Of a stretch of DNA of 64,000 bases, positions 1-64,000 are shown piece after piece. The position numbers and the translations under genes were made by a program. The stretch spans positions 192,001 through 256,000 of the forward strand of contig CAVTRN010000002.1 of the NCBI GenBank assembly GCA_963737155.1. Reading direction: 5' to 3'. The notes below the pieces were generated by a model. That model made no database searches, was not told the origin of the DNA, and saw only the letters and a list, made by a program, of their open reading frames with translations. How positions within the stretch are numbered: the first letter of the stretch is position 1; each line of letters opens with the position of its first letter. Source of the DNA: Nitrospirota bacterium. Its GTDB lineage: Bacteria > Nitrospirota > UBA9217.

Positions 1-486
1 ACTTTGACGAGCCCGGCTTCCTTGCAGAGCTTGAGCATCTGTTTGAACAGCCCCTCCAGTGCCTGGCCGTTGTCCTTCCGAAATCGGCTGATGGTGCAGT
101 GGTCCGGAACTTGGTTGGCGGCAATTACCTTGAATCCGATGTCCCGTTCGCAAAGCTTCTCGATCTCACGGGATGATCGGATACCGAGGCTGTAGGCATA
201 TAACAGCAGGGAGACCATCATTGACGGCTCAAAAGCTGCCTGGCCTTTTCCGTCCTGACGGTATTTTCGGTAGAATGCCGTAAGATCCATTTCTGCCACG
301 ACGTCAAGGACCATCCAAACAAGGTCCTTGGATGGCAGCCACTCCTGCAAGGTGGGCGGCATGAGATATACTTGATCTCGGTTACAGTCTTTGAAATTGT
401 AGGCCATCCAGCGTCTCCTTATATGCGTGATGACCAATACTATACTATTCGTATATTAATGTCAAATGATTTATGCAACAGGCTCA
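1..486 (-). mobile_element. IS1182-family element: left end and 5' part of transposase (ATG at 407, runs off window)
   Basis: Minus frame from 407 reads MAYNFKDCNRDQVYLMPPTLQEWLP...GQAAFEPSMMVSLLLYAYSLGIRSSREIEKLC...PDHCTISRFR (DUF772-type N-terminus). RBS AAGGAG at 415-420. End-like GAGCCTGTTGCATAA (minus, 471-485) coincides with truncation of the adjacent gene. Confidence 0.85.
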
Positions 487-779
487 TAAAGGGAGAATTT
501 TCTGAGACCCAACTTCTTCAGGAATTTCCCGACTACTTCCGCCAAATGATCAAAGGTATATGTGAAAGCATCCACACGCGGGCAAGAGCTGTTTCCGAAG
601 CCGGGATAGTCGGGCGCAATGAGATGAAAGTCGCTGGCAAGTTCCGTCATCAGATCTCTATACATGTGCGACGAAGAGGGAAAGCCGTGTAAAAGGACAA
701 TTACCGGGCTCTTGGATGGCCCAGCTTCGCGATAGAATATGTCTACATCCTCAATTTTGACCGTGTTATAGGTTGCCAT
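471..779 (-). pseudogene. alpha/beta hydrolase (epoxide hydrolase-like), truncated by the IS1182 insertion
   Basis: IFYREAG...LLHGFPSSSHMYRDL...IAPDYPGFGNS; breaks at FSLY|EPVA* just before the nucleophile motif, at the IS end. Confidence 0.85.
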
Positions 780-869
780 AAATTCTCCCTTTCTGAAAGG
801 GAATTTCCCCCCATGACGGTTTGCTGTTGTTCGGCCAACTGAGTGCCAAGAACGTTGCGAGTACACTGC

Positions 870-1352
870 TCATAATCTATTTTCCGCAAGCGTAGATTGT
901 CCCAGGCCTCTGCATACTTCACCAGGCGCCTTGTTTACAACCAACCAGCAAAGCTTAAGCTGTTTCACGGCTTCGACCAACCCGTCAAACCCCACTGGCT
1001 TTTGAATGTAACTGTTCACGCCCAGCTGGTAGCTCTCCACCCGGTCTTTGTCCTCTGTTGATGAGGTCAGAACAACGACCGGCAGATCTGTCGTTCTGGG
1101 GTCCGCACGTATGCGGTGCAACACTTCTATCCCGTCCATTTTAGGCATTCGGAGACCGAGCAGCACAATCTCCGGCATCTGGTTGATACCCCGTCCCGCG
1201 TACTTTCCTTTGCCGAAAAGATAATCGAGCGCTTCTTCCCCATCCTCCGCCACGATTACATCGTTTAATATATTGTTCTTCTTGATGGCGTGCAGGGTCA
1301 GGACCACATCGTCATCATTGTCTTCCACCAAAAGTATGATCCTGTTCTCCAT
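870..1352 (-). CDS. single-domain response regulator (Rcp-like) with the phospho-acceptor Asp replaced by Gly
   Basis: ILLVEDNDDD, LTSS and YIQKP motifs; LLGLRMPKMDG in place of LLDLxxP. Confidence 0.85.
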   Translation of the reverse strand: MENRIILLVEDNDDDVVLTLHAIKKNNILNDVIVAEDGEEALDYLFGKGKYAGRGINQMPEIVLLGLRMPKMDGIEVLHRIRADPRTTDLPVVVLTSSTEDKDRVESYQLGVNSYIQKPVGFDGLVEAVKQLKLCWLVVNKAPGEVCRGLGQSTLAENRL

Positions 1353-1701
1353 AGCGTTTTCCTTCACCCGTTCATTCTTACATAAGGCTTCCGTGCCTTA
1401 AATGTCTTTCATTACAAGGTGATCTTAAATCAAAAGAACCTTCAGAAATTCTGAACCATGCTTTTAAAATGAAACAATACAAATTTTCTCCTGTTTATAT
1501 ATATTGTAGCACGTGATAAGTCATAATAATATGAGCGAACAACATTCTAGCCGAAGCTAACTGCTTGTAAAATAAATATATCATGGCACGGTTGTCAATT
1601 ATTTCCTTTTTGGGTCCTCACAACCAGTTTAGACGGATTATTAGCCACTCTGCCGGCGGACTGGGATCATGAGAGGAAGTAAAAGCGTGCGTTACCGATT
1701 C

Positions 1702-1766
1702 CTTTATTGCAGTGTGAAGTAGAAGGTTGCGCCTTTGTTCACCTCACTCTCGGCACAAATAAGGCC
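1702..1766 (-). pseudogene. 3' remnant of a histidine kinase, near-identical to the tail of 46683-47894
   Basis: 65 nt match 46681-46745 with 3 mismatches; encodes GLICAESEVNKGATFYFTLQ*. Confidence 0.85.
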
Positions 1767-1971
1767 ATATTATACTGGTAGTGTGAAATACTGAAGATTG
1801 GAACGCATATCCGCGTAATACATGGATTATTTTCTTTACTAGCAAGGGGATAGAATCTATAATTATGCCGTAATTTTTTAAAGTTCTCTCAGAATAGGCA
1901 TTAGTGAAACAGACGGGTGGATTGGGGTCTATCGACCACTGACCTGTTAATAGCCGCGGAGGAAATATAAA

Positions 1972-4900
1972 TTGCATCCCGATCTCGATGACAGGCTTAT
2001 CCTTAAGCGCATATCAACATGGAGCCTCTCCGTAACATTGGGTATCAGCGTTGTATCTTTGCTGGCTTGGGTATCCGGTTTGCTGATTATAGCCAAGTTA
2101 GGTCATAATTACATTCCTATAGCTCCGAGTACTGCAGAGTGTTTCATCGTCCTAAGCGGTTCACTGCTCCTGTACGTTCGTCATCCAGAATACCCTTTTG
2201 CTCGGATGGCAGTACTATCTGGTGCAGGTCTCACGCTTTTGATTTGTTCAGTTCTCTTATTAGCTTTTTTTTGCGGGACGAGTACTGATATTGAACAATT
2301 AGGATTTACCTTCTCTGCCCAGCATGCAGCGTTCCCACTGGGTCGTATGTCCCCATTAACAGCAGCGGACTTCGTTGCGGCATCATCAGGCATTATATGT
2401 TTAGTCTTATCCACCAAAGGGAAGCGATATATGAAACAAGTCGCGGATTTTTTCGCGGCTATAGTGGGTTTTGTAGGGTTCACCATCAGCCTCGGTTATC
2501 TATACGGAACGCCTTTCCTGTACGGGGGAAACATAATACCGGTGGCCCTCCCCACCGCGATAACTTTCATACTTGTTGGCGTGGGTCTTTTAACCGCCTC
2601 CGAACCCGATGCGTCGGCTGTCGGCGTTTTCATGGGGCCAACAGTCCACAGCAGGCTGCTGCGGTCATTTCTGCCCACCATAATCGCATTGGTCCTGATT
2701 GACGACATCTTCTTGAAAATGACAATGTTTTCATCGAGCAATCCCGCGCTGATATCAGCATTGACCTCCCTCCTCTCCATCATTGTTTTTGGCGTTATTG
2801 TATCGAAAATCGCTTCATCGATCGGCGGTGAAATAGACCAGGTGCATAAGGAACGGGACAGGGCTGAAGCGGAGCTCAGGATCAGTGAGAAAAAATATCG
2901 TAATATATTTTCAAACGTCCAGGATGTCTTTTATCTGACGGACTTACAAGGGAACATTCTTGATATCAGTCCTTCTGTATTCAAATACTCCGGCTACACG
3001 CGTAAGGAGTTGCTGGGAAAATCGACTGGAAATTTCTACCATAATCCGCAAGATAGGGCTGTTATGCTGGATACACTCCAAAAAACCGGGGAGATCGTTG
3101 ATTTTGAGGTCCGAATGAAGTCAAAAGACGACCGGTTAGTAGTAGTTTCTGTAAATTCGCATTTATTATACGACGAATCTGGAAAACCCACTGGTATCGA
3201 AGGCTCTTTAAGAGACATCACCAGGCGTAAAACAATTGAGAGAAAGATTCAGAAATACTCTGATGACCTAGAACAATTACTATCTATTTCGCGCGAGATG
3301 ACATCTACAATAAATCTGAAGAAATTAAAGCGCTTTGCCATACTTGCATCAAAGGAGCTTCTACGACTGGACTTCTCAACGATGATGCTCCTCTCTGAAG
3401 ATACGACTCGAATGACATTTGAGGATTGCATAGGCTTTCCAGAAAGCATGATCGGTCAATTCAGTCGTGTGGAAGGGCAAGGCCTTTCCACCTACGTGAT
3501 AAAAAGTAAGAAATATGACGTGATGACCGACCCCAACGAAGAAAAGCGTTTTGAAGTGCCTGAACTCGTCAACAAATATAATATTCACTCCGCAATCTGC
3601 GTACCCATGATGATAGAGGATAATGTCTTCGGGGTCCTCATCGGGCACACGACTGCAAAACGGGAATTTTCACAAGAAGAAGTGATGCTGTACCAAAGCA
3701 TCGGCAACCAGAGTGCAATTGCAATAAAAAATGCCATGAACCTGGAAGCACTCAGGATAAGCGAAAAGAAGCTTCATGATATTACGTCACATATTGCTGA
3801 GGGACTTTATGTTATGGACCTTAGCAGGCAAATTACTTATATAAACAACGAAGCGCTTCGCCTCCTGGGGTGGACCCTTTCGGAGTTAAATGAAAAAGGG
3901 ATCCACGAACTGGTTCATTCACGAAAAGCGGATGGGACGCCGTATCCGGCCGAAGAATGCGGACTGCTTAGTGTTATCAAGACTGGTAAACGTTATGTGT
4001 CCTCCGACGAGGTGTTTTTGCGCAAAGACGCCGTTGCCTTCCCGGCGTTGGTTGTTTCCAGCCCGATTCTTGAGAACGGCCGAGTCGTGTCAGCCATCGT
4101 AGCGTTCAGAGATATTACGGAACAAAAAAAGAGTGAAGACGCTTTGCGGGAAAGCGAAAAACGGTTTCGCGCCCTCTTTGAAACAATGACAGAAGGAGTC
4201 GCACTTCATGAAATGATCTACAGTAAAAGTGGAGTAGCGACGGATTATCGTATCGTGGCGGTCAATCCGGCTTTTGAAATACATACCGGTTTGTCTGCCG
4301 GTCAAGCAATCGGTTCGCTTGCTAGTACTCTTTACGGAAATACCCCAACATACCTCGCAGAGTATGCCGCCGTAGCGAGCACTGAAAAGCCTCATCGTTT
4401 TGAAACCTTTAATGAGTCCCTGGGAAAGCATTTTCGGATTGAAGCATTTTCTCTCTCTAAGGATAAGTTCGTTACGATCTTCGAGGACATCACCGAACGG
4501 AAAAAAACGAACGATGAACTGAAACGTCTCAATGAGGTCCTTGCTCGTCAAGCGACAACAGATCCGCTGACTGGAATATCCAATCGGGCAAAATTCAGGG
4601 AAATTATGGAAATTGAAATAACTCGGTGCAGGCGGTTCTCACTACCCCTTTCGCTCATTATGTTTGATATCGATCATTTTAAGAAAGTAAACGACACTTA
4701 TGGACACAATACCGGCGATGACGTGCTTAGGGAACTTACGTCACTGGTATCAAAGCCGATACGACAGCATGACCTCTTCGCGCGGTGGGGAGGCGAGGAA
4801 TTTCTGATAATGGTCACAAATACCACAAAAAGCGGTGCAGCGATTTTCGCCGAAAAGCTGCGCCACTCGATTGAAACCTATAATTTCCCCGCGGTCAGCC

Positions 4901-5028
4901 GCGTTACGTGCAGTTTCGGCGTTGGCGAATTTGAAAGAGTCGACACCATCGATTCGTTCGTACAGAAAGTGGATGCAGCCTTGTATCGCGCAAAATCAGC
5001 AGGAAGGAACAGAGTGGAATCCGGCTGA
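1972..5028 (+). CDS. membrane-anchored PAS/GAF/PAS/PAS diguanylate cyclase
   Basis: About 8 N-terminal TM segments, PAS ends (RDIT, EDIT), GAF, TDPLTG...DIDHFK...RQHD (I-site)...RWGGEEF; RBS GGAGG before TTG. Confidence 0.93.
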   Translation: MHPDLDDRLILKRISTWSLSVTLGISVVSLLAWVSGLLIIAKLGHNYIPIAPSTAECFIVLSGSLLLYVRHPEYPFARMAVLSGAGLTLLICSVLLLAFFCGTSTDIEQLGFTFSAQHAAFPLGRMSPLTAADFVAASSGIICLVLSTKGKRYMKQVADFFAAIVGFVGFTISLGYLYGTPFLYGGNIIPVALPTAITFILVGVGLLTASEPDASAVGVFMGPTVHSRLLRSFLPTIIALVLIDDIFLKMTMFSSSNPALISALTSLLSIIVFGVIVSKIASSIGGEIDQVHKERDRAEAELRISEKKYRNIFSNVQDVFYLTDLQGNILDISPSVFKYSGYTRKELLGKSTGNFYHNPQDRAVMLDTLQKTGEIVDFEVRMKSKDDRLVVVSVNSHLLYDESGKPTGIEGSLRDITRRKTIERKIQKYSDDLEQLLSISREMTSTINLKKLKRFAILASKELLRLDFSTMMLLSEDTTRMTFEDCIGFPESMIGQFSRVEGQGLSTYVIKSKKYDVMTDPNEEKRFEVPELVNKYNIHSAICVPMMIEDNVFGVLIGHTTAKREFSQEEVMLYQSIGNQSAIAIKNAMNLEALRISEKKLHDITSHIAEGLYVMDLSRQITYINNEALRLLGWTLSELNEKGIHELVHSRKADGTPYPAEECGLLSVIKTGKRYVSSDEVFLRKDAVAFPALVVSSPILENGRVVSAIVAFRDITEQKKSEDALRESEKRFRALFETMTEGVALHEMIYSKSGVATDYRIVAVNPAFEIHTGLSAGQAIGSLASTLYGNTPTYLAEYAAVASTEKPHRFETFNESLGKHFRIEAFSLSKDKFVTIFEDITERKKTNDELKRLNEVLARQATTDPLTGISNRAKFREIMEIEITRCRRFSLPLSLIMFDIDHFKKVNDTYGHNTGDDVLRELTSLVSKPIRQHDLFARWGGEEFLIMVTNTTKSGAAIFAEKLRHSIETYNFPAVSRVTCSFGVGEFERVDTIDSFVQKVDAALYRAKSAGRNRVESG

Positions 5029-5319
5029 CACCCTGAAAGGCGCAGTAGTTAAACTTCTGGAAGAAAGACTCATCGCAAAGATCAGGACGATGTCGCGAGG
5101 AAAATAGTTGCTGAAAGAAATCTTTTTCACAAAATGCAATGATGCAAAATGAATTCTACATCTTCGCTAATATTATATGAATCGTTCATGAACTGACGTT
5201 CACAAGGGAAGATGTAAATTAGGCATAGATAGAGTGTTCCGCCATCAATATTCCAGGGCAGTTGTTTTTGATCAAGAGTGCTGCTACACTTGTCAAAAAG
5301 ACCCAAGGAGGATTGACCG

Positions 5320-5882
5320 ATGGACATTGTAGTAGAACGTGGAGCGGGTTTGGATGTACACCAGGAAACGGTAGTCGCAACTATTGATGGAGTGGGTATC
5401 AAAAAAGAGACGCGAACCTTCGGCACGGTAACCAACGAATTGTATCGACTGCGGGACTGGCTCAAGGAGAACGGCATCACCCACGTGGCGATGGAGAGCA
5501 CCGGGATTTACTGGAAACCGGTTTTTAATATTCTGGAAGAGGATTTTGAAGTAGTTTTGGTCAATGCCCGTCACAACCCATGGAAACAAAGCTTTAAGAA
5601 CAACGCTTACGGAATGCGGCTGGGCAGCCTCTCGAAAGAAAGATTGCTACTTTGAAAGCCAAGTACCATAGTTTTGTGGGACGCCGCGGAAAGAAACGAG
5701 CCTTGGTAGCCGTGGGTCATAAGATCCTCATCATGAGTTACGAGATGCTGAAGCACAAAACTCCGTATCGAGAGCTTGGCGCTGATTATCTTGATAAACG
5801 GAAGAAGGATAAGATAACGCGAAGCTATATCAAACGGCTTACCGCATTGGGGTACCAAGTGACTGTAAAACAAGTTGCGTAG
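5320..5882 (+). pseudogene. IS110-family transposase with large internal deletion and frameshift
   Basis: N-terminal GLDVHQ...AMESTGIYWKP...VNARH joins directly to C-terminal (other frames) HGNKALRTTLTECGWAASR / KKRALVAVGHKIL...YRELGADY. Confidence 0.88.
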
Positions 5883-6677
5883 GAGTTTTATAAGATCTCG
5901 TGATTGAAGTAAGATTTATGTGAGATATAGGTCGAGAGTTACTGGTGGTTACGACCCCGAATATGAAACTGACCAGGCCGGTTCTAAGCACAAAGGAATG
6001 TTGCCACGAGCACGCAGGTGAAATTTTTTATCTCAAACCGGCCACTCATTTATAATCTTGAGCAAATTGCGGGATTGTTGCATCGGGAATAGAACTACAA
6101 AGTGAAGACACATCAAAGACCTCACTGCTAAAAACGGAGAGGCTATGTCCAAGTTGTGTCTTAAGAAGAGGAGGATTTACAGGTGAAACTCGACTTCACC
6201 TACTGATGTGCAATGTCAAATTTAGTGATGTAGGCGAGAAATACAGCTTGAAACATGTATCGTCCTAAAACAGCGACACGGGACAGTTACGATGGCCAAA
6301 AGCCTACCGCGGTTATCCCGGGTCGGCGGGTTTGGAAAGGTTTAAACACAGTTTCTAATGTTTTTTTCACAGTGCATTTTTCTGTGCCTCGTGAAATTAT
6401 GCTCGAACGCGGCCATCTGAGAATGCCATCACTATCCCTTGAATTGCTTTTATTTCGTCTTCAATAGCGCCTTTTTCTTGCCCACGCCACCCGCATAGAA
6501 AACCGAGACAGGGAAACATACTTATCGCATCATCTCTGACAAGATAGACGAAAATCAGAAGAGAAGAGATGCACCCCTTGACTATCCTTTAAATAATATT
6601 AGGGAGGGAATCTTGCCATCACATGCCAATTCATATCGCTCGTCTCTGCTCAATCGAAAGACGAATTGAAATGAAAC

Positions 6678-6710
6678 GGGCCAGGCATCAACGATAGAGA
6701 TACCTGGCCC
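6678..6710 (-). terminator. hairpin, probable terminator of pstS
   Basis: GGGCCAGG...CCTGGCCC inverted repeat about 40 nt past the pstS stop. Confidence 0.55.
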
Positions 6711-6749
6711 ATATATTTCAAATTGCGGTATTGCTATGCATGCTCTTTA

Positions 6750-7757
6750 CTAGATACCGTTCGACTTCCAGTATGCTCTGATTTTGTTTTGCAGCACTTG
6801 CGGCAGGGGAACGTAAATCAGCTCTTTCGCCTTTGCTGATCCGTTTTGAAAGGCCCAGTCGTAGAATTTTACCACCTTTTTATTCGAGTCTTTTTTCTCC
6901 TTTGCAAGGAGAATGAAGGTCGCGCCTGCAATGGGCCATGCCTTCTTACCCGGGGCATTGGTAAGCATGTAGTAGAAATCATTCTTAGGATCGAACGTGC
7001 CCGTGGCGGCGGCATCTTCAAAAGTCTCCATGTTTGGTTCGACAACAGCGCCCGCTCCGTTCTTCATAAGAGTATAAGCCATATTGTTCTGTTTCGCATA
7101 GGCGAATTCCACATAACCAATCGAGTTTGCCTGCTGCAGAACGTAATTGGCAACGCCTTCGTTGCCCTTACCGCCTATTCCCACGGGCCAGCTCACGGAG
7201 GTGCCGGTCCCGACTTTTTCCTTCCACGTCGGGGAAACCTTGCATAGATAATCCGTAAAGATGGCGGTCGTTCCTGAACCATCGGAGCGATGAACAACGG
7301 TGATCTCGCTCGCCGGAAGGTTGAGGTTGGGGTTCAATCTCTTGATCTTCGGGTCGTTCCAGTTCTTGATCTCTCCTAGGTAGATTTTAGCGACCGCTTC
7401 TGAATCAAGTCTCATCGCTCCTGCTTTTATTCCATGGATATTGACCACGAGGACGTCCGCACCGATCACGGCCGGGAACTGGAACAGGTTGGCCTTGGAA
7501 AGTTCTTCCGGCGTGAGCGGCTTGTCGGAAGCGCCGAAGTCGACAGTCCGCTCTGTGATCTGCCGGATCCCACCGCCGGAGCCGATGGACTGGTAGTTCA
7601 GCTCAATGCCCGCTACCTTGTTGTACTCATTGGCCCATGCGGAATAAACCGGGTAAGGGAAGGTGGCCCCGGCGCCGTTCAGCATCTCAGCAGCCTGCGC
7701 CTGATTGATAGACATCATTCCGATAGCAAGTAGTGCGATTGTTAAAATTAGTTTCAT
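6750..7757 (-). CDS. pstS: phosphate ABC transporter substrate-binding protein (orphan)
   Basis: Signal peptide; GAGATFPYP, YQSIGSGGG, DFGASD, RSDGSGTT, GKGNEGV. Confidence 0.97.
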   Translation of the reverse strand: MKLILTIALLAIGMMSINQAQAAEMLNGAGATFPYPVYSAWANEYNKVAGIELNYQSIGSGGGIRQITERTVDFGASDKPLTPEELSKANLFQFPAVIGADVLVVNIHGIKAGAMRLDSEAVAKIYLGEIKNWNDPKIKRLNPNLNLPASEITVVHRSDGSGTTAIFTDYLCKVSPTWKEKVGTGTSVSWPVGIGGKGNEGVANYVLQQANSIGYVEFAYAKQNNMAYTLMKNGAGAVVEPNMETFEDAAATGTFDPKNDFYYMLTNAPGKKAWPIAGATFILLAKEKKDSNKKVVKFYDWAFQNGSAKAKELIYVPLPQVLQNKIRAYWKSNGI

Positions 7758-7807
7758 GTGTTTCCTCCTTTTTGTAGTTGGAACAAGTTATAATTTACAC
7801 CTCAACT

Positions 7808-7825
7808 GTTACAGAATTATTACAG
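7808..7825 (-). promoter_or_regulatory. Pho box upstream of pstS
   Basis: Minus strand CTGTAAT-AATT-CTGTAAC, an 11-bp-spaced heptamer repeat close to the CTGTCAT-N4-CTGTCAC consensus. Confidence 0.75.
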
Positions 7826-7859
7826 AATGATAGGCTTTTATTAAATGTTTGCCAATGGT

Positions 7860-7946
7860 CTGCCACGCCTATCAACACTTAAGAAGATTGCTCAGGCTCT
7901 GGACGCGGAACTTGTTATAACGCTGAAAGCAAAAAAGACTGCGTAA
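7860..7946 (+). pseudogene. C-terminal fragment of an XRE-family HTH protein or antitoxin
   Basis: LPRLSTLKKIAQALDAELVITLKAKKTA* with no start codon. Confidence 0.65.
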
Positions 7947-8139
7947 TAGCGTTGAGAAAACGATGATCGATGACCGTTACGGGAACACAGAAAAAAGCTG
8001 AAAGTTGATCTTAGCGCTCTGCCTAGGAGATTGACCTGAGTGGTGATATCGACGTATCAGCCTATTTCGATACAGAGAATGGCGGGATCCTAAGTATTCC
8101 AAAGGAGATTATAGTTGCTCTTGTTCTAAACCCTGCAAA

Positions 8140-8496
8140 TTATACTTTACGTCTAAGAGTTAATGAAAAGTTATGTAATCTCTTATCAAGGGTCCACAAG
8201 GGAACGCCCGTCAATATGGCCGAAGCAAGCAGATGTACGTCAATGTAAGCCAATCCCTTGCCCATAATATGGTGAATCTCGGTAAACTGTATAACCTCAT
8301 CATGCTCCGCAACAAGCGCTGTGGGAAGTGCGCTTAAAAGAGAGAGTATCTGAAATCGATTTTTCAGATTGCCACAGGCGAGTTCACCGACAACAAAGGG
8401 GTGGCAGACGACCTGCCCCTCGATCAATAGGGCATCTAAACCGATTTTCCCTCGCCGGAAATGTTCCAGCCAGACAGACGTATCGACGAGCACCAT
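8140..8496 (-). CDS. vapC: PIN-domain toxin
   Basis: MVLVDTSVW...VVGEL...IDVHLLASA...LWTLD. Confidence 0.92.
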   Translation of the reverse strand: MVLVDTSVWLEHFRRGKIGLDALLIEGQVVCHPFVVGELACGNLKNRFQILSLLSALPTALVAEHDEVIQFTEIHHIMGKGLAYIDVHLLASAILTGVPLWTLDKRLHNFSLTLRRKV

Positions 8497-8497
8497 A

Positions 8498-8695
8498 TTA
8501 CCTGCTCGCTGTTCGCCTGCGCGGTATTGTCCTCAACCACTTTTCAGTTCCGCCCAAACTGGAAAGCCTCTTCCCGTTTTCTATCGCGATCAGTGATTCA
8601 AGTCCGCGCCTGACGAGCGATGTTTTTTCGTTGATCCCGGTCAATTTTGAAGCCTTTTCAAGTAATTCGTCCTCGATATTTAGCGTTGTGCGCAT
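8498..8695 (-). CDS. vapB: VapB-family antitoxin
   Basis: MRTTLNIEDELLEKA...KTSLVRRGL; directly upstream of the PIN toxin. Confidence 0.9.
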   Translation of the reverse strand: MRTTLNIEDELLEKASKLTGINEKTSLVRRGLESLIAIENGKRLSSLGGTEKWLRTIPRRRTASR

Positions 8696-8797
8696 ATGTT
8701 TTCCTCTTCCGCCGGCATATGTTTATCTATATGTAATAATATGCATCAATAGTATGCTCTTGTCAAGATGTTTATTGTAGCTTGTAAAGCGTTATAC

Positions 8798-8826
8798 TTG
8801 ACATCCTCTTAAATCAGTCATATATT
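8798..8826 (+). promoter_or_regulatory. sigma70-type promoter of cynS
   Basis: TTGACA-17 nt-TATATT. Confidence 0.55.
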
Positions 8827-8895
8827 CGTGAATAGGAGGGCACGTGGGTTTAATGTCCAACGAGTCGTTAGGTTCAAACAGGAAGGAGAAAAGGA

Positions 8896-9336
8896 ATGAA
8901 GATTTCAGAAGTTACTAAAAAGCTGTTATTTGCCAAAAAGCAAAAAGGTTTGAGCTTTGCGGATCTGGAAAAGATTGTTGGCCATGATGAAGTCTGGATC
9001 GCCGCCCTTTTTTATGGCCAAGCAAGAGCCTCACAAGAAGAAGCAACGAGCATAGCAACTGCACTTGATCTTGGATCGGATATTGTCGAGGTGCTCACCG
9101 AGTTCCCCACAAAAGGATTAGGACCTGTAGTGCCTACTGACCCACTCATTTATCGCTTCTATGAAATCATGCAGGTTTATGGGATGCCTTTGAAAGCCGT
9201 GATTAACGAGAAATTCGGTGATGGGATTATGAGCGCTATTGACTTCACCTTAGATGTGGATAAAGAACACGATCCGAAAGGTGATCGGGTACGACTTATC
9301 ATGTCCGGTAAATTCTTGCCTTATAAGAAGTGGTAG
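8896..9336 (+). CDS. cynS: cyanate hydratase (cyanase)
   Basis: [11 protein letters not shown]...[13 protein letters not shown]...GKFLPY. Confidence 0.98.
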
Positions 9337-9647
9337 AGAGTCGCTTCCTGCAGCCAGAACAAATTACCTGTTTTAAGTCGGGCTAGCTTCTTCGCGGTCG
9401 CACATCGAAGCCAGCCGATTTGGATGCACACAGCAGTCCCGTTTTGTACTTTTTCATGAGAAGTGTAAATGTCAAAAACCAGGTATGTGTCAAAGCAGAA
9501 AGTATACATTCACCCGAGTGTTTTGGGGGTGATGGGGGTTCATGAAAGAGTGTAGGTAACCCCCTGGTTCATTCTTCAGAATTAATTTTTACAGTTTGCC
9601 CCAAATATCTTTAAGTGGTCCCACCACAACAACTCTCCGGAGGCCAT

Positions 9648-11519
9648 ATGAAATCATTTCTTTCCCTGATCCTGCTTCTTCTCTGTCTCACCTCGATCGT
9701 CCTTGCCGAACCTATGCCGGAATCCGATATCCCATACCGCTATACATACTGGGATGTCAAATATGACGTCAATGCTGATGGCTCCTTTGTCGTAACTGAG
9801 AAATGGAGCAGGACAGTCCTAAAAGAGAATTCACTTTCGAGGCTTAAAGAGGGTTCGGTAACCTTCAGCACGTCGGTCGCGAAGGGGGAGATCCTCGAGG
9901 CATATACGGTAAAGAAATCGGGACAGAGGATAGATGCCCCCAGGGATAGCTACCAGGTCAATATCCATGACGGATATAAAAAGGCTTCTCCCTTATTCTC
10001 CGATGAAACAACCATCAGCGTGGTTTTTCCTGACCTTGCTGTGGGAGATACGGTGTTCTTTTCCTCCCGGGTCACGAACTCCGTAGGGATATTCCCCAAT
10101 CAATTCTCAACCAGCCACGGTTTTTCCCAGTTTATGGCTCTCGACAATGCTTCCATCGAGATCACCGCACCTGCAACAATGAACCTTAGGACGCAGTCCT
10201 ATTTTCTCGATGAGCAAAAGCCGGAACTGAGGGACGGAAAACAGATTCTGCGTTGGACCTATCGGAACAAGACGCCTGAAAAATGGACGGCTGCTGACAA
10301 AGGCATTTACAACATCGGGGACAGTCCAGCCCTCTATATCTCTACATTCAAGAGCTACAAGGAGATCGTGGACGCCTACGGTGCACGAGCCTTGCCTAAG
10401 GCCGAAGTGACCGAGCGGGTGAAGAAGCTGGCGGCAGAGATTGTCGATGACAAAAAACCCCCTGAAATGCAAGCCCGTTCTTTCTACGATTGGGTTGCGA
10501 AGAATATCTCCTATGGTGGGAACTGCATCGGTATCGGCGCCGTGGTGCCGCGAGATCTGTCAACCGTTCTGGACAACAGGATGGGCGACTGCAAGGACCA
10601 TGCGACCCTGCTGCAGGCACTCCTTGCCTCCCGGAACATTGAAAGCGAACAGGCACTCATCAGTGCGGGCGAGACCTACCAGTTGCCGGACGTGCCCGTA
10701 GTCTCATCAGTGAACCACGTCATCAACTACATTCCGAAAATGAACCTTTTCATCGATGCAACGTCTTCTGATACACCCTTCGGCATGCTCCCGATGAGCC
10801 TTGGTGAGAAGCCTGTGCTGCTGGTATCGCACTATCGAGAGGGGATCAAGACACCGTCCACGGCTCAGTATGGCCATGAGCAGACTATGACGACCCGGAT
10901 CACGATAAAGTCCGACGGGACTGCCACCGGAGATGTGGTATGGAGCCTTAAAGGAATACCGGCAACCATGGCTAGGGCGGTCATGCGCGTTTTCCCGAGC
11001 GGGCAGGAGGATTTTCTGGCGGAGAAGATGCTGGAGGCCCAGGGGATGCACGGTAGGGGAACACTGAAGAAGGACGATCCTGAAGCGTTGATCGATACCT
11101 ACAAGCTCAGCATGTCATTCAGTCTGCAGGATTACGTGACCGTAGGTGTAGCCACAGGCATGGCCGTGAAGCCGGTGGCTGGCAGCTTCCTCCCCATCGA
11201 CAGGTTCCTGGCCACGGTATATCAGCCGGAGATGAAGAGGCCGCAGACCTGCACCGGCGGAAAAAGCGTGGAAGAGTATATCGTGGAGTTCCCAGACAAT
11301 ATGAAAATCATGGCTGTGCCCAAGGATTACGAACTGAGCAGCGCCTTCGTAGACTACCGTTCGACCTACCGGCAAACAGGGAACACAGTGACTGTCCACC
11401 GCGAGTTCAACGATAAGACGCCGACGAACATCTGCACACCGCAGGTGATGGCGGAATACAAAAAAGCTCTCATAAGCATTGCGCGGGATTTGAAAGCGCA
11501 GGTCCTGGTCAGCGATTGA
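9648..11519 (+). CDS. secreted DUF3857 / transglutaminase-like protein
   Basis: RBS GGAGG and signal peptide; GDCKDHA, NHVI and FIDAT (Cys-His-Asp triad). Confidence 0.88.
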   Translation: MKSFLSLILLLLCLTSIVLAEPMPESDIPYRYTYWDVKYDVNADGSFVVTEKWSRTVLKENSLSRLKEGSVTFSTSVAKGEILEAYTVKKSGQRIDAPRDSYQVNIHDGYKKASPLFSDETTISVVFPDLAVGDTVFFSSRVTNSVGIFPNQFSTSHGFSQFMALDNASIEITAPATMNLRTQSYFLDEQKPELRDGKQILRWTYRNKTPEKWTAADKGIYNIGDSPALYISTFKSYKEIVDAYGARALPKAEVTERVKKLAAEIVDDKKPPEMQARSFYDWVAKNISYGGNCIGIGAVVPRDLSTVLDNRMGDCKDHATLLQALLASRNIESEQALISAGETYQLPDVPVVSSVNHVINYIPKMNLFIDATSSDTPFGMLPMSLGEKPVLLVSHYREGIKTPSTAQYGHEQTMTTRITIKSDGTATGDVVWSLKGIPATMARAVMRVFPSGQEDFLAEKMLEAQGMHGRGTLKKDDPEALIDTYKLSMSFSLQDYVTVGVATGMAVKPVAGSFLPIDRFLATVYQPEMKRPQTCTGGKSVEEYIVEFPDNMKIMAVPKDYELSSAFVDYRSTYRQTGNTVTVHREFNDKTPTNICTPQVMAEYKKALISIARDLKAQVLVSD

Positions 11520-11592
11520 CAGGTCAATGGGTGTGGAAGCAAAACGGGAAACCGAGCGCAAATCAAGGAAATAGCAAATATGCCTTAAGCAC

Positions 11593-11639
11593 GCTCATTT
11601 ACCCGAAGGTCAAATGTTCAAATCCTCTCCCCGCCAGCA
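11593..11639 (+). pseudogene. degenerate 3' fragment of tRNA-Met (att-site scar)
   Basis: GCTCAT-ttACCCGAAGGTC...GTTCAAATCCT...CCCCGCCAGCA resembles the tRNA-Met anticodon, T-arm and acceptor; no 5' half. Confidence 0.6.
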
Positions 11640-11648
11640 AATTCAATC

Positions 11649-11680
11649 AGGGGTTACGGCACATGCTGTAACCCCTTTGT
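11649..11680 (+). terminator. intrinsic terminator-like hairpin
   Basis: AGGGGTTACGGC-ACAT-GCTGTAACCCCT followed by TTGT. Confidence 0.6.
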
Positions 11681-11777
11681 CATCTCAGTGGGCCGGTCCT
11701 TTCTATATGTCTCCGCTTCCTAAAAATAGGTGGCCGACATGGACAACTCCGGTTTTCTATATATAGCGAAATCAGAT

Positions 11778-11942
11778 TTATTTCTCTGCAAGTTGAATCA
11801 GTTTATTGTAAGTTTCTTCAAGTATCTTTACTAATGTAATATCATTTTGCGGTGAACCCGCTGCAGCTGCTTTTGTAATTTCAGCCGCGATTTTTAACCA
11901 TCCATCTTTACCAGAATCCATCAATTGGCTAGTACGGGGCAT
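11778..11942 (-). CDS. small 54-aa protein below the ORF-track cutoff
   Basis: AAGGAG RBS; MPRTSQLMDSGKDGWLKIAAEITKAAAAGSPQNDITLVKILEETYNKLIQLAEK*. Confidence 0.55.
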   Translation of the reverse strand: MPRTSQLMDSGKDGWLKIAAEITKAAAAGSPQNDITLVKILEETYNKLIQLAEK

Positions 11943-12056
11943 ATAGAATATTCTCCTTTGTGAAGTTGTATTTATTTACTTTGACATCATGTGCTCATTG
12001 GCTTGTTTTTTTTAAATCTTTGTTAACTTACACGGATAAATATTTTCTTCATAAAA

Positions 12057-12374
12057 CTATCTATTTTTTTTCTTTTCGATTTCAGCTCCAACAGTTATTA
12101 AATCTACATTAAACTCACCTAAACCCTTAAATCCCCTTTTTATAGCATTTTCTTCATATTTGTTTAAAAGATACCTCAGCTTTTCCTCAAATAATTCCTT
12201 CCCTTTATTGTTTTGAATAAAAGTTTCAAGTACGAATAGCTGCGCTTCAATTTCCGTCTCTATCAAATTCGACCAATTAATCGCCCCTCCAGCACCTTTC
12301 CTTATCCTATCCATCCTGTTTTTTATTGACTGACTTATGGAAATATTTATACGCGTTTTCTTGTCTTTTTTCAT
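12057..12374 (-). CDS. putative ribbon-helix-helix DNA-binding protein
   Basis: KTRINISISQSIKNRMD...INWSNLIE beta-alpha-alpha pattern; AT-rich; start uncertain (12374-12386). Confidence 0.55.
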   Translation of the reverse strand: MKKDKKTRINISISQSIKNRMDRIRKGAGGAINWSNLIETEIEAQLFVLETFIQNNKGKELFEEKLRYLLNKYEENAIKRGFKGLGEFNVDLITVGAEIEKKKNR

Positions 12375-12390
12375 TTTGCTCACCACCAAA

Positions 12391-12419
12391 GGTATACACA
12401 CTAAGTGTGTATCTGTCAA
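12391..12419 (-). promoter_or_regulatory. promoter with overlapping palindromic operator
   Basis: TTGACA-17-TATACC, with ATACACAC-TTA-GTGTGTAT lying across the spacer. Confidence 0.65.
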
Positions 12420-12593
12420 GACATTAAAAAAAGGAGCCATCAATCTCAATAATTAACAGCGCCTTTTTTTACATACACTTTATTTTTTACAAGACCATCT
12501 ATTTTATTCTCTATCTCAAACTTTTCGTTTAATACAATACTACTACTGTACGAACTATTTTAAGTTACATTATTGAATTTGCACCAGAAGAAC

Positions 12594-12648
12594 GGTGCCG
12601 GCGGTCGGAATCGAACCGACATGGAGTTGCCCCCAGAGGATTTTGAGT
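12594..12648 (-). pseudogene. 3' fragment of tRNA-Leu(CAA) (att-site duplicate)
   Basis: Minus ACTCAAAATCCTCTGGGGGCAACTCCATGTCGGTTCGATTCCGACCGCCGGCACC: CAA anticodon, long variable arm, perfect T-arm; D-arm and 5' acceptor strand absent. Confidence 0.8.
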
Positions 12649-13147
12649 AATCCGCAACGAACAGCATCAGATCACTCGGTCAGGTCCAGCTACTGACATA
12701 ACCCTGAAGCTCGCGAGATAGATCGAATACTGTCCATTCCGTATCTGCCCTGTTACTGTCCTGCAAAAGAAAAACGCATTTATGGGTGTCCTAAGTCTTT
12801 GAATTGGCTGGACGGAAAGAGGGGGGCAACGGACTCCCCTTGGGGTAACTCACCTAAGCAATCCATAAACTTCAGCAAATATCACTGGCCATTCCTTCAT
12901 CTGCGACTTCTCCCGCATGATTGAGAACGCTAAATACATGCGTTTTACCTTATGTTGATATTTCCACCGCGGCATAAGCGTTCACGCTGAATAGCTGGTA
13001 TGCTGTCATAACAGCTTACAACTTCTCGGGTAAAAAAAGTGCGCAGACGGCGTTCATTTAATTTATCGTGGCGATGGCAAAAGTCTTCGACCTTAAAATA
13101 AGATGCCTCTGGCATAATGCACGCCAGAGGCTATTATCGTTGGGAAT

Positions 13148-13184
13148 ATAGCTCACCCCCCCGCAAGAAGAGGGAGTGAGCTAT
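13148..13184 (-). terminator. hairpin directly after the Ig-repeat gene
   Basis: ATAGCTCAC...GTGAGCTAT inverted repeat. Confidence 0.55.
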
Positions 13185-13188
13185 CCAG

Positions 13189-16100
13189 TTAAATTGTCGA
13201 TGACATTTGGTTGGAATAATTACTTTCCACGCCCGATGTATCCACATCCGAGACGACAAAGTAATAGGTTCCGGGCGCCATGTTTAATATCTCGGTGATC
13301 GTGGAGGTGCCGGGATTTGGAACACTGACTACCTGCGTGTATACTCCGGATGCGGTTCCGTAATATAGGTTGTACGACGCTATATCAGCGGGAACCAACG
13401 CAGCTCCATTTGTATACGTCGTAGGGGCGGCCCAGTTAAGTGTCACGCTAACCGTAGACGGTGCTGCCGTAATTGTCAGCGAGGCAGTTGCTGAAGCGCC
13501 TCCATAGGAACATGAAATTACCGCCGATCCTGCGGCAACGGCAGTGGCAAGCCCATTCGAGCCCGCTGCGTTGCTGACCGTTGCAGCAGTCGCGTCGGAG
13601 GTACTCCAGGTTGCCAGGGCGGTTAGGTTCTGCGTCGTGTTGTTTGAATACGTTCCGGTCGCGGTAAACTGATAGGTTGTCCCGGTTGGAATAGATACCG
13701 TGAGGGGTGATATGGCGACCGAAACCAGGGTTGCCGGAGTCACGGTCAATGCTGCCGAGCCTGATACGCTCCCTGACGTCGCAGTAATCGTTGTCGAACC
13801 CGTGGCTACCGGGGTTACGAGCCCATTGGATCCTGCGGCGTTGCTGATTGTTGCAATTGATGCCGATGATGACGCCCAAGTCACCGTCGTTGTAAGGTTT
13901 TGTGTAGTGCCGTCGGAATAGGTGCCGGTAGCGGTGAATTGCTCGGTGGTGCCTAACGCGATGCCTGGAGCGGACGGCGATATTGCTATGGAGGCGAGGG
14001 TTGCCGGAGTGACGGTCAATGTTGCCGAGCCTGATATGCTCCCTGACGTCGCAGTAATCGTTGTCGAACCCGTGGCAACCGGGGTTCCGAGCCCATTGGA
14101 TCCTGCGGCATTGCTGATTGTTGCAATGGCTGTCGATGATGACGCCCAGGTCACCGTCGTTGTAAGGTTTTGTGTAGTGCCGTCGGAGTAGGTGCCGGTA
14201 GCGGTGAATTGCTCGGTGGTGCCTAACGCGATGCCTGGAGCGGACGGCGATATTGCTATGGAGGCGAGGGTTGCCGGAGTGACGGTCAATGTTGCCAAGC
14301 CTGATATGCTCCCTGACGTCGCCATAATCATTGTCGAACCTGTGGCAACCGGGGTTCCGAGCCCATTGGATCCTGCGGCATTGCTGATTGTTGCAATTGA
14401 TGTCGATGATGACGCCCAGGTCACCGTCGTTGTAAGGTTCTGGGTAGTGCCGTCGGAGTAGGTGCCAGTAGCGGTGAATTGCTCGGTGGTGCCTAACGCG
14501 AAGCTTGGAGCGGACGGTGTTACAGCAAGAGATACGAGTGTCGCCGGCGTAACGGTCAGCGTGGTAGATCCCGAGATTGCGCCCGATGCAGCCGTGATCG
14601 TGGTCGAACCTGCGGCTGCCGGGGTCGCCAGGCCGTTTAAGCCGGACGCGTTGCTGATGGTTGCGACCGATGTTGACGCTGAGCTCCATGTCGCTGTTGC
14701 CGTAAGATTCTGCGTTGACCCATCGGAATACACGCCGGTAGCGGTAAATTGACTGGTAGTTCCAAGCGCGATGCTCGGGTTTGTCGGCGTTATTTCAAGG
14801 GAAACGAGCGTTGCCGGCGTTATGGTCAAAAGAGTGGTGGCTGATATGCTGCCGGATGCGGCCGCGATTGTTGTGGAACCGATAGCCGCAGCGGTTGCCA
14901 GCCCGTTAGAACCTGCAGCATTGCTGATGGCTGCAGCGGATGTCGCCGATGAACTCCATGTCACCGAATTTGTCAGGTTTTGCGTTGATCCGTCGGAGTA
15001 GGTACCCGTGGCGGTAAATTGGTCGATTGAGCCATTTGTTATGCTTGGATTTGTCGGCGTTATTCCAAGGGAAACGAGCGTTGCCGGCGTTATGGTCAAA
15101 AGAGTGGTGGCCGACATGCCGCCGGATGTTGCCATGATCGTCGCCGACCCTGTTGCGACGGGAGTGGCCAGCCCGTTGGAACCTGCGGCATTGCTGATGG
15201 CTGCAGCGGATGTCGCCGATGAACTCCATGTCACCGAATTTGTCAGGTTTTGAGTTGATCCGTCGGAATAGGTGCCAGTAACGGCAAATTGTTCGGTAGT
15301 CCCCATCGCGATGCTTGGATTGGTAGGTGTTATATCCAGGGATACAAGCGTTGCAGGCGTAACCGTAAACGCAGTTGCTCCTGACACGCTTCCCAGTGTG
15401 GCCGTGATCGATGCTGAACCTGAGGCTACCGGGGCCGCCAGTCCCATTGAGCCAGCCGTATTGCTGATGCTTGCCACGGCAGATGACGAAGAACTCCAGA
15501 CCACGCTTGTCGTCAGATTCTGCGTAGAGTTATCGGAATATGTTCCCGTTGCGACAAATTGCTGGATCATTCCCAGCGCCAGGGTTGGATTCGCCGGCGA
15601 TATTGCTATGGAGACGAGCGTTGCCGGAGTCACCGCCATAGCCGTGGAGCCGGAAATGTTGCCAAACGTCGCTGTGACCGTCGCGTTGCCGGAAGATGCC
15701 GGCGTTGCGAGCCCTATGGATCCCGTTATCGTGCTGACACTTAATATGGATGGTGAGGATGAGTTCCATGTCACATTCTGGGTCATATTTTGAGTGGAAT
15801 TGTCCGAGAAAGTTCCGGTAGCTGTAAACTGCTCCGTTGCCCCTATTGCGATGCTTGAGTTGGCGGGAGTTACCGCGATGGATTGCAAGGTAGCCGGCGT
15901 TGTTGTTAATGTCGTCCAGCCGGATATTTTCCCTCTTCTTGCAGTAATGGTGTTTCTACACGAGCCTCTGTCACCGATATTCCCTAACCACATTATTATG
16001 GCGTTGTCTGTGTCTGACGATCCCCACGTCACCGACGATGTTATGTCCTGGGTTGAATTGTCCGAATATATTCCTGTTGCCGAGAACTGCACGGTGGTCC

Positions 16101-16272
16101 CGGCCGCTATCGTTGGGTTTGTCGGCGTCACTTCAATGGCAACGAGCTGGGCTTGAGTTGAACTGCCGGTGCCGCCTGCCGAGCCGGACTGGGTGCCGCC
16201 TGCGCATGAGGCCAGAATTACCGCTGACAGCAAAGTCAGCACAAATGCAATAAAATCTCTGCTTTTTAACAT
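13189..16272 (-). CDS. lipoprotein adhesin-like protein with 10 Big_2 (Lig-like) Ig repeats and a C-terminal FN3-like domain
   Basis: Lipobox LASC; about 90-aa repeats LxSIxITP...QFTATGTYSDG...VTWSSS; C-terminal LNWAAP...YNLYYG...YYFVV...ESNYS. Confidence 0.92.
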   Translation of the reverse strand: MLKSRDFIAFVLTLLSAVILASCAGGTQSGSAGGTGSSTQAQLVAIEVTPTNPTIAAGTTVQFSATGIYSDNSTQDITSSVTWGSSDTDNAIIMWLGNIGDRGSCRNTITARRGKISGWTTLTTTPATLQSIAVTPANSSIAIGATEQFTATGTFSDNSTQNMTQNVTWNSSSPSILSVSTITGSIGLATPASSGNATVTATFGNISGSTAMAVTPATLVSIAISPANPTLALGMIQQFVATGTYSDNSTQNLTTSVVWSSSSSAVASISNTAGSMGLAAPVASGSASITATLGSVSGATAFTVTPATLVSLDITPTNPSIAMGTTEQFAVTGTYSDGSTQNLTNSVTWSSSATSAAAISNAAGSNGLATPVATGSATIMATSGGMSATTLLTITPATLVSLGITPTNPSITNGSIDQFTATGTYSDGSTQNLTNSVTWSSSATSAAAISNAAGSNGLATAAAIGSTTIAAASGSISATTLLTITPATLVSLEITPTNPSIALGTTSQFTATGVYSDGSTQNLTATATWSSASTSVATISNASGLNGLATPAAAGSTTITAASGAISGSTTLTVTPATLVSLAVTPSAPSFALGTTEQFTATGTYSDGTTQNLTTTVTWASSSTSIATISNAAGSNGLGTPVATGSTMIMATSGSISGLATLTVTPATLASIAISPSAPGIALGTTEQFTATGTYSDGTTQNLTTTVTWASSSTAIATISNAAGSNGLGTPVATGSTTITATSGSISGSATLTVTPATLASIAISPSAPGIALGTTEQFTATGTYSDGTTQNLTTTVTWASSSASIATISNAAGSNGLVTPVATGSTTITATSGSVSGSAALTVTPATLVSVAISPLTVSIPTGTTYQFTATGTYSNNTTQNLTALATWSTSDATAATVSNAAGSNGLATAVAAGSAVISCSYGGASATASLTITAAPSTVSVTLNWAAPTTYTNGAALVPADIASYNLYYGTASGVYTQVVSVPNPGTSTITEILNMAPGTYYFVVSDVDTSGVESNYSNQMSSTI
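13700..15270. repeat. 270-bp intragenic tandem repeats, including near-identical copies
   Basis: 13922-14191 and 14192-14461 are almost identical; a second similar pair lies at about 14770-15270. Confidence 0.9.
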
Positions 16273-16288
16273 GTCTTTCTCCTCCGCT

Positions 16289-16398
16289 TAAAGCAACGTT
16301 ATGCCTCGAACCTCTATCTGCTGGTTCGGAGAACACAGAGTCAAGAAACTCATTAGTTCCGTAGCTCTGTGTTTCTGGGTTTCCCCAGGTTTGCTCTG
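16289..16398 (-). promoter_or_regulatory. candidate GEMM-I-like (cyclic dinucleotide) riboswitch or structured leader
   Basis: AGCAAACCTGGGGAAACCCAGAAACACAGAGCTACGGAACTAA...; closing AGAGCAA/TTGCTTT pairing ends just before the GGAGG RBS. Confidence 0.5.
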
Positions 16399-16920
16399 AG
16401 AAGAGAAAGACTACAGCCTTTCGATTATGGATGTTGCAAATCTGTTGGAAAACCATTGATTGTCCACATACTATGGCGGACCTGAAAAAAGGATTGTGAT
16501 CTGAATTACACGAATGGTGAGATAAATTGTTTACGCCAAAATGATATGATTTGAGTGAGGCGGGCAGGGAAAACGGATATGCAGCCGTGATCATTTACCG
16601 GTTATGCATAGTTTTCCAGTAGCCGCGGATCGTTTTTCCTGCGGTTGGGTGTGTTCTCATAAGGAGAAGATGCTGATGGATCTTAACACAGACAATTCTA
16701 CGACGGGGGTGAGGCATGCTCATGATCGAGTGCCAATATTGAAGACGGCATCATTCCTTTTTTCTGATTGATTCAGTATTATCTCATGATGCAGCCGCTC
16801 AAGAGCGGTGTGAAGTGGCCAGTTTGCAGATTTCATCGGACAATACTACCATCAAATCGGCATAAGCATCGGGGCGACCGTGAGCCAAAGTCTTCTGGAA
16901 AGTAAAAATAAAACAAAAAC

Positions 16921-17142
16921 TATTCGTTCTTGAAATAACCGGAGCCCTTCTGCTTCACTTTGATCATGCGGATATCCTGTTCTGCGAGGTTGTTGCTAAA
17001 CGGAATCCGAAAATCGCGCAGAAACGCGAGCACTCAGGTTTCATGCTTTTCAGGGCGATCGTGCAGGTCTTGGGCTGTTGTTTTGTTTTTTCCGTCCGCG
17101 TTCTTACGGCCCGGCAGAGGGGCAGTTTTGGGATTGGCCATT
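16921..17142 (-). pseudogene. IS66-family transposase C-terminal remnant
   Basis: [36 protein letters not shown]. Confidence 0.8.
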
Positions 17143-17333
17143 TTCAGAGTACTGAGAATGCTTCTTAAATTCCAAAGTTCCAATCGTTAGCCGGAATCAG
17201 TTCGATATCGGTATCCTGGCCTGTATCGACGCGCGTGAAAATTATCCCTTTTCCCGACCTGCCACGTGGGATAACATTAGCGCCTCTCATCTTTGACCGT
17301 GAAGTGAGCATATCAATTTTCAAACAACCCGAA

Positions 17334-17981
17334 TTACTTCCCTGCAACCAACCTTACACCCATATCAAATGCCTTTTGGCAATCCATAGGGAATACTTCT
17401 TCATGCCTCAGCTTCTTTTTTACCGGGTCAAAACGGGTATTAAGAACCTTGGAATAGTCATCAAACTGCAATGTGTCAAAACTGCATATATATTCAGATT
17501 CACCAAAGATTCTTCGAAGTGCTCCATCATAGCGATTGAAATTGACTTCATACTTCCATTCGCGCATGACTTCCTCGGAGACATTCATCGTATAGATGAA
17601 TCCGGTCTTTATCTTCTTGGGGAATAGTGCACCTGGGGGATTGGTGTAGGTCATGTACTGAAACATCCACCGCTCCAAAAATGATTTCATCTCCCCTGAG
17701 ATATCACCCCAATAAATGGGAGACCCCATCAAAACAGCATCAGCCTGTTCAATCCTGCTGAAGATAGAAGCCAGGTCATCCCGAACAACGCATTTACCAT
17801 AACTTTCCCCCCCGAGGGTCTTACAAGCAAAACAACTTATGCACCCTTTATAGTTGAGGTCATAGAGATGAATCAGTTCTGTTATAGCACCCTGTGAGAC
17901 AGCGCCTTCGAGAGCCTTTTGTAGAAGGGTTGCCGTGTTCCATTTCTTCCTTGGACTTCCATTCAAAGCAATTATTTTCAT
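17334..17981 (-). CDS. flavodoxin-family iron-sulfur flavoprotein (NADPH-dependent FMN reductase-like)
   Basis: NGSPRKKWNT, CISCFAC...C, GSPIYW. Confidence 0.9.
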   Translation of the reverse strand: MKIIALNGSPRKKWNTATLLQKALEGAVSQGAITELIHLYDLNYKGCISCFACKTLGGESYGKCVVRDDLASIFSRIEQADAVLMGSPIYWGDISGEMKSFLERWMFQYMTYTNPPGALFPKKIKTGFIYTMNVSEEVMREWKYEVNFNRYDGALRRIFGESEYICSFDTLQFDDYSKVLNTRFDPVKKKLRHEEVFPMDCQKAFDMGVRLVAGK

Positions 17982-18086
17982 GGGATAACCTCAACCGTGT
18001 GAAAAACCCCGTTTATTAAATGCCGATGTTAGAAGCAGTATAGGAGACGATGGAGAAAAAATCAAGGTAAACCGCAGGGGGCGAAT

Positions 18087-18153
18087 TTGACTCACAATAA
18101 ATGTTACCCAAGTGAATCCTGAAATATTTCGTTGACTCACAATTCATGTTACC
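18087..18153. repeat. 22-bp direct repeat in a divergent promoter region
   Basis: TTGACTCACAATAAATGTTACC (18087) and TTGACTCACAATTCATGTTACC (18132). Confidence 0.7.
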
Positions 18154-18438
18154 GGAACAATCCCCCCAAAAAGGAGGCTGGTTCCGATGAGTCCGCGATA
18201 TTGAGTGCCCCGGTTCGAGATAGACAATATTTTTGGCGAGGTGTAGAATTGTATCTGAGACATGAGGTGCGGACTCCTTCCTCATCATGCATATGCTCTA
18301 GACTGAATGCATGTGTAGAATACATCCTGATTATTAGCATAAGGTTTGCTCGATTGCGTCCAGCATATGGAGAAAAGCCGGACGAGGCATTACCACAACC
18401 GGATCGCAAAGTAGCTGATAACAAAAAGGAGATTAATC

Positions 18439-19464
18439 ATGGAGCATTCACGTAGAACTTTTCTCAAAATAGCTAGCGCAGCGGGGATTGCGGTTGCTGG
18501 AGGAAAATCCCCCTTGCTGGCAGCAGAGAAGCCAGCGCGGGCGACAAGATATACATCCAGCCGGGAACTTCCGAATCAGATGACGTTTTGTACTCTCCGC
18601 CGCGATGGCCGCTTTGTGCTTGGCATCCGCACTTCAAAAGGAGTCCTTGACGTGGAGAAGGCTGCAAAGTTTCTTGGCAAGAGCGCGCCGACCACAATCG
18701 ACGAAGTACTGCAGGGCGTGGACCCCGAGGTCCTCCGAACCTTGGTGGATGCGGCGCTCTCATCCAACGCGGCAAAGGCGGCGTTCATCGACGAGAACAA
18801 GGCTTCCTTCGGGCCCTGCGTGACGAACCCTGAGAAGATCATCTGCCTCGGCTATAACTACAAGAAACACGTGGCTGAGATGCACATCCCGACACCCACT
18901 TCACCGGTCCTGTTTAATAAGTTTAACAATGCGCTCAATTTTCACAACGGCGTCATCAACCTGCCCCAAAAGGTGGCGAAAAAGTTCGATTATGAGGTCG
19001 AACTAGTGATCGTGATCGGCAGAACGACTCGCAACGTGAGCGAAGCAGACGCGCTATCGTATGTCTTTGGCTACTGCACGGGTAACGATTTCTCTGCCCG
19101 TGACCTGCAGTTCAAGACAAGCCAGTTGATGCTAGGCAAGACCTGTGACGGATTCGCGCCCATTGGTCCATGGCTGGTCACCGCCGACCAGGTCCCGGAC
19201 CCGCAGAACCTCAAGCTCGAGTGCCGCGTGAATGGGGAATTGCGCCAATCGTCGAACACAAGCGATATGATCTTCGATTGCAAGACCACCGTCAGCTATA
19301 TCTCCCAGCACTGGACGCTCAAGCCGGGGGACATCATCTTTACGGGCACTCCCGAGGGTGTGATACTGGGCTATCCACCGGAGAAGCAGGTCTGGCTCAA
19401 ACCAGGCGATCAAGTGATGACGTCGATCGAGAAACTGGGAGAGCATCGCTTCATGCTGGTGTAG
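18439..19464 (+). CDS. fumarylacetoacetate hydrolase family protein with Tat signal
   Basis: SRRTFLK; KIICLGYNY, DYEVEL, NDFSARD, TGTPEG. Confidence 0.93.
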   Translation: MEHSRRTFLKIASAAGIAVAGGKSPLLAAEKPARATRYTSSRELPNQMTFCTLRRDGRFVLGIRTSKGVLDVEKAAKFLGKSAPTTIDEVLQGVDPEVLRTLVDAALSSNAAKAAFIDENKASFGPCVTNPEKIICLGYNYKKHVAEMHIPTPTSPVLFNKFNNALNFHNGVINLPQKVAKKFDYEVELVIVIGRTTRNVSEADALSYVFGYCTGNDFSARDLQFKTSQLMLGKTCDGFAPIGPWLVTADQVPDPQNLKLECRVNGELRQSSNTSDMIFDCKTTVSYISQHWTLKPGDIIFTGTPEGVILGYPPEKQVWLKPGDQVMTSIEKLGEHRFMLV

Positions 19465-19721
19465 CCGAAGGCTCGATGGCGAACCTTGTCTGCACGGGCA
19501 GTTGGAAGGGATTAATAAACCGATTCATATTTAAACCTGCATTGCGTACGTCCTGTATCTCAATCACCGTTGCATGTTTTACGTGGAGTTGAGTTTCGTG
19601 TAAAATTAGCGGAGGCGCAGATTTCATTTTGTATCATTGCATTTTGTGGTAATGTTATCTCTTATATAAACAACATCCCGTAGTTACTGAAATTTGCATT
19701 TTAAAAGAGGAGGATCATCTC

Positions 19722-20399
19722 ATGCGTTTCATCAATCGTATCATGCTCTCTGTTGCCCTGGCGGTCTTGTTTCAGGCTGTATTCACCATGCCGGTTCTTG
19801 CCGCTGACAAGCCTGCATTGACAATCGACAAGTCTCGAACCGCGCTTTTGATCATGGATTATCAAAACGATATCTTAAATTTCCTGCCGGAAAAAGATCG
19901 AGATCCGCTTCTGGACAAGGCAAACACCATACTGAAGGAAGCCCGCCGGGCGGGTATTCAGGTGATATACGTCGTTGTACGCTTTCGGGACGGGTACCCT
20001 GAGATAAATCCAATGAACAGGATGTTCAGCGGGCTGAAAAAAGCGGGATGGGTCCGTGAGGGGACCCCGGGGGCAGAGGTCCACGCGAAGGTAGCGCCGC
20101 AGCCGGGCGACATTGTAGTAACGAAGCGGCGCGTGGGCGCTTTTTCCACTACTGACTTGGAAACGGTCCTGCGCGCGAAGGGCATTGACACGCTTGTCTT
20201 GTTGGGTATATCGACGAGCGGCGTGGTCCTTTCCACTGTGCGGTGGGCCGCAGACATGGACTATCAACTCGTGGTCATCGGCGATGCCTGCGCCGACCTG
20301 GATCAAGAGGTCCACCGCGTGCTGACGGAAAAGGTCTTTCCCGGGCAGGCAATGGTCGTATCGACCCAGGATTTTTTGAAAGCTGTCCCAGGCAAGTAG
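19722..20399 (+). CDS. isochorismatase-family hydrolase with signal peptide
   Basis: ALLIMDYQND, VTKRRVGAF, GISTSGVVLST, DACAD. Confidence 0.92.
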   Translation: MRFINRIMLSVALAVLFQAVFTMPVLAADKPALTIDKSRTALLIMDYQNDILNFLPEKDRDPLLDKANTILKEARRAGIQVIYVVVRFRDGYPEINPMNRMFSGLKKAGWVREGTPGAEVHAKVAPQPGDIVVTKRRVGAFSTTDLETVLRAKGIDTLVLLGISTSGVVLSTVRWAADMDYQLVVIGDACADLDQEVHRVLTEKVFPGQAMVVSTQDFLKAVPGK

Positions 20400-20442
20400 C
20401 TCGGCCAGTAAGTTTGTAGCAAAGCAGAACGCGACGTAACGA

Positions 20443-20498
20443 TTCCAACAACGCCGCCGAGCGGATCGTTAAAACCGCGCCCACGGCGGCGGTTCATT
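20443..20498 (+). other. attC-like integron cassette recombination site
   Basis: TTCCAAC-5nt-CGCCGAGC...GCCCACG-6nt-GTTCATT; complementary GTTGGAA at 19501-19507 upstream of the gene. Confidence 0.6.
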
Positions 20499-21324
20499 CG
20501 CCTGATTCAACCAGTATCATGCATAGATGTTTCGTCAACACGGATGCATGACTGTAGGGGATCTTTGCAGAGTGCGCGAGATTTTTTCCCAACATTTACA
20601 TCCTGTAGTCGTTGAAGTTGCTATCACTTGCAACCACACATGTTTCATCCGGAATTTTTACTTACTTTTCCAGAATCGGTTAATTCGATGTTTTTTTGTT
20701 CAAGAACTACGTTTGAACTTTCTCGCGATCAGCGGTTTCATGTGCTCTTCTTTCGGTTGTTTGTCTGCAAACAAATATACCAGAAGGAGAGCCTTCTTAC
20801 TCTGTAAAACCCGCCTTTCGATCAAATAAAAGCTCTAATCCCGTGACTTTTGCAAGAGGCTCATAGCAAAATCTAAAAAAAAGCTTTACACAAGATTGCA
20901 AATTGGATAAAATTACAGCATCATTAAGTGGAACGGAGTCTTTTCCTCGAAATAATTATTGGATTGAGGATTCATGCTGGCGGGAAATAGCGCTGAAATC
21001 TACTTCTATATTGAAGGCACAGGACAATGCGGTTTGCAGACCAAATTACTTTGCTGATCTTCATGCCTTGTTAAACAGATGATGTTCAGTAGTGTTTCGT
21101 CCCATCCGAATTCCCAAAATTTCTCCGCTTCACTATGCCGATTCTTGTCACGCCTCTGGAGTTCCTGCGTCCGAAAAAAATGTTTTGGAATTACGATTCG
21201 GCTCTGGTAATGTTCGATCCGAGATTCGCCGCACAACGCATTGTGTGAGAACCGCACATCATTTTATTGAAAGAGGCCGCGCGGGGAAGTCGCCTTCTGC
21301 CAAAGCGGGCTTCGAGGTAAAAAC

Positions 21325-22776
21325 ATGGCTTTTAAGATTTTTCACAAGATCCCCCAACTCAGACATCCCGAAACCCAGTCCAATCCTGGTCTTGATCCGA
21401 TGGTCCCGATGCTTCTCGTAGCTGCAGCCGTCGGCTGCATCGGTTCCCTTGCTGTTGAACTGTTCCGCACGGCGATGTACGCGATTGTCCGTCTCTATTC
21501 CTCGCAGGAACATCTGGTCGCGGCCGCACGCTCCTTGCCGGTATGGGCACGCGTTGCGGCGCCGACGATCGCCGGCATCGCAAGCGGACTGGGCATGTGG
21601 GCGGGCCACCGCTGGATCAAGCGGCCGCGGGGGCCGGAATACATGGAGGCGGTGCACGTGGGCGACGGAGTGCTGCCGCTCGGACCGAATCTCGTCCGGA
21701 CTGCTTCCTCGCTCCTTGGCGTGAGCGGCGGCATTACGATCGGTCGTGAAGGGACTATGATCCAGTTTGCGTCCGTGGCGTCCTCGCTTCTCGGGCGGAT
21801 CTTTCGTGCCGATGAATCTCACCGTAGGCTGATCGTTGCCTGCGGCGCCGCAGCCGGTTTTGCGGCCGCCTATCGTGCCCCGATCGCGGGCACCCTGTTC
21901 GTCGCTGAAATCATTCTCGGCGGACTGGCCCTCCGCGAAATAAGCGCCGTTCTTGTCGCAGCCGTGATTTCCCTGCTTACTACGCAGGCGTTCTTCGTTT
22001 CCGGTCCGCTCTATATTGCGCACGCCGTGCCACCGGTTGGGTTTAACGACCTCTTTGATGCAGCCCTCGTGGGGTTGGCGGCCGGCCTGTTCGGCCCCGT
22101 GTTTCTGTGGGTGCTCCATACGACAAACCGCGGCTATCAGTCGCTGTTCACCTTTTTGCCCATGCGCATGGGCTTGGCCGGGCTTGCTATCGGGATGTTG
22201 TCGGTTCTGAGTCCCGAGGTCTGGGGCAACGGTTTCAGTGTGATGCAGTCCTTCCTGTCAACGCATTGGGCATTGGACGCGGTAGTGGCAGTGTTCCTTC
22301 TGCGGCTGATCGCCGTAATATATGCCAGTGCTGCAGGCATTCCCGGCGGTGTGCTCACCCCGACCCTGGTGACCGGCGCCGCCATGGGATTGCTCATTGG
22401 GAACACGATGCTGTCACCGTCGGCAGACCATTCCCAGACGCTCTGGATCCTGGTCGGCGCGGGTAGCCTGCTTGCGGCAACCACCCATGCCCCCGCGATG
22501 TCCGCCATCATGGTTTTCGAGACGACGCACAACTACAATGTGGTGCTCGCAGCCCTGCCTGCGTGCGTCATCGCCTCCGTTGTCGCAAGTCTGCTGCGTC
22601 ACCAGTCAGTCTACACAGAAGCTCTGGGTTTGGAGGAACACGGTCTTGCCGCCTCCGCCGCTAAGCGCAGGACAATATTACCCAGCGCTGCACCGTTTCA
22701 CCTGAGGTCCTCTGCGGTCGAAGGAAAAGACGGCGAGCAGACAGAGGAAGGCGAGCAGACAGAGGACACTGATTAG
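21325..22776 (+). CDS. ClC-family chloride channel/transporter (ClcB-like)
   Basis: IGREG, CGAAAGFAAAYRAPIAG, VWGNG, GGVLTP, THAP; markedly GC-richer than its flanks. Confidence 0.9.
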   Translation: MAFKIFHKIPQLRHPETQSNPGLDPMVPMLLVAAAVGCIGSLAVELFRTAMYAIVRLYSSQEHLVAAARSLPVWARVAAPTIAGIASGLGMWAGHRWIKRPRGPEYMEAVHVGDGVLPLGPNLVRTASSLLGVSGGITIGREGTMIQFASVASSLLGRIFRADESHRRLIVACGAAAGFAAAYRAPIAGTLFVAEIILGGLALREISAVLVAAVISLLTTQAFFVSGPLYIAHAVPPVGFNDLFDAALVGLAAGLFGPVFLWVLHTTNRGYQSLFTFLPMRMGLAGLAIGMLSVLSPEVWGNGFSVMQSFLSTHWALDAVVAVFLLRLIAVIYASAAGIPGGVLTPTLVTGAAMGLLIGNTMLSPSADHSQTLWILVGAGSLLAATTHAPAMSAIMVFETTHNYNVVLAALPACVIASVVASLLRHQSVYTEALGLEEHGLAASAAKRRTILPSAAPFHLRSSAVEGKDGEQTEEGEQTEDTD

Positions 22777-22941
22777 GCTCCTGCAAACAGATGAGGTTTT
22801 CCCAGTCCGCACGAAAGACCTGCAAAGCCGAACGCAGCATCAGCCCGCGCTAAAAGCTTCATGCGGACAGCCTTGGTCAGGGCAGCCGACACTTCCGCCC
22901 TGCTAATGACCGCCGTCCCTGTGTCGGTCACAGGTTTTATG

Positions 22942-23409
22942 TTACAATTTAACCTTGAGTTTCTCCAGGATCTGGAGTGTTTTACTGTCGTGTTCTCCAT
23001 GGAAATACTTATCGAGAACAAGGACAAACGGGGAGCCCGGATCGGATACAAACGCAAAAAGCGTCATCGATGATTTAAGCTTAAAGTCGTCAGGGTATCC
23101 AAATATTTCCGAAACAGATCGTCCCTTAATGGACAAAACTGTTTCCGTGCATTCTGTCAACCTGGAACCCAGAATAGGGTGGTCCAGGTATTTTCGAGCT
23201 TCTTCTATGCTTTTTATTGTGTAGTATTGTGTAGTTGGACTGTGTCCCAACCCATCGATCTGCGGGAATATGAACCACATCCAATGCGTTCGTTTCGTTC
23301 CGCTTTTTAACTCTGCGAGAACATCTTTATAAACTTCGTCTTGTGCATTTACGAAGCGACTCAAGCCAAAAGGGTCTTCACGGCAGATCGTATCATTTGC
23401 TTTAAACAT
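22942..23409 (-). CDS. DUF1810 family protein
   Basis: DPFGLSRFVNAQ...KRTHWMWFIFPQ...HPILGSRL...KLKSSMTLF. Confidence 0.92.
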   Translation of the reverse strand: MFKANDTICREDPFGLSRFVNAQDEVYKDVLAELKSGTKRTHWMWFIFPQIDGLGHSPTTQYYTIKSIEEARKYLDHPILGSRLTECTETVLSIKGRSVSEIFGYPDDFKLKSSMTLFAFVSDPGSPFVLVLDKYFHGEHDSKTLQILEKLKVKL

Positions 23410-23462
23410 AGCTATCTCCAATTTGCTTCATTCTTATTTACTTGAGAGTACCGTGTTCTCGG

Positions 23463-23786
23463 TCATTTTATCTGACTTTGGTTGTCTAAATCCATTTTTA
23501 TCTTTGAGTGCTCGATAGCAAGCGCGATCCACTTTTCGACCAACTTTTTAAACTTATTGTAAGTCTTGATTTGTTCTTTTATCTCAGCGACATGGTGCGC
23601 TCTGACATAGTTGGTCTTGCTTTTCATCTTGTGAGTATAGCTGAGTTGATAGAACTCCCATTTCTTTTCCTCGGCGTTCCGGTACTGCTTGGTCAGTGAA
23701 CCGGGCCGCAACTCTCCGATTCCCATCAGCTCCCGTTTGATTCCCTCAATCTGTTGTCCAATCCTCACAAGTCTTTTGTCCGTCAT
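23463..23786 (-). CDS. DUF6788-like IS-associated protein
   Basis: LRPGSLTKQYR...YQLSYT..KSKTNYV pattern. Confidence 0.7.
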   Translation of the reverse strand: MTDKRLVRIGQQIEGIKRELMGIGELRPGSLTKQYRNAEEKKWEFYQLSYTHKMKSKTNYVRAHHVAEIKEQIKTYNKFKKLVEKWIALAIEHSKIKMDLDNQSQIK

Positions 23787-23899
23787 AACGGCTCCTCTTC
23801 GCCTATTTTACCAGATTGCGACCTGCATGCAATGCTTTCTATCATAGTTATAGCATATATATGCTATGAAAACATAAATTCATTGTGCAGGAGGTGGTC

Positions 23900-25180
23900 A
23901 TGGACCTTTGGCTTCGATGGATGACGGTTGTGCGGGAGTTGCGGCCTGCCTGTTCACGCATGAGGACGTTTCTGTGGCTGTCGCTATGCCTTGTCGGTAT
24001 GTGTATTCGGCCGAATCTTGCCGGCGTCACCAGCATCGTAAGAGCCATCGGCCTTCAAGTAGTCTTGTATGACAAGCTCCTCGACTTCTTCCATTCACCG
24101 GCGCTCGATATTGACGCGCTTATCCGCCTAGGGGCCAATACCGTGGTCGGCATATGTTCTGGAGTCATGAAGAAAAACGACCGGTTGCTGCTCGTTGGAG
24201 ATGGATTGAAGGCGCCAAAGTCTGGCAAAAAGGTGCCCGCTGTTAAGCTCCTCCATCAGGAATCGGATTCCAATACCAAGCCGGAGTATATCATGGGGCA
24301 TGCCACGCAAGCGGTCGCAATCTTAGTCGGCGCGCTCAGGACCGTATTCGCCGTCCCTCTTAAAAGCCGTATCCATGAGGGAGTTGTCTTTTCCAACAGG
24401 AACAAGCTCACCCTGCTTGATAAGATGGTCCTGATGACCGAGGCTCTCGATCTTCCAGCGTTTTACTTTATCGCCGACTCGTATTATTCCGCGCGGAAGG
24501 TTATAGCCGCGCTTCTTCAGAAGGGCAACCACCTCGTCTCTCAGGTGAGGATGAATGCCGTTGCCTATATGCCGGCTGGTGCGCATGCGGGCACGAGAAG
24601 GAAAAGACGGCCAAAGGTGTATGGAAAGAAGGTAATACTGAGAACCCTTTTTGACGACCCTGCTGCCATGTGCGAGGCGGAAAGCCCGGTCTATGGAGAG
24701 AAAAAAGTTTTGTTGAAGTATCGCTGTGCTGATCTTCTGTTTAAAAGAATCGGCATCAGTGTGCGGTTCGTAGCCGTGAATCATCCAAACCGGGGACGGT
24801 GCATCCTGCTTTCCACAGACCTGTTCTTGTCACCTCTTGAGTTTATCGCCCTGTACGGTCTCCGCTTTAAAATTGAGGTCTCGTTCAAGCAGGCTGTCAG
24901 GACAATTGGCGCGTATGCCTATCACTTCTGGATGAAAAACATGACGCCGATTCGAAAATCCTCTGGCGATCAGTATCTCCATAGAAAGACCGATGCATAC
25001 CGAACTGCGGTCAGAAGAAAACTCGATGCCTACCACAGGTTTATTCAGATCGGGCTTATCGCCCAAGGGCTTCTTCAATATCTTTTGATCTGTGTCCCCG
25101 AACTTGTATGGGCCAAGTTCGGCTCCTGGCTCCGCACCATTCGCCCTGGCATTCTCCCTACGGTTACGTCCCTCAACTGA
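23900..25180 (+). CDS. DDE transposase (IS4 superfamily), frameshifted near the 3' end
   Basis: VGDG, IADSYY, YGLRFKIEVSFK; coding-like sequence continues in another frame to about 25293. Confidence 0.85.
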   Translation: MDLWLRWMTVVRELRPACSRMRTFLWLSLCLVGMCIRPNLAGVTSIVRAIGLQVVLYDKLLDFFHSPALDIDALIRLGANTVVGICSGVMKKNDRLLLVGDGLKAPKSGKKVPAVKLLHQESDSNTKPEYIMGHATQAVAILVGALRTVFAVPLKSRIHEGVVFSNRNKLTLLDKMVLMTEALDLPAFYFIADSYYSARKVIAALLQKGNHLVSQVRMNAVAYMPAGAHAGTRRKRRPKVYGKKVILRTLFDDPAAMCEAESPVYGEKKVLLKYRCADLLFKRIGISVRFVAVNHPNRGRCILLSTDLFLSPLEFIALYGLRFKIEVSFKQAVRTIGAYAYHFWMKNMTPIRKSSGDQYLHRKTDAYRTAVRRKLDAYHRFIQIGLIAQGLLQYLLICVPELVWAKFGSWLRTIRPGILPTVTSLN

Positions 25181-25747
25181 GCAACTTGTTACCGGAAATT
25201 CTGCTAAGTTCATCCAAAGAGGCTGCCTTCACGATATTCCTGTCCGAAAGAATCGATTTCAAGTTAAACAATCCCTTGGGAAAGGTGGCGTAGATGGGTT
25301 TGAAGGGGACAAAACCGTTCTCTCAAGTTGCAGAAAGCGCAAAAAAGGCGATCGGCCTTTAGTATTACCGCTTTTTGTGACAGAAATAGAATCTCTACGT
25401 GATACTTCCGTGACCTTCTTATATGTATACATGTTATAATGTATTCATGATCAGACCCATCCAAGATAAATTTTCAACTTGCTCGCATTAGATAGCATTT
25501 TGATTTTAAGGTCATATAGCGCTACAATTTTTAAAGTTGAAATTGCCAATTATTGAGCTTTATAAGCACTTTTATAGACAATTCGCCGGCAGAAGCGTTA
25601 CTCTTTTCTCTTGGACAGCATATTATGGTTATGGGAACCTCGTTCCGATATCGTAGTGTTGTCATCGAAAAGTCAATATGTTAGCCCGTCCAAAATGCTA
25701 TTTTTCACTTATCTTGGACATTAGTGATTCATGATATAGAAAAAAAG

Positions 25748-25835
25748 CAACCTTACGGAGTTAAGGTGCAGTAAATAGGAATTAAATGAAAAAGGAGGTG
25801 ATATAAAAAGAAAATCAATCTTACGAAGTTAAGGT
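25748..25835. promoter_or_regulatory. pair of palindromic sites upstream of the Met-rich gene
   Basis: CAACCTTACGGAGTTAAGGT and CAATCTTACGAAGTTAAGGT, 68 bp apart; each contains CTTA-N6-TAAG. Confidence 0.6.
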
Positions 25836-25934
25836 TTGGAAAATTGTCAGTGGGTCTTAAATTTTTTCCATCTATTATGGCGGGTATCTAAAAACAAGTT
25901 TTAAATTCAGTAACCAATCAAAGGAGGATTTACA

Positions 25935-26414
25935 ATGAAAAAGACATTTGCATTAGTTACAGCCGTTATCTCCTTCACAGTCCTGATGCTCTCTATCGGG
26001 GTCAATGTAGCTCAAGCGCAAGGAAATGGTGTAACGGTTTTTCCAAAAGAGGAGGAAGAAGTGATGACTAAGTCATGCAATATGGTCATGGATAAGGGGC
26101 AGATGATACATGACGCGGGCATGATGATGAAAAAAGGCACGATGGATAATGCCACGATGATGAAACAGGGTGACATGATGATGACAGAGGGCGACAGGAT
26201 GATGAAAGAGGGCGACGTTATGTCAAAACAGGGCAATATGTTGATGAACAACGGAAAGATGATGATGAAGAACGGGAAGATGATGATGGAAGGTAAAATG
26301 GATAAAGCTATGATGATGAAAGAGGGCGATAAGATGGTGAAAGCAGGCAGTAAGACGAAAGAGGCAGGCAAGAATGGCATTACGATTTTTACTGGCACGG
26401 CACCAACTGATTAG
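25935..26414 (+). CDS. secreted methionine-rich heptad-repeat protein (candidate Cu/Ag binding)
   Basis: AGGAGG RBS, signal peptide ending AQA, repeated MMxxGxM heptads. Confidence 0.75.
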   Translation: MKKTFALVTAVISFTVLMLSIGVNVAQAQGNGVTVFPKEEEEVMTKSCNMVMDKGQMIHDAGMMMKKGTMDNATMMKQGDMMMTEGDRMMKEGDVMSKQGNMLMNNGKMMMKNGKMMMEGKMDKAMMMKEGDKMVKAGSKTKEAGKNGITIFTGTAPTD

Positions 26415-27000
26415 CAGCCTCTCAAGTTCATCAATGGAAAGTTATTTCGTTCATTTCCTGACGGAGCTAAAAGGTCTTCATTCTGTAAGTATGGATGTAA
26501 AAAAATGATAGACTAACAAAGGGTCTCCTGGAAATACAGGTCTTCGGGACCTAGACTCGCAGGATATGAAGGAAGAAACGGTGTCATGATTACAACGCAT
26601 TGAGATATACAAGAGAGCCTTTTGGTCCCTTTCGAAAGGCTCGCTTTTTTTACCATGCTTCTTCACTTTTTTACTACCCAGTTGGCAACGAGAATCTGCA
26701 CGATCTACTTACGCTTCGTCGGCGTTTTTTCCCTCTGGCCGAACAACCGCAGGATTCCCGTTTCTTGAGTTCTGTCATGATCTTGACACATAATGTTTTG
26801 ACTGGTAATCGTTGGAGTTTCAATCTATCCAAACCTGCGTACTTGTAGGTGAATCAGATATTCATATAATATTAGCGAGGGTGCAGAATTCATTTTGTAT
26901 CATGATAATCATATAAAGGGCACCTCCGAGCATACCAGAATATTTTACATTCTGATGTGCTCTTGGAAAGAAACGCCAATTCCATTCCAGGAGGTGCTTT

Positions 27001-27390
27001 ATGAGATTGTGCCTAGGTATCGATCTACATTTAAGTAATAGTTATTCGGGTATCATCGATGAAAATGGCAAGAGAGTGTTCAAGAGGAAGCTGCCGAATG
27101 ATCCGGAGAAGTTTCTGGATGCATGGATCAAACGAACGATGTATTCCCGGATCGAACCCATGAAAAAGGTAGCCCGAACGCTCCGAGATCACAAAGATCT
27201 GGTGTTGAACTGGTTTCGGGCAAAAGGGGCTGTATCCGGTGGTATGGTCGAGGGCTTAAACCTCAAAGCGAAATTGACTATGAGAAAAGCATATGGTTCT
27301 CGGAACGTAGAAACGCTACAAGTAGCTTTATATTATACACTTGGTAAGCTACTGGAACCGAAAATCTGGCACATATTCTGCTGAGGAGCC
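27001..27390 (+). pseudogene. in-frame chimera of an IS110 transposase N-terminus and an ISL3 transposase C-terminus with the ISL3 right end
   Basis: GIDLH...SGIIDENGKRVFKRKLPND followed by SRIEPMKKVARTL...VEGLNLKAKLTMRKAYG; ends in GAGGAGCC. Confidence 0.8.
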
Positions 27391-27588
27391 GAAAATCCTC
27401 ATCGGTAACGACAACCGGGAAGATAAAAAGATGATATAATATGATGGAGAAAATGTCATGAGGCATTGGAAGCTGGGGAAGCGTTTGAAAGTCTACTTAT
27501 GGTCGACAGAAATACTCCGGGCATGTTACTATCAGACACCCTTATGCCCATGATGAATTTCTTCGAATTTTCTGGAAGGTGATTACTG

Positions 27589-28176
27589 ATGCGATCATTC
27601 ATGATCTATGTGACGGTTTTGCTCTTTGCATCCGTTCTGTATGCCGGTGAGACACAGTTTACCGTCCCCATCGATGATTCGCCGACAACCGGTCCCGTAA
27701 GCGCGCCGGTGACCATCATCGAGTTCCTCGATTTCCAATGACCACATTGCGTGGCGGCCGGTCCGACCGTCAAAAAGATCATGGATGTTTACAAAGGAAA
27801 AGTGAGACTCGTTATCAAAAACTATCCTTATATCTACCGTGATTATTCCTATCTTGCCGCAGAGGCATCGCTTGCGGCGCGGGATCAGGGTAAATACTGG
27901 GAGATGCATGACCTGCTGCTGAAAAGTTCGCCAAAGCTCGATCGGGACAGTCTTGTCAAGTATGCGCGGGAGCTGGGACTTGATGTGCAAAAATTCACTG
28001 AGGCCGTCGACGGTAATAAACACTTAGCAGAAATCGAGCGCGACGAGAAACTCGCAGTTGACATGGACTTGTTCAATACGCCGACGTTTTTCATCAACGG
28101 CCGCAAGGTTATAGGAGAGCGGCCTTTCACATATTTCAAGAAAATCATCGACGAGGAATTGAGCGTTCCACGGTAA
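27589..28176 (+). CDS. exported DsbA/thioredoxin-fold selenoprotein (UxxC; TGA at 27739-27741 read as Sec)
   Basis: GGAAGG RBS, signal peptide, then PIDDSPTTGPVSAPVTIIEFLDFQ-TGA-PHC in frame with ORF 27751-28176 (...TPTFFING); SECIS-like hairpin follows. Confidence 0.88.
27753..27771 (+). promoter_or_regulatory. candidate bacterial SECIS element
   Basis: GGCGG-C-CGGTCCG-A-CCGTC hairpin starting 11 nt after the TGA, with G in the apical loop. Confidence 0.6.
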
Positions 28177-29298
28177 ATGAAAGTTTTCAGCTCAGCGTTC
28201 ATTATCGGAAAAAATAATCTCAGGGAATCTCCCATGCTGCCACGATTGATCGTGTTAACAGGAATATCGCTTTTCGTTATTACGTTTAATACTGCAGTGG
28301 CCGGCAACTTCGAACCGTTCGTGTCCGTTCCTGTCCCAGAGCAGAATCCCCAAACGTCAGACAAAATCGAGCTCGGCAAGATGCTTTTTTTCGATCGGCG
28401 CCTCTCGGGAGACGGCACCATGAACTGCGCGACCTGCCATGACCCCGAAAAAGCTTTTACCGACGGTCTCGATATATCCCTCAGCTATCCCACGACGAAA
28501 AACTGGAGAAACTCGCCGACGCTCGTTAACGTGGCCTTCCAGAAGTATCTTTTCTACGACGGCCGCGCGTTGAGCCTTGAGGACCAGGCGCTTTTCCCCA
28601 TGATGTCCGCTTTCGAGATGAATCGAAATCTTGACTTTTTAGAGGAAGTAATCCGCTCGGTGCCCGAGTATGTCAACGCCTTTAAAAAGGTGTTCAATGG
28701 AGAGCCGACGCGTGAAAGGATTGCCATGGCCATAGCCTCCTTTGAGCGTACGATCATATCCGTGAATACGCCACTTGACCGTTATTTGAAAGGTGATAAA
28801 AACGCGCTTTCCGATGACGCCAAGAAAGGGCTTGTGATTTTTATGGGAAAAGGCCGGTGCGGGGAATGCCACTACGGAGTAAACCTGTGTGATGATAAAT
28901 TTCATGCTCTGGGTGTGCCGGAGAACCCGGAACACCTGTCGGACCCCCAGATAGCCGTAACGCGCCGGTTTGTTGCCAAAATTAATCGTTATGAAGAATA
29001 TCGCACTCTGGCGGAGGATCTAGGCAGATACCTGGTAACGAAGGACAAGAAAGACTGGAAGGCCTTCAGGACGCCGACGCTTCGAGAGGTAGGAAAGACC
29101 GCCCCCTATATGCATAACGGAATTTTCTCGACGCTCGACGAGGTGATCGAATTCTTTGACAGAGGAGGTGGCAAGGACAACACTGTGCTTAAGCCTCTGG
29201 GGTTGACGGATAAGGAAAAAAAATATCTTAAAACATTCCTTGTCGAAGGACTGGCAGGCTTGACGGAGAAATATCATTACCCTAGGGTGCCGCAATAA
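28177..29298 (+). CDS. di-heme cytochrome c peroxidase / MauG family protein (start may be 28234)
   Basis: LGKMLFFDRRLS, CATCH, RNSPT, CGECH, FRTPTLR..TAPYMHNG. Confidence 0.93.
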   Translation: MKVFSSAFIIGKNNLRESPMLPRLIVLTGISLFVITFNTAVAGNFEPFVSVPVPEQNPQTSDKIELGKMLFFDRRLSGDGTMNCATCHDPEKAFTDGLDISLSYPTTKNWRNSPTLVNVAFQKYLFYDGRALSLEDQALFPMMSAFEMNRNLDFLEEVIRSVPEYVNAFKKVFNGEPTRERIAMAIASFERTIISVNTPLDRYLKGDKNALSDDAKKGLVIFMGKGRCGECHYGVNLCDDKFHALGVPENPEHLSDPQIAVTRRFVAKINRYEEYRTLAEDLGRYLVTKDKKDWKAFRTPTLREVGKTAPYMHNGIFSTLDEVIEFFDRGGGKDNTVLKPLGLTDKEKKYLKTFLVEGLAGLTEKYHYPRVPQ

Positions 29299-29789
29299 CA
29301 GGACAAAAAGTATTCGACGGTTTCATAAACATATCCCGAAGCAATGTGTTGTTCAAACTCCAGATTGACCTCCATGTTATGTCTTTGCCCCGATTTCTAA
29401 TTATCAAAAAAAGATAATCATATAATAACGATAATCGGCTCTTTCGCTGAATCTGGGCCACTAAAAGAAGGATAAGTACAAAAGACTTAGAAGAGGAAGT
29501 TAACTTTTTTTGATGACTGTATCACAAGGTGCAGAATGCAAAAAGTTATTTTCATAGCGAAAGTACAGAAATTTCACTTCTCCACTTTCCTTACTTTAAA
29601 ATGCCTGATATAATCCGTCAATGAAACCACCTCCCGATAACCCCCATCCTTTTTTTATCCCGTTTCAAGTATATGCCAAAGATATCTATCTTACCAATAC
29701 CGACGCAAAGCTTTATTTCAGTCCAATTATCTCTGTAGCACCATGTCTCAGAATGGGTATTCCGGGAACACAATAAGGAGAATCATGGT

Positions 29790-30347
29790 ATGTTATGTCC
29801 TTCATGCAAAGAAGAGATCCAGGCTGGTGCTATTATGTGCAAGCACTGCGGAAGAATGCTAAGTGCAGGTTCGAGCGTGGCTCAACTTAGCACAGTGCCA
29901 AAACAAACACAATCATTTCAAACTAAATTCAGTTTGTTGCCAAATGAAAAATTAATTATTGATGGGGTTATGACCTACAAGAAAAGCACTTTTGGAAATT
30001 ACATTTGCTCGTGCTATTTGACTAATCAAAGGTTAGTTGTGTGTGGCTTTGGTTTTAAAGGTGTCGCATTGCTTGGTCCCATTGCACAATTCATTCCATT
30101 GTTTATTAAATTAAAGAGCATTGCGTTTCAAATTCCGTGGGTCAATCTCTCAAGTCTGCAAAAAGGTAAACATGGCTTGGCGGATAAGCTAACATTTAAT
30201 ACGAATAATGGGGAAGAATATATACTAGTTATAGGCGCAAAAAAAGACCTATGGTATTCAGCATTAAAAAAAGTAACCGGTATCAACCTTAAACATAATG
30301 GGTCAATTGCTCATCGTGTACGTAAAAACTTTACTAAAATGTCATAA
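29790..30347 (+). CDS. zinc-ribbon plus PH/GRAM-like domain protein
   Basis: CPSC...CKHC; YLTNQRLV; AAGGAG RBS; AT-rich. Confidence 0.7.
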   Translation: MLCPSCKEEIQAGAIMCKHCGRMLSAGSSVAQLSTVPKQTQSFQTKFSLLPNEKLIIDGVMTYKKSTFGNYICSCYLTNQRLVVCGFGFKGVALLGPIAQFIPLFIKLKSIAFQIPWVNLSSLQKGKHGLADKLTFNTNNGEEYILVIGAKKDLWYSALKKVTGINLKHNGSIAHRVRKNFTKMS

Positions 30348-31207
30348 AACAGGCTCTGATAGCGAATATTATCATTGAAAACTGGCTGAAAAAATAGACA
30401 GTCCGTTTTATACAAAGCGCTTTATCTTTCAAAGATATTTTCGGATAGAAAGGATAGGCTGGGAGTGCATAATTCAATTAGTAAATGAGTATCGTAGTGA
30501 GGGAAATGGTTTTATCAACCTACAATCATGCATAGTCAATTTTGTGACAAGGGCATAGATTACTGAATGAAACTTACACCATGGCACAAACATTGGGATT
30601 GTTTTGTAGTGAGATGATCGGGGTGGTAAAAGTAGAAATTAACTCAAGTATCCGACAGGGATTGCCGGCCGACTAATAACACCGCTGCTCTCACCAGGAT
30701 AAATCCCGTAATTTCTTTCATTGACGTTAACAGTCCTGCGGCAGGTTTTCATGAAATCCGTAAATCCCAACGAGTCGGAAGGTCTTCGGCGCAGTCTCCG
30801 GGGCCAGGCGACTTGCCACTACGCCGAGGTTGCACAGTTCGTAGATGGCTCAGGCAGCGGTTTTCTCGAGAAAGTTTCATCGAGCATCTCTACCTATTTC
30901 AAGCACAGGATGGCTTGAATCTATTTGGGAGCATCCTTGCGAATCGGCAGGGGATGCAGAATTTTGACAAAGACAATATCGGGCCTCTTAGCGATGATCT
31001 GCTCTTTGGAGTTTCTATATTCGGCTTAAGGTAAATCTGCACGGCATTTCTAGCTACAATGTCACCCCCAGCATGTCCCGCACTCCCCTCTTTCTAAAAA
31101 GTCGGCACGTAAAAAGGCCACTCACTCGAAACGAAGAGCATTAAAATCACTAAGGAAATTCGAAAATATAAAATAATTATTTAGCATCTCGATTGCGTTT
31201 GTCACCG

Positions 31208-33202
31208 TTAAACCTGGATAGGAAGAATGATTACCGGAATTCCCTGGCTATATAAGCTTCTCTGAACGGCGAAAATTGTATAGTTGTGGAATAAGCCGGA
31301 CAGTACGTTTGTGCTGGGGAATACCAACTGGCCACCGAAGAGGATGGTGTTCGGGAAGCGTTCAAGAATCTGCGGGGATAGGCAGGCGATTTCGTCAACA
31401 ACATCATTGCCGAACGAGGCATAGGAAGCGGAATAATATCCGTGGCACCGCATGTAGTGCACGTAGCGTTCCAGCTCTTTTTTTACGCTTTTTTTCATAT
31501 GGGACATTTCTTCCACACCCTTGAAATTCCCGGCATCCACAATGCCGACCTGGATGAAAACGAAATTATTAAAGGTTCCTCCAAAGAGACGTATGATACT
31601 GAAGAGCGTATGAAGTCCCAGACCGTTGAAGCCGTTTACGAGCAGGATCGCGGTCTTGTCCTCGGGATCGTACTTTATCTGATGTTCCGTTTCCGTATCA
31701 CCGTGTTTAATTGGGCATGAGGATTCCGCCACCGTCACCAGTTCATCAAGTCGCTTGAGGACATGCAGTGTGTTCTGATAGTGGCGCCGCGTCAGCAGGG
31801 CGATACAGATTAGCGTTCCGCTAAGTATCAAGGTGATCCATCCTCCCTCGTTGAACTTGATGATGGTCACCGTGACGAGGATAAAGAAGGTAAGAGTCAT
31901 ACCTATCCCGTTGATGAACAGCTTCTTCTCCCAGTGTTCCTCCTGTCCCCGAACCTGCCACCAATGACGTACCATACCGAACTGGGACAGGAAAAAGGTG
32001 ATAAACACGTTGATGCTGTACAGGACGACGAGGTACGTGACGGAACCGCCGGTAAGGATCATGGTTGCGAGCGCCGCGCCGCCCATCATCAAGATACCTT
32101 TCTGGGTCACCAGACGGTCGCTTAGCATGGCGAATTTGCTCGGGAACCAGCGGTCGAGCGCCATGTTCGCGAGTACCCGCGGTCCGTCAAGAAAACCTGT
32201 CTGGGCTGCGATAAAAAGGAGCGCCGCCTCGGACAGGAGCGTAATAAGAACGAAAATGATCCCTGACCGTCCCCAGTTTTTGGTCATGGTTTCGAACAGC
32301 ACCGCATTCAGTGTCTTTCCGGACTGGGGAACGACGCGATAGAGCAGGTAGGCCAGCATCAGTCCCATGACGACCAGAGCAAGAGATATGGCCATGTAGT
32401 GCATTGTGCGCTTGCCGGTCTGGACCTTCGGTTCACGGAGAATCGGGAGGCCGTTGCTCACCGCCTCGATGCCCGTGTACGTGCCGGCCCCCATGCTGTA
32501 GGCGCGCAGAATGAGCAGGGCCATGCCGACGAAACCAAGTTCAGCATGCGTCTGCAACACATCGGCCCTCGTTGCTGCGGCCACAGCGCCAAAGCTTCCA
32601 AGATTCGCGAAAATCGCATAACCGATTATGAATGCGTGGGTGATTACGAAGGTGAGAAATATGGGAACTAGGGGAAGAACAGATTCCTTGACCCCGCGCA
32701 TGTTCATGACCGTGAGGAGTAGGACGCCAGCGATTGCAAAAGATACCTTGTAGTGGAGCCATGACATCGGGAGAAAACTGAATAGGGCGTCAGCGCCGCT
32801 TGCCACGGATATTGTGATTGTGAGAACATAATCGATCAGGAGCGCCGAACCGGAAACCATGCCAGCCGTGGGAGAGAGAAGTTTGCTCGCCACGAGATAA
32901 CCACCGCCTCCCGACGGAAAGAGCTCGATGATCTGCGAGTAGCTCGTCGCGATGATGAACACCGTAAGCCCCGACATGAGGGCAACAAAGATACTGAGGT
33001 AGACATGACCATGGAAAGCGTTAAACGCTTCTTCGGGGCCGTAGCAGGATGATGACAGACCGTCGGCGCCCAGTCCTACCCAAGCGAAAAAAGCGATGAG
33101 CGAAAGCTTGTGAAACAGCGAGTCGTCCTCGATATTATGCTTTCCGCCGATGACAAGGGTTTTACAACGTTGCAATAGGGAAGGTTTAAGTGGCTGAACC
33201 AT
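31208..33202 (-). CDS. APC-family permease, KimA/YdaO-like potassium importer
   Basis: ADGLSSSCYGPEE, SYSQII..FPSGGGGY, LLIDYVLT, TGIEAVSNG; C-terminal cytoplasmic domain. Confidence 0.88.
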   Translation of the reverse strand: MVQPLKPSLLQRCKTLVIGGKHNIEDDSLFHKLSLIAFFAWVGLGADGLSSSCYGPEEAFNAFHGHVYLSIFVALMSGLTVFIIATSYSQIIELFPSGGGGYLVASKLLSPTAGMVSGSALLIDYVLTITISVASGADALFSFLPMSWLHYKVSFAIAGVLLLTVMNMRGVKESVLPLVPIFLTFVITHAFIIGYAIFANLGSFGAVAAATRADVLQTHAELGFVGMALLILRAYSMGAGTYTGIEAVSNGLPILREPKVQTGKRTMHYMAISLALVVMGLMLAYLLYRVVPQSGKTLNAVLFETMTKNWGRSGIIFVLITLLSEAALLFIAAQTGFLDGPRVLANMALDRWFPSKFAMLSDRLVTQKGILMMGGAALATMILTGGSVTYLVVLYSINVFITFFLSQFGMVRHWWQVRGQEEHWEKKLFINGIGMTLTFFILVTVTIIKFNEGGWITLILSGTLICIALLTRRHYQNTLHVLKRLDELVTVAESSCPIKHGDTETEHQIKYDPEDKTAILLVNGFNGLGLHTLFSIIRLFGGTFNNFVFIQVGIVDAGNFKGVEEMSHMKKSVKKELERYVHYMRCHGYYSASYASFGNDVVDEIACLSPQILERFPNTILFGGQLVFPSTNVLSGLFHNYTIFAVQRSLYSQGIPVIILPIQV

Positions 33203-33479
33203 GAAAAAATACTCCGTTCTTTTCTGCGCCGCGGTTGATGCGGCACTTTATCAATCTGCGCCGTAAAACCCCGTAATCTCTTCAGTGCGGGGAGGTTGTC
33301 AAATGTACCGCAGGCAATAGCAATTATAAAGCAAGGTTAATACCATTAAAAGGTGAAGATCAGTTGCAGATAAAAGTATTGATTCTCCAGAAAAAATTTT
33401 GTTCAACCTTCCTCTTTTTGTTTGAAGAAATAGTGTCTTATCGATGCTTTTTTGTGCATATGCTCAAGGAATGTGCAGG

Positions 33480-33653
33480 GTTGAGCTCTGCCGATAGCTG
33501 ATCTCCGGTTCGTTCATCAAGAATCAAGGTCTTGCTGGGTCTGCCTCTTGTTTATGTCTGAGCTGGGTCATATATACGCGCAGGTACTCAACGTCATGGA
33601 TATGCGCAGGCACGCTGGAGAAGCTGGTCGGGATTAGACCTGTGTTCTTCCAT
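33480..33653 (-). pseudogene. kdpD-start / kdpE-end deletion remnant
   Basis: MEEHRSNPDQLLQR (KdpD-like N-terminus) joined to PAHIHDVEYLRVYMTQLRHKQEADPARP*FLMNEPEISYR (KdpE-like C-terminus). Confidence 0.8.
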
Positions 33654-33879
33654 ATACCTGTATGCTTTCAAGAAGGTACGCTGACTATTTTTTAGTTTAT
33701 ATTTTTTCATATTTCGTACGTCCTGTGTAAGTTATTTAATATAAGCTCCTGATGCACTAATGCCCGAGCAGCCGTTTATGATCGCCCATGTGGGATAGTG
33801 CTAGGCTAATATTAGGTATTGGGGAAACGCATGGCATGAATCAACGACAGCTATGTTTCATTATGTCGCCATCTGAGCT

Positions 33880-33975
33880 GCTATCTTTTTGCCATTCTGC
33901 CAAAGTTTTTAGCAGATTGTGCGTCGCGCAGATAAGTTTTCATTCCTGGGAGCATACATCAAGCTCTTGGCGCAT
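33880..33975 (-). pseudogene. IS1182-like transposase C-terminal remnant
   Basis: LDVCSQE*KLICATHNLLK resembles the (V..EW.LIC..HNLLKL) tail. Confidence 0.5.
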
Positions 33976-34238
33976 ATAGTGTCGGATATGCCGCTTTGAC
34001 TGGCGAGGTCGGAGACGGTAAGATATTCGTGCATAAGATAGCCAATGCGATACGGATAAGGACCAAGGAAAGCGACATGGCGGCGTTATGATCTGCTAAT
34101 TCGACAGTTGAATAAAAACTCCAAACGGAATTATTCATTTTCTTTGTGATCCTGGTTCTCCGAACCTACAACAGTGCAATGTCAATTTGGTGACGCAGGC
34201 GATTAATACAGATGAAACCTGTAGTGGGTAATTAACTA

Positions 34239-35862
34239 GAGTCTGTATTTTAATGCAAAAAACGCATTGCGCGAGTGCGACCGAGGACGCCGTAAGATGT
34301 GGTAATTCCCCCGCATTCGCGTTTATAGCCTCGCCGTTTGAGGTAGTTTCGTAATAACATAGCCATAATGCTAATTTTGAACGCACTGGTGCTATAAGGG
34401 TTGATTGATGATTGAGTTTTCGTTACTGTCGGGCCGTTTGAATCTTGGTGATCAGCAGTCCAGTCATAACCCGAATATTATACGCAATTGCACTCCAGTA
34501 AATTTTCGCGTTGAAGTGTGGTCGTGTCTTCCATTCGCAGCGAAACATATCGAACCCTCTTTTGAAATTCGATATGACAGCCTCGATGCCGCTCCGCCAC
34601 TTCTTAAGACGCGTTTCCAGGTTCAGGCTGCTCGTCAAATTCTTGAGCGATCCAACGATCTTGTTGAATACGATATTGACGACCCCTTTATTTTTCGCCA
34701 GTTGCTGGTTCAAGAGAGACGCATAGCCGCCGTCCGTCGTCATATCGCGCGGCACGATGCCATAGTTTTCCTTGATTCGATCAATCACGCTGCCGTATTC
34801 CTGAGTGTCGCTGGGGTTGCCATCAAGAATCTTGCAGTCGATAATCAGCATGCTCGCACCTGTCGCCAGATTGATCTTATGCCCGAACGTCGCTTCACGT
34901 TTGCCTTTTACGATGATATCGGTATGATCCTCAAAGATCGAAAACAGCTTGTCCTCGTTCGGCACTTTCTCTCCCAGGATCTCGTGGCGATGCGTCATGC
35001 TGTAAACCCTCTCCGCCTTCGGGAGAAGATTCTTGATTTCAGTCGCAAGAGCCAAAGCCGCATCGTCTGCGTACCGAAGCGAAGGCAACACAACAAGCGC
35101 GGCCTCAGCCTGATTAATGCTGGTTCGAAGCAATTTCGACTGTTTTTCAAAGGTTTCTTTGCGCTTCTCGCCCGGCTTCGTGTTGTTGATCTTGCCGAAA
35201 TGCTTCTTGGCCTGCTTCTTGTACCGCCGCCCCGTGATCACTCCACCGGTCTCTTCAGCGAGTTTTACGAGCAGCCGGTCAAAGGTCTTGATGCAGTCCC
35301 ACATCAGCGAATTGTTCGTCGGATAATGGACGTTTGTCTCGATTGCCGTGGAATCGGTTCGCGCCTTGCTGAAATCATCAAGTCCTTCCGCTTGGGCAAT
35401 CTTGTTGATTGCGATCATCACTTGCTCAAGCGTTTCCGCTTTGATCATCGAGATGTACTTCTGCCAGACCGAGAAGGATATGGGGGACCTGCCGTTAAGT
35501 TTGAGAAACAGCACGCAGATGCGAGAATCGTGTTGGGCGTACTCCAACTCCCGATATGTCAGCGTCTTCATCTCCTTATACAACGCGCCGCGCAGAATTT
35601 GCTCGATTGTGGGGGTGTCCTTTCTGCTAAGACTTTTTCCCGTGCTGCCCTTGAAGTCCCGTTTGACAAGCTCGTAAATTTCGGGATGCAACGACAAAAT
35701 CGTGTCGATAACCGCGAATTCCGTGTTGACTGCCCAGTGCGGATTCTCAAGCGTGAGTGTCAATTCGTTCAAAAGCTTCATCGTTTCCCCCTTGCTGATT
35801 TTGTTACGCCACTATACTTTTATCGTGCAGAATCAGCAAGTTAAATGATTAAATACAGACTC
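34239..35862 (-). mobile_element. complete IS (ISNCY/IS5-like DDE) with 12-bp IR and 6-bp target duplication
   Basis: IR GAGTCTGTATTT / AAATACAGACTC; TAACTA direct repeat at 34233-34238 and 35863-35868. Confidence 0.9.
34423..35781 (-). CDS. DDE transposase (ISNCY/IS5-like)
   Basis: RTDSTAIETNVHYPT, FGHK, TTDGGY, RSGIEAVISNFKR. Confidence 0.9.
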   Translation of the reverse strand: MKLLNELTLTLENPHWAVNTEFAVIDTILSLHPEIYELVKRDFKGSTGKSLSRKDTPTIEQILRGALYKEMKTLTYRELEYAQHDSRICVLFLKLNGRSPISFSVWQKYISMIKAETLEQVMIAINKIAQAEGLDDFSKARTDSTAIETNVHYPTNNSLMWDCIKTFDRLLVKLAEETGGVITGRRYKKQAKKHFGKINNTKPGEKRKETFEKQSKLLRTSINQAEAALVVLPSLRYADDAALALATEIKNLLPKAERVYSMTHRHEILGEKVPNEDKLFSIFEDHTDIIVKGKREATFGHKINLATGASMLIIDCKILDGNPSDTQEYGSVIDRIKENYGIVPRDMTTDGGYASLLNQQLAKNKGVVNIVFNKIVGSLKNLTSSLNLETRLKKWRSGIEAVISNFKRGFDMFRCEWKTRPHFNAKIYWSAIAYNIRVMTGLLITKIQTARQ

Positions 35863-36225
35863 TAACTAGTATTACTACATCGTATCCTGCTTATGGAAAG
35901 CTGGAAGGACAATTAACTAAAAACTACAAACGGAATTCTTCCTTATCCTGGCGATTATGGCTCTCCGAGCTACACCTCCCATGAAGAGGTTTGTCAAGTG
36001 CCGCCCTTGAATTTTATGTTAAATGCTACTATTGCAGTATGTTTTGTGTGAAACCGCATCAGTCTCGCCAAGTGGTCCGGTTATTTAATAAGGGAATCAG
36101 CCATCCTCTCATTCGAGCTCACCCTTCAGGTGTCTGACCTTATTGATGCTGATGGCACGCCCATTCTACAAGCTGATAACTTCAATCAAGCGAAACAATT
36201 ATCTGTTACCAGTCGAAACTTATAC

Positions 36226-36296
36226 CTAAAACGCTCAAGGTGAGCCACGCAGAGCCGCGTCAGCGGGTCGGCGTTGGCTCGACCGCATTGTTGGCC
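36226..36296 (-). other. attC site
   Basis: GGCCAAC-5nt-GGTCGAGCC...GGCTCACC-6nt-GTTTTAG with typical extrahelical bases; complementary GTTGGCC at 36793-36787. Confidence 0.8.
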
Positions 36297-36302
36297 ATTC
36301 GA

Positions 36303-36707
36303 TTACACGATTTGCTTTCCGGCGTCCGGTCCCACGGACTGGTCGTAAACGGCTTCCACCGTGATTCGGACAACGTACTGGAGTGGCGGCAACTTCATCG
36401 GCGCTTTCTTTATTTCCTCTCTCATTTGTTCGAACAGCAATCCAGACTCCAGGATTTCTGCCGATCCTTTGATCTGGTAGCCTTTGTAAGTCGTCATGTC
36501 CGCGACAGTGACCGCGACTTTGGGATTTGCCCGGAGGTTTTCACGAGTCTTCCGTGAAAACAGATCGGCAAAAATGACATACTCGTCATCAATCACCCGA
36601 ACGGAGCCTTTGGGTGTCGTGTTGGGCATGCCATCGGATGCGGCTGTCGCCACCCACGCCATTTTGCCTTTCAGGAACTCCTGAACTTCTACTGGTATTC
36701 GTGCCAT
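36303..36707 (-). CDS. pyridoxamine 5'-phosphate oxidase-like FMN-binding protein (cassette gene)
   Basis: VATAASDGMPN..PKGS...KTRENLRANPKVAV...GYQIKG. Confidence 0.9.
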   Translation of the reverse strand: MARIPVEVQEFLKGKMAWVATAASDGMPNTTPKGSVRVIDDEYVIFADLFSRKTRENLRANPKVAVTVADMTTYKGYQIKGSAEILESGLLFEQMREEIKKAPMKLPPLQYVVRITVEAVYDQSVGPDAGKQIV

Positions 36708-37329
36708 TTTTCTGTCCTTTCTTTGTGTTGTTTTTAGCTACTCGTTTCGGTTTTTCAGTAAATCTCTCGAAGGCATCCTTCTTACTGGCCAACAAGAGAT
36801 TGAGCCATTCTCCTCAATTGTTAAACTCAGATTTTGATTGGCAGCATAAATTATGGAAGCTGTGAGCAGAAGTGAAACTTATCAAGAAGTTAAATTTCGC
36901 TCAACATGTAAAAATTCATACTTGAGGAGTTTCGGCCAATTACGGCCAAACATGTACTTGAGAAAAGTATATAGAATTTTGTTTGAATGATCAATAATAA
37001 TCAACAGCCTGAACGAACCTGCCGCATGGGCAGATTCAAAATGGGATAGCAAATACGAAGTGAAAGATTGGATGTTGTCTAAGCAGTCTTGGGTGTGAAA
37101 TACAGGAAGTACTTGTTGCCAGGAGAATCATGTCATAATATCCATGATTCAAACAGAAGATTTCACCGTCCTAATAATTCTTAACCTCCCACATCCGCCT
37201 ACTGAGATAACAAATCACTCAATATCTGGTGCTATCTCAAAAGTGCTTCCCCGAAACTCTTGCTTTAGTAATGATATAATTGTGATCGATAAGGTATTTC
37301 ACCATTCTGGCACTTTTAAGGAGGGAACT

Positions 37330-37800
37330 ATGGGAGAAGTCATTCACACATCCCGCATAAGGATAGTTCGGGAAAAGGGGCCCACTCGCAAAGCTGTGAT
37401 CGAGGGATTTAACGAACCAATTTATTATGGCGTGCATGGCGGAATCAAGAAATTTTACAAAGTCGAACCCGAGGAAGAGCACGCAGCCACGCTCGACCAT
37501 ATTGTGGCTGCAACAGCAGGCTGAATGATGGGAACACTGGCCGCGGCGCTGGCCGGAAAGAAAATACGAACGTCCGAAGAGCTTTACTCGGCCGATGTTG
37601 AAGGAGACATTGAGAACGTAAATGGCATTCTGAAAATCACGAAGATTAGGGTAAAGTACTATCTCAAAGTACCGGCAGGGAAATCCGCTGAAGCAAGAGC
37701 GGCATTTTCCTCATACATAGTTGGATGTCCGGCGGCGCAAAGTGTCATCGGTTGTATAGATATCAGGGACGATCTTGCAATCGAAGAAATGAAAGAGTAA
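37330..37800 (+). CDS. OsmC-like selenoprotein (TGA at 37522-37524 read as Sec65)
   Basis: AAGGAGG RBS; TLDHIVAATAG-TGA-MMGTLAAAL in frame to GCPAAQSV; TGA lies at the peroxidatic Cys position; SECIS-like hairpin follows. Confidence 0.88.
37537..37556 (+). promoter_or_regulatory. candidate bacterial SECIS element
   Basis: CTGGCC-GCGGCGC-T-GGCCGG hairpin 12 nt after the TGA, with a G-rich loop and a bulged U. Confidence 0.62.
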
Positions 37801-38189
37801 ATGATGGATTGAGCCTTATTTCATTGCGAATGATAATGCCAACGATTTTAAAGGCCAACCTTGCGTCTTGCTCAATGCATAAGCGGTGAGGTTTGCGGGA
37901 AATAATCTCGCGTTTAACGCTCTGATCCAAAAGAGAAGGTTGTATGTAGCATCGGGGAAACCTGGTTTTGATAGTTATTTCCCGCAACCGCATATTCAGG
38001 AAATTGCAACATGCGTTGGTTACAGGATGTAAATTACATCGTTTCAAAAAACGTAAACTCATTTGCTTCAGGAAGTTAATGTTGAGAATAAACCTATCCC
38101 AAAATGCAATGGTTCAAAGTAAAGTTGTGATCCGTTCACATAGCGGCTGTCGGGTCCAACTTTCGCGCAATTATGACCTTCTATTACCT

Positions 38190-38633
38190 CTACACACACA
38201 AGGACCATTCGGCTGTCATAGGATCAGTGGGATGATTGTAATTATCCGGATAGAAACTATCATTCATTATTGCGCAGACAATCCAACCCATGCTGTCCTG
38301 TGTGTTCGTGATTTTGAAGGGGCCGGGACCATATGCTCCGCCGACAAACTGACGATCCTGAGTAAGTACAAGCGTGATCGCAGACCATTTAGGGACCTCA
38401 TTAAAGATCGTATTAGAATCACCGGCAGGCCCCCAATAGGGACGGGATTTCCCAGGCGACCACTGCCCGTGAATGCTGATAGTTCTGCAATTACCGAAAG
38501 AGATTGTACCTAGATACGTTAACCCCATGGGATCCAATATCTTCGTATCAAGAATAATCTTAGGTGATGCGCCCAATAGCTTTGTTATGTCAAGATTGGG
38601 TGCATTAAGCTCAAGCGCTTGTTTCTCGGTCAT
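38190..38633 (-). CDS. hypothetical protein
   Basis: 147-aa ORF with GGAGG RBS; no recognised motif. Confidence 0.55.
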   Translation of the reverse strand: MTEKQALELNAPNLDITKLLGASPKIILDTKILDPMGLTYLGTISFGNCRTISIHGQWSPGKSRPYWGPAGDSNTIFNEVPKWSAITLVLTQDRQFVGGAYGPGPFKITNTQDSMGWIVCAIMNDSFYPDNYNHPTDPMTAEWSLCV

Positions 38634-39142
38634 TTATCCCTCCATTTGGTTTGCTGGTTTTCGCTCGCTTCATGAATCTCTTAACTAAAAATAATACCAC
38701 AAACTGCATGATACAAATAGATTATGTGATCACCTGATGAGGCAGTAGTCTGTATTACATGCTTCACATGCGATTCTACACGTCTTCAAAAATTATCTTT
38801 ATATCGTCACCATCTACAAGCTTGCAGAGTTGTTGACTGAAATTCAATGCACAATAACTACTTGAAAGGTATAATGTAAAGTTCTTGGCTATGTTGAGTT
38901 AGATTTGCGTTTGCCAAGCAAATATCTGTTTTCTTGTCCTATTATCCTCCTTTCATTCTGGATTACTTAACATAATAATTTCCAGTTGATCGCATTTAAA
39001 TCACCGGAGGAGAGCTACGTAAGAAAAGTCATCGCCGAATAAAACTGATTCTGTGAAACGTCATGAGGAGCAAGAGAGTTCTGCAATCATTCCCTTCGGG
39101 AATATATTAGAAAAGAGGGATACGCATCTGGTGGAATGGCAG

Positions 39143-39285
39143 AAAACAGCTATGCATCTGCTTCAATCAGGAGTGGATATTACCGTAATTGGAAGCGTGT
39201 GCTTCAGAAATTGTCTCTTCCGCATACCAATGCAGTCCGTTTTAAAACCGCTGACCCGCTCTTGGAGTTTCTGGAGAGTCTGTGA
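39143..39285 (+). pseudogene. tyrosine recombinase C-terminal remnant (RIT third-gene-like), internally deleted
   Basis: KTAMHLLQSGVDITVI, then in another frame KRVLQKL...RFKTADPLLEFLESL*. Confidence 0.7.
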
Positions 39286-39339
39286 TTATATGTAGACTCT
39301 CTCTGAACCGTTCCTAAAAACATAGTATTTTATTTCTCA

Positions 39340-39560
39340 TAACTATGACGGCAGCCGAACAGTGCTGCTGCCGGTTAACGTCAGGGATTCCCGCCCTGAT
39401 TCGCCCAAGTCCCGTTGTTTGCTGATCGGGATTGCTTCTGGCGCCTTTTCAGCAAGACTGCTGCTGGCAGGTGGCCCGGAGAATTGCGCTGTCGACGGGA
39501 TGATGGCTTCTTCTGCAATTCAGCGCAGCCTGGGGAGTCCTGTAAGGACCGTCGTTGGTA
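39340..39560 (-). ncRNA. putative TnpB omega/reRNA at the IS607 right end
   Basis: Overlaps a low-complexity tnpB tail; hairpins such as TCAGGG/CCCTGA; boundaries approximate. Confidence 0.45.
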
Positions 39561-40331
39561 GAGACTGTGATGATTTCCACAACCTCCCCGAGTCTTCATC
39601 TTGCTCCAAAACTTCCAGATGTGCTCCTCTCGATTCCTTGCAGGTAGAGGGGAGGCGGTTCTGCTTGGTATGGGAGACTCGGAATATCCTTGAACTCTTC
39701 TCGCGATCGCAAGCGCCGCTGCTTCATGCGGCGAGATGCCATGAAAAGACATATAATTGTTTCTGCCGATAACGGATGTGTAAGCAGGATTCACGGAGAG
39801 CACACCGGCGCCTGCCTTAAATGCTCTGCGGTCAAGCATGTTTAAAAAGGTGGAATAGGCGAACCCGGACAGCATCCGCGCATACGTTACTCCCTGTTCC
39901 TTAAGAGATGCTTTCTTCTTTTCGAAGTCAAGAGTTTCATGAGCGACGGGTTTCCCGGTTTTAATTGACCGGTCGATAATGCCGACGCAGATATCACCGT
40001 AAGTTGCCTCGGTCTGTTCCGTGGTTCTGTCTTTTATACATGCAGCATACGTTGTGTGCCAGACAAGATTGACGAACCGGTCAGTCTCGGAAACAGCAAT
40101 CTCTTTTTCGTTTGCATCTACGCCAATATATCCGATTTCTTGCGGTTTCCCGGTAATTGTTTCTCTTGGGGGGATATCAACCGATGAATACAGATACCAA
40201 CCCTTCTCGCCACGGACAAACCGGTGGGTGATTGCCTGGCTGCGCAGGAGTGCCTGCTCAATATATTCCTGCCCGTAAGGATATGTTACGGTAGGCACCA
40301 TGATGTGTTTACCGTATTTTTTGGCAAGATA
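39381..40331 (-). pseudogene. tnpB: tnpB 3' part (RuvC region), separated from its 5' part by the IS110
   Basis: YIGVDAN, VAHETLDF, SVNPAYTSVIG, HEAAALAIARR; rejoins in frame with 42080-42817 as RVPN|YLAKK (562 aa total). Confidence 0.85.
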
Positions 40332-40437
40332 GACATAATGGTTGACAGTTGAAAAAGTGACCTGCCCCTTGTCACCGTGGGTTATACTTGGATGCAATGG
40401 GTGTCCAAATACAGAGCCACAAACAAGGAGGCAGGTC

Positions 40438-41550
40438 ATGAAAGATTCTATCACAATCGTAGGACTCGATTCAGCAAAAAACTCCATAGCTGTAGCAACG
40501 GCCGAAATTGGCGGCAGCCAAGAGGTTCGCTACTACGGCAAAATCGGCGGCGACATGGCGTCATTGGACAAAATGGTCAGAAAGCTTGAAAGCAAAGGCT
40601 CAGAACTGCACTTCGTCTATGAAGCCGGGCCGTGTGGTTACGAAATATACCGCCATCTAACCAAGAGAGGTTACAAATGCACGGTTGTGGCACCATCGCT
40701 GATTCCCAAGAAAAGCGGCGATCGCGTCAAGACCGATCGTCGTGACGCGCAAAGTCTAGCCAGGCTGTATCGGGCCGGAGAACTGACTCCTGTTTACGTG
40801 CCCCAAGAGGATGATGAAGCCATGAGAGACCTGACCCGATGCCGCGAAGACGCAGTCAAGGCCCATCGCACTGCCCGGCAGAGGTTAGGCGCGATGCTCC
40901 TGCGGCATGGACACCGTTACTCTGGAGAAACCGCATGGACCCAAGCCCACATGCGCTGGTTGTCTGATATCAAGATGCCACACCCTGCACAGCAGATCAC
41001 GCTGCAAGAGTACATCAACACGGTGAAGGAATGCGCAGAGCGTGTGGCCCGGCTTACGGAGCAGATTCAAACGCTTATGCCCACATGCCGAACGGCCCCT
41101 GTTGCACTCGCAATCCAATCGTTACGCGGCATCGCGGATGTAACTGCCGCGACCACCATGGCCGAGATCGGAGACTTGGGACGTTTTGAAAATCCCAAGC
41201 AGCTCATGGGATACCTTGGATTGGTCCCTTCCGAATACTCCAGCGGCGACAGCACCAGACGGGGTGCTATCACCAAAACCGGAAACACCCACGTCAGGCG
41301 CGCATTGATTGAAGCGGCCCAAGCCTACAGTCTGCCGGCCCGAGTGAGCCGGGTAATCCTCAAGCGGCAGGAGGGGCTGCCGAAAAATATCTGTGATATC
41401 TCCTGGAAAGCCCAGGTGCGTCTCTGCGGACGGTTCCGTAAACTCACGGCCAAAGGGAAGCCCAGGAACAAGGTGGTAACCGCCATTGCCAGGGAACTAT
41501 GCGGCTTCATATGGGCAATTGCCCGGGAAGTGAATCTCCAGAGCGCATAA
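40438..41550 (+). CDS. IS110 DEDD transposase / bridge recombinase
   Basis: AAGGAGG RBS; VGLD, YEAGP, KTDRRDA, GLVPSEYSSG, AIAREL. Confidence 0.95.
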   Translation: MKDSITIVGLDSAKNSIAVATAEIGGSQEVRYYGKIGGDMASLDKMVRKLESKGSELHFVYEAGPCGYEIYRHLTKRGYKCTVVAPSLIPKKSGDRVKTDRRDAQSLARLYRAGELTPVYVPQEDDEAMRDLTRCREDAVKAHRTARQRLGAMLLRHGHRYSGETAWTQAHMRWLSDIKMPHPAQQITLQEYINTVKECAERVARLTEQIQTLMPTCRTAPVALAIQSLRGIADVTAATTMAEIGDLGRFENPKQLMGYLGLVPSEYSSGDSTRRGAITKTGNTHVRRALIEAAQAYSLPARVSRVILKRQEGLPKNICDISWKAQVRLCGRFRKLTAKGKPRNKVVTAIARELCGFIWAIAREVNLQSA

Positions 41551-41811
41551 GAAGATTAACCCAAGAACAAGGCGTCACACAAAACTTGGGGGGGTATCTT
41601 GGCATGGACTGTCTCTGGAAAATCAATCCTGGGGCATTTATGAAAGAAAAAATCAACCCTCAAAGGTAAAAACCGCTCAAATCGTCAACATAGGCGGGAG
41701 CATCGAGCTTTCCAAAGAACAGGATCAAAAACTTGAAGTCACCCGGTAACAATGGCGACTCAAACGACTGAGGCAAAACAAAGGAGGACGCAAGCAAACA
41801 ATAAACAACCT

Positions 41812-42001
41812 CCAAGGCATAAGCGGGGACGCGGCCACGTTTACGGAGAATCCTCGTCCAAACTATGGAATAAGGCAATGCCGAACTTCCGTTAATAGAG
41901 CGAGGCAGCTCCGCGGCGAAGAAAGGTCTTGCGGTCAAACCCGCGAATATCAGAGTGATCAAACGTCGCACAAGTCGGCCCCGTCCCTCCTTACGCCTTG
42001 G
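41812..42001 (+). ncRNA. bridge RNA / seekRNA of the IS110 element
   Basis: Nested stems enclose two internal loops carrying target guides CCAAACT and ATAG and donor guides GTCT and ATATCAG. Confidence 0.85.
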
Positions 42002-42079
42002 AACATATTGAAACAATGAACCCTTTGAAAAAAAGGGGCAGGAGACTATTTTCCCTATTGACAACTGTCAACCATATCA

Positions 42080-42817
42080 GTTTGGGACCCGTATCCTGAG
42101 CGACCCGTCGATGCCAAGCGTGCAGGTCTGGTTGCCGGCCGTTTCATCCTTCGATCCCAGACAAAACGACGAAGAGCTTCGGGCAGCCTTCCAATCAGAC
42201 AGCCAGTTATCATGGGATTTATAGCCATTTTCAGAAAGGTTGAACTGCTTGTCGAAAAGTTTCTTTGTCCCAAAGCAAATCCTGATTCGGCCTTTGTCCA
42301 AATCGTATTTCAGCTTTTCCAGTTTCTGCACCGATGAATGGAGCTTCCGTTTTTTGTTATGGACCGCAAAACGGAGAGACTTCACGCTGGTCGTTTTCTC
42401 ATATTCGGACAATTCCGTGTCTTTGCGTATGTCAATGATACTGTTCTCTCTGGTTTTAATCCATTTTCTCGCAGATTTTATTTTGCGCTCGAGCTTTTCA
42501 ATCCGTAGTTTTAATACCTCAACCGCGGAGCTGATATTGCCGTCAAGATCGTAGCGGATAGCGTTAAACTGCCGGGCGGTGATACCATACCTGACAAGAT
42601 ACTCATTTTTGAATGAAATGGGTTTGTTGCCGGAACGAACGCTGTCTTTAAAGAGAGAGCGTTTGATGTGCCCGTATGAGTCGCCGATATCGTCAAGAAC
42701 ATGATAAAGAGACTTCTTTGTGTCCAGGTAAGACATGTCAACCAGCAAAGTTTGAGCGGTAAAAGAAAGTGCTTCACTTTTGCCGCTCTTGGCCTTGTTA
42801 TCCTTATTACTTGCCAT
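42080..42817 (-). pseudogene. tnpB: tnpB 5' part
   Basis: YGITARQFNAI...RICFGTKKLF...LGSKDETAGNQTC; the stop at 42077 is created by the IS110 end. Confidence 0.85.
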
Positions 42818-43373
42818 TTTCCATGGCCTCCAGAGCTTTTTTTGCTTTATTGGCCGCTGACCGGCGTCCGTAGAGCCTTGCGCAAAACGATGTCAATACT
42901 TCAATCATGTCCTGCACCAGATCGTCCTTACGTTCGGTCTGGTCTACAATAATAAGTTGACGACCTTGAGCTCGAAGTGCCGATTCTACATACTCAGATC
43001 CAAACCGCATAAGCCGGTCACGATGCAAGGCGACAATAATACTGACGTTGGAGTCGGCAAGCAGCTTCATGAGTTTTGGCCTGTGCCCATTAAGACCAGA
43101 TCCAACCTCAGACACCGCTTTTGAAACTGACAACCCTTTGGAAGCGGCATATACGGAAAGCCGCCCGAGCTGCCCGTCCAGGTCTTTCTTTTGGTCATGA
43201 CTGGATACCCGGGCATAAATAGCAACAGAACCTTGGGCAGTTTTCTGCTCTTTTATAATGATGGTTCCGGTAGGCATCTGCTCAGCCTCAACCGGCAGCT
43301 TGCCAGCCTTCCACCATTTCCATGCCGCTTGATAGGTTATACCTTGTTGCTTTGCCCATACGCTTAGCTTCAT
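42807..43373 (-). CDS. tnpA: IS607 serine recombinase transposase
   Basis: N-terminal HTH MKLSVWAKQQG, IYARVSS, DRLMRFG, SFCARLYGRR. Confidence 0.95.
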   Translation of the reverse strand: MKLSVWAKQQGITYQAAWKWWKAGKLPVEAEQMPTGTIIIKEQKTAQGSVAIYARVSSHDQKKDLDGQLGRLSVYAASKGLSVSKAVSEVGSGLNGHRPKLMKLLADSNVSIIVALHRDRLMRFGSEYVESALRAQGRQLIIVDQTERKDDLVQDMIEVLTSFCARLYGRRSAANKAKKALEAMENGK

Positions 43374-43476
43374 AAATACATTATATCATATAAAATTATA
43401 TTATACAATATAAATATTAACAGTATTCCACCCCGGCAAATACTCATGCTGCCGAGGTTGCTCAACATAATCAAGA

Positions 43477-43504
43477 ACTTTACATAACGCTTTTTATGTT
43501 AAGT
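43477..43504 (+). other. dif/Xer-like 11-6-11 site overlapping a RIT-like end
   Basis: ACTTTACATAA-CGCTTT-TTATGTTAAGT. Confidence 0.5.
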
Positions 43505-43505
43505 T

Positions 43506-44624
43506 TATTAACCGTCTCATAATAGTATTGACATAATCTTGCATCTGTGGTATAGTATTTCTCATGAAGAAAAAAGCAGATGCGAGAAATCTTGACCATA
43601 AAACTCTGACTGAGCTGAGAAAGCGTGCGGTAAATAGTGTCCAGGAAGGACAAAGCCCCGAACTGGTGGCCAAAGCCCTGGGTATAAATCGCGTCACCAT
43701 CTATGGCTGGTTGGCACGATATCGAAACGGGGGCTGGGGTGCTCTTGATGCCAACAAACGAGGCGGCCGCCCGCCAAAAATGGATGCTAAGGCTATAGAG
43801 TGGGTTTATCGTACCGTGACCACGAAAAATCCGCTTCAGTTGAAGTTTACCTATGCCCTGTGGACAGCGAAGATCATTGGGCAGGTAATATATAAGCGAT
43901 TTGGTATGAGATTGAGCAAGGCATCCGTTTGTCGTTTGCTGGGACAGTTGGGATTGACTCCACAGCGTCCTGTTTGGCGTGCCTATCAGCAAAAGCCGGC
44001 AGCGGTTCAGGAATGGCTGGAGAAGGAGTATCCTCGGATACGAAGCATGGCGCGTCGCATGAAGGCTCAAATCTTCTTCGGAGATGAAGCTGGCGTTCGC
44101 TCTGATCATCATGCGGGCACCACTTGGGCCATGAAGGGTGAGACCCCGATTGTGAGCAGCACAGGAGCGCGCTTCGGATTGAATATGATTTCGGCTGTTA
44201 GTGCACAAGGCGAATTTAGGTTCATGGTAGCCAAAGGTCGCGTAGCGTCGCAGCAATTTATTGAATTCATAAAGCGGCTTATTCAAGGCAGCAAACGGAT
44301 GATATTTCTCATCGTTGATGGTCATCCGTCACACAAGTCTCGCAAGGTTTCTAACTATATTGAAACCATTAAGGAAAAGTTTCGTTTGTTCTTTTTACCG
44401 CCGTATTCTCCAGAGCTGAATCCCGATGAGAGAGTCTGGAATGACCTGAAGAACAATGCAGTTGGTCGTCAGGCAATTAGTTCACCGGAACAATTACATG
44501 GTGCAGTAGTCAGTCATTTGAGGTTTATCCAAAAGTCTCCTGATCGTGTGCGTGCTTACTTTAATAACGAGACAACAAAGTATGCGGCATAATTAATGTT
44601 AATACTATTATGAGACGATTAATA
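43506..44624 (+). mobile_element. complete IS630-family element
   Basis: 29-bp IR with 2 mismatches (TATTAACCGTCTCATAATAGTATTGACAT), including TA at both ends. Confidence 0.93.
43564..44592 (+). CDS. IS630 transposase
   Basis: HTH domains; FGDEAG, IVDG, LPPYSPELNPDE. Confidence 0.95.
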   Translation: MKKKADARNLDHKTLTELRKRAVNSVQEGQSPELVAKALGINRVTIYGWLARYRNGGWGALDANKRGGRPPKMDAKAIEWVYRTVTTKNPLQLKFTYALWTAKIIGQVIYKRFGMRLSKASVCRLLGQLGLTPQRPVWRAYQQKPAAVQEWLEKEYPRIRSMARRMKAQIFFGDEAGVRSDHHAGTTWAMKGETPIVSSTGARFGLNMISAVSAQGEFRFMVAKGRVASQQFIEFIKRLIQGSKRMIFLIVDGHPSHKSRKVSNYIETIKEKFRLFFLPPYSPELNPDERVWNDLKNNAVGRQAISSPEQLHGAVVSHLRFIQKSPDRVRAYFNNETTKYAA

Positions 44625-44763
44625 ACATATAAATTACATATGAATGCCGTCGAGTAGGGCACGTTTCACAATCGGCACTCTTTACTTCGGCTATGATTCG
44701 GCACGCCGTTCTGCATCTACAAAGCTTTTTAATACTTATAATTTTATTCACCGTCAACAACCC

Positions 44764-46266
44764 CTAATTTTTTAGAATATCTTCCGCGCAGAACCAGCCG
44801 CTTAACATCGCCCCCGTAAATCCTCCGCCCGGCATGGTCCAGGCCGAGGCGTAATATAACTTTTCGATTGGTGATTTCTGGCGAATCCTTCTTATGCCGG
44901 CCTGGCCGGGAACCTGCGCGAAACCGTATGGCGTACCTTTCGAATTTAAAGTATAGCGTTCAATTGTCCTTGGTGTTCCGACTTCATAGTATTCAATCTG
45001 GCCTTTGATTCCCGGAATCAACTTATCAAGCTTTTCAGTATAAATATTTGCAACTGCGTCTTTTTTCGCTTTATATTCAGCTTCGCTCAATTTATTCCAA
45101 TCGTCGATATAGTCAACCGTGCAAATAGCGCCTACACCCTTGCCTGGCGCTGCCAGCTGTGAATCGATTTGGCTGTAATCGACAAAGACAAAGCCTCTTT
45201 CTTTATAATCAACATGGTAATTTAGATCGTGCAAATCACGCACTCCTGGATTAAATACGAAAGTCGAATAATGCTTGTTTCCCAGTTCTTTGATGGGTTT
45301 TCTAAAAAAGAAGTAAACACTTAGAAGCGAACATGCAATTTCCATTTTATTTATTTTTGCTTTTGCGTTGGCGTTCGATTCTTTCGGCAAAAGATCATTA
45401 AAAACATTAGGGATGGCGGCGTTGGCAATGATATATTTGCCAAAAACATTTATTGGCGTATCCACACTTGATTTTTTGTGATATTCGATGCCGATTGCTG
45501 TATCATTTTCCGTTAAAATTTTAGCCACTTTGTGACTCAACATAATCTTACCGCCATGATCGGCTATATATTTAGCCAGATAATCGGATAGTTTTTGCGA
45601 ACCGCCTTTGATGTAATATCCGCCGGAATAAAAACTGGCTTGGGGGATGGCAAAATAGGAATATGCCAGCGTTTCCGGATTGTCGTGGTAATATCCGACA
45701 TTGGCCGCCAATGCCAGCTTCAACTCATTATTTTTTATGAACCTATCCATAACCTGGGTGACCGTCTTATTCATGGTAAAAATTATGCGCGGGTATAATA
45801 ACGGAAAAAGAGGTAACTGAAGAAGCAGCTTCAGGCCTGGACGCGGCATTCGATTCAATTCGTTGCGAAAACCCATGATTGAGCTAAAAAACTTCTTAAT
45901 GCCTTTTTCTTCTTCAGGAAAATATTCAATCAATATTCGCTCCGCTTCTTTACGGTTATCGGGAATTACAATATCTATCCGGCCATTAGTAAAACGATAA
46001 AATTCAGGCAGTTTGAGAAATTCGATATTTTCAATAATTTTCAAATCCACTAAAACATCTCTTAGCATACCGTCTGCCTCTATGCCGCCGATTTCATGCA
46101 AGCCAACATCCATATTGGAATCGACACGCCTAAAATTGGTCGCGCAACCTCCTGGGATATGGTGCTGTTCTATTAATATAACTTTCTTCCCTTCTTTGGC
46201 TAATTTTGCCCCGGCAACCAGCCCGCCAAGACCGGCTCCAATAATTATTATGTCGTAATTATCCAT
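44764..46266 (-). CDS. phytoene desaturase-family NAD(P)/FAD oxidoreductase
   Basis: IIIGAGLGGL, EQH..PGGC, KGGSQ, TPRTIERYT, PGGGFTG. Confidence 0.9.
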   Translation of the reverse strand: MDNYDIIIIGAGLGGLVAGAKLAKEGKKVILIEQHHIPGGCATNFRRVDSNMDVGLHEIGGIEADGMLRDVLVDLKIIENIEFLKLPEFYRFTNGRIDIVIPDNRKEAERILIEYFPEEEKGIKKFFSSIMGFRNELNRMPRPGLKLLLQLPLFPLLYPRIIFTMNKTVTQVMDRFIKNNELKLALAANVGYYHDNPETLAYSYFAIPQASFYSGGYYIKGGSQKLSDYLAKYIADHGGKIMLSHKVAKILTENDTAIGIEYHKKSSVDTPINVFGKYIIANAAIPNVFNDLLPKESNANAKAKINKMEIACSLLSVYFFFRKPIKELGNKHYSTFVFNPGVRDLHDLNYHVDYKERGFVFVDYSQIDSQLAAPGKGVGAICTVDYIDDWNKLSEAEYKAKKDAVANIYTEKLDKLIPGIKGQIEYYEVGTPRTIERYTLNSKGTPYGFAQVPGQAGIRRIRQKSPIEKLYYASAWTMPGGGFTGAMLSGWFCAEDILKN

Positions 46267-46682
46267 AGTTATCTTTTTAAGAAAATAAATTAAAGATCTT
46301 ATTATTCTTGTTAAATGCGCGGTTTTTAATTCAAGTTACCCAAGACCAGATTTCTGTTTTCTGTTGTACCTAAGCAATCCATCTTATTGTTAGAATATCA
46401 GGTTTATTGAATGTCAATATATCTATTGGTTCCTTTGAGCAATAGCTAGAGTATAGCAGAATGTTCTTTTTTCTGACTGATAATGATGTGTTATAAGTAG
46501 CACATGATTACGCATTTTACAAGTGTGAATAACAGGCAAATCGCCTTCAAAAAAACCTTATAAAATATATTTGACTATTAAAATCGGATAGAGTGTCCAA
46601 GACAGGGTTGCCAATCTTTACCTTGTATTAGCCACGCAGCCGGCGAATACAGGGAACGAAAGGAATCGTTTTGTCGATTACT

Positions 46683-47894
46683 TTATTGCAGTGTGAAGTA
46701 GAAGGTTGCGCCTTTATCCATCTCACTCTCGGCACAAATAAGGCCGCCATGGCGTTGGATTATACGTTGTGCCGTGGCAAGGCCTATGCCAAGACCAGGA
46801 AATTCAGAATCTCTGTGGAATCTTTGAAACGGAGTGAACAGTCTTGTCCCCGCAATCTCCGTGTCGAAGCCGACGCCTTCGTCTTTAACGAAATAGACGG
46901 GCTTATCATCTATCTGCTTGACGCCGAATTCTATTCTTGCGATTGCTTGTTTATCAGTAAATTTAAAAGCGTTGTCGATGAGGTTTTGCATCACAATCCG
47001 AAGCAACTCCGGATCTCCTTCGACGGTCACATTGTCGGCGATTACAAACTCCACGCGCCGATCCGGCTGGCTTTTTATAAGCTCAGCTGCCACAGTTTTA
47101 ACGACTCCCGTCAGATACACTTTCGAGCGGTTCATAACTCCCTGAGAGAAGCGAGACAGGTTAAGCAAAGCAGTAACAAGCTCTTGCATTCTTGCGGAAC
47201 CCTTCTTTACACGACGGACATGCTCCCTGCAATTTTCATTCAAAATATCCGAGCAATCCTCTTCCAACATGCGGATGAAGCCCTCGATGTGCCGCAGTGG
47301 CGTCCTTAGGTCATGAGATACGGTGTAGGCGAATTGCTCGAGTTCCTTATTGGTCCGTTCCAGTTGGCTCTTTGCCTCGAGTAGGTTTCTCTCAGCTTCT
47401 TTGCGCTCAGTGACATCGCGGACGACGGCAAGTATGACCATGTCTTGTTCAGCATGGTCAGGTTGGAGCACCCCGAGAGCTATATCGACCGGGAACTCGC
47501 TTCCATTCTTCTTTCTGCCGTAGAGATCCAGGCCCGTACCCATGGGGCGGACACGTGGTTCAGACATGTAGGTCCGGCGATGTTCCTTATGTTTATCCCT
47601 AAAGCGTTCCGGCAAGAGAACATCGGGATCTGCATTTAATAATTCTTCGCGAGTATAGCCAAACAGCATTTCCGTTCGCTTATTGACTTGAACAATGCGA
47701 CCTTCACGGTTAACAACAACGATCGCATCAGGAGCAAATTCGAAAAGGCCTTCGTACATCGCCTTCGTTTTATTCAGTTCTTCCAAGTACCTTTTTTTAT
47801 CTTCTTCGATTTTCGATAGCTCATCAATTCGTTGGCGTAACTTTATAAGATCATTTATGAGCTGCTCTTTTGTAATATCTCCCTTTATTTCCAT
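46683..47894 (-). CDS. cytoplasmic PAS sensor histidine kinase (orphan)
   Basis: FEFAPDAI PAS, SHDLRTP, NLIDNA, DEGVG, GLGIGL. Confidence 0.95.
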   Translation of the reverse strand: MEIKGDITKEQLINDLIKLRQRIDELSKIEEDKKRYLEELNKTKAMYEGLFEFAPDAIVVVNREGRIVQVNKRTEMLFGYTREELLNADPDVLLPERFRDKHKEHRRTYMSEPRVRPMGTGLDLYGRKKNGSEFPVDIALGVLQPDHAEQDMVILAVVRDVTERKEAERNLLEAKSQLERTNKELEQFAYTVSHDLRTPLRHIEGFIRMLEEDCSDILNENCREHVRRVKKGSARMQELVTALLNLSRFSQGVMNRSKVYLTGVVKTVAAELIKSQPDRRVEFVIADNVTVEGDPELLRIVMQNLIDNAFKFTDKQAIARIEFGVKQIDDKPVYFVKDEGVGFDTEIAGTRLFTPFQRFHRDSEFPGLGIGLATAQRIIQRHGGLICAESEMDKGATFYFTLQ

Positions 47895-48273
47895 AGCTTA
47901 GCACCTTCTCTAAAAAGCTCCTTAAATCACCCTGCAAAGGCTACGCTGCTTGTTCAGTCGCGATTCTTTCCATTATTCATCTATACAATACAAAATCACT
48001 CCTGATTAAGCCTAACACATATATCACAAAAATTCTACACAAATCGGATATTCTTTGTCGGTGGCAGAGAGTTAAAATAAAACGCTTTATCCGTCGCGAG
48101 ATTAGTGATGTGAGCATTTTATGGTTGAGAGGAATTGCAACTCCAATGTGTCAGAAAAAAAACTATTGACTGAAACTATATCATATTAATGCAGGATGTA
48201 AACAGTAACAACCGGGTGCTTTACTTTTGGAGAGGTAAAGAATATAGTCGAGCTTCACACAGCAAGGGGTGAT

Positions 48274-48846
48274 ATGAAACAGATTATATTGATAGTCAGT
48301 TTGCTTTTCGTGATGGTGGGAAGTGCGGTTGCCGGAACTGATTGGAAATTATATGCTCACACATCAGATGGTTATTATCACTTCTTTAATTTAAAAAGCA
48401 CCAAACGTGCGGGTAACATTATGCGTATTTGGATAGAGAAAATAAAATCCTCTGAGATATACGACATTTCTATAAAACATAAAAAGAAAATCCTTGATAA
48501 TATCTTTAGTGAATGGGCTCATCATGGCGTCGATCCAAATAATCTTCTCAATAATGAATGGTTAAAATCAACATTACCTCCAATTAATATAATAAAAGGA
48601 GAAGCAAGTAATGATAGCATATTAGATACGATAGTGGCGGAATATGTAATTAATAATTATGAACCTAAAATAAAATCAAAGTCTTATTACGAGTTTGACT
48701 GCTCCATAAAGTACGTGCGTATGCTTTCGAGAATACTGTTTGACAACACCGGAAAAATAGTAAAGATCATTAACATGCCTACAGATTGGTTTTATTTTCC
48801 TCCTGATTCAATAGGTGACAATTTTCAAACGTATTTATGCAAATAA
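48274..48846 (+). CDS. secreted protein, surface-adhesin E-like with a central insertion
   Basis: Signal peptide, DWKLY, RIWI, EFDC, W..FPPDSIG..YLCK. Confidence 0.65.
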   Translation: MKQIILIVSLLFVMVGSAVAGTDWKLYAHTSDGYYHFFNLKSTKRAGNIMRIWIEKIKSSEIYDISIKHKKKILDNIFSEWAHHGVDPNNLLNNEWLKSTLPPINIIKGEASNDSILDTIVAEYVINNYEPKIKSKSYYEFDCSIKYVRMLSRILFDNTGKIVKIINMPTDWFYFPPDSIGDNFQTYLCK

Positions 48847-49405
48847 AATGGTTAAGTAGAAAAAGCGGGATTTTGATATAGAACGGGCGTAGTCTTCAGG
48901 GGATAGGTGATTTCTCGGAAGGTGGCAGTATGGAAACAAACATTTTGGAAGTTAACAACGATAGCCTTGAACTCACTCTTATGGACGGTTCACATTGGAG
49001 TGTTGGTCCGAGTGATGTATCAAAAACCTCGTGCTGGTATCCAACACAGCGTATAAGGATAGAGGGCACATTTTAATTAACCGTGATACATCTGGGCCTG
49101 ATAAGGTCAGGGCAACAAGACTTTAACTGTATCGCGCGCGGGTAGGGTAGTTCCCGAAAGCCTGAAATCCACTTGCCTTTACAATTGTTGCGACTATCAA
49201 GAAGTCCGGTGTGTCAAAAGTTACGGCTGGGATAATTATATTTGCAGAATTTATAGAACATCATGCTTACATCCCGCACGCACAATCCTACCAAGAGGGG
49301 AGATGCTAAAGGGCTCCCATAGTTGAAAAACGATAGAGAACCCGGAAAATTCAGCGTGAGACGATGAGTCAGACTCCACAAGGTTCCGCTCAATCTTTTA
49401 GTTTT

Positions 49406-50626
49406 CTATTGACGAACCTCAACGCGGCCAATCATGTACGAATGAATCGAGCAGAAGTACTCGTAACTCCCCGACCGGTCAAACATCCGATTGAATGATT
49501 TACCGGGAAAGATTGTATCGGAGCCTGCGGTGCCATCCTTGAACGCAATTGCGTGAGGACTGCCGTCGTTATTAGCCCATGTGACACTCTCGCCAGGGGA
49601 GATGGTGATGACCTGCGGTATAAACGCAAAATTCTCGATCGACACTGTGGCACCGGCGGTCAGTGGCTGCACGACTACCTTACGCGGCTGGTTGCCGACG
49701 GGAATTGTGATGGTCTTGCCGCTCGCGATGTCAACAATTGAAAGAGTGTTTGATCCTTCATTCGTTACATAAGCGATTTTTCCGTCGCCAGACACGGCAA
49801 GCCAATGGGGCTGATCGCCCACCTTGATGCTGCGGACCGCCTTATTCGTACCGGGGTCAAACAAAAAAAGCTCTCCTGGTCCCTGCACGATTGCCATGCC
49901 GTACAGTGCGTTGCGGGGGTGGTTTACGTAATGAGGTGACACCCCGGTAGGTATCTCGGCGACAATCGTATTCGATGCGGGATCAAGCACATCGATTACA
50001 TTTGCGCCTGCCTTGGTGAAGTAAACTGCCTTGCCATCAGACGCATATTCAAGGTCACGGGGCGTCTTATCGACAGCGATGGTGCGTACTACCTGGCGCG
50101 CATCGAGGTCAATCACAGCAACAGCGGACTTACCAGGCACCTGCGATGATATGTAAGCCATTTTGCCGTCGGGGCTGACCCCTATGGTATGCGGCTTCCC
50201 CACCATCACGGTGGCCACGACAGCCTGTTTCGCGGTATCGATGAACGCGATTTTATCTTCGCCGTTGACCGCGACCAGCAACAAATCCCTGCCTGGCACA
50301 AGGGTAACTCCATGCGGCGACTTGCCAACCTCAATCGTTTTCGTAACGTAATCCGAAGAGGTGTCAATAATGCTTATTATCGAGGAACCATCGCTGCTGA
50401 CATAAAGCCATCGTCCATCCGGACTTATGGCCATGCCATGGGGGCCTGTGGCTATCGGTATGGTCGCGATGACGACATCCGCAACTGTATCGACCACGCT
50501 CACTGTATTATCCTTAAAGTTCCCGACATAGGCCTTGGGACCAGCAGCTGCGACACCGCAAACCAAAACGAACGCCAGTACTGATAGCAGCATACGGGTC
50601 ATTTTGAATCTTACCATGGGAGACAT
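49406..50626 (-). CDS. secreted YVTN beta-propeller fused to a type-1 copper cupredoxin
   Basis: Repeats ending VGxxPH, YVTN; C-terminal FAFIP...PHAI...CSIHSYM. Confidence 0.9.
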   Translation of the reverse strand: MSPMVRFKMTRMLLSVLAFVLVCGVAAAGPKAYVGNFKDNTVSVVDTVADVVIATIPIATGPHGMAISPDGRWLYVSSDGSSIISIIDTSSDYVTKTIEVGKSPHGVTLVPGRDLLLVAVNGEDKIAFIDTAKQAVVATVMVGKPHTIGVSPDGKMAYISSQVPGKSAVAVIDLDARQVVRTIAVDKTPRDLEYASDGKAVYFTKAGANVIDVLDPASNTIVAEIPTGVSPHYVNHPRNALYGMAIVQGPGELFLFDPGTNKAVRSIKVGDQPHWLAVSGDGKIAYVTNEGSNTLSIVDIASGKTITIPVGNQPRKVVVQPLTAGATVSIENFAFIPQVITISPGESVTWANNDGSPHAIAFKDGTAGSDTIFPGKSFNRMFDRSGSYEYFCSIHSYMIGRVEVRQ

Positions 50627-51020
50627 ATATAATCCCTCCTTTCTGAAGCTCGCATTGTTAGTAAGGGAAAGCGAAGAAGACATCCGTCCTTGAGTATCTC
50701 AAGAATTCGACAAGTCTTATTATTGAAAGGTTGTTTATTCTTGCAACTAAGCTTAATTATAGTATAGCACCGTGGTATAATCATTGTGTTTCTAGACAAA
50801 AGAATCGTTTTCAGTATTAAAAAGTTGTTGAGATGCAGATTTATGATAAAAAAAGGCTTAGATATTCTTGATAAAGTGATAATGGCTCGACGGTTAAAAA
50901 GATAGAGAGTCTTTTGAAAAGGGACCAGAAGGCACTCTTGCATTATTTCGATGCATTCGTAAAGAAGTACATTAGGTAATCTTAAAATCCATTACTTATT
51001 TCTCGAGATCAAGCGCAGGC

Positions 51021-51390
51021 TTAACCGGAGTCAGCCACGAGAATACAACAGCCACAATGAGCAGTGCTGGCACATCGCCATAGATGTCCACGATGTTCCG
51101 GATAAACGAGTGCCTGGATTCCTATAATACATCCATGCACGATACTGGACCAGACGACGAACCATAGAAGGCTGAAATGTTCGAAGGTGTTTATTGGCCG
51201 CAATGATCAAGAATACATCGAGTGTCGCATAAATCACGATTATCATCTGCAGGTAGAGCGAAGGATCTTCCGTGTGGCATGCCCATCCTGAAGGCCAAAT
51301 AATCGTAAGGGGATAAAGACCGACGACACAAAATGCACCTGTTACAACTAACGCAATTTACAAAAACCTGAGTTGAACGGATTGTTCCAT
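51021..51390 (-). pseudogene. small membrane protein (DUF6632-like) with a stop and frameshifts
   Basis: MEQSVQLRFL*IALV...YPLTIIWPSGW...MIIVIYATL / WSSIVHG...HRGHL spread over different frames. Confidence 0.65.
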
Positions 51391-51614
51391 ATCCTAAGCC
51401 TCCTTCAGTTAAGGCTGGTTTGATTTCCGTTCTCCTCTCGCGAAGGGTTTGGATTTATCGAGAACTATTTAGATACAGGCACGGGCATGAAGATTTGCCA
51501 ACGTTTTCGAATGAGGATATTAAGTATAGATGCTATTGGATTGGGTTTGATAAATGAAGCGTTGCTAAAAAAATGGAAACTTTAATAATTTAGGAATAAC
51601 GTTGCACTACAACT

Positions 51615-51699
51615 TATAAACGATATTCTTCACCAATGTCGCTCCGACCCGCGTTTTTATCGCATCGGCATCGAGCTGCGGTGAGTGTCGGCGTCTCAC
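51615..51699 (+). other. degenerate attC-like site
   Basis: TATAAAC-5nt-TCTTCACC...GGTGAGT-6nt-GTCTCAC (GTT changed to GTC). Confidence 0.45.
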
Positions 51700-51776
51700 A
51701 GACACTCTGAACATATTGTTCCTTGTGGTCAAGAAGCTTTTCGTGGTCGTTACGTTTACGCGACACACAATTCCCT

Positions 51777-52847
51777 CTAATAAAGTCTCTTCCCTGAGAA
51801 CGCGTCGAACAGCACTGCCCGGTCCGTTACAAGCCTGACAGAGGCCTTGCTGTGCGGTGCAAGACCCTCTTCCTGCAGGACGACCCCCCTGATTTTTTCC
51901 CCTTTGCAAAGGACATCCACCCAGGCGAACGCCCCCGCGGGTTCGATGGCCGATATGATGACTTCCAGACCATCCGCCTGCTTCCCTGCCGTCACCTGCA
52001 CGTCCTCAGGCCGGATGCCGAGGATGACTTCACTGCCCGCGGGCCGTTGTATGGTTTGCAGGGCGAGCGCGTGCCCCAGACATTCGATCGTCAGCGGCTC
52101 TGCGCCCCGCACCCTGCAGCGCAGGAAATTCATCGGTGGGCTTCCGATGAACCCGGCCACGAAGGTGTTCGTCGGCCTCCTGTAGACCTCTCGAGGCTGG
52201 TCGTACTGCTGGACCTCTCCGTTGTGCAGGACCGCAAGCCTGTCCGAAAGACCCAGGGCCTCGGCCTGGTCATGGGTCACGTACACGGTTGTGATCCCCA
52301 ACGCTTGGTGCAGCCTCTTCAGTTCCATGCGCATGTCTCCACGGAGTTGGGCGTCCAGGTTTGAGAGCGGCTCGTCCATCAGGAAAATTTTCGGTTTCCG
52401 TATGATCGCCCGTCCGAGTGCCACCCGTTGTCGCTGGCCGCCCGAAAGCTGTCTCGGTTTATTTTCGAGTAGGTCGGACAATCCGAGCAGAGCCGCTACG
52501 CGGTCGACCTCGGCCTTGACAACGTCTTTCCGTTCTTTTTTCATCGTGAGCGGAAAGGCAATGTTCGCATACGCCGTCATGTGGGGGTAGAGCGCGTAGC
52601 TCTGGAACACCATCGCCACATCGCGTTCTTTGGGCGACAGATCGTTCACCGGCTTGTCGTCGAATAAGATCGTTCCTTCAGTGGGCGCTTCGAGTCCCGC
52701 GATCATATTGAGGATGGTCGATTTCCCACACCCGCTTGGTCCGACAAACGTGAAGAACTCGCCGTCTTCAATGGTAAGGTCGAGTGCTTTTATCACGGTG
52801 GTCACACCGAAACTCTTCGTTATGTTATTAAGCCGAATCCGCGTCAT
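51777..52847 (-). CDS. sugar ABC transporter ATPase (MalK/UgpC-like)
   Basis: GPSGCGKS, LSGGQRQR, DEPLSNLD, TOBE-like tail. Confidence 0.95.
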   Translation of the reverse strand: MTRIRLNNITKSFGVTTVIKALDLTIEDGEFFTFVGPSGCGKSTILNMIAGLEAPTEGTILFDDKPVNDLSPKERDVAMVFQSYALYPHMTAYANIAFPLTMKKERKDVVKAEVDRVAALLGLSDLLENKPRQLSGGQRQRVALGRAIIRKPKIFLMDEPLSNLDAQLRGDMRMELKRLHQALGITTVYVTHDQAEALGLSDRLAVLHNGEVQQYDQPREVYRRPTNTFVAGFIGSPPMNFLRCRVRGAEPLTIECLGHALALQTIQRPAGSEVILGIRPEDVQVTAGKQADGLEVIISAIEPAGAFAWVDVLCKGEKIRGVVLQEEGLAPHSKASVRLVTDRAVLFDAFSGKRLY

Positions 52848-52923
52848 AAAATTTATTCCCAATCCAAAATCATCAATTCCCGTTTTCGACTCAAAATCCG
52901 CAATCCGAAATCGACAATGGATA

Positions 52924-53736
52924 TCACCCCTTTACTGCCCCCGCCGTCAGGCCTTCGATAATACGCCGCTGGAACATGAATACGAGGAGTACGAGTGGGA
53001 CCGTGGCTACGACCGAGGCCGCCGCGATGTCCCCCCAGGGGACCTCGTGAATCCCGGGAAAGAGCGCCACGGCAACGGGGACGGTCCTCGAAGCCGGTGT
53101 GGCCGTAAAGGTAAGCGCAAAGAGAAACTCATTCCAGCAGAAGATGAAAACGAGAATTGCGGCTGTGATTACGCCAGGCGCTGCTAAGGGCAGCATGATT
53201 CTGACAAAGGACTGGAAGGGGCTGCACCCATCGACGCGAGAAGCGTGGTAGAGCTCATCGGGCACCTGACGAAAAAAATGGGTCAGGATCCAAACAGAAA
53301 GAGGGAGCGAGAAGGAAGTGTACGTGAGAATGAGCGCCCCCCACGTGTCGCGAAGCCCGAACGCACGAATGATAAGGTAGAGCGGGCTCACCGTAGCAAT
53401 GGGCGGGAACAGGGACGCCGATAGGACGAAAGCCATAATAAATTTTTCATACCGCACCGAAAGTTTCGCAAGACCGAAAGCGGCCAGCGACCCTACGCAG
53501 ACTGACAGCAGGGTGCTCAGCGACGCGACTACCGCACTATTGGCGATGATTCTCGGGAAGGCGGTGGAGGCGAACACTGCGCGGTAGTGGCCGAGTGTGG
53601 GATGGGAGGGAAAGAGCGGGGGCAACTGGGTGAGATCAATGTCGGGCTTGAGGCTCGTTACGATTTGCCACAGAAAGGGGCCGAGGCTCCAAAGCAGGAC
53701 TGCGATCAGCGTAATGCCGAACCAAGCGCGTTTCAC
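52924..53736 (-). CDS. carbohydrate ABC transporter permease (MalG-like)
   Basis: EAA-loop-like SRVDGC, WNEFLFAL, GLTAGAVKG. Confidence 0.95.
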   Translation of the reverse strand: MKRAWFGITLIAVLLWSLGPFLWQIVTSLKPDIDLTQLPPLFPSHPTLGHYRAVFASTAFPRIIANSAVVASLSTLLSVCVGSLAAFGLAKLSVRYEKFIMAFVLSASLFPPIATVSPLYLIIRAFGLRDTWGALILTYTSFSLPLSVWILTHFFRQVPDELYHASRVDGCSPFQSFVRIMLPLAAPGVITAAILVFIFCWNEFLFALTFTATPASRTVPVAVALFPGIHEVPWGDIAAASVVATVPLVLLVFMFQRRIIEGLTAGAVKG

Positions 53737-54584
53737 AGTTCCACCTCCCCTCGCAGCAGTGCGAGATACGCGACGGTGATAGCGCCGGTGCAGAGGAAGA
53801 CGATGACAGAAAGCGTGGAGCCGTAGCCGAACTGGAGCGTCTGGAAGAGGACCTTGTAGGCGTAGATGGAAAGCGTCTCCGTCGTATTGGCCGGGCCTCC
53901 CCCGGTCAGCACGTACACGGCGTCGAAGATGCGGAACGCATCCAGGGTGCGGAAGATAAGCGCCACAAGGACCACGGGCAGGAGCAGCGGCAATGTGATC
54001 CTCCTGAACAGCTGCCAGTCGCCTGCGCCGTCAATGCGCGCTGCCTGGTAGAGCTCGCGCGGGATCACCTTGAGCCCGGCCACAAGCAGGATCACCACAA
54101 ACGGTGTGGTTTTCCAGACGTCCATCACGATCGCTGCGTTCATGGCCCAGAACGGGCTTCCAAGCCAGTTGATCTTCACTCCTAAAAAATAGTTGAGAAT
54201 GCCGAAATCTGAATTATAGATCCACTCCCACATCCGGGCGGACACGACTGTAGGAACTGCCCAGGGCACAAGAACCATGGCCGTGACAAGTCCTTTGAAC
54301 CGGAAAGACCTGTTCAACAGCAAAGCGACAGAGAGGCCGAGCAGTAGCTCGAGCGACACCGAAACCACTGTGAAATAGACTGTGTTGCCGAAGGCGTTCC
54401 AGAACCGGTCGTCCGTGAGCAGAAAACGGTAATTGTCTAGTCCAATGAATTTCTTTATGTCAAAGATCAAAAGCCGCCGCTGAAAGCTTAGGTAAAGGAC
54501 CGACACTAGCGGGTAGATTGTAACAAGACTCAGCAAGACGACAGCCGGCAAAACGAATCGATTCCCTTTTTCCCGTCCCATCAT
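53733..54584 (-). CDS. carbohydrate ABC transporter permease (MalF-like)
   Basis: GLDNY, WKTTPF, AARIDGA, LTGGGP. Confidence 0.95.
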   Translation of the reverse strand: MMGREKGNRFVLPAVVLLSLVTIYPLVSVLYLSFQRRLLIFDIKKFIGLDNYRFLLTDDRFWNAFGNTVYFTVVSVSLELLLGLSVALLLNRSFRFKGLVTAMVLVPWAVPTVVSARMWEWIYNSDFGILNYFLGVKINWLGSPFWAMNAAIVMDVWKTTPFVVILLVAGLKVIPRELYQAARIDGAGDWQLFRRITLPLLLPVVLVALIFRTLDAFRIFDAVYVLTGGGPANTTETLSIYAYKVLFQTLQFGYGSTLSVIVFLCTGAITVAYLALLRGEVEL

Positions 54585-55882
54585 AGTCCGGCTCCCAGAA
54601 TGTGCTCGACCTGATTCTGGGCCGAAGCGAGCGCCGCATCGGGACTCTTGATGCCTGCAAGGGCAGCGCTGAACTCCGGTTGCAGTACCTGGGTAATCAT
54701 CAGGTAGTAGGGTGTTACGGGCCTCGGCCTCGCCGCCATGAATATGCGATAAAGCGAGGTGACGAAGGGCTGCTCGCGAAGAAGGTCCGCGTCCTTGTAC
54801 AGAGCCGTGCGCGTCGGTTTGTAGCCGGCCGTAATAGCCAGGTTCTTTTGGGCCGCAGGTGACGCAAGAAACCGGACGAGTTTTTCCGCTGCTTCAGGAT
54901 TTCGCGAATACCGGTTCACACCGAGCTGCCATCCGCCAAGAGTGGATGCACTCCGATGTCCCGGGAACGAAGGCAACGCCGAAATGCCAACCTTGCCGCG
55001 GACAGGCGAACCCTCACTGTTGAAGATGTTCCACGCATAAGGCCAATTGCGCATGAAGAGCGCCCTGTTGCCGCCGAAGAGGTTCCGCGCGGTTTCCTCC
55101 ATCGTAGTGGCCACGAGCGGTGGTGTAACCCCGTCCCGAGCTATCAGATCGCGCATGAACCGCAGGGCTTCGACATTCTGCGCGATGTCAATGGTCGGTT
55201 TGCCCTTTTCGAGTACCCCGCCTCCGTTGCTCCAGAAGAATTCGAGCACGTTGCAGACCAGCCCTTCGTACTGTTTGCCCTCCCAGATAAAACCGTATAG
55301 GCCCTTCTCGTGTGCTGTGATGTCCTGTGCAGTCTTCACGAGTTCCTGCCATGTCTTGGGAACAGGTTGGCCATACTTTTTCAGCAGGTCCATTCGATAA
55401 TACAAAAGACCTGCGTCGATGTACCAGGGAAGGGCGTAGAGTCTTTTATCGTAAGTTACGGCCTCGATCGGACCGGGAAAGAAAGCATGCTGCTCCCCTT
55501 CGGGGAGGACGTTCGTTACGTCTCGCAGCCATCCCGCGCGCGCGAATTCAGGAACCCAGATTACGTCCAGAGCTAAGACGTCGAAAGCCGCGCTTCTTCC
55601 TTCGAGGTTGATGACGTAGAACTGGTGTTGCTCGTCCGTGGACGCGGGAAGCGTTTCGTCCTGTACGCGAATTTCGGGGTTCTCTTGCTCAAAACGATCG
55701 AGGAGTCTCCGGAACTGCGCAGGATCTCCGGCAATCTTGCCGTGTTTGAAAACGACAGTCGTTGCTCCCCGCACTGCCGCATACTCACTTTCGCTGCGCT
55801 TGCAAGCCGCAAGCGAAAGAAGAACCGCGAGCAGGAAGACAGCTGGAAGGAGAACTCTTTTCAAATAATAATGATCTCGCAC
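54581..55882 (-). CDS. sugar (trehalose/maltose-like) ABC substrate-binding lipoprotein
   Basis: Lipobox LAAC; DVIWVPEFA, QYEGL, FMRNWPYAW, LGGWQLG; start estimated. Confidence 0.92.
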   Translation of the reverse strand: MRDHYYLKRVLLPAVFLLAVLLSLAACKRSESEYAAVRGATTVVFKHGKIAGDPAQFRRLLDRFEQENPEIRVQDETLPASTDEQHQFYVINLEGRSAAFDVLALDVIWVPEFARAGWLRDVTNVLPEGEQHAFFPGPIEAVTYDKRLYALPWYIDAGLLYYRMDLLKKYGQPVPKTWQELVKTAQDITAHEKGLYGFIWEGKQYEGLVCNVLEFFWSNGGGVLEKGKPTIDIAQNVEALRFMRDLIARDGVTPPLVATTMEETARNLFGGNRALFMRNWPYAWNIFNSEGSPVRGKVGISALPSFPGHRSASTLGGWQLGVNRYSRNPEAAEKLVRFLASPAAQKNLAITAGYKPTRTALYKDADLLREQPFVTSLYRIFMAARPRPVTPYYLMITQVLQPEFSAALAGIKSPDAALASAQNQVEHILGAGL

Positions 55883-56607
55883 ATGCTCATCCCCATGCAG
55901 GACAATGAGGCGTTCAAGGAACGTAAACCGCCAAATATTGGTCCAAAAACCGTACTTATATAATGAAATAGACATTCAGAGTGCTTTAAGATCCGGGGTC
56001 CCTTGAGGTAAAGGCTTATAAGGATGTACACGACACATATTGCCATCCCCAGCTACATGATGAGTGATATAGTATTGATTATAATTATTTAGCAACTGTA
56101 ATCTGCGCACAGACTGTTATCAGATAAGTTCAGTTTGCAGGGGCAGTTTTCGTCTATTAATTATTGAATAGGTTTAACCATGTACATAAAATATGTGCAT
56201 AGTAATGTTGCGTAATACCGAACTGGCTTATCTTTCTCAAATATATGCGAGATTCATGTCACTGTCAATGTCGGCCACCGGGAATTGTAACTGGTATCGA
56301 ATGGTTATATCGGACAGGACTTGTTTGTGTAGACGTTAACAGTTATGGGATATACATTGATGTGTTTCAAAGAAGAGTAACTTCATCAGATTCAGGATGT
56401 ACCTCGCGATACAGTTATAACCTGTATTCCCATCATGAACGCGCGGGTTCATGCGAAGCGGGTTGGAGTGGGAAGACTACTAGTTATTTGAGTAGGATCC
56501 AGGCTGCTATTCTTCCAAGCACGTTTTGCGGTTTGGCAAACAACGTGATACAATAGAAATACAATACGCAGGTGACCAACACGAACAGACATCAAAGGAG
56601 GTGCATC

Positions 56608-57045
56608 ATGGCAATACGTACCGCAGAAGCCCGATGGGAAGGAAATTTGAAGAAAGGCAAAGGCACCATAAAACTCGGGAGCGGTGTTTTTGTAGGAAAC
56701 TATTCTTTTGGCTCACGGTTCGAAAAAGTGCCGGGCACAAACCCCGAGGAACTGATCGGCGCTGCGCATGCGGGGTGCTTCAGCATGGCGCTTTCGATGA
56801 TCCTGGAGCTGGCAGGGTTCACGGCAGACAGTATCCAGACCACGGCACGGGTTTCCATCGACAAGGTGGGTGACGGCTTTAAAATTACCACTATCGAACT
56901 GGAAACTGAAGGTAGCGTTCCCGGTATCGATGAAAAAACGTTCAATGAAAAAGCTGAAGCTGCCAAGAAAGGATGCCCTGTGTCCATGGCCCTTGCGGGT
57001 GTCGAGATCACTTTGAAATCCAGGCTAGTGAAAAAGGCGGGATGA
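56608..57045 (+). CDS. osmC: OsmC peroxiredoxin (Cys form)
   Basis: GTNPEELIGAAHAGCFSMAL...GCPVS. Confidence 0.95.
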   Translation: MAIRTAEARWEGNLKKGKGTIKLGSGVFVGNYSFGSRFEKVPGTNPEELIGAAHAGCFSMALSMILELAGFTADSIQTTARVSIDKVGDGFKITTIELETEGSVPGIDEKTFNEKAEAAKKGCPVSMALAGVEITLKSRLVKKAG

Positions 57046-57294
57046 GGTTTGGTATTCAGGTATACATCACATGAGGTGACGCTCATGTTGTTCTATTTTG
57101 TTCGGCATATGAATGAAATATGAGGAAGAAGATAGGGCACGTGGGCTTCTGGGTTGAGAAACTTGCTCCCGAAGGCAGCAGGTCAATGTCCATTTCATAG
57201 ACTGCTATTGATTGCCATTATCGCTTCCGTCCCAGCAATATGGGCTCTCATGGGGGATATATAGGAACAGTGCCTCTTGAGTGTAGGGTCGGTC

Positions 57295-57855
57295 ATGGTG
57301 CATAAAATCAGTAATTCATTCTATAAACACGATGCGGAAACGCTTGCCCGGGATTTGATCGGAGCGATCCTCATACATCGAAGGCGAGACAGGATATACC
57401 GCGCCCGCATTGTTGAGACCGAAGCCTACATCGGCCCTCACGACCAGGCATCACACTCCTCGAAAGGGCGCACGAAGCGCACGGAAGTCATGTTCGGTCC
57501 CGCTGGCTGCGCCTACGTATACCTGATCTATGGAATGTACGAGATGTTCAACATCGTCGCGGGAAAAACAGGCAGTGGCCAGGCGGTGCTTATCCGGGCG
57601 GCCGAGCCCCTGGGTGACTGGGATGCCGACCTCTCGGGGCCGGGTAAGCTATCACGCGCACTCGGGATCACCCGTTCCATAAACGGCTTGGACCTGACCG
57701 GGAACAGACTGTATCTCGTGCAGGATCCTCAATACCAACCGCGGATCGGGAGGGCGAAACGGATTGGCATCGAGTATGCGGGGAAATGGAAGCACAGAAA
57801 GCTCCGTTTTTTTGATGCTGGGAGCGCGGCAGTGACCCATCGCCCAAGTGGCTAG
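57295..57855 (+). CDS. mpg: 3-methyladenine DNA glycosylase (MPG family)
   Basis: RIVETEAY, YVYLIYGMY, AVLIRA, GPGKL, RIGI. Confidence 0.95.
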   Translation: MVHKISNSFYKHDAETLARDLIGAILIHRRRDRIYRARIVETEAYIGPHDQASHSSKGRTKRTEVMFGPAGCAYVYLIYGMYEMFNIVAGKTGSGQAVLIRAAEPLGDWDADLSGPGKLSRALGITRSINGLDLTGNRLYLVQDPQYQPRIGRAKRIGIEYAGKWKHRKLRFFDAGSAAVTHRPSG

Positions 57856-58076
57856 ATGATCATCGGGAAGGCTACGAATCCGTGGTATCCTTTGTTTCGA
57901 ATGCAGGCTGGAACTTTACGTGATTCAAAGAATGGAGACTCTAACTCATACAGAAAAACAGCGCTGCTCCAACTTTCAATCGGCATTAGTCAATCATATT
58001 CTAATCTACTTGATCCAGAGTCCACCTACGAGTTCGTATGATGATGATATGTATCGATTGCCGGTAGAAATTTACA

Positions 58077-58142
58077 CTGGAACGCGGGCGGCAAGCCGGC
58101 GCAGCGCACCAGAGCAAGATCGGCTCTACCGCCTTGTTGTGC
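58077..58142 (-). other. attC site
   Basis: GCACAAC-5nt-GGTAGAGCC...GGCTTGCC-6nt-GTTCCAG; complementary GTTGTGC at 58729-58723. Confidence 0.75.
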
Positions 58143-58223
58143 GTCTTAATTTCTTAGGTTTTTTAGTTTATTTTAGTTTTTAACCTACTCGACCCCTCGA
58201 GTCAGCGAGAAGAAACTATAGCT

Positions 58224-58643
58224 TCATGTCTTTTTACTTTTGTGTACTTTCGCTCGAGTACCCGCAGGCGCTATCTTCTTCAATTTGGCACGATTGTAAT
58301 CAACAGCGGCACGGACGAGATTTTTTAAAGCACGCTCATTAATCTTATCGCCCACGAAAAAATCGATCGCTCGTCTCGCGTTGCCTTCGAGGCCCGCGTT
58401 GAAGAGCTTGTCAGGATCCGGGAGGCTCGCCCCGTGGGCAAAGGTAAGCTTCACCTTCTCTTTGTGGGCGTTGGCGACCGCGATTATTCCGTCGTGAGAC
58501 CACACTGGGCTTCCCATCCACTTCCATTCCTCGATTATCTCCCGGTCGGCCTCAAGGATGCTCTTGCGGATGCTGGCGAACGTTTTGCCACGCCAGTCTG
58601 TGAGTTCAGCGATCAGCTTGTCAATACGTTCCGATGGATTCAT
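58224..58643 (-). CDS. DUF1801 (YdhG-like) protein (cassette gene)
   Basis: EEWKWMGSPVW...FAHGASLPDP.KLFN. Confidence 0.9.
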   Translation of the reverse strand: MNPSERIDKLIAELTDWRGKTFASIRKSILEADREIIEEWKWMGSPVWSHDGIIAVANAHKEKVKLTFAHGASLPDPDKLFNAGLEGNARRAIDFFVGDKINERALKNLVRAAVDYNRAKLKKIAPAGTRAKVHKSKKT

Positions 58644-58985
58644 AGGATTCTTTATGCCTTCCTTTTCAGTTTTTTATTATCGAAGTAGCTTTCAGATTAT
58701 TCTTTTTCTTTGCCTTTGGGCAGCACAACAATTGATTGAGTAGTTTTCGGTATTATAGCAAAATTTGATTTCAGGGGGCACATGCATTATTACATGCTTA
58801 AAAAAATTTCAAATATAACAAACTGATGCAATTCGCTCAACATTCAAATATTAATGCTTGAGGACTTTTCGGTCAAATCCTATGACACTTATCCGCCGTG
58901 CTGTTTTCGAGATGAAGTATGGATTATTGTGAAGAAGGCAACTCCAATGATACAGGAAGTCATATTGCCCTGCGGTTAATGGTAC

Positions 58986-59573
58986 TTAATTAAAGAACGG
59001 CAACTTAAAGATCAAGAGATACCCGTTCAGCATCAATAGCGTGCCGAGTGATGCGGAAACAAGTGCAAAATAAAATATCTGGCGAGAGGCAGCTAGTATC
59101 GAGATTGATGCCATGACAATGGATATCTGCAGCAAAACCTCGGCATAGTCGAAATAGGGGTCCTTGCTGAGGTACTTATCCCGCTCTGCCTCAAGATGTT
59201 TGGCCTCATCTTCTATTATTTTCTTCTCCTCACCATATCGCGCTTCTTCCGCGTGCATGTCTCTGAGCATTGCCTCATATCGCTTTTTTGCCTCCGGTTT
59301 CATTCCCGCGCCCCGCTCAAGAAGGTCCACTTCTATCCGTAGTCCGTTCGTTTTATAGAGATGTTCCCGCAGGACTTTTGATTGGTAAAAGGCCCACTGG
59401 TCCGAGGCCTGCTGTTGTGAAAGCAGCAGTTCTTTCATGGCATTGTTGCCGCCCAGCGAACTGATGGCGAGTAGCACTGCGAATATTGCCGTGGTCAATG
59501 CAACGTGTTTTGTAAACTTCTTTGCTTTGATTTCTTCGAGCTCTTCAAGATTGGGAAGTTCTACTTCAGCCAT
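58986..59573 (-). CDS. DUF4337 family membrane protein
   Basis: VALTTAIFAV, DQWAFYQSK, LLQISIVMAS. Confidence 0.88.
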   Translation of the reverse strand: MAEVELPNLEELEEIKAKKFTKHVALTTAIFAVLLAISSLGGNNAMKELLLSQQQASDQWAFYQSKVLREHLYKTNGLRIEVDLLERGAGMKPEAKKRYEAMLRDMHAEEARYGEEKKIIEDEAKHLEAERDKYLSKDPYFDYAEVLLQISIVMASISILAASRQIFYFALVSASLGTLLMLNGYLLIFKLPFFN

Positions 59574-59915
59574 GGGCTGTATCCTCTCTATTTAACTTAG
59601 GAAGTGAGTAAATTGAGGCGCACCTTTTTAACCCGACATATTCCCAAGATTTGCCGGCTTTCGCTTCGCCCTGCTCGACCTACAAATTACTGCAATTAAT
59701 TGAAATATTCAATAGTAGCATAGCAACCCCGGGTGCAGTAAACAGGAAAGAGTTGCCGACAGAAAACTTTTATCGCAAAATATTAATGATACAAATTGAA
59801 TTCTGCACCTGCAATATAATTATATGAAACTCGACTTCACCTGCAAGCTTGCATGCGTGTTGACTAAAATTCAATGCAAACTACTACGTGAGAAATGATA
59901 ATCCTATAAGGGGCA

Positions 59916-59974
59916 AATGAACGAGCGGCTGAAGCGCTGCTTTTGGCGTTTCGCCGTCGAACCGGTTGTTAGAA
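59916..59974 (-). other. degenerate attC-like site
   Basis: TTCTAAC-5nt-GTTCGACG...CTTCAGC-5nt-GTTCATT. Confidence 0.5.
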
Positions 59975-60309
59975 CTTTTATCGAGATTTCATTATTTTGG
60001 AAATCTCATGGAATGATCACGCAAGCCTTGTCACGCCCTCGAAAACACTGTGAACAGCTATTGACTGGTTTCGCCCTTTATCCCAACCTATTTTGGCTTG
60101 ATCGGCCCTCACTTGTTCTCACCGACATCTGAGAAGTTTGCACCTTCAGGCTTGCGGAGCCTTGTCGCCTGTTTATTCATAACAACTTACACAACTTATC
60201 AACGTTCCCCCAGGTCATAGCACAGATCGGACTGTCGTAAAAGCTCCGATAGGCTCCCCCAGCTTGGCAGCTCGCTCAAAACCTACTGCAGTGGCTAGAA
60301 ACTGCGGCA

Positions 60310-60807
60310 TCACTCACGTGAAAGAGCAGCCAGGATTTCGACCAAGTGGTCGATGTGAAACTGGATGTGGTGCTTGCCCAGCCCATTGATCATCCCATCA
60401 AGAGTTGGGTATTCGCCCAACGGAGAATCTTTCAGCTTCGGAATATGAGCTTTCCTTCCCAGTTGTTCATCGGTTAATTTCTCAGCGAAGTTGGCCACGC
60501 TTTGGTAATTCCTCTCGCACTCCGCGACAAGTTCGATGAGGCTCATGCGCGCCCGATTTTCGGTAAAGAACGGATTCCCGCTATCGAGATCTATCCTAGG
60601 GGTATCGCAGTCGACAAAGGCCCTGAGGATCGGCAGGTGTCCCACACCCTCGGGACCGCAAAGGTGGGAAAGAATCTGCTTGGGTGACCATCTGTCCTTC
60701 GGAGCGCGCAAGGCCAGATTCTCGTCCACTCCTCGGTATGCCTGTTTCAGAGCTTCTACTTTCTGCCGGACGTCTTGCGCCAACTGGTTCCCACGTGAAG
60801 TTGCCAT
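60310..60807 (-). CDS. DinB family protein
   Basis: WSPKQILSHL and HxxxH (HIQFH); AGGAGG RBS. Confidence 0.85.
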   Translation of the reverse strand: MATSRGNQLAQDVRQKVEALKQAYRGVDENLALRAPKDRWSPKQILSHLCGPEGVGHLPILRAFVDCDTPRIDLDSGNPFFTENRARMSLIELVAECERNYQSVANFAEKLTDEQLGRKAHIPKLKDSPLGEYPTLDGMINGLGKHHIQFHIDHLVEILAALSRE

Positions 60808-60875
60808 GGTGTATCCTCCTTAGGCTCTGTTATTTCGAGGTACCTAACTAACTTTATCCAGAGCGAAGCAGAAGA

Positions 60876-61077
60876 CCACGAGCGTCAGCTCGTGGATGAA
60901 TGCGTCCCTTTTGTTTCCCTCTCCCTTTCAGGGGGAGTTAGGCACTCATTTCATAATAAACTTGCTATTCCACGCAGCCTGCTGCGTGGTCACCTTATAG
61001 AGGGAAGGGCAAGAGAAACCGCAGGTTTCTCAGTTGAAAATCTTTCCTTTATACCCCGTCAGCTTGCTGCGGGGTAT
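60876..61077. repeat. three IS200/IS605- or REP-like hairpins (MITE-like remnant)
   Basis: CCACGAGC-GTCA-GCTCGTGG, CCACGCAGC-CT-GCTGCGTGG, ATACCCCGTCAGC-TT-GCTGCGGGGTAT. Confidence 0.65.
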
Positions 61078-61475
61078 TGATTGCTTGCCGAGGATATTGT
61101 TTCCTGGGTGAACAGAGGATTAAGAAACTGACCCAGAAGATCAAATTAGAAGGGATTTCACCTCGCTTAGAAGTGGAGCGAAAAAACCACAAATGATTAT
61201 TGCAGCCCCAAGTGCTACCAGCATTATGTCACTCCTGTTAATAATTTTAATCATCCTGATGCGATAATCACTGTTTCAGGATGACACACACATGCAATGT
61301 TTCTTTCGAGGCCGGGCAGGATCTTCGCCTGCACCTCTTTCAAACCGCATCTTAACATTCAATTAAAGGCTTGGTAAGTTTCAAAAGATTTTGCACATTG
61401 CGCTTAAATTATCAGGCCAGTAGCCTGTGAAACTCTTAACAGCAATTTCAAGATGAGGAAATTTTATCATATATT

Positions 61476-61922
61476 TCATTTTTCTTCTTCCGGATACTGG
61501 GCGAGCTCCATAAGGATTCCGTCAGGGCCATGAAAATACACGAGGCGCTTTCCCGTTTTTTCCCAGGTCCGGATCGGGCTCAAAAACTGAATGCCGAGCT
61601 CCGAGAGCCGTGCAACCGTATGTTCAATGTCTTGAACGGAAAAAGCGAGGTGACGGAAACCGATACGACCCGGATGACCGCACTCCGGGTCGGACAGGAG
61701 TTTAAGGCTGCTGAAGTGCAGGAGTTCTATAACGAGTTGACTCGTCTGATGCTTCATCCCTACAAACGAACCGGCTGCCCCCTTGATGCCGGTCACGGAC
61801 TCGAGGAATGAAGCGTCGAGCGTCGATCGGATCGACTCCTGAAATCCGAGGATCTCAAAAAAATTCCTGCTTTTTTCAAGATCAGTAACGACAATCGCAA
61901 GGTGATCGATTTGTTTTATCAT
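61476..61922 (-). CDS. VOC/glyoxalase family protein
   Basis: IDHLAIVV, IELL, RHLAFSV, GPDGILMEL; ATGA overlap with the upstream gene. Confidence 0.92.
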   Translation of the reverse strand: MIKQIDHLAIVVTDLEKSRNFFEILGFQESIRSTLDASFLESVTGIKGAAGSFVGMKHQTSQLVIELLHFSSLKLLSDPECGHPGRIGFRHLAFSVQDIEHTVARLSELGIQFLSPIRTWEKTGKRLVYFHGPDGILMELAQYPEEEK

Positions 61923-62494
61923 GACTGATCTCCTCGGATTTCCGGGCGACCCTGCCTTCCCTGAAGAGCCCGGAGCGAGCGAAAGATCACGGGGACGGTG
62001 ACCATCGCGCTGAGAACGATCCACTCCACTCTGTTCGGATCGCCGAAGTACCTGTTTAGCCGCAGAGTCGTGACTGCAATGACAGCGTAATACAGCATGT
62101 CGCCCGCGATCGCAAAGGCCCAGCCCATAAGGAATCCATGGCCGGCGGCCAGCGCCGAGGCCCGTCCAGTCATCGGGTCGGCGCCAAAGGAGATCATAAC
62201 GAGCGTAATGGGACCTGCACCGGTGCCCTTGAAATGGTCCGTGCCGCGCTCCATTGCAGCCTTCATCCTCGCGCTGAAACGGGCGAGAAACTGGACTTTC
62301 CCCCCCAACCATGCTAGAAGCTGAAGAACCGGCTCAAATGCGAGGGCCAGCATCACATCTGAAACTAAATAGAGCCCAGCGGTCACGGGCCAGACCAGAC
62401 CTTTGGACTGGGCAAGCAATACGCCTGCTGGGATTCCGCCCCCGACAGGGATAAGGAAGAGCATCAACACGGTAAGCATGCTGAATACTAACAA
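61919..62494 (-). CDS. membrane protein (start possibly frameshifted from 62549)
   Basis: Hydrophobic; IPVGGGIPAG, FGADPMTG. Confidence 0.7.
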   Translation of the reverse strand: MLVFSMLTVLMLFLIPVGGGIPAGVLLAQSKGLVWPVTAGLYLVSDVMLALAFEPVLQLLAWLGGKVQFLARFSARMKAAMERGTDHFKGTGAGPITLVMISFGADPMTGRASALAAGHGFLMGWAFAIAGDMLYYAVIAVTTLRLNRYFGDPNRVEWIVLSAMVTVPVIFRSLRALQGRQGRPEIRGDQS

Positions 62495-63143
62495 AAGTGC
62501 CGACTGAAGGCAAGTGGAAGGGCGGTTTGGTTTTTAATTTTTTAGACATGCCGGTGTTACTTTATATTGCATCACTCGGCTTGCGTCGACGTTAACATAT
62601 TCGAGGCGAAACATGCATTTTCGAGAAAGCCGTCATGCTGTGACCTTCAGGATGCAAAGTTGTATGAAAACTTCATTTCGTATTCGTTGATTGTCTCGTG
62701 AACTCCCTTCTGCCAAACCCACCTACAAGAGTGGAATGGACAATTCATCAACGGACATGCATTATTCTGTTTGTATCTTAGCATTAGCCATGAGTTTAGG
62801 GTGCGGGCGTCTTTTGCCGGCCCTCTCAAACGACAAGTTATAAAAATGTATCTTTGAAATAAATTCCACTCAGCGAATCCTGAATTCAGAATTCTATTTT
62901 CCTTCGTCTTTGCTATCTCTTTCGATGAGGATATTTGAGCCAGATAAAATCGGATGTCGTGATACTTATTTTATGTCTATTGTCTCTTAATCAATTCCGC
63001 GTCAGGTAGGCTGTCGTTACAGGCAGGGGCTACATATTTAGCTTGCTCTTTTATCTACCTGTATTTCGCCAGTAGCATACTCGGCAGTTGATCCGGTCTC
63101 TCATCTCCCATATTAAGGTCATTGTCAGTGAGCACACCGCTAT

Positions 63144-64000
63144 TTACTGCGCTTCTTCATTGCTTCCAGCCGTCCTGCCATGTGTTTTATGCATGCTTCT
63201 TATGCCCCTTTTAGTTTCTTCCACATTCATCGAGTGCTTCTCAAATACCTTGCGGAAATGGAAACCGTAGATCGAGAGGGTGACGGCCTGCCGAAAGAGG
63301 CTGGGACGTCTGGATATCGTCCAGAACAAAAGCCTCCAATAATGGAATCTTTCTTTCCCGAAGATCCCGAGGACGACAATGGACCTGAAGAACGCGGCCA
63401 GGTAGTTGGGCCGAAATCGAAAGGGTATCTTTTTTTTTCTTTGGGGGGCATATTCCTTCAGAAATGTCCTGACCCTTTCATAGTAGCATCTGGGTGAATA
63501 GAGGGTGCTGAGTACCCTCTTGTAGCCTTTGATCAACAGGTCATAGTCCATTCTGGGGATAAAATTGGTCGCGAAATCCGTATTGTCCCCCGAGGTCTCG
63601 TTCAACAGTCGTTGCTCCTTTTTGAGTCTCTCGTAGAGTTTCGTGCCTGGAAGGGCAATGAGAATGCCTACCATTGCCGTTACGACCCCACTCGCCTGGA
63701 TAAATTTGATCTGGGTGTCGAAAATCGTAGGGGGGTCGCTGTCGAAGCCAACAATGAATCCGCCCTGCACCTCGATGCCGGATTTCTGGATATTTCTGAC
63801 ACTGGCCAGGAGATCGCGGTTCTTGTTCTGGAATTTGCTGCATTCCTCCAGGCTCTGCTCATGCGGGGTCTCGATGCCGACGAAGACGACATCGAATCCT
63901 GCCCTGACCATCATCTCCATGAGGTCTTTATCATCGGACAGTTCTATGGATGCCTGCGTATTAAAAGTGAAGGGCTGCTTTCTCCTGTCCAGCCATTCGA
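63144..64000 (-). CDS. B12-binding radical SAM protein with DUF4070-like C-terminus (3' part)
   Basis: VFVGIET, GGFIVGFDSD, ALPGTKLYERL; start lies outside the window. Confidence 0.88.
   Translation of the reverse strand, partial: EWLDRRKQPFTFNTQASIELSDDKDLMEMMVRAGFDVVFVGIETPHEQSLEECSKFQNKNRDLLASVRNIQKSGIEVQGGFIVGFDSDPPTIFDTQIKFIQASGVVTAMVGILIALPGTKLYERLKKEQRLLNETSGDNTDFATNFIPRMDYDLLIKGYKRVLSTLYSPRCYYERVRTFLKEYAPQRKKKIPFRFRPNYLAAFFRSIVVLGIFGKERFHYWRLLFWTISRRPSLFRQAVTLSIYGFHFRKVFEKHSMNVEETKRGIRSMHKTHGRTAGSNEEAQ

Follow-up and report, generated by a model that had tools for sequence, protein, structure and literature searches.

Bridge RNAs and seekRNAs make recombinases of the IS110 family programmable without double-strand breaks, and the work to date has been carried out mostly on IS621 and a few IS1111 elements. 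Such RNAs have been known since 2024 (PMC11187229, PMC11208160; these and the other reports are cited throughout from excerpts of their text). In these excerpts the IS1111 group is recognised by subterminal inverted repeats of 7-17 bp (PMC11208160), a long non-coding region downstream of tnp and a GL-P----S(t)G motif (PMC11187229). For the long form of the seekRNA of ISEc11, the role was left open by the authors (PMC11187229). By its description, ISPpu9/Ssr9 of Pseudomonas putida, which belongs to the IS110 family and has a gene for a small RNA following that of the transposase, also resembles the element described here (PMC12288879). The genome with ISPpu9 contains extra solo copies of the RNA gene and the genome studied here likewise contains three degraded relics of the RNA or right end; ISPpu9 differs in that it inserts in REP sequences (PMC12288879). 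We find that the RNA encoded at 41812-42001 is a real bridge/seek RNA and a clear new example, with no new kind of system. The family of the element may already be listed in the supplements of two 2024 papers, among the predicted IS1111 bridge RNAs and the long-seekRNA folds.

The insertion sequence and its target site

We analysed a 64,000-nt stretch of DNA (the window), in which positions 40333-42078 are occupied by an IS1111-group (IS110 family) insertion sequence that is intact and was recently active. The element and its surroundings comprise the following features:

39381..40330, minus strand: C-terminal part of the interrupted IS607-type tnpB (target gene); NCBIfam NF040570 guided_TnpB, 44.8 bits, a fragment below the cut-off of 100
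40331..40332, plus strand: AG core, left copy (reading CT on the minus strand), from the junction reading and the single AG at the empty site of 11 paralogues
40333-42078: body of the insertion sequence (1746 bp; IS110 family, IS1111 group), flanked on both sides by an AG core
40333..40351, plus strand: left end, 5 nt ACATA and then the 14-bp subterminal inverted repeat ATGGTTGACAGTTG (40338-40351)
40438..41550, plus strand: transposase gene, IS110-family DEDD RNA-guided, 370 aa, from Pfam and NCBIfam matches
42021..42037, plus strand: small hairpin CCCTTTGAAAAAAAGGG, located past the RNA and before the right end, conserved and aligned in genomic relatives
42058..42078, plus strand: right end, with TTGACA (42058-63), the 14-bp subterminal repeat CAACTGTCAACCAT (42062-75) and ATC (42076-78)
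42079..42080, plus strand: right copy of the AG core, from the junctions, the empty-site paralogues and public-run contigs
42081..42817, minus strand: N-terminal part of the interrupted tnpB, an ORF whose frame continues across the empty site
42807-43373, minus strand: IS607 tnpA, upstream of tnpB; NF033518 IS607 transposase, 198.1 bits

The transposase scores 61.6 bits against PF01548 and 83.8 bits against PF02371, and thus has both the N-terminal RuvC-like and the C-terminal domain; against the NCBIfam model NF033542, 'IS110 family RNA-guided transposase', it reaches 273.9 bits (cut-off 140). The GL-P----S(t)G motif of the C-terminal domain is present in the translation as GLVPSEYSSG. As is typical of the IS1111 group, the subterminal inverted repeats, which are perfect over 14 bp (40338-40351 and 42062-42075), are set back from the outside of the element, by 5 nt plus the core at the left end and by 3 nt plus the core at the right. 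Downstream of the stop (41550), 528 nt of non-coding sequence extend to the right end (42078), compared with 105 nt upstream of the ATG. The left end ACATA-ATGG is kept in most relatives. In an excised circle, TTGACA (42058-63) and CATAAT (40334-39) would be separated by 18 nt over the junction and would form a candidate junction promoter, recognised by eye; no circle-junction contig was seen in the public runs examined. In our promoter/terminator scan, the conserved hairpin at 42021..42037 was flagged only as a terminator-like site on the minus strand.

The left junction reads ..gcaagat-AG-ACATAATGG and the right junction CCATATC-AG-tttgggac. The empty site is visible in 11 uninterrupted tnpB paralogues of the same genome, which read ggcaagatAGtttgggacc, i.e. 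gat-AG-tttggg. Both the empty target and the donor junction proposed in the first-pass annotation of this locus agree with the junctions and with the 11 paralogues. The DNA contigs of two public runs connect 40330 with 42079, skipping 1748 bases with a 2-base ambiguity, and may originate from the paralogues. Pfam recorded no match for either half of tnpB, and NCBIfam only a sub-threshold TnpB match for the C-terminal half; the N-terminal half has no match to any Pfam or NCBIfam family.

Six copies of the element were found in the genome, differing at 0-5 positions; the RNA is the same in all of them (no difference in element positions 1482-1671). The genome also carries three degraded relics of the RNA or of the right end. 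All six copies lie in AT-AG-TTT in one orientation and the empty site has one AG, so insertion is site- and orientation-specific without true target duplication. The gene tnpB, read earlier as the target, is indeed interrupted by the copy in the window, but the element is not specific to tnpB: one of the six copies lies in such a gene, and 11 identical tnpB sites are empty. The prediction that other copies should occupy CCAAA-CT-AT-like sites holds in its inner part (AAA-CT-AT in 6/6 copies, ATT in 4/6), whereas the copy in the window is the only one to match the 'CC' of CCAAACT. Counted by flank position, the guide is matched at r4 in two of the six copies, at r5 in one and at l3 in four. The effective target of the element is about AAT-AG-TTT(G).

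Fold and conservation of the RNA

The region between the transposase gene and the right end contains two further features:

41551..41811, plus strand: spacer, of which about 251 nt (41552-41802) are a lineage-specific insert
41812..42001, plus strand: bridge or long seek RNA with an outer stem, a target arm and a donor arm, from the fold, nhmmer homologues and covariation

Folding of 41812-42001 with RNAfold recovers a three-way architecture. The minimum free energy is -80.9 kcal/mol compared with -55.8 ± 4.1 in 200 shuffles (z -6.16), none of which is equally stable. The stems that had been proposed from the single sequence are all borne out: the outer stem (41812-23 with 41990-42001), the two stems closing loop 1 (CCTCG 41852-56 with CGAGG 41901-05, and GGAA 41867-70 with TTCC 41887-90) and the two closing loop 2 (GCGGCG 41913-18 with CGTCGC 41964-69, and GCGG 41931-34 with CCGC 41941-44). 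The sequences within the loops were likewise placed correctly, with CCAAACTAT at 41858-41866 and ATAG at 41895-41898 in loop 1, and GTCT at 41926-41929 and ATATCAG at 41947-41953 in loop 2.

An nhmmer search on the plus strand detected homologues of the RNA in 68 of 79 loci encoding relatives of 51-92% identity. Judging by lengths and ranges, several of the 11 loci without an nhmmer match have truncated matches or lie near a contig edge, and one of them, L089, showed the RNA by pattern. The RNA was also found in 12/12 plasmid loci, including elements annotated as ISSfr2, ISSso6 and ISEc45 family, with the three weakest matches at E 0.0003-0.0015. The stems covary among the homologues. RNAalifold reports compensatory change in 27 of 42 pairs, and both-sided changes occur in 39 of 55 pairs, with 0/500 shuffles attaining the observed score. 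The structure of the window itself allows pairing in 84.8% of the cells, compared with 36-43% when the partners are slid. A tally over the covariation table gives approximately 93 G-U cells and approximately 27 A-C cells, and this excess of G-U favours the plus strand as the RNA.

In the Rfam scan of 40000-42400 nothing scored at or near a gathering score, Rfam 15 being a release that may or may not include an IS1111 bridge-RNA model; the top match over the RNA was UCA1 (13 bits, E 5.9). This match was rejected as noise, as were Twister-sister (20 bits, inside the transposase gene), c4-a1b1 and RybB. On the plus strand upstream of the RNA, the promoter/terminator scan revealed no promoter-like site, and the terminator-like matches were not above those in shuffles. 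The element itself occurs in none of the public RNA runs. One peat metatranscriptome run contains two short contigs from relatives (corresponding to 41146-41366 and 41932-41971), for which DNA carry-over is possible, and these show neither expression nor its absence.

The spacer had been noted as 260 unexplained nucleotides at 41551-41811. It represents an insert specific to this lineage and absent from most relatives. In a relative from the same genome its place is taken by 52 nt, and the RNA starts 70-80 nt past the stop in most of the 68 RNA-bearing loci. Compared with the spacer of the L018 lineage, identity is just 76%, and there is no standout Rfam match.

Proposed pairing of the two loops with target and donor

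The sequences within the two loops that correspond to target and donor DNA are:

41857..41866, plus strand: 5' strand of the target loop, (U)CCAAACUA(U), pairing with the transposase-sense strand of T-AG-TTTGG (core and right flank)
41894..41898, plus strand: 3' strand of the target loop, AAUAG, the same as the left flank AAT plus the core AG and therefore pairing with the opposite strand
41926..41929, plus strand: 5' strand of the donor loop, GUCU, complementary to AG-AC (core and first two left-end bases)
41947..41954, plus strand: 3' strand of the donor loop, AUAUCAGA, equal to the right end ATATC, the core AG and the first left-end base

The target loop is two-stranded, and its strands overlap at the core. 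Across distinct insertions, the 5' strand matches the two core positions in 62/62 and 58/62 cases, r1-r3 in 58-59/61, r4 in 50/61, r5 in 35/60 and r6 in 6/60. The corresponding figures for the 3' strand are 64/64 and 63/64 for the core, 63/64 for l1, 50/61 for l2, 40/61 for l3 and 23/61 for l4. We compared these matches with those obtained by permuting the guides among 48 lineages, using 72 distinct insertions and 38 of the 48 lineages in each test. The 5' strand gives 166.3 matches with the right flank r1-r6, compared with 67.9 ± 7.2 after permutation, and the 3' strand gives 114.6 matches with the left flank l1-l5, compared with 71.6 ± 5.5; 0/5000 permutations reach the observed value on either strand. 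In this set the left junctions of L064 and L073 were re-picked from candidate lists and those of L083 and L066, which were not reliable, were excluded. Two guides, the 3' one of L047 and the 5' one of L076, were read again in alignment A1, and the 3' guides of L052 and L058, with 3 extra bases and an unclear register, were left out. A compensating change of guide and flank can be seen within the same genome, where a 71%-identical relative has the guide CCUACU and the right flank AG-TAGG. The matches between loops and junctions exceed chance, as is shown by the covariation of the guides with flanks and ends in the relatives rather than by the window alone.

The donor loop appears to pair with both sides of the end-to-end junction, according to counts made by eye and with exceptions on the 5' strand. 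In the close family, AUAUCAG is invariant in all 50 aligned RNAs, and the right end is CATATC wherever an end was readable. Among distant relatives the RNA triplet preceding AG follows the right end, perfectly in 5/6 end classes by eye: relatives with the right ends GAG, CAG, CGG and AAG carry the same triplets in the RNA (L099, L104, L107, L106, L108, L089, L103). In one end class (L097, L098, L100, L105) two of three triplet positions match, also by eye. Three rows (L028, L055, L060) with a plainly spurious inverted-repeat pick were ignored in this comparison. On the 5' strand, GU tracks left-end positions 1-2 by eye, with both-sided changes in L068, L076, L089 and L108. The exceptions are L063 and L106, which have a mismatch at the first left-end base; in the GUAA group there is no pairing with the core. 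The first-pass reading of GTCT as a donor guide is consistent with this family comparison, although the motif is too short to be read in one sequence and most relatives carry GUCA, so that their first core base has no pairing partner.

Taken together, the covarying stems, a loop 1 that tracks the flanks of 72 insertions and a loop 2 that tracks the ends in relatives bear out the proposal of a bridge RNA in which one loop serves the target and the other the donor. The guides were given correctly in that proposal, but it had read the DNA on the minus strand and the RNA on the plus strand. This implies a reversed guide order, as is reported for IS1111-type seekRNAs in the excerpts of PMC11187229. 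The 5' strand is complementary to the transposase-sense strand and the 3' strand identical to it, i.e. the RNA matches the top strand first, 5' of its match to the bottom strand.

Proposed mechanism, alternative readings and known systems

The sequence at 41812-42001 very probably encodes the bridge RNA ('long seekRNA' in the other nomenclature) of this IS1111-type element. By analogy with the published family, the RNA would be made, bind the transposase and direct recombination. We propose that an approximately 190-nt structured RNA, encoded downstream of the transposase gene on the same strand, would form an outer stem with two arms and an internal loop in each. The 5' strand of loop 1, (CC)AAACUA, would pair with the transposase-sense strand of the target over T, the core AG and the right flank TTTG(G), and the 3' strand, AAUAG, would pair with the opposite strand over the left flank AAT and the core, both strands together choosing the ~9-bp site AAT-AG-TTTG. 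In loop 2, the junction ..CCATATC-AG-ACATA... of the excised circle would be recognised in the same way by AUAUCAGA on the 3' strand and GUCU on the 5' strand. Strand exchange by the RNA-bound transposase would follow at the AG (CT) dinucleotide common to target and circle, inserting the circle without a real duplication.

The matches on which this proposal is based might be chance matches of short words, as they span 4 to 9 nt in the window alone and a GTCT is expected by chance. For loop 1 this is refuted by the permutation of guides among 48 lineages (0/5000 per strand); in addition, AUAUCAGA agrees over 8 nt with the right end plus core, and the target core motif is common to the six copies. 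We regard the probability of chance as negligible. It is also very improbable that the region acts as DNA, with internal transposase-binding sites copying the ends, or as a stability or terminator structure in the 3'-UTR of the mRNA, with no trans-acting guide RNA. The lack of an obvious promoter would suit such a role, and the loop sequences exist as DNA too, but compensatory changes preserve the stems, as do many G-U pairs, which would be A-C on the other strand, and the structure has no T-run after it. Moreover, the loop strands track host flanks that differ with each insertion lineage, for which a binding site or a terminator has no reason.

An alternative that we consider unlikely is that only the first arm guides, being equivalent to a short seekRNA, with the second arm serving as a scaffold or processing element whose resemblance to the ends plays no part in donor recognition, and with the transposase recognising the donor through its subterminal inverted repeats and the target-derived flanks. 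According to the excerpts on ISEc11, an 82-nt short seekRNA with the target-recognition regions was sufficient for transposition and even more efficient, and circle formation required target-derived flanks around the donor (PMC11187229). Neither the donor loop nor the ends vary within the close family, so that they cannot covary there, and the match of the donor 5' strand covers just 3-4 nt, with exceptions. Against this, a different right end is accompanied by a correspondingly different RNA triplet before AG in five of the six classes of distant relatives, the 5' strand changes with left-end positions 1-3 in L068, L076, L089, L108 and the ACC group, and Durrant et al. predict donor-binding nucleotides in IS1111 bridge RNAs in the excerpted text (PMC11208160).

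With a bridge RNA of two guiding arms as the preferred reading, we suggest tentatively, and with some doubt, a combined claim: that the second arm of the IS1111 'long seekRNA' is a true donor-binding loop co-evolving with both ends, and that natural members work with non-identical donor and target cores. In relatives with CC or UU in the target guide at the core, the right junction has GG or AA, and the left junction keeps the AG of the donor. For the GG-core group the target core is inferred; a search for other flank copies with the empty site found only that the flank belongs to a palindromic repeat. If non-identical cores are indeed used, each junction inherits the core of one partner, and this would constrain the order or completeness of IS1111-type strand exchange. 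The data set is useful for the question of what the second arm does in IS1111 long seekRNAs. About 48 naturally retargeted relatives define the loop positions that count, namely the core, 4-5 nt to the right and 3 nt to the left. The parts list is complete and unusually legible (the transposase is intact, six copies have the same RNA, 11 paralogues confirm the empty site and the donor junction is defined), and the element is therefore a reasonable candidate for bench testing. The suggestion of a programmable recombinase extrapolates from these sequences and makes the element a candidate.

By annotation, the closest named insertion sequences are ISSfr2-family elements of Rhizobiaceae, which have the same layout and 56.6% amino-acid identity. 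Their RNA is homologous (nhmmer E 5e-25) and its target loop fits their own flanks. Their ends differ (..CAT-GAG-AG and AG-ACTAA), and their donor loop, UAUCAGAG, has one mismatch to their own right end. The transposase is approximately 44-49% identical to that of enterobacterial plasmid relatives with ISSso6 and ISEc45 family annotations. Several features are shared with the IS1111 seekRNAs of ISEc11, ISKpn4, ISPa11 and ISPst6 (Siddiquee et al. 2024, PMC11187229): the RNA is encoded on the tnp strand, past the gene, the top-strand match is 5' of the bottom-strand match with an overlap at the insertion point, the left end extends 7 bp before the subterminal repeat, the GL-P----SG motif is present, and relatives have been naturally retargeted. 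The RNA is about 190 nt long, compared with 145-170 nt for the published 'long' seekRNA, and the transposase has 370 aa, compared with the 330-350 aa reported for the IS1111 family (PMC11187229). Unlike the seekRNAs in the excerpts of that report, the present RNA has a readable second loop matching both ends, the role of which is open there, and its lineage carries an extra 251-nt spacer.

The comparison with IS621, as far as the excerpts of the two reports go (Durrant et al. 2024, PMC11208160; Hiraizumi et al. 2024, PMC11208158), shows differences in layout. The IS621 RNA lies in the left end, upstream of the recombinase, whereas the present RNA lies in the right end; with respect to the transposase strand its guides follow the opposite order, the subterminal repeats are long here (14 bp), and the target guides are shorter, with ~4-5 nt plus 3 nt outside the core. 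In common with the IS621 bridge RNA, there are two internal loops, for the target and for the donor junction, the 5' and 3' strands of each loop pair with opposite DNA strands and overlap at the CT (AG) core, and the partner is a DEDD transposase with PF01548 and PF02371.

The element and its insertion site

The candidate bridge RNA is carried by a mobile element with the following features:

40333-42078, element body, 1746 bp, carrying the RNA
40331-32 and 42079-80, AG dinucleotides bordering the element
40338-51 and 42062-75, perfect 14-bp subterminal inverted repeat
40438-41550 (+), transposase ORF, 370 aa, with PF01548 and PF02371 matches
41812-42001 (+), candidate bridge RNA (long seekRNA)

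The transposase scores 273.9 bits (cut-off 140) against NCBIfam NF033542, 'IS110 family RNA-guided transposase', so that the NCBI protein model itself labels the protein RNA-guided. The long non-coding region lies 3' of the transposase gene, the protein contains a GLVPSEYSSG motif, and 7 bp (AG + ACATA) precede the inverted repeat at the left end. This set of traits matches the one listed for the IS1111 group in PMC11187229 and PMC11208160. Among named elements, the ISSfr2 family is closest (56.6% identity). The stretch separating the RNA from the right repeat contains a small hairpin, CCCTTTGAAAAAAAGGG (42021-42037), which is kept in genomic relatives.

The element interrupts a minus-strand gene whose C-terminal half gives a sub-threshold TnpB match (NF040570, 44.8 bits); next to this gene, on its upstream side, an IS607 transposase is encoded (NF033518, 198.1 bits). 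We searched the window's genome (two contigs, C1 and C2, 4.84 Mb in total) and found 11 uninterrupted tnpB paralogues. Because all 11 read ggcaagatAGtttgggacc at the site, the empty target reconstructed in the first-pass annotation is correct; relative to it, the insertion adds 1746 bp plus one extra AG. Contigs from two DNA runs bridge 40330 to 42079, and may derive from paralogues. The 11 paralogues are uninterrupted copies of an IS607-type element (tnpA + tnpB), 93-98% identical around the site (C2: 1206786, 544296, 2185760, 2785531, 600486, 2593582, 2608150, 2323672, 1398009; C1: 1753646, 487414); the same potential target is present in all of them and occupied in none.

The element is present six times in the genome; the copies show 0-5 differences, none of which falls within the RNA. 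In transposase orientation, all six are flanked by AT-AG on the left and AG-TTT on the right; A occurs three positions before the left core in four copies. Since the match among the flanks is limited mainly to AT-AG-TTT, the element targets not tnpB but a short word close to AAT-AG-TTT(G): the first-pass annotation was right that the element sits in tnpB here, but not that tnpB is what it aims at. Its expectation of further copies in CCAAA-CT-AT-like sites likewise held for the AT-AG-TTT part, but not for the fourth and fifth right-flank positions, where G occurs in 2/6 and 1/6 copies. The genome holds 192 occurrences of AATAGTTT and 38 of AATAGTTTG, both strands summed.

Fold and conservation of the RNA

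Every motif listed in the first-pass annotation was recovered at its position within 41812-42001, and the predicted fold, an outer stem bearing two arms with one internal loop each, reproduces the two-arm architecture it proposed. Its minimum free energy of -80.9 kcal/mol is lower than that of any of 200 dinucleotide shuffles (-55.8 +/- 4.1; z -6.16). We scanned one genome per species and obtained 79 loci encoding relatives (51-92% identity), most of them in metagenome-assembled Nitrospirota and Desulfobacterota-like genomes. Using nhmmer with the window RNA, we found a homologue in 68 of them, in every case on the transposase strand and usually beginning 70-80 nt past the transposase stop codon. 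For an alignment of fifty distinct RNAs, RNAalifold predicts 42 pairs, with compensatory changes in 27. When the centroid structure of the window RNA is counted on this alignment, 84.8% of cells are paired, against 74.9% after shuffling and 36-43% with partners slid by 1-3 columns. The stems covary across homologues: 39 of the 55 centroid pairs have both-sided changes, and 0/500 shuffles attain any of five measures. A manual tally of the RNAalifold pair table gives about 93 G-U against about 27 A-C cells, an excess consistent with an RNA made from the + strand. Among public RNA runs we found one library, with two short contigs from relatives.

The first-pass annotation had left 260 nt before the RNA unexplained. 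About 251 nt of it (41552-41802) are missing in almost every other relative, the RNA there starting 70-80 nt after the stop. The spacer is found only in the lineage of L018, a 91%-identical relative, with a spacer identity of 76%, far below that of RNA or gene. An Rfam search of the spacer gave no outstanding match (only RybB, minus strand, E 9.6, noise), and a + strand promoter scan no promoter-like site. The spacer looks like a dispensable, lineage-specific insert. Two stretches of it (36-100 and 155-213) recur elsewhere in the genome at 78-80% identity (C2:1916625-1916689, C2:1954848-1954912; C2:10593, 313412, 495772; C1:178135), one of them immediately 3' of C2:1916924-1917292, a fragment of a distant IS110-family gene. 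The genome also contains degraded relics of related elements (C1:1293465-1293613, C1:252854-252958, C2:266566-266659): one is a deleted element with partial RNA, and two retain the donor arm and right end only.

Guide loops, insertion flanks and element ends

Four stretches per locus were taken by script: on the 5' strand of the target loop (loop 1), the nine bases that follow the CUCG stem; on the 3' strand, the bases leading up to the closing stem; and both junctions adjoining the conserved ends. After some junction and guide picks were corrected or dropped, the set comprised 72 distinct insertions in 48 guide lineages. Reverse-complemented, the 5' strand predicts the core and right flank; the 3' strand is identical to the left flank plus core.

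Matches of target-loop strands to the core and to flank positions left (l) and right (r) of it
5' strand: core base 1, 62/62; core base 2, 58/62; r1, 58/61; r2, 59/61; r3, 59/61; r4, 50/61; r5, 35/60; r6, 6/60
3' strand: core bases, 64/64 and 63/64; l1, 63/64; l2, 50/61; l3, 40/61; l4, 23/61

When guides were shuffled among lineages (5000 permutations), no permutation scored as high as observed for the 5' strand and right flank (166.3 against a permuted mean +/- sd of 67.9 +/- 7.2) or for the 3' strand and left flank (114.6 against 71.6 +/- 5.5). Both proposed target guides thus covary with the flanks. The same genome also has a full-length, single-copy relative (C1:1719226-1720771, L007/L009, 71% amino-acid identity), with the guide CCUACU and flank AG-TAGG where the window has CAAACU and AG-TTTG. 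At one base the 3' guide of this relative mismatches the left flank, and 52 nt stand in place of the 251-nt spacer.

In the donor loop (loop 2), the 3' strand reads AUAUCAGA, in which the right end ATATC is followed by the core AG and by left-end base 1. ATATCAG is invariant in 50/50 close-family RNAs, and the right end is CATATC wherever an end was readable. This invariance is consistent with donor pairing but incapable of showing covariation, and therefore we examined more distant relatives (44-58% identity) from 12 plasmid loci, some annotated as ISSfr2, ISSso6 or ISEc45 family. An nhmmer profile of the alignment matched 12/12, three weakly (E 0.0003-0.0015), and in several the ends differ from those of the window family. 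We compared by eye the three bases between repeat and core with the three RNA bases preceding AG.

Right-end and RNA triplets
ATC, AUC: window family
GAG, GAG: L099, L104, L107
CAG, CAG: L106
CGG, CGG: L108
AAG, AAG: L089, L103
GAG, CAG: L097, L098, L100, L105

Agreement is perfect in five of six classes (17/18 positions). The donor-loop 5' strand (GUCU in the window, GUCA in most) is complementary to core base 2 and left-end bases 1-2, and by eye changes at left-end positions 1-3 are often mirrored in it.

Left ends and donor-loop 5' strands
L068: TCA, GAC
L076: ATAA, UUAU
L089: ATG, CAU
L108: ATGG, CCAU
ACC group: ACC, GGU

Exceptions are L063 (left end CCA) and L106, mismatched at left-end position 1, and the GUAA group, whose 5' strand is unpaired with the core. 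The donor guides of the first-pass annotation are borne out to this extent, and the second loop is probably the donor-binding loop. Our caution is mainly due to a result from outside the present data: an 82-nt short seekRNA of ISEc11 with target-recognition regions supported transposition, and the main text of PMC11187229 leaves open the role of the long form.

The core in the target-loop 5' strand varies naturally among relatives (CU, CC, UU). Relatives with guide core CC (GG group: L027-L038, L054, L066) have GG at the right junction in 10/10, and those with UU (AA group: L062-L068, L078-L091) have AA in 8 and AG in 4. The left junction and 3' strand stay AG, except for a GG left junction in L031 (that of L066 is unreadable). 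It seems that the cores of donor and target can differ, with one partner's core retained at each junction. On the right flank, L029, L031-L033, L036-L038 and L066 border a palindromic REP-like repeat, ATTCCGGC..GCCGGAAT.

Comparison with known bridge RNAs and seekRNAs

All sequence-level defining features that could be tested are present, and on this evidence the RNA is a bridge RNA, or long seekRNA, of an IS1111-group element. Such RNAs were already predicted in most IS1111 elements (PMC11187229, PMC11208160). Two points go slightly beyond the main texts of these papers: the covariation in favour of donor binding by the second arm, and the natural variation of the target-guide core (CU, CC, UU) with asymmetric junction cores. 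Given our limited literature search, we do not claim that either is unpublished.

TTGACA (42058-63, right end) and CATAAT (40334-39, left end), picked by eye, would be 18 nt apart in an excised circle and form a putative promoter at the junction, similar to that described for ISEc11. A promoter of this type has been proposed to drive co-transcription of RNA and transposase (PMC11187229), and from this literature we infer the same route for the window RNA. Of the two target-loop strands, the 5' one is complementary to transposase-sense DNA and the 3' one to the opposite strand. This is the guide order reported for IS1111 seekRNAs (PMC11187229) and the reverse of that in IS110-type RNAs such as those of ISEc21 and IS621 (PMC11187229; PMC11208160), which accounts for the minus-strand reading of the DNA in the first-pass annotation. 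The three relics are reminiscent of ISPpu9, for which solo ssr9 copies have been reported, and the GG-group relatives beside the REP-like repeat recall the REP targeting of IS621 and ISPpu9.
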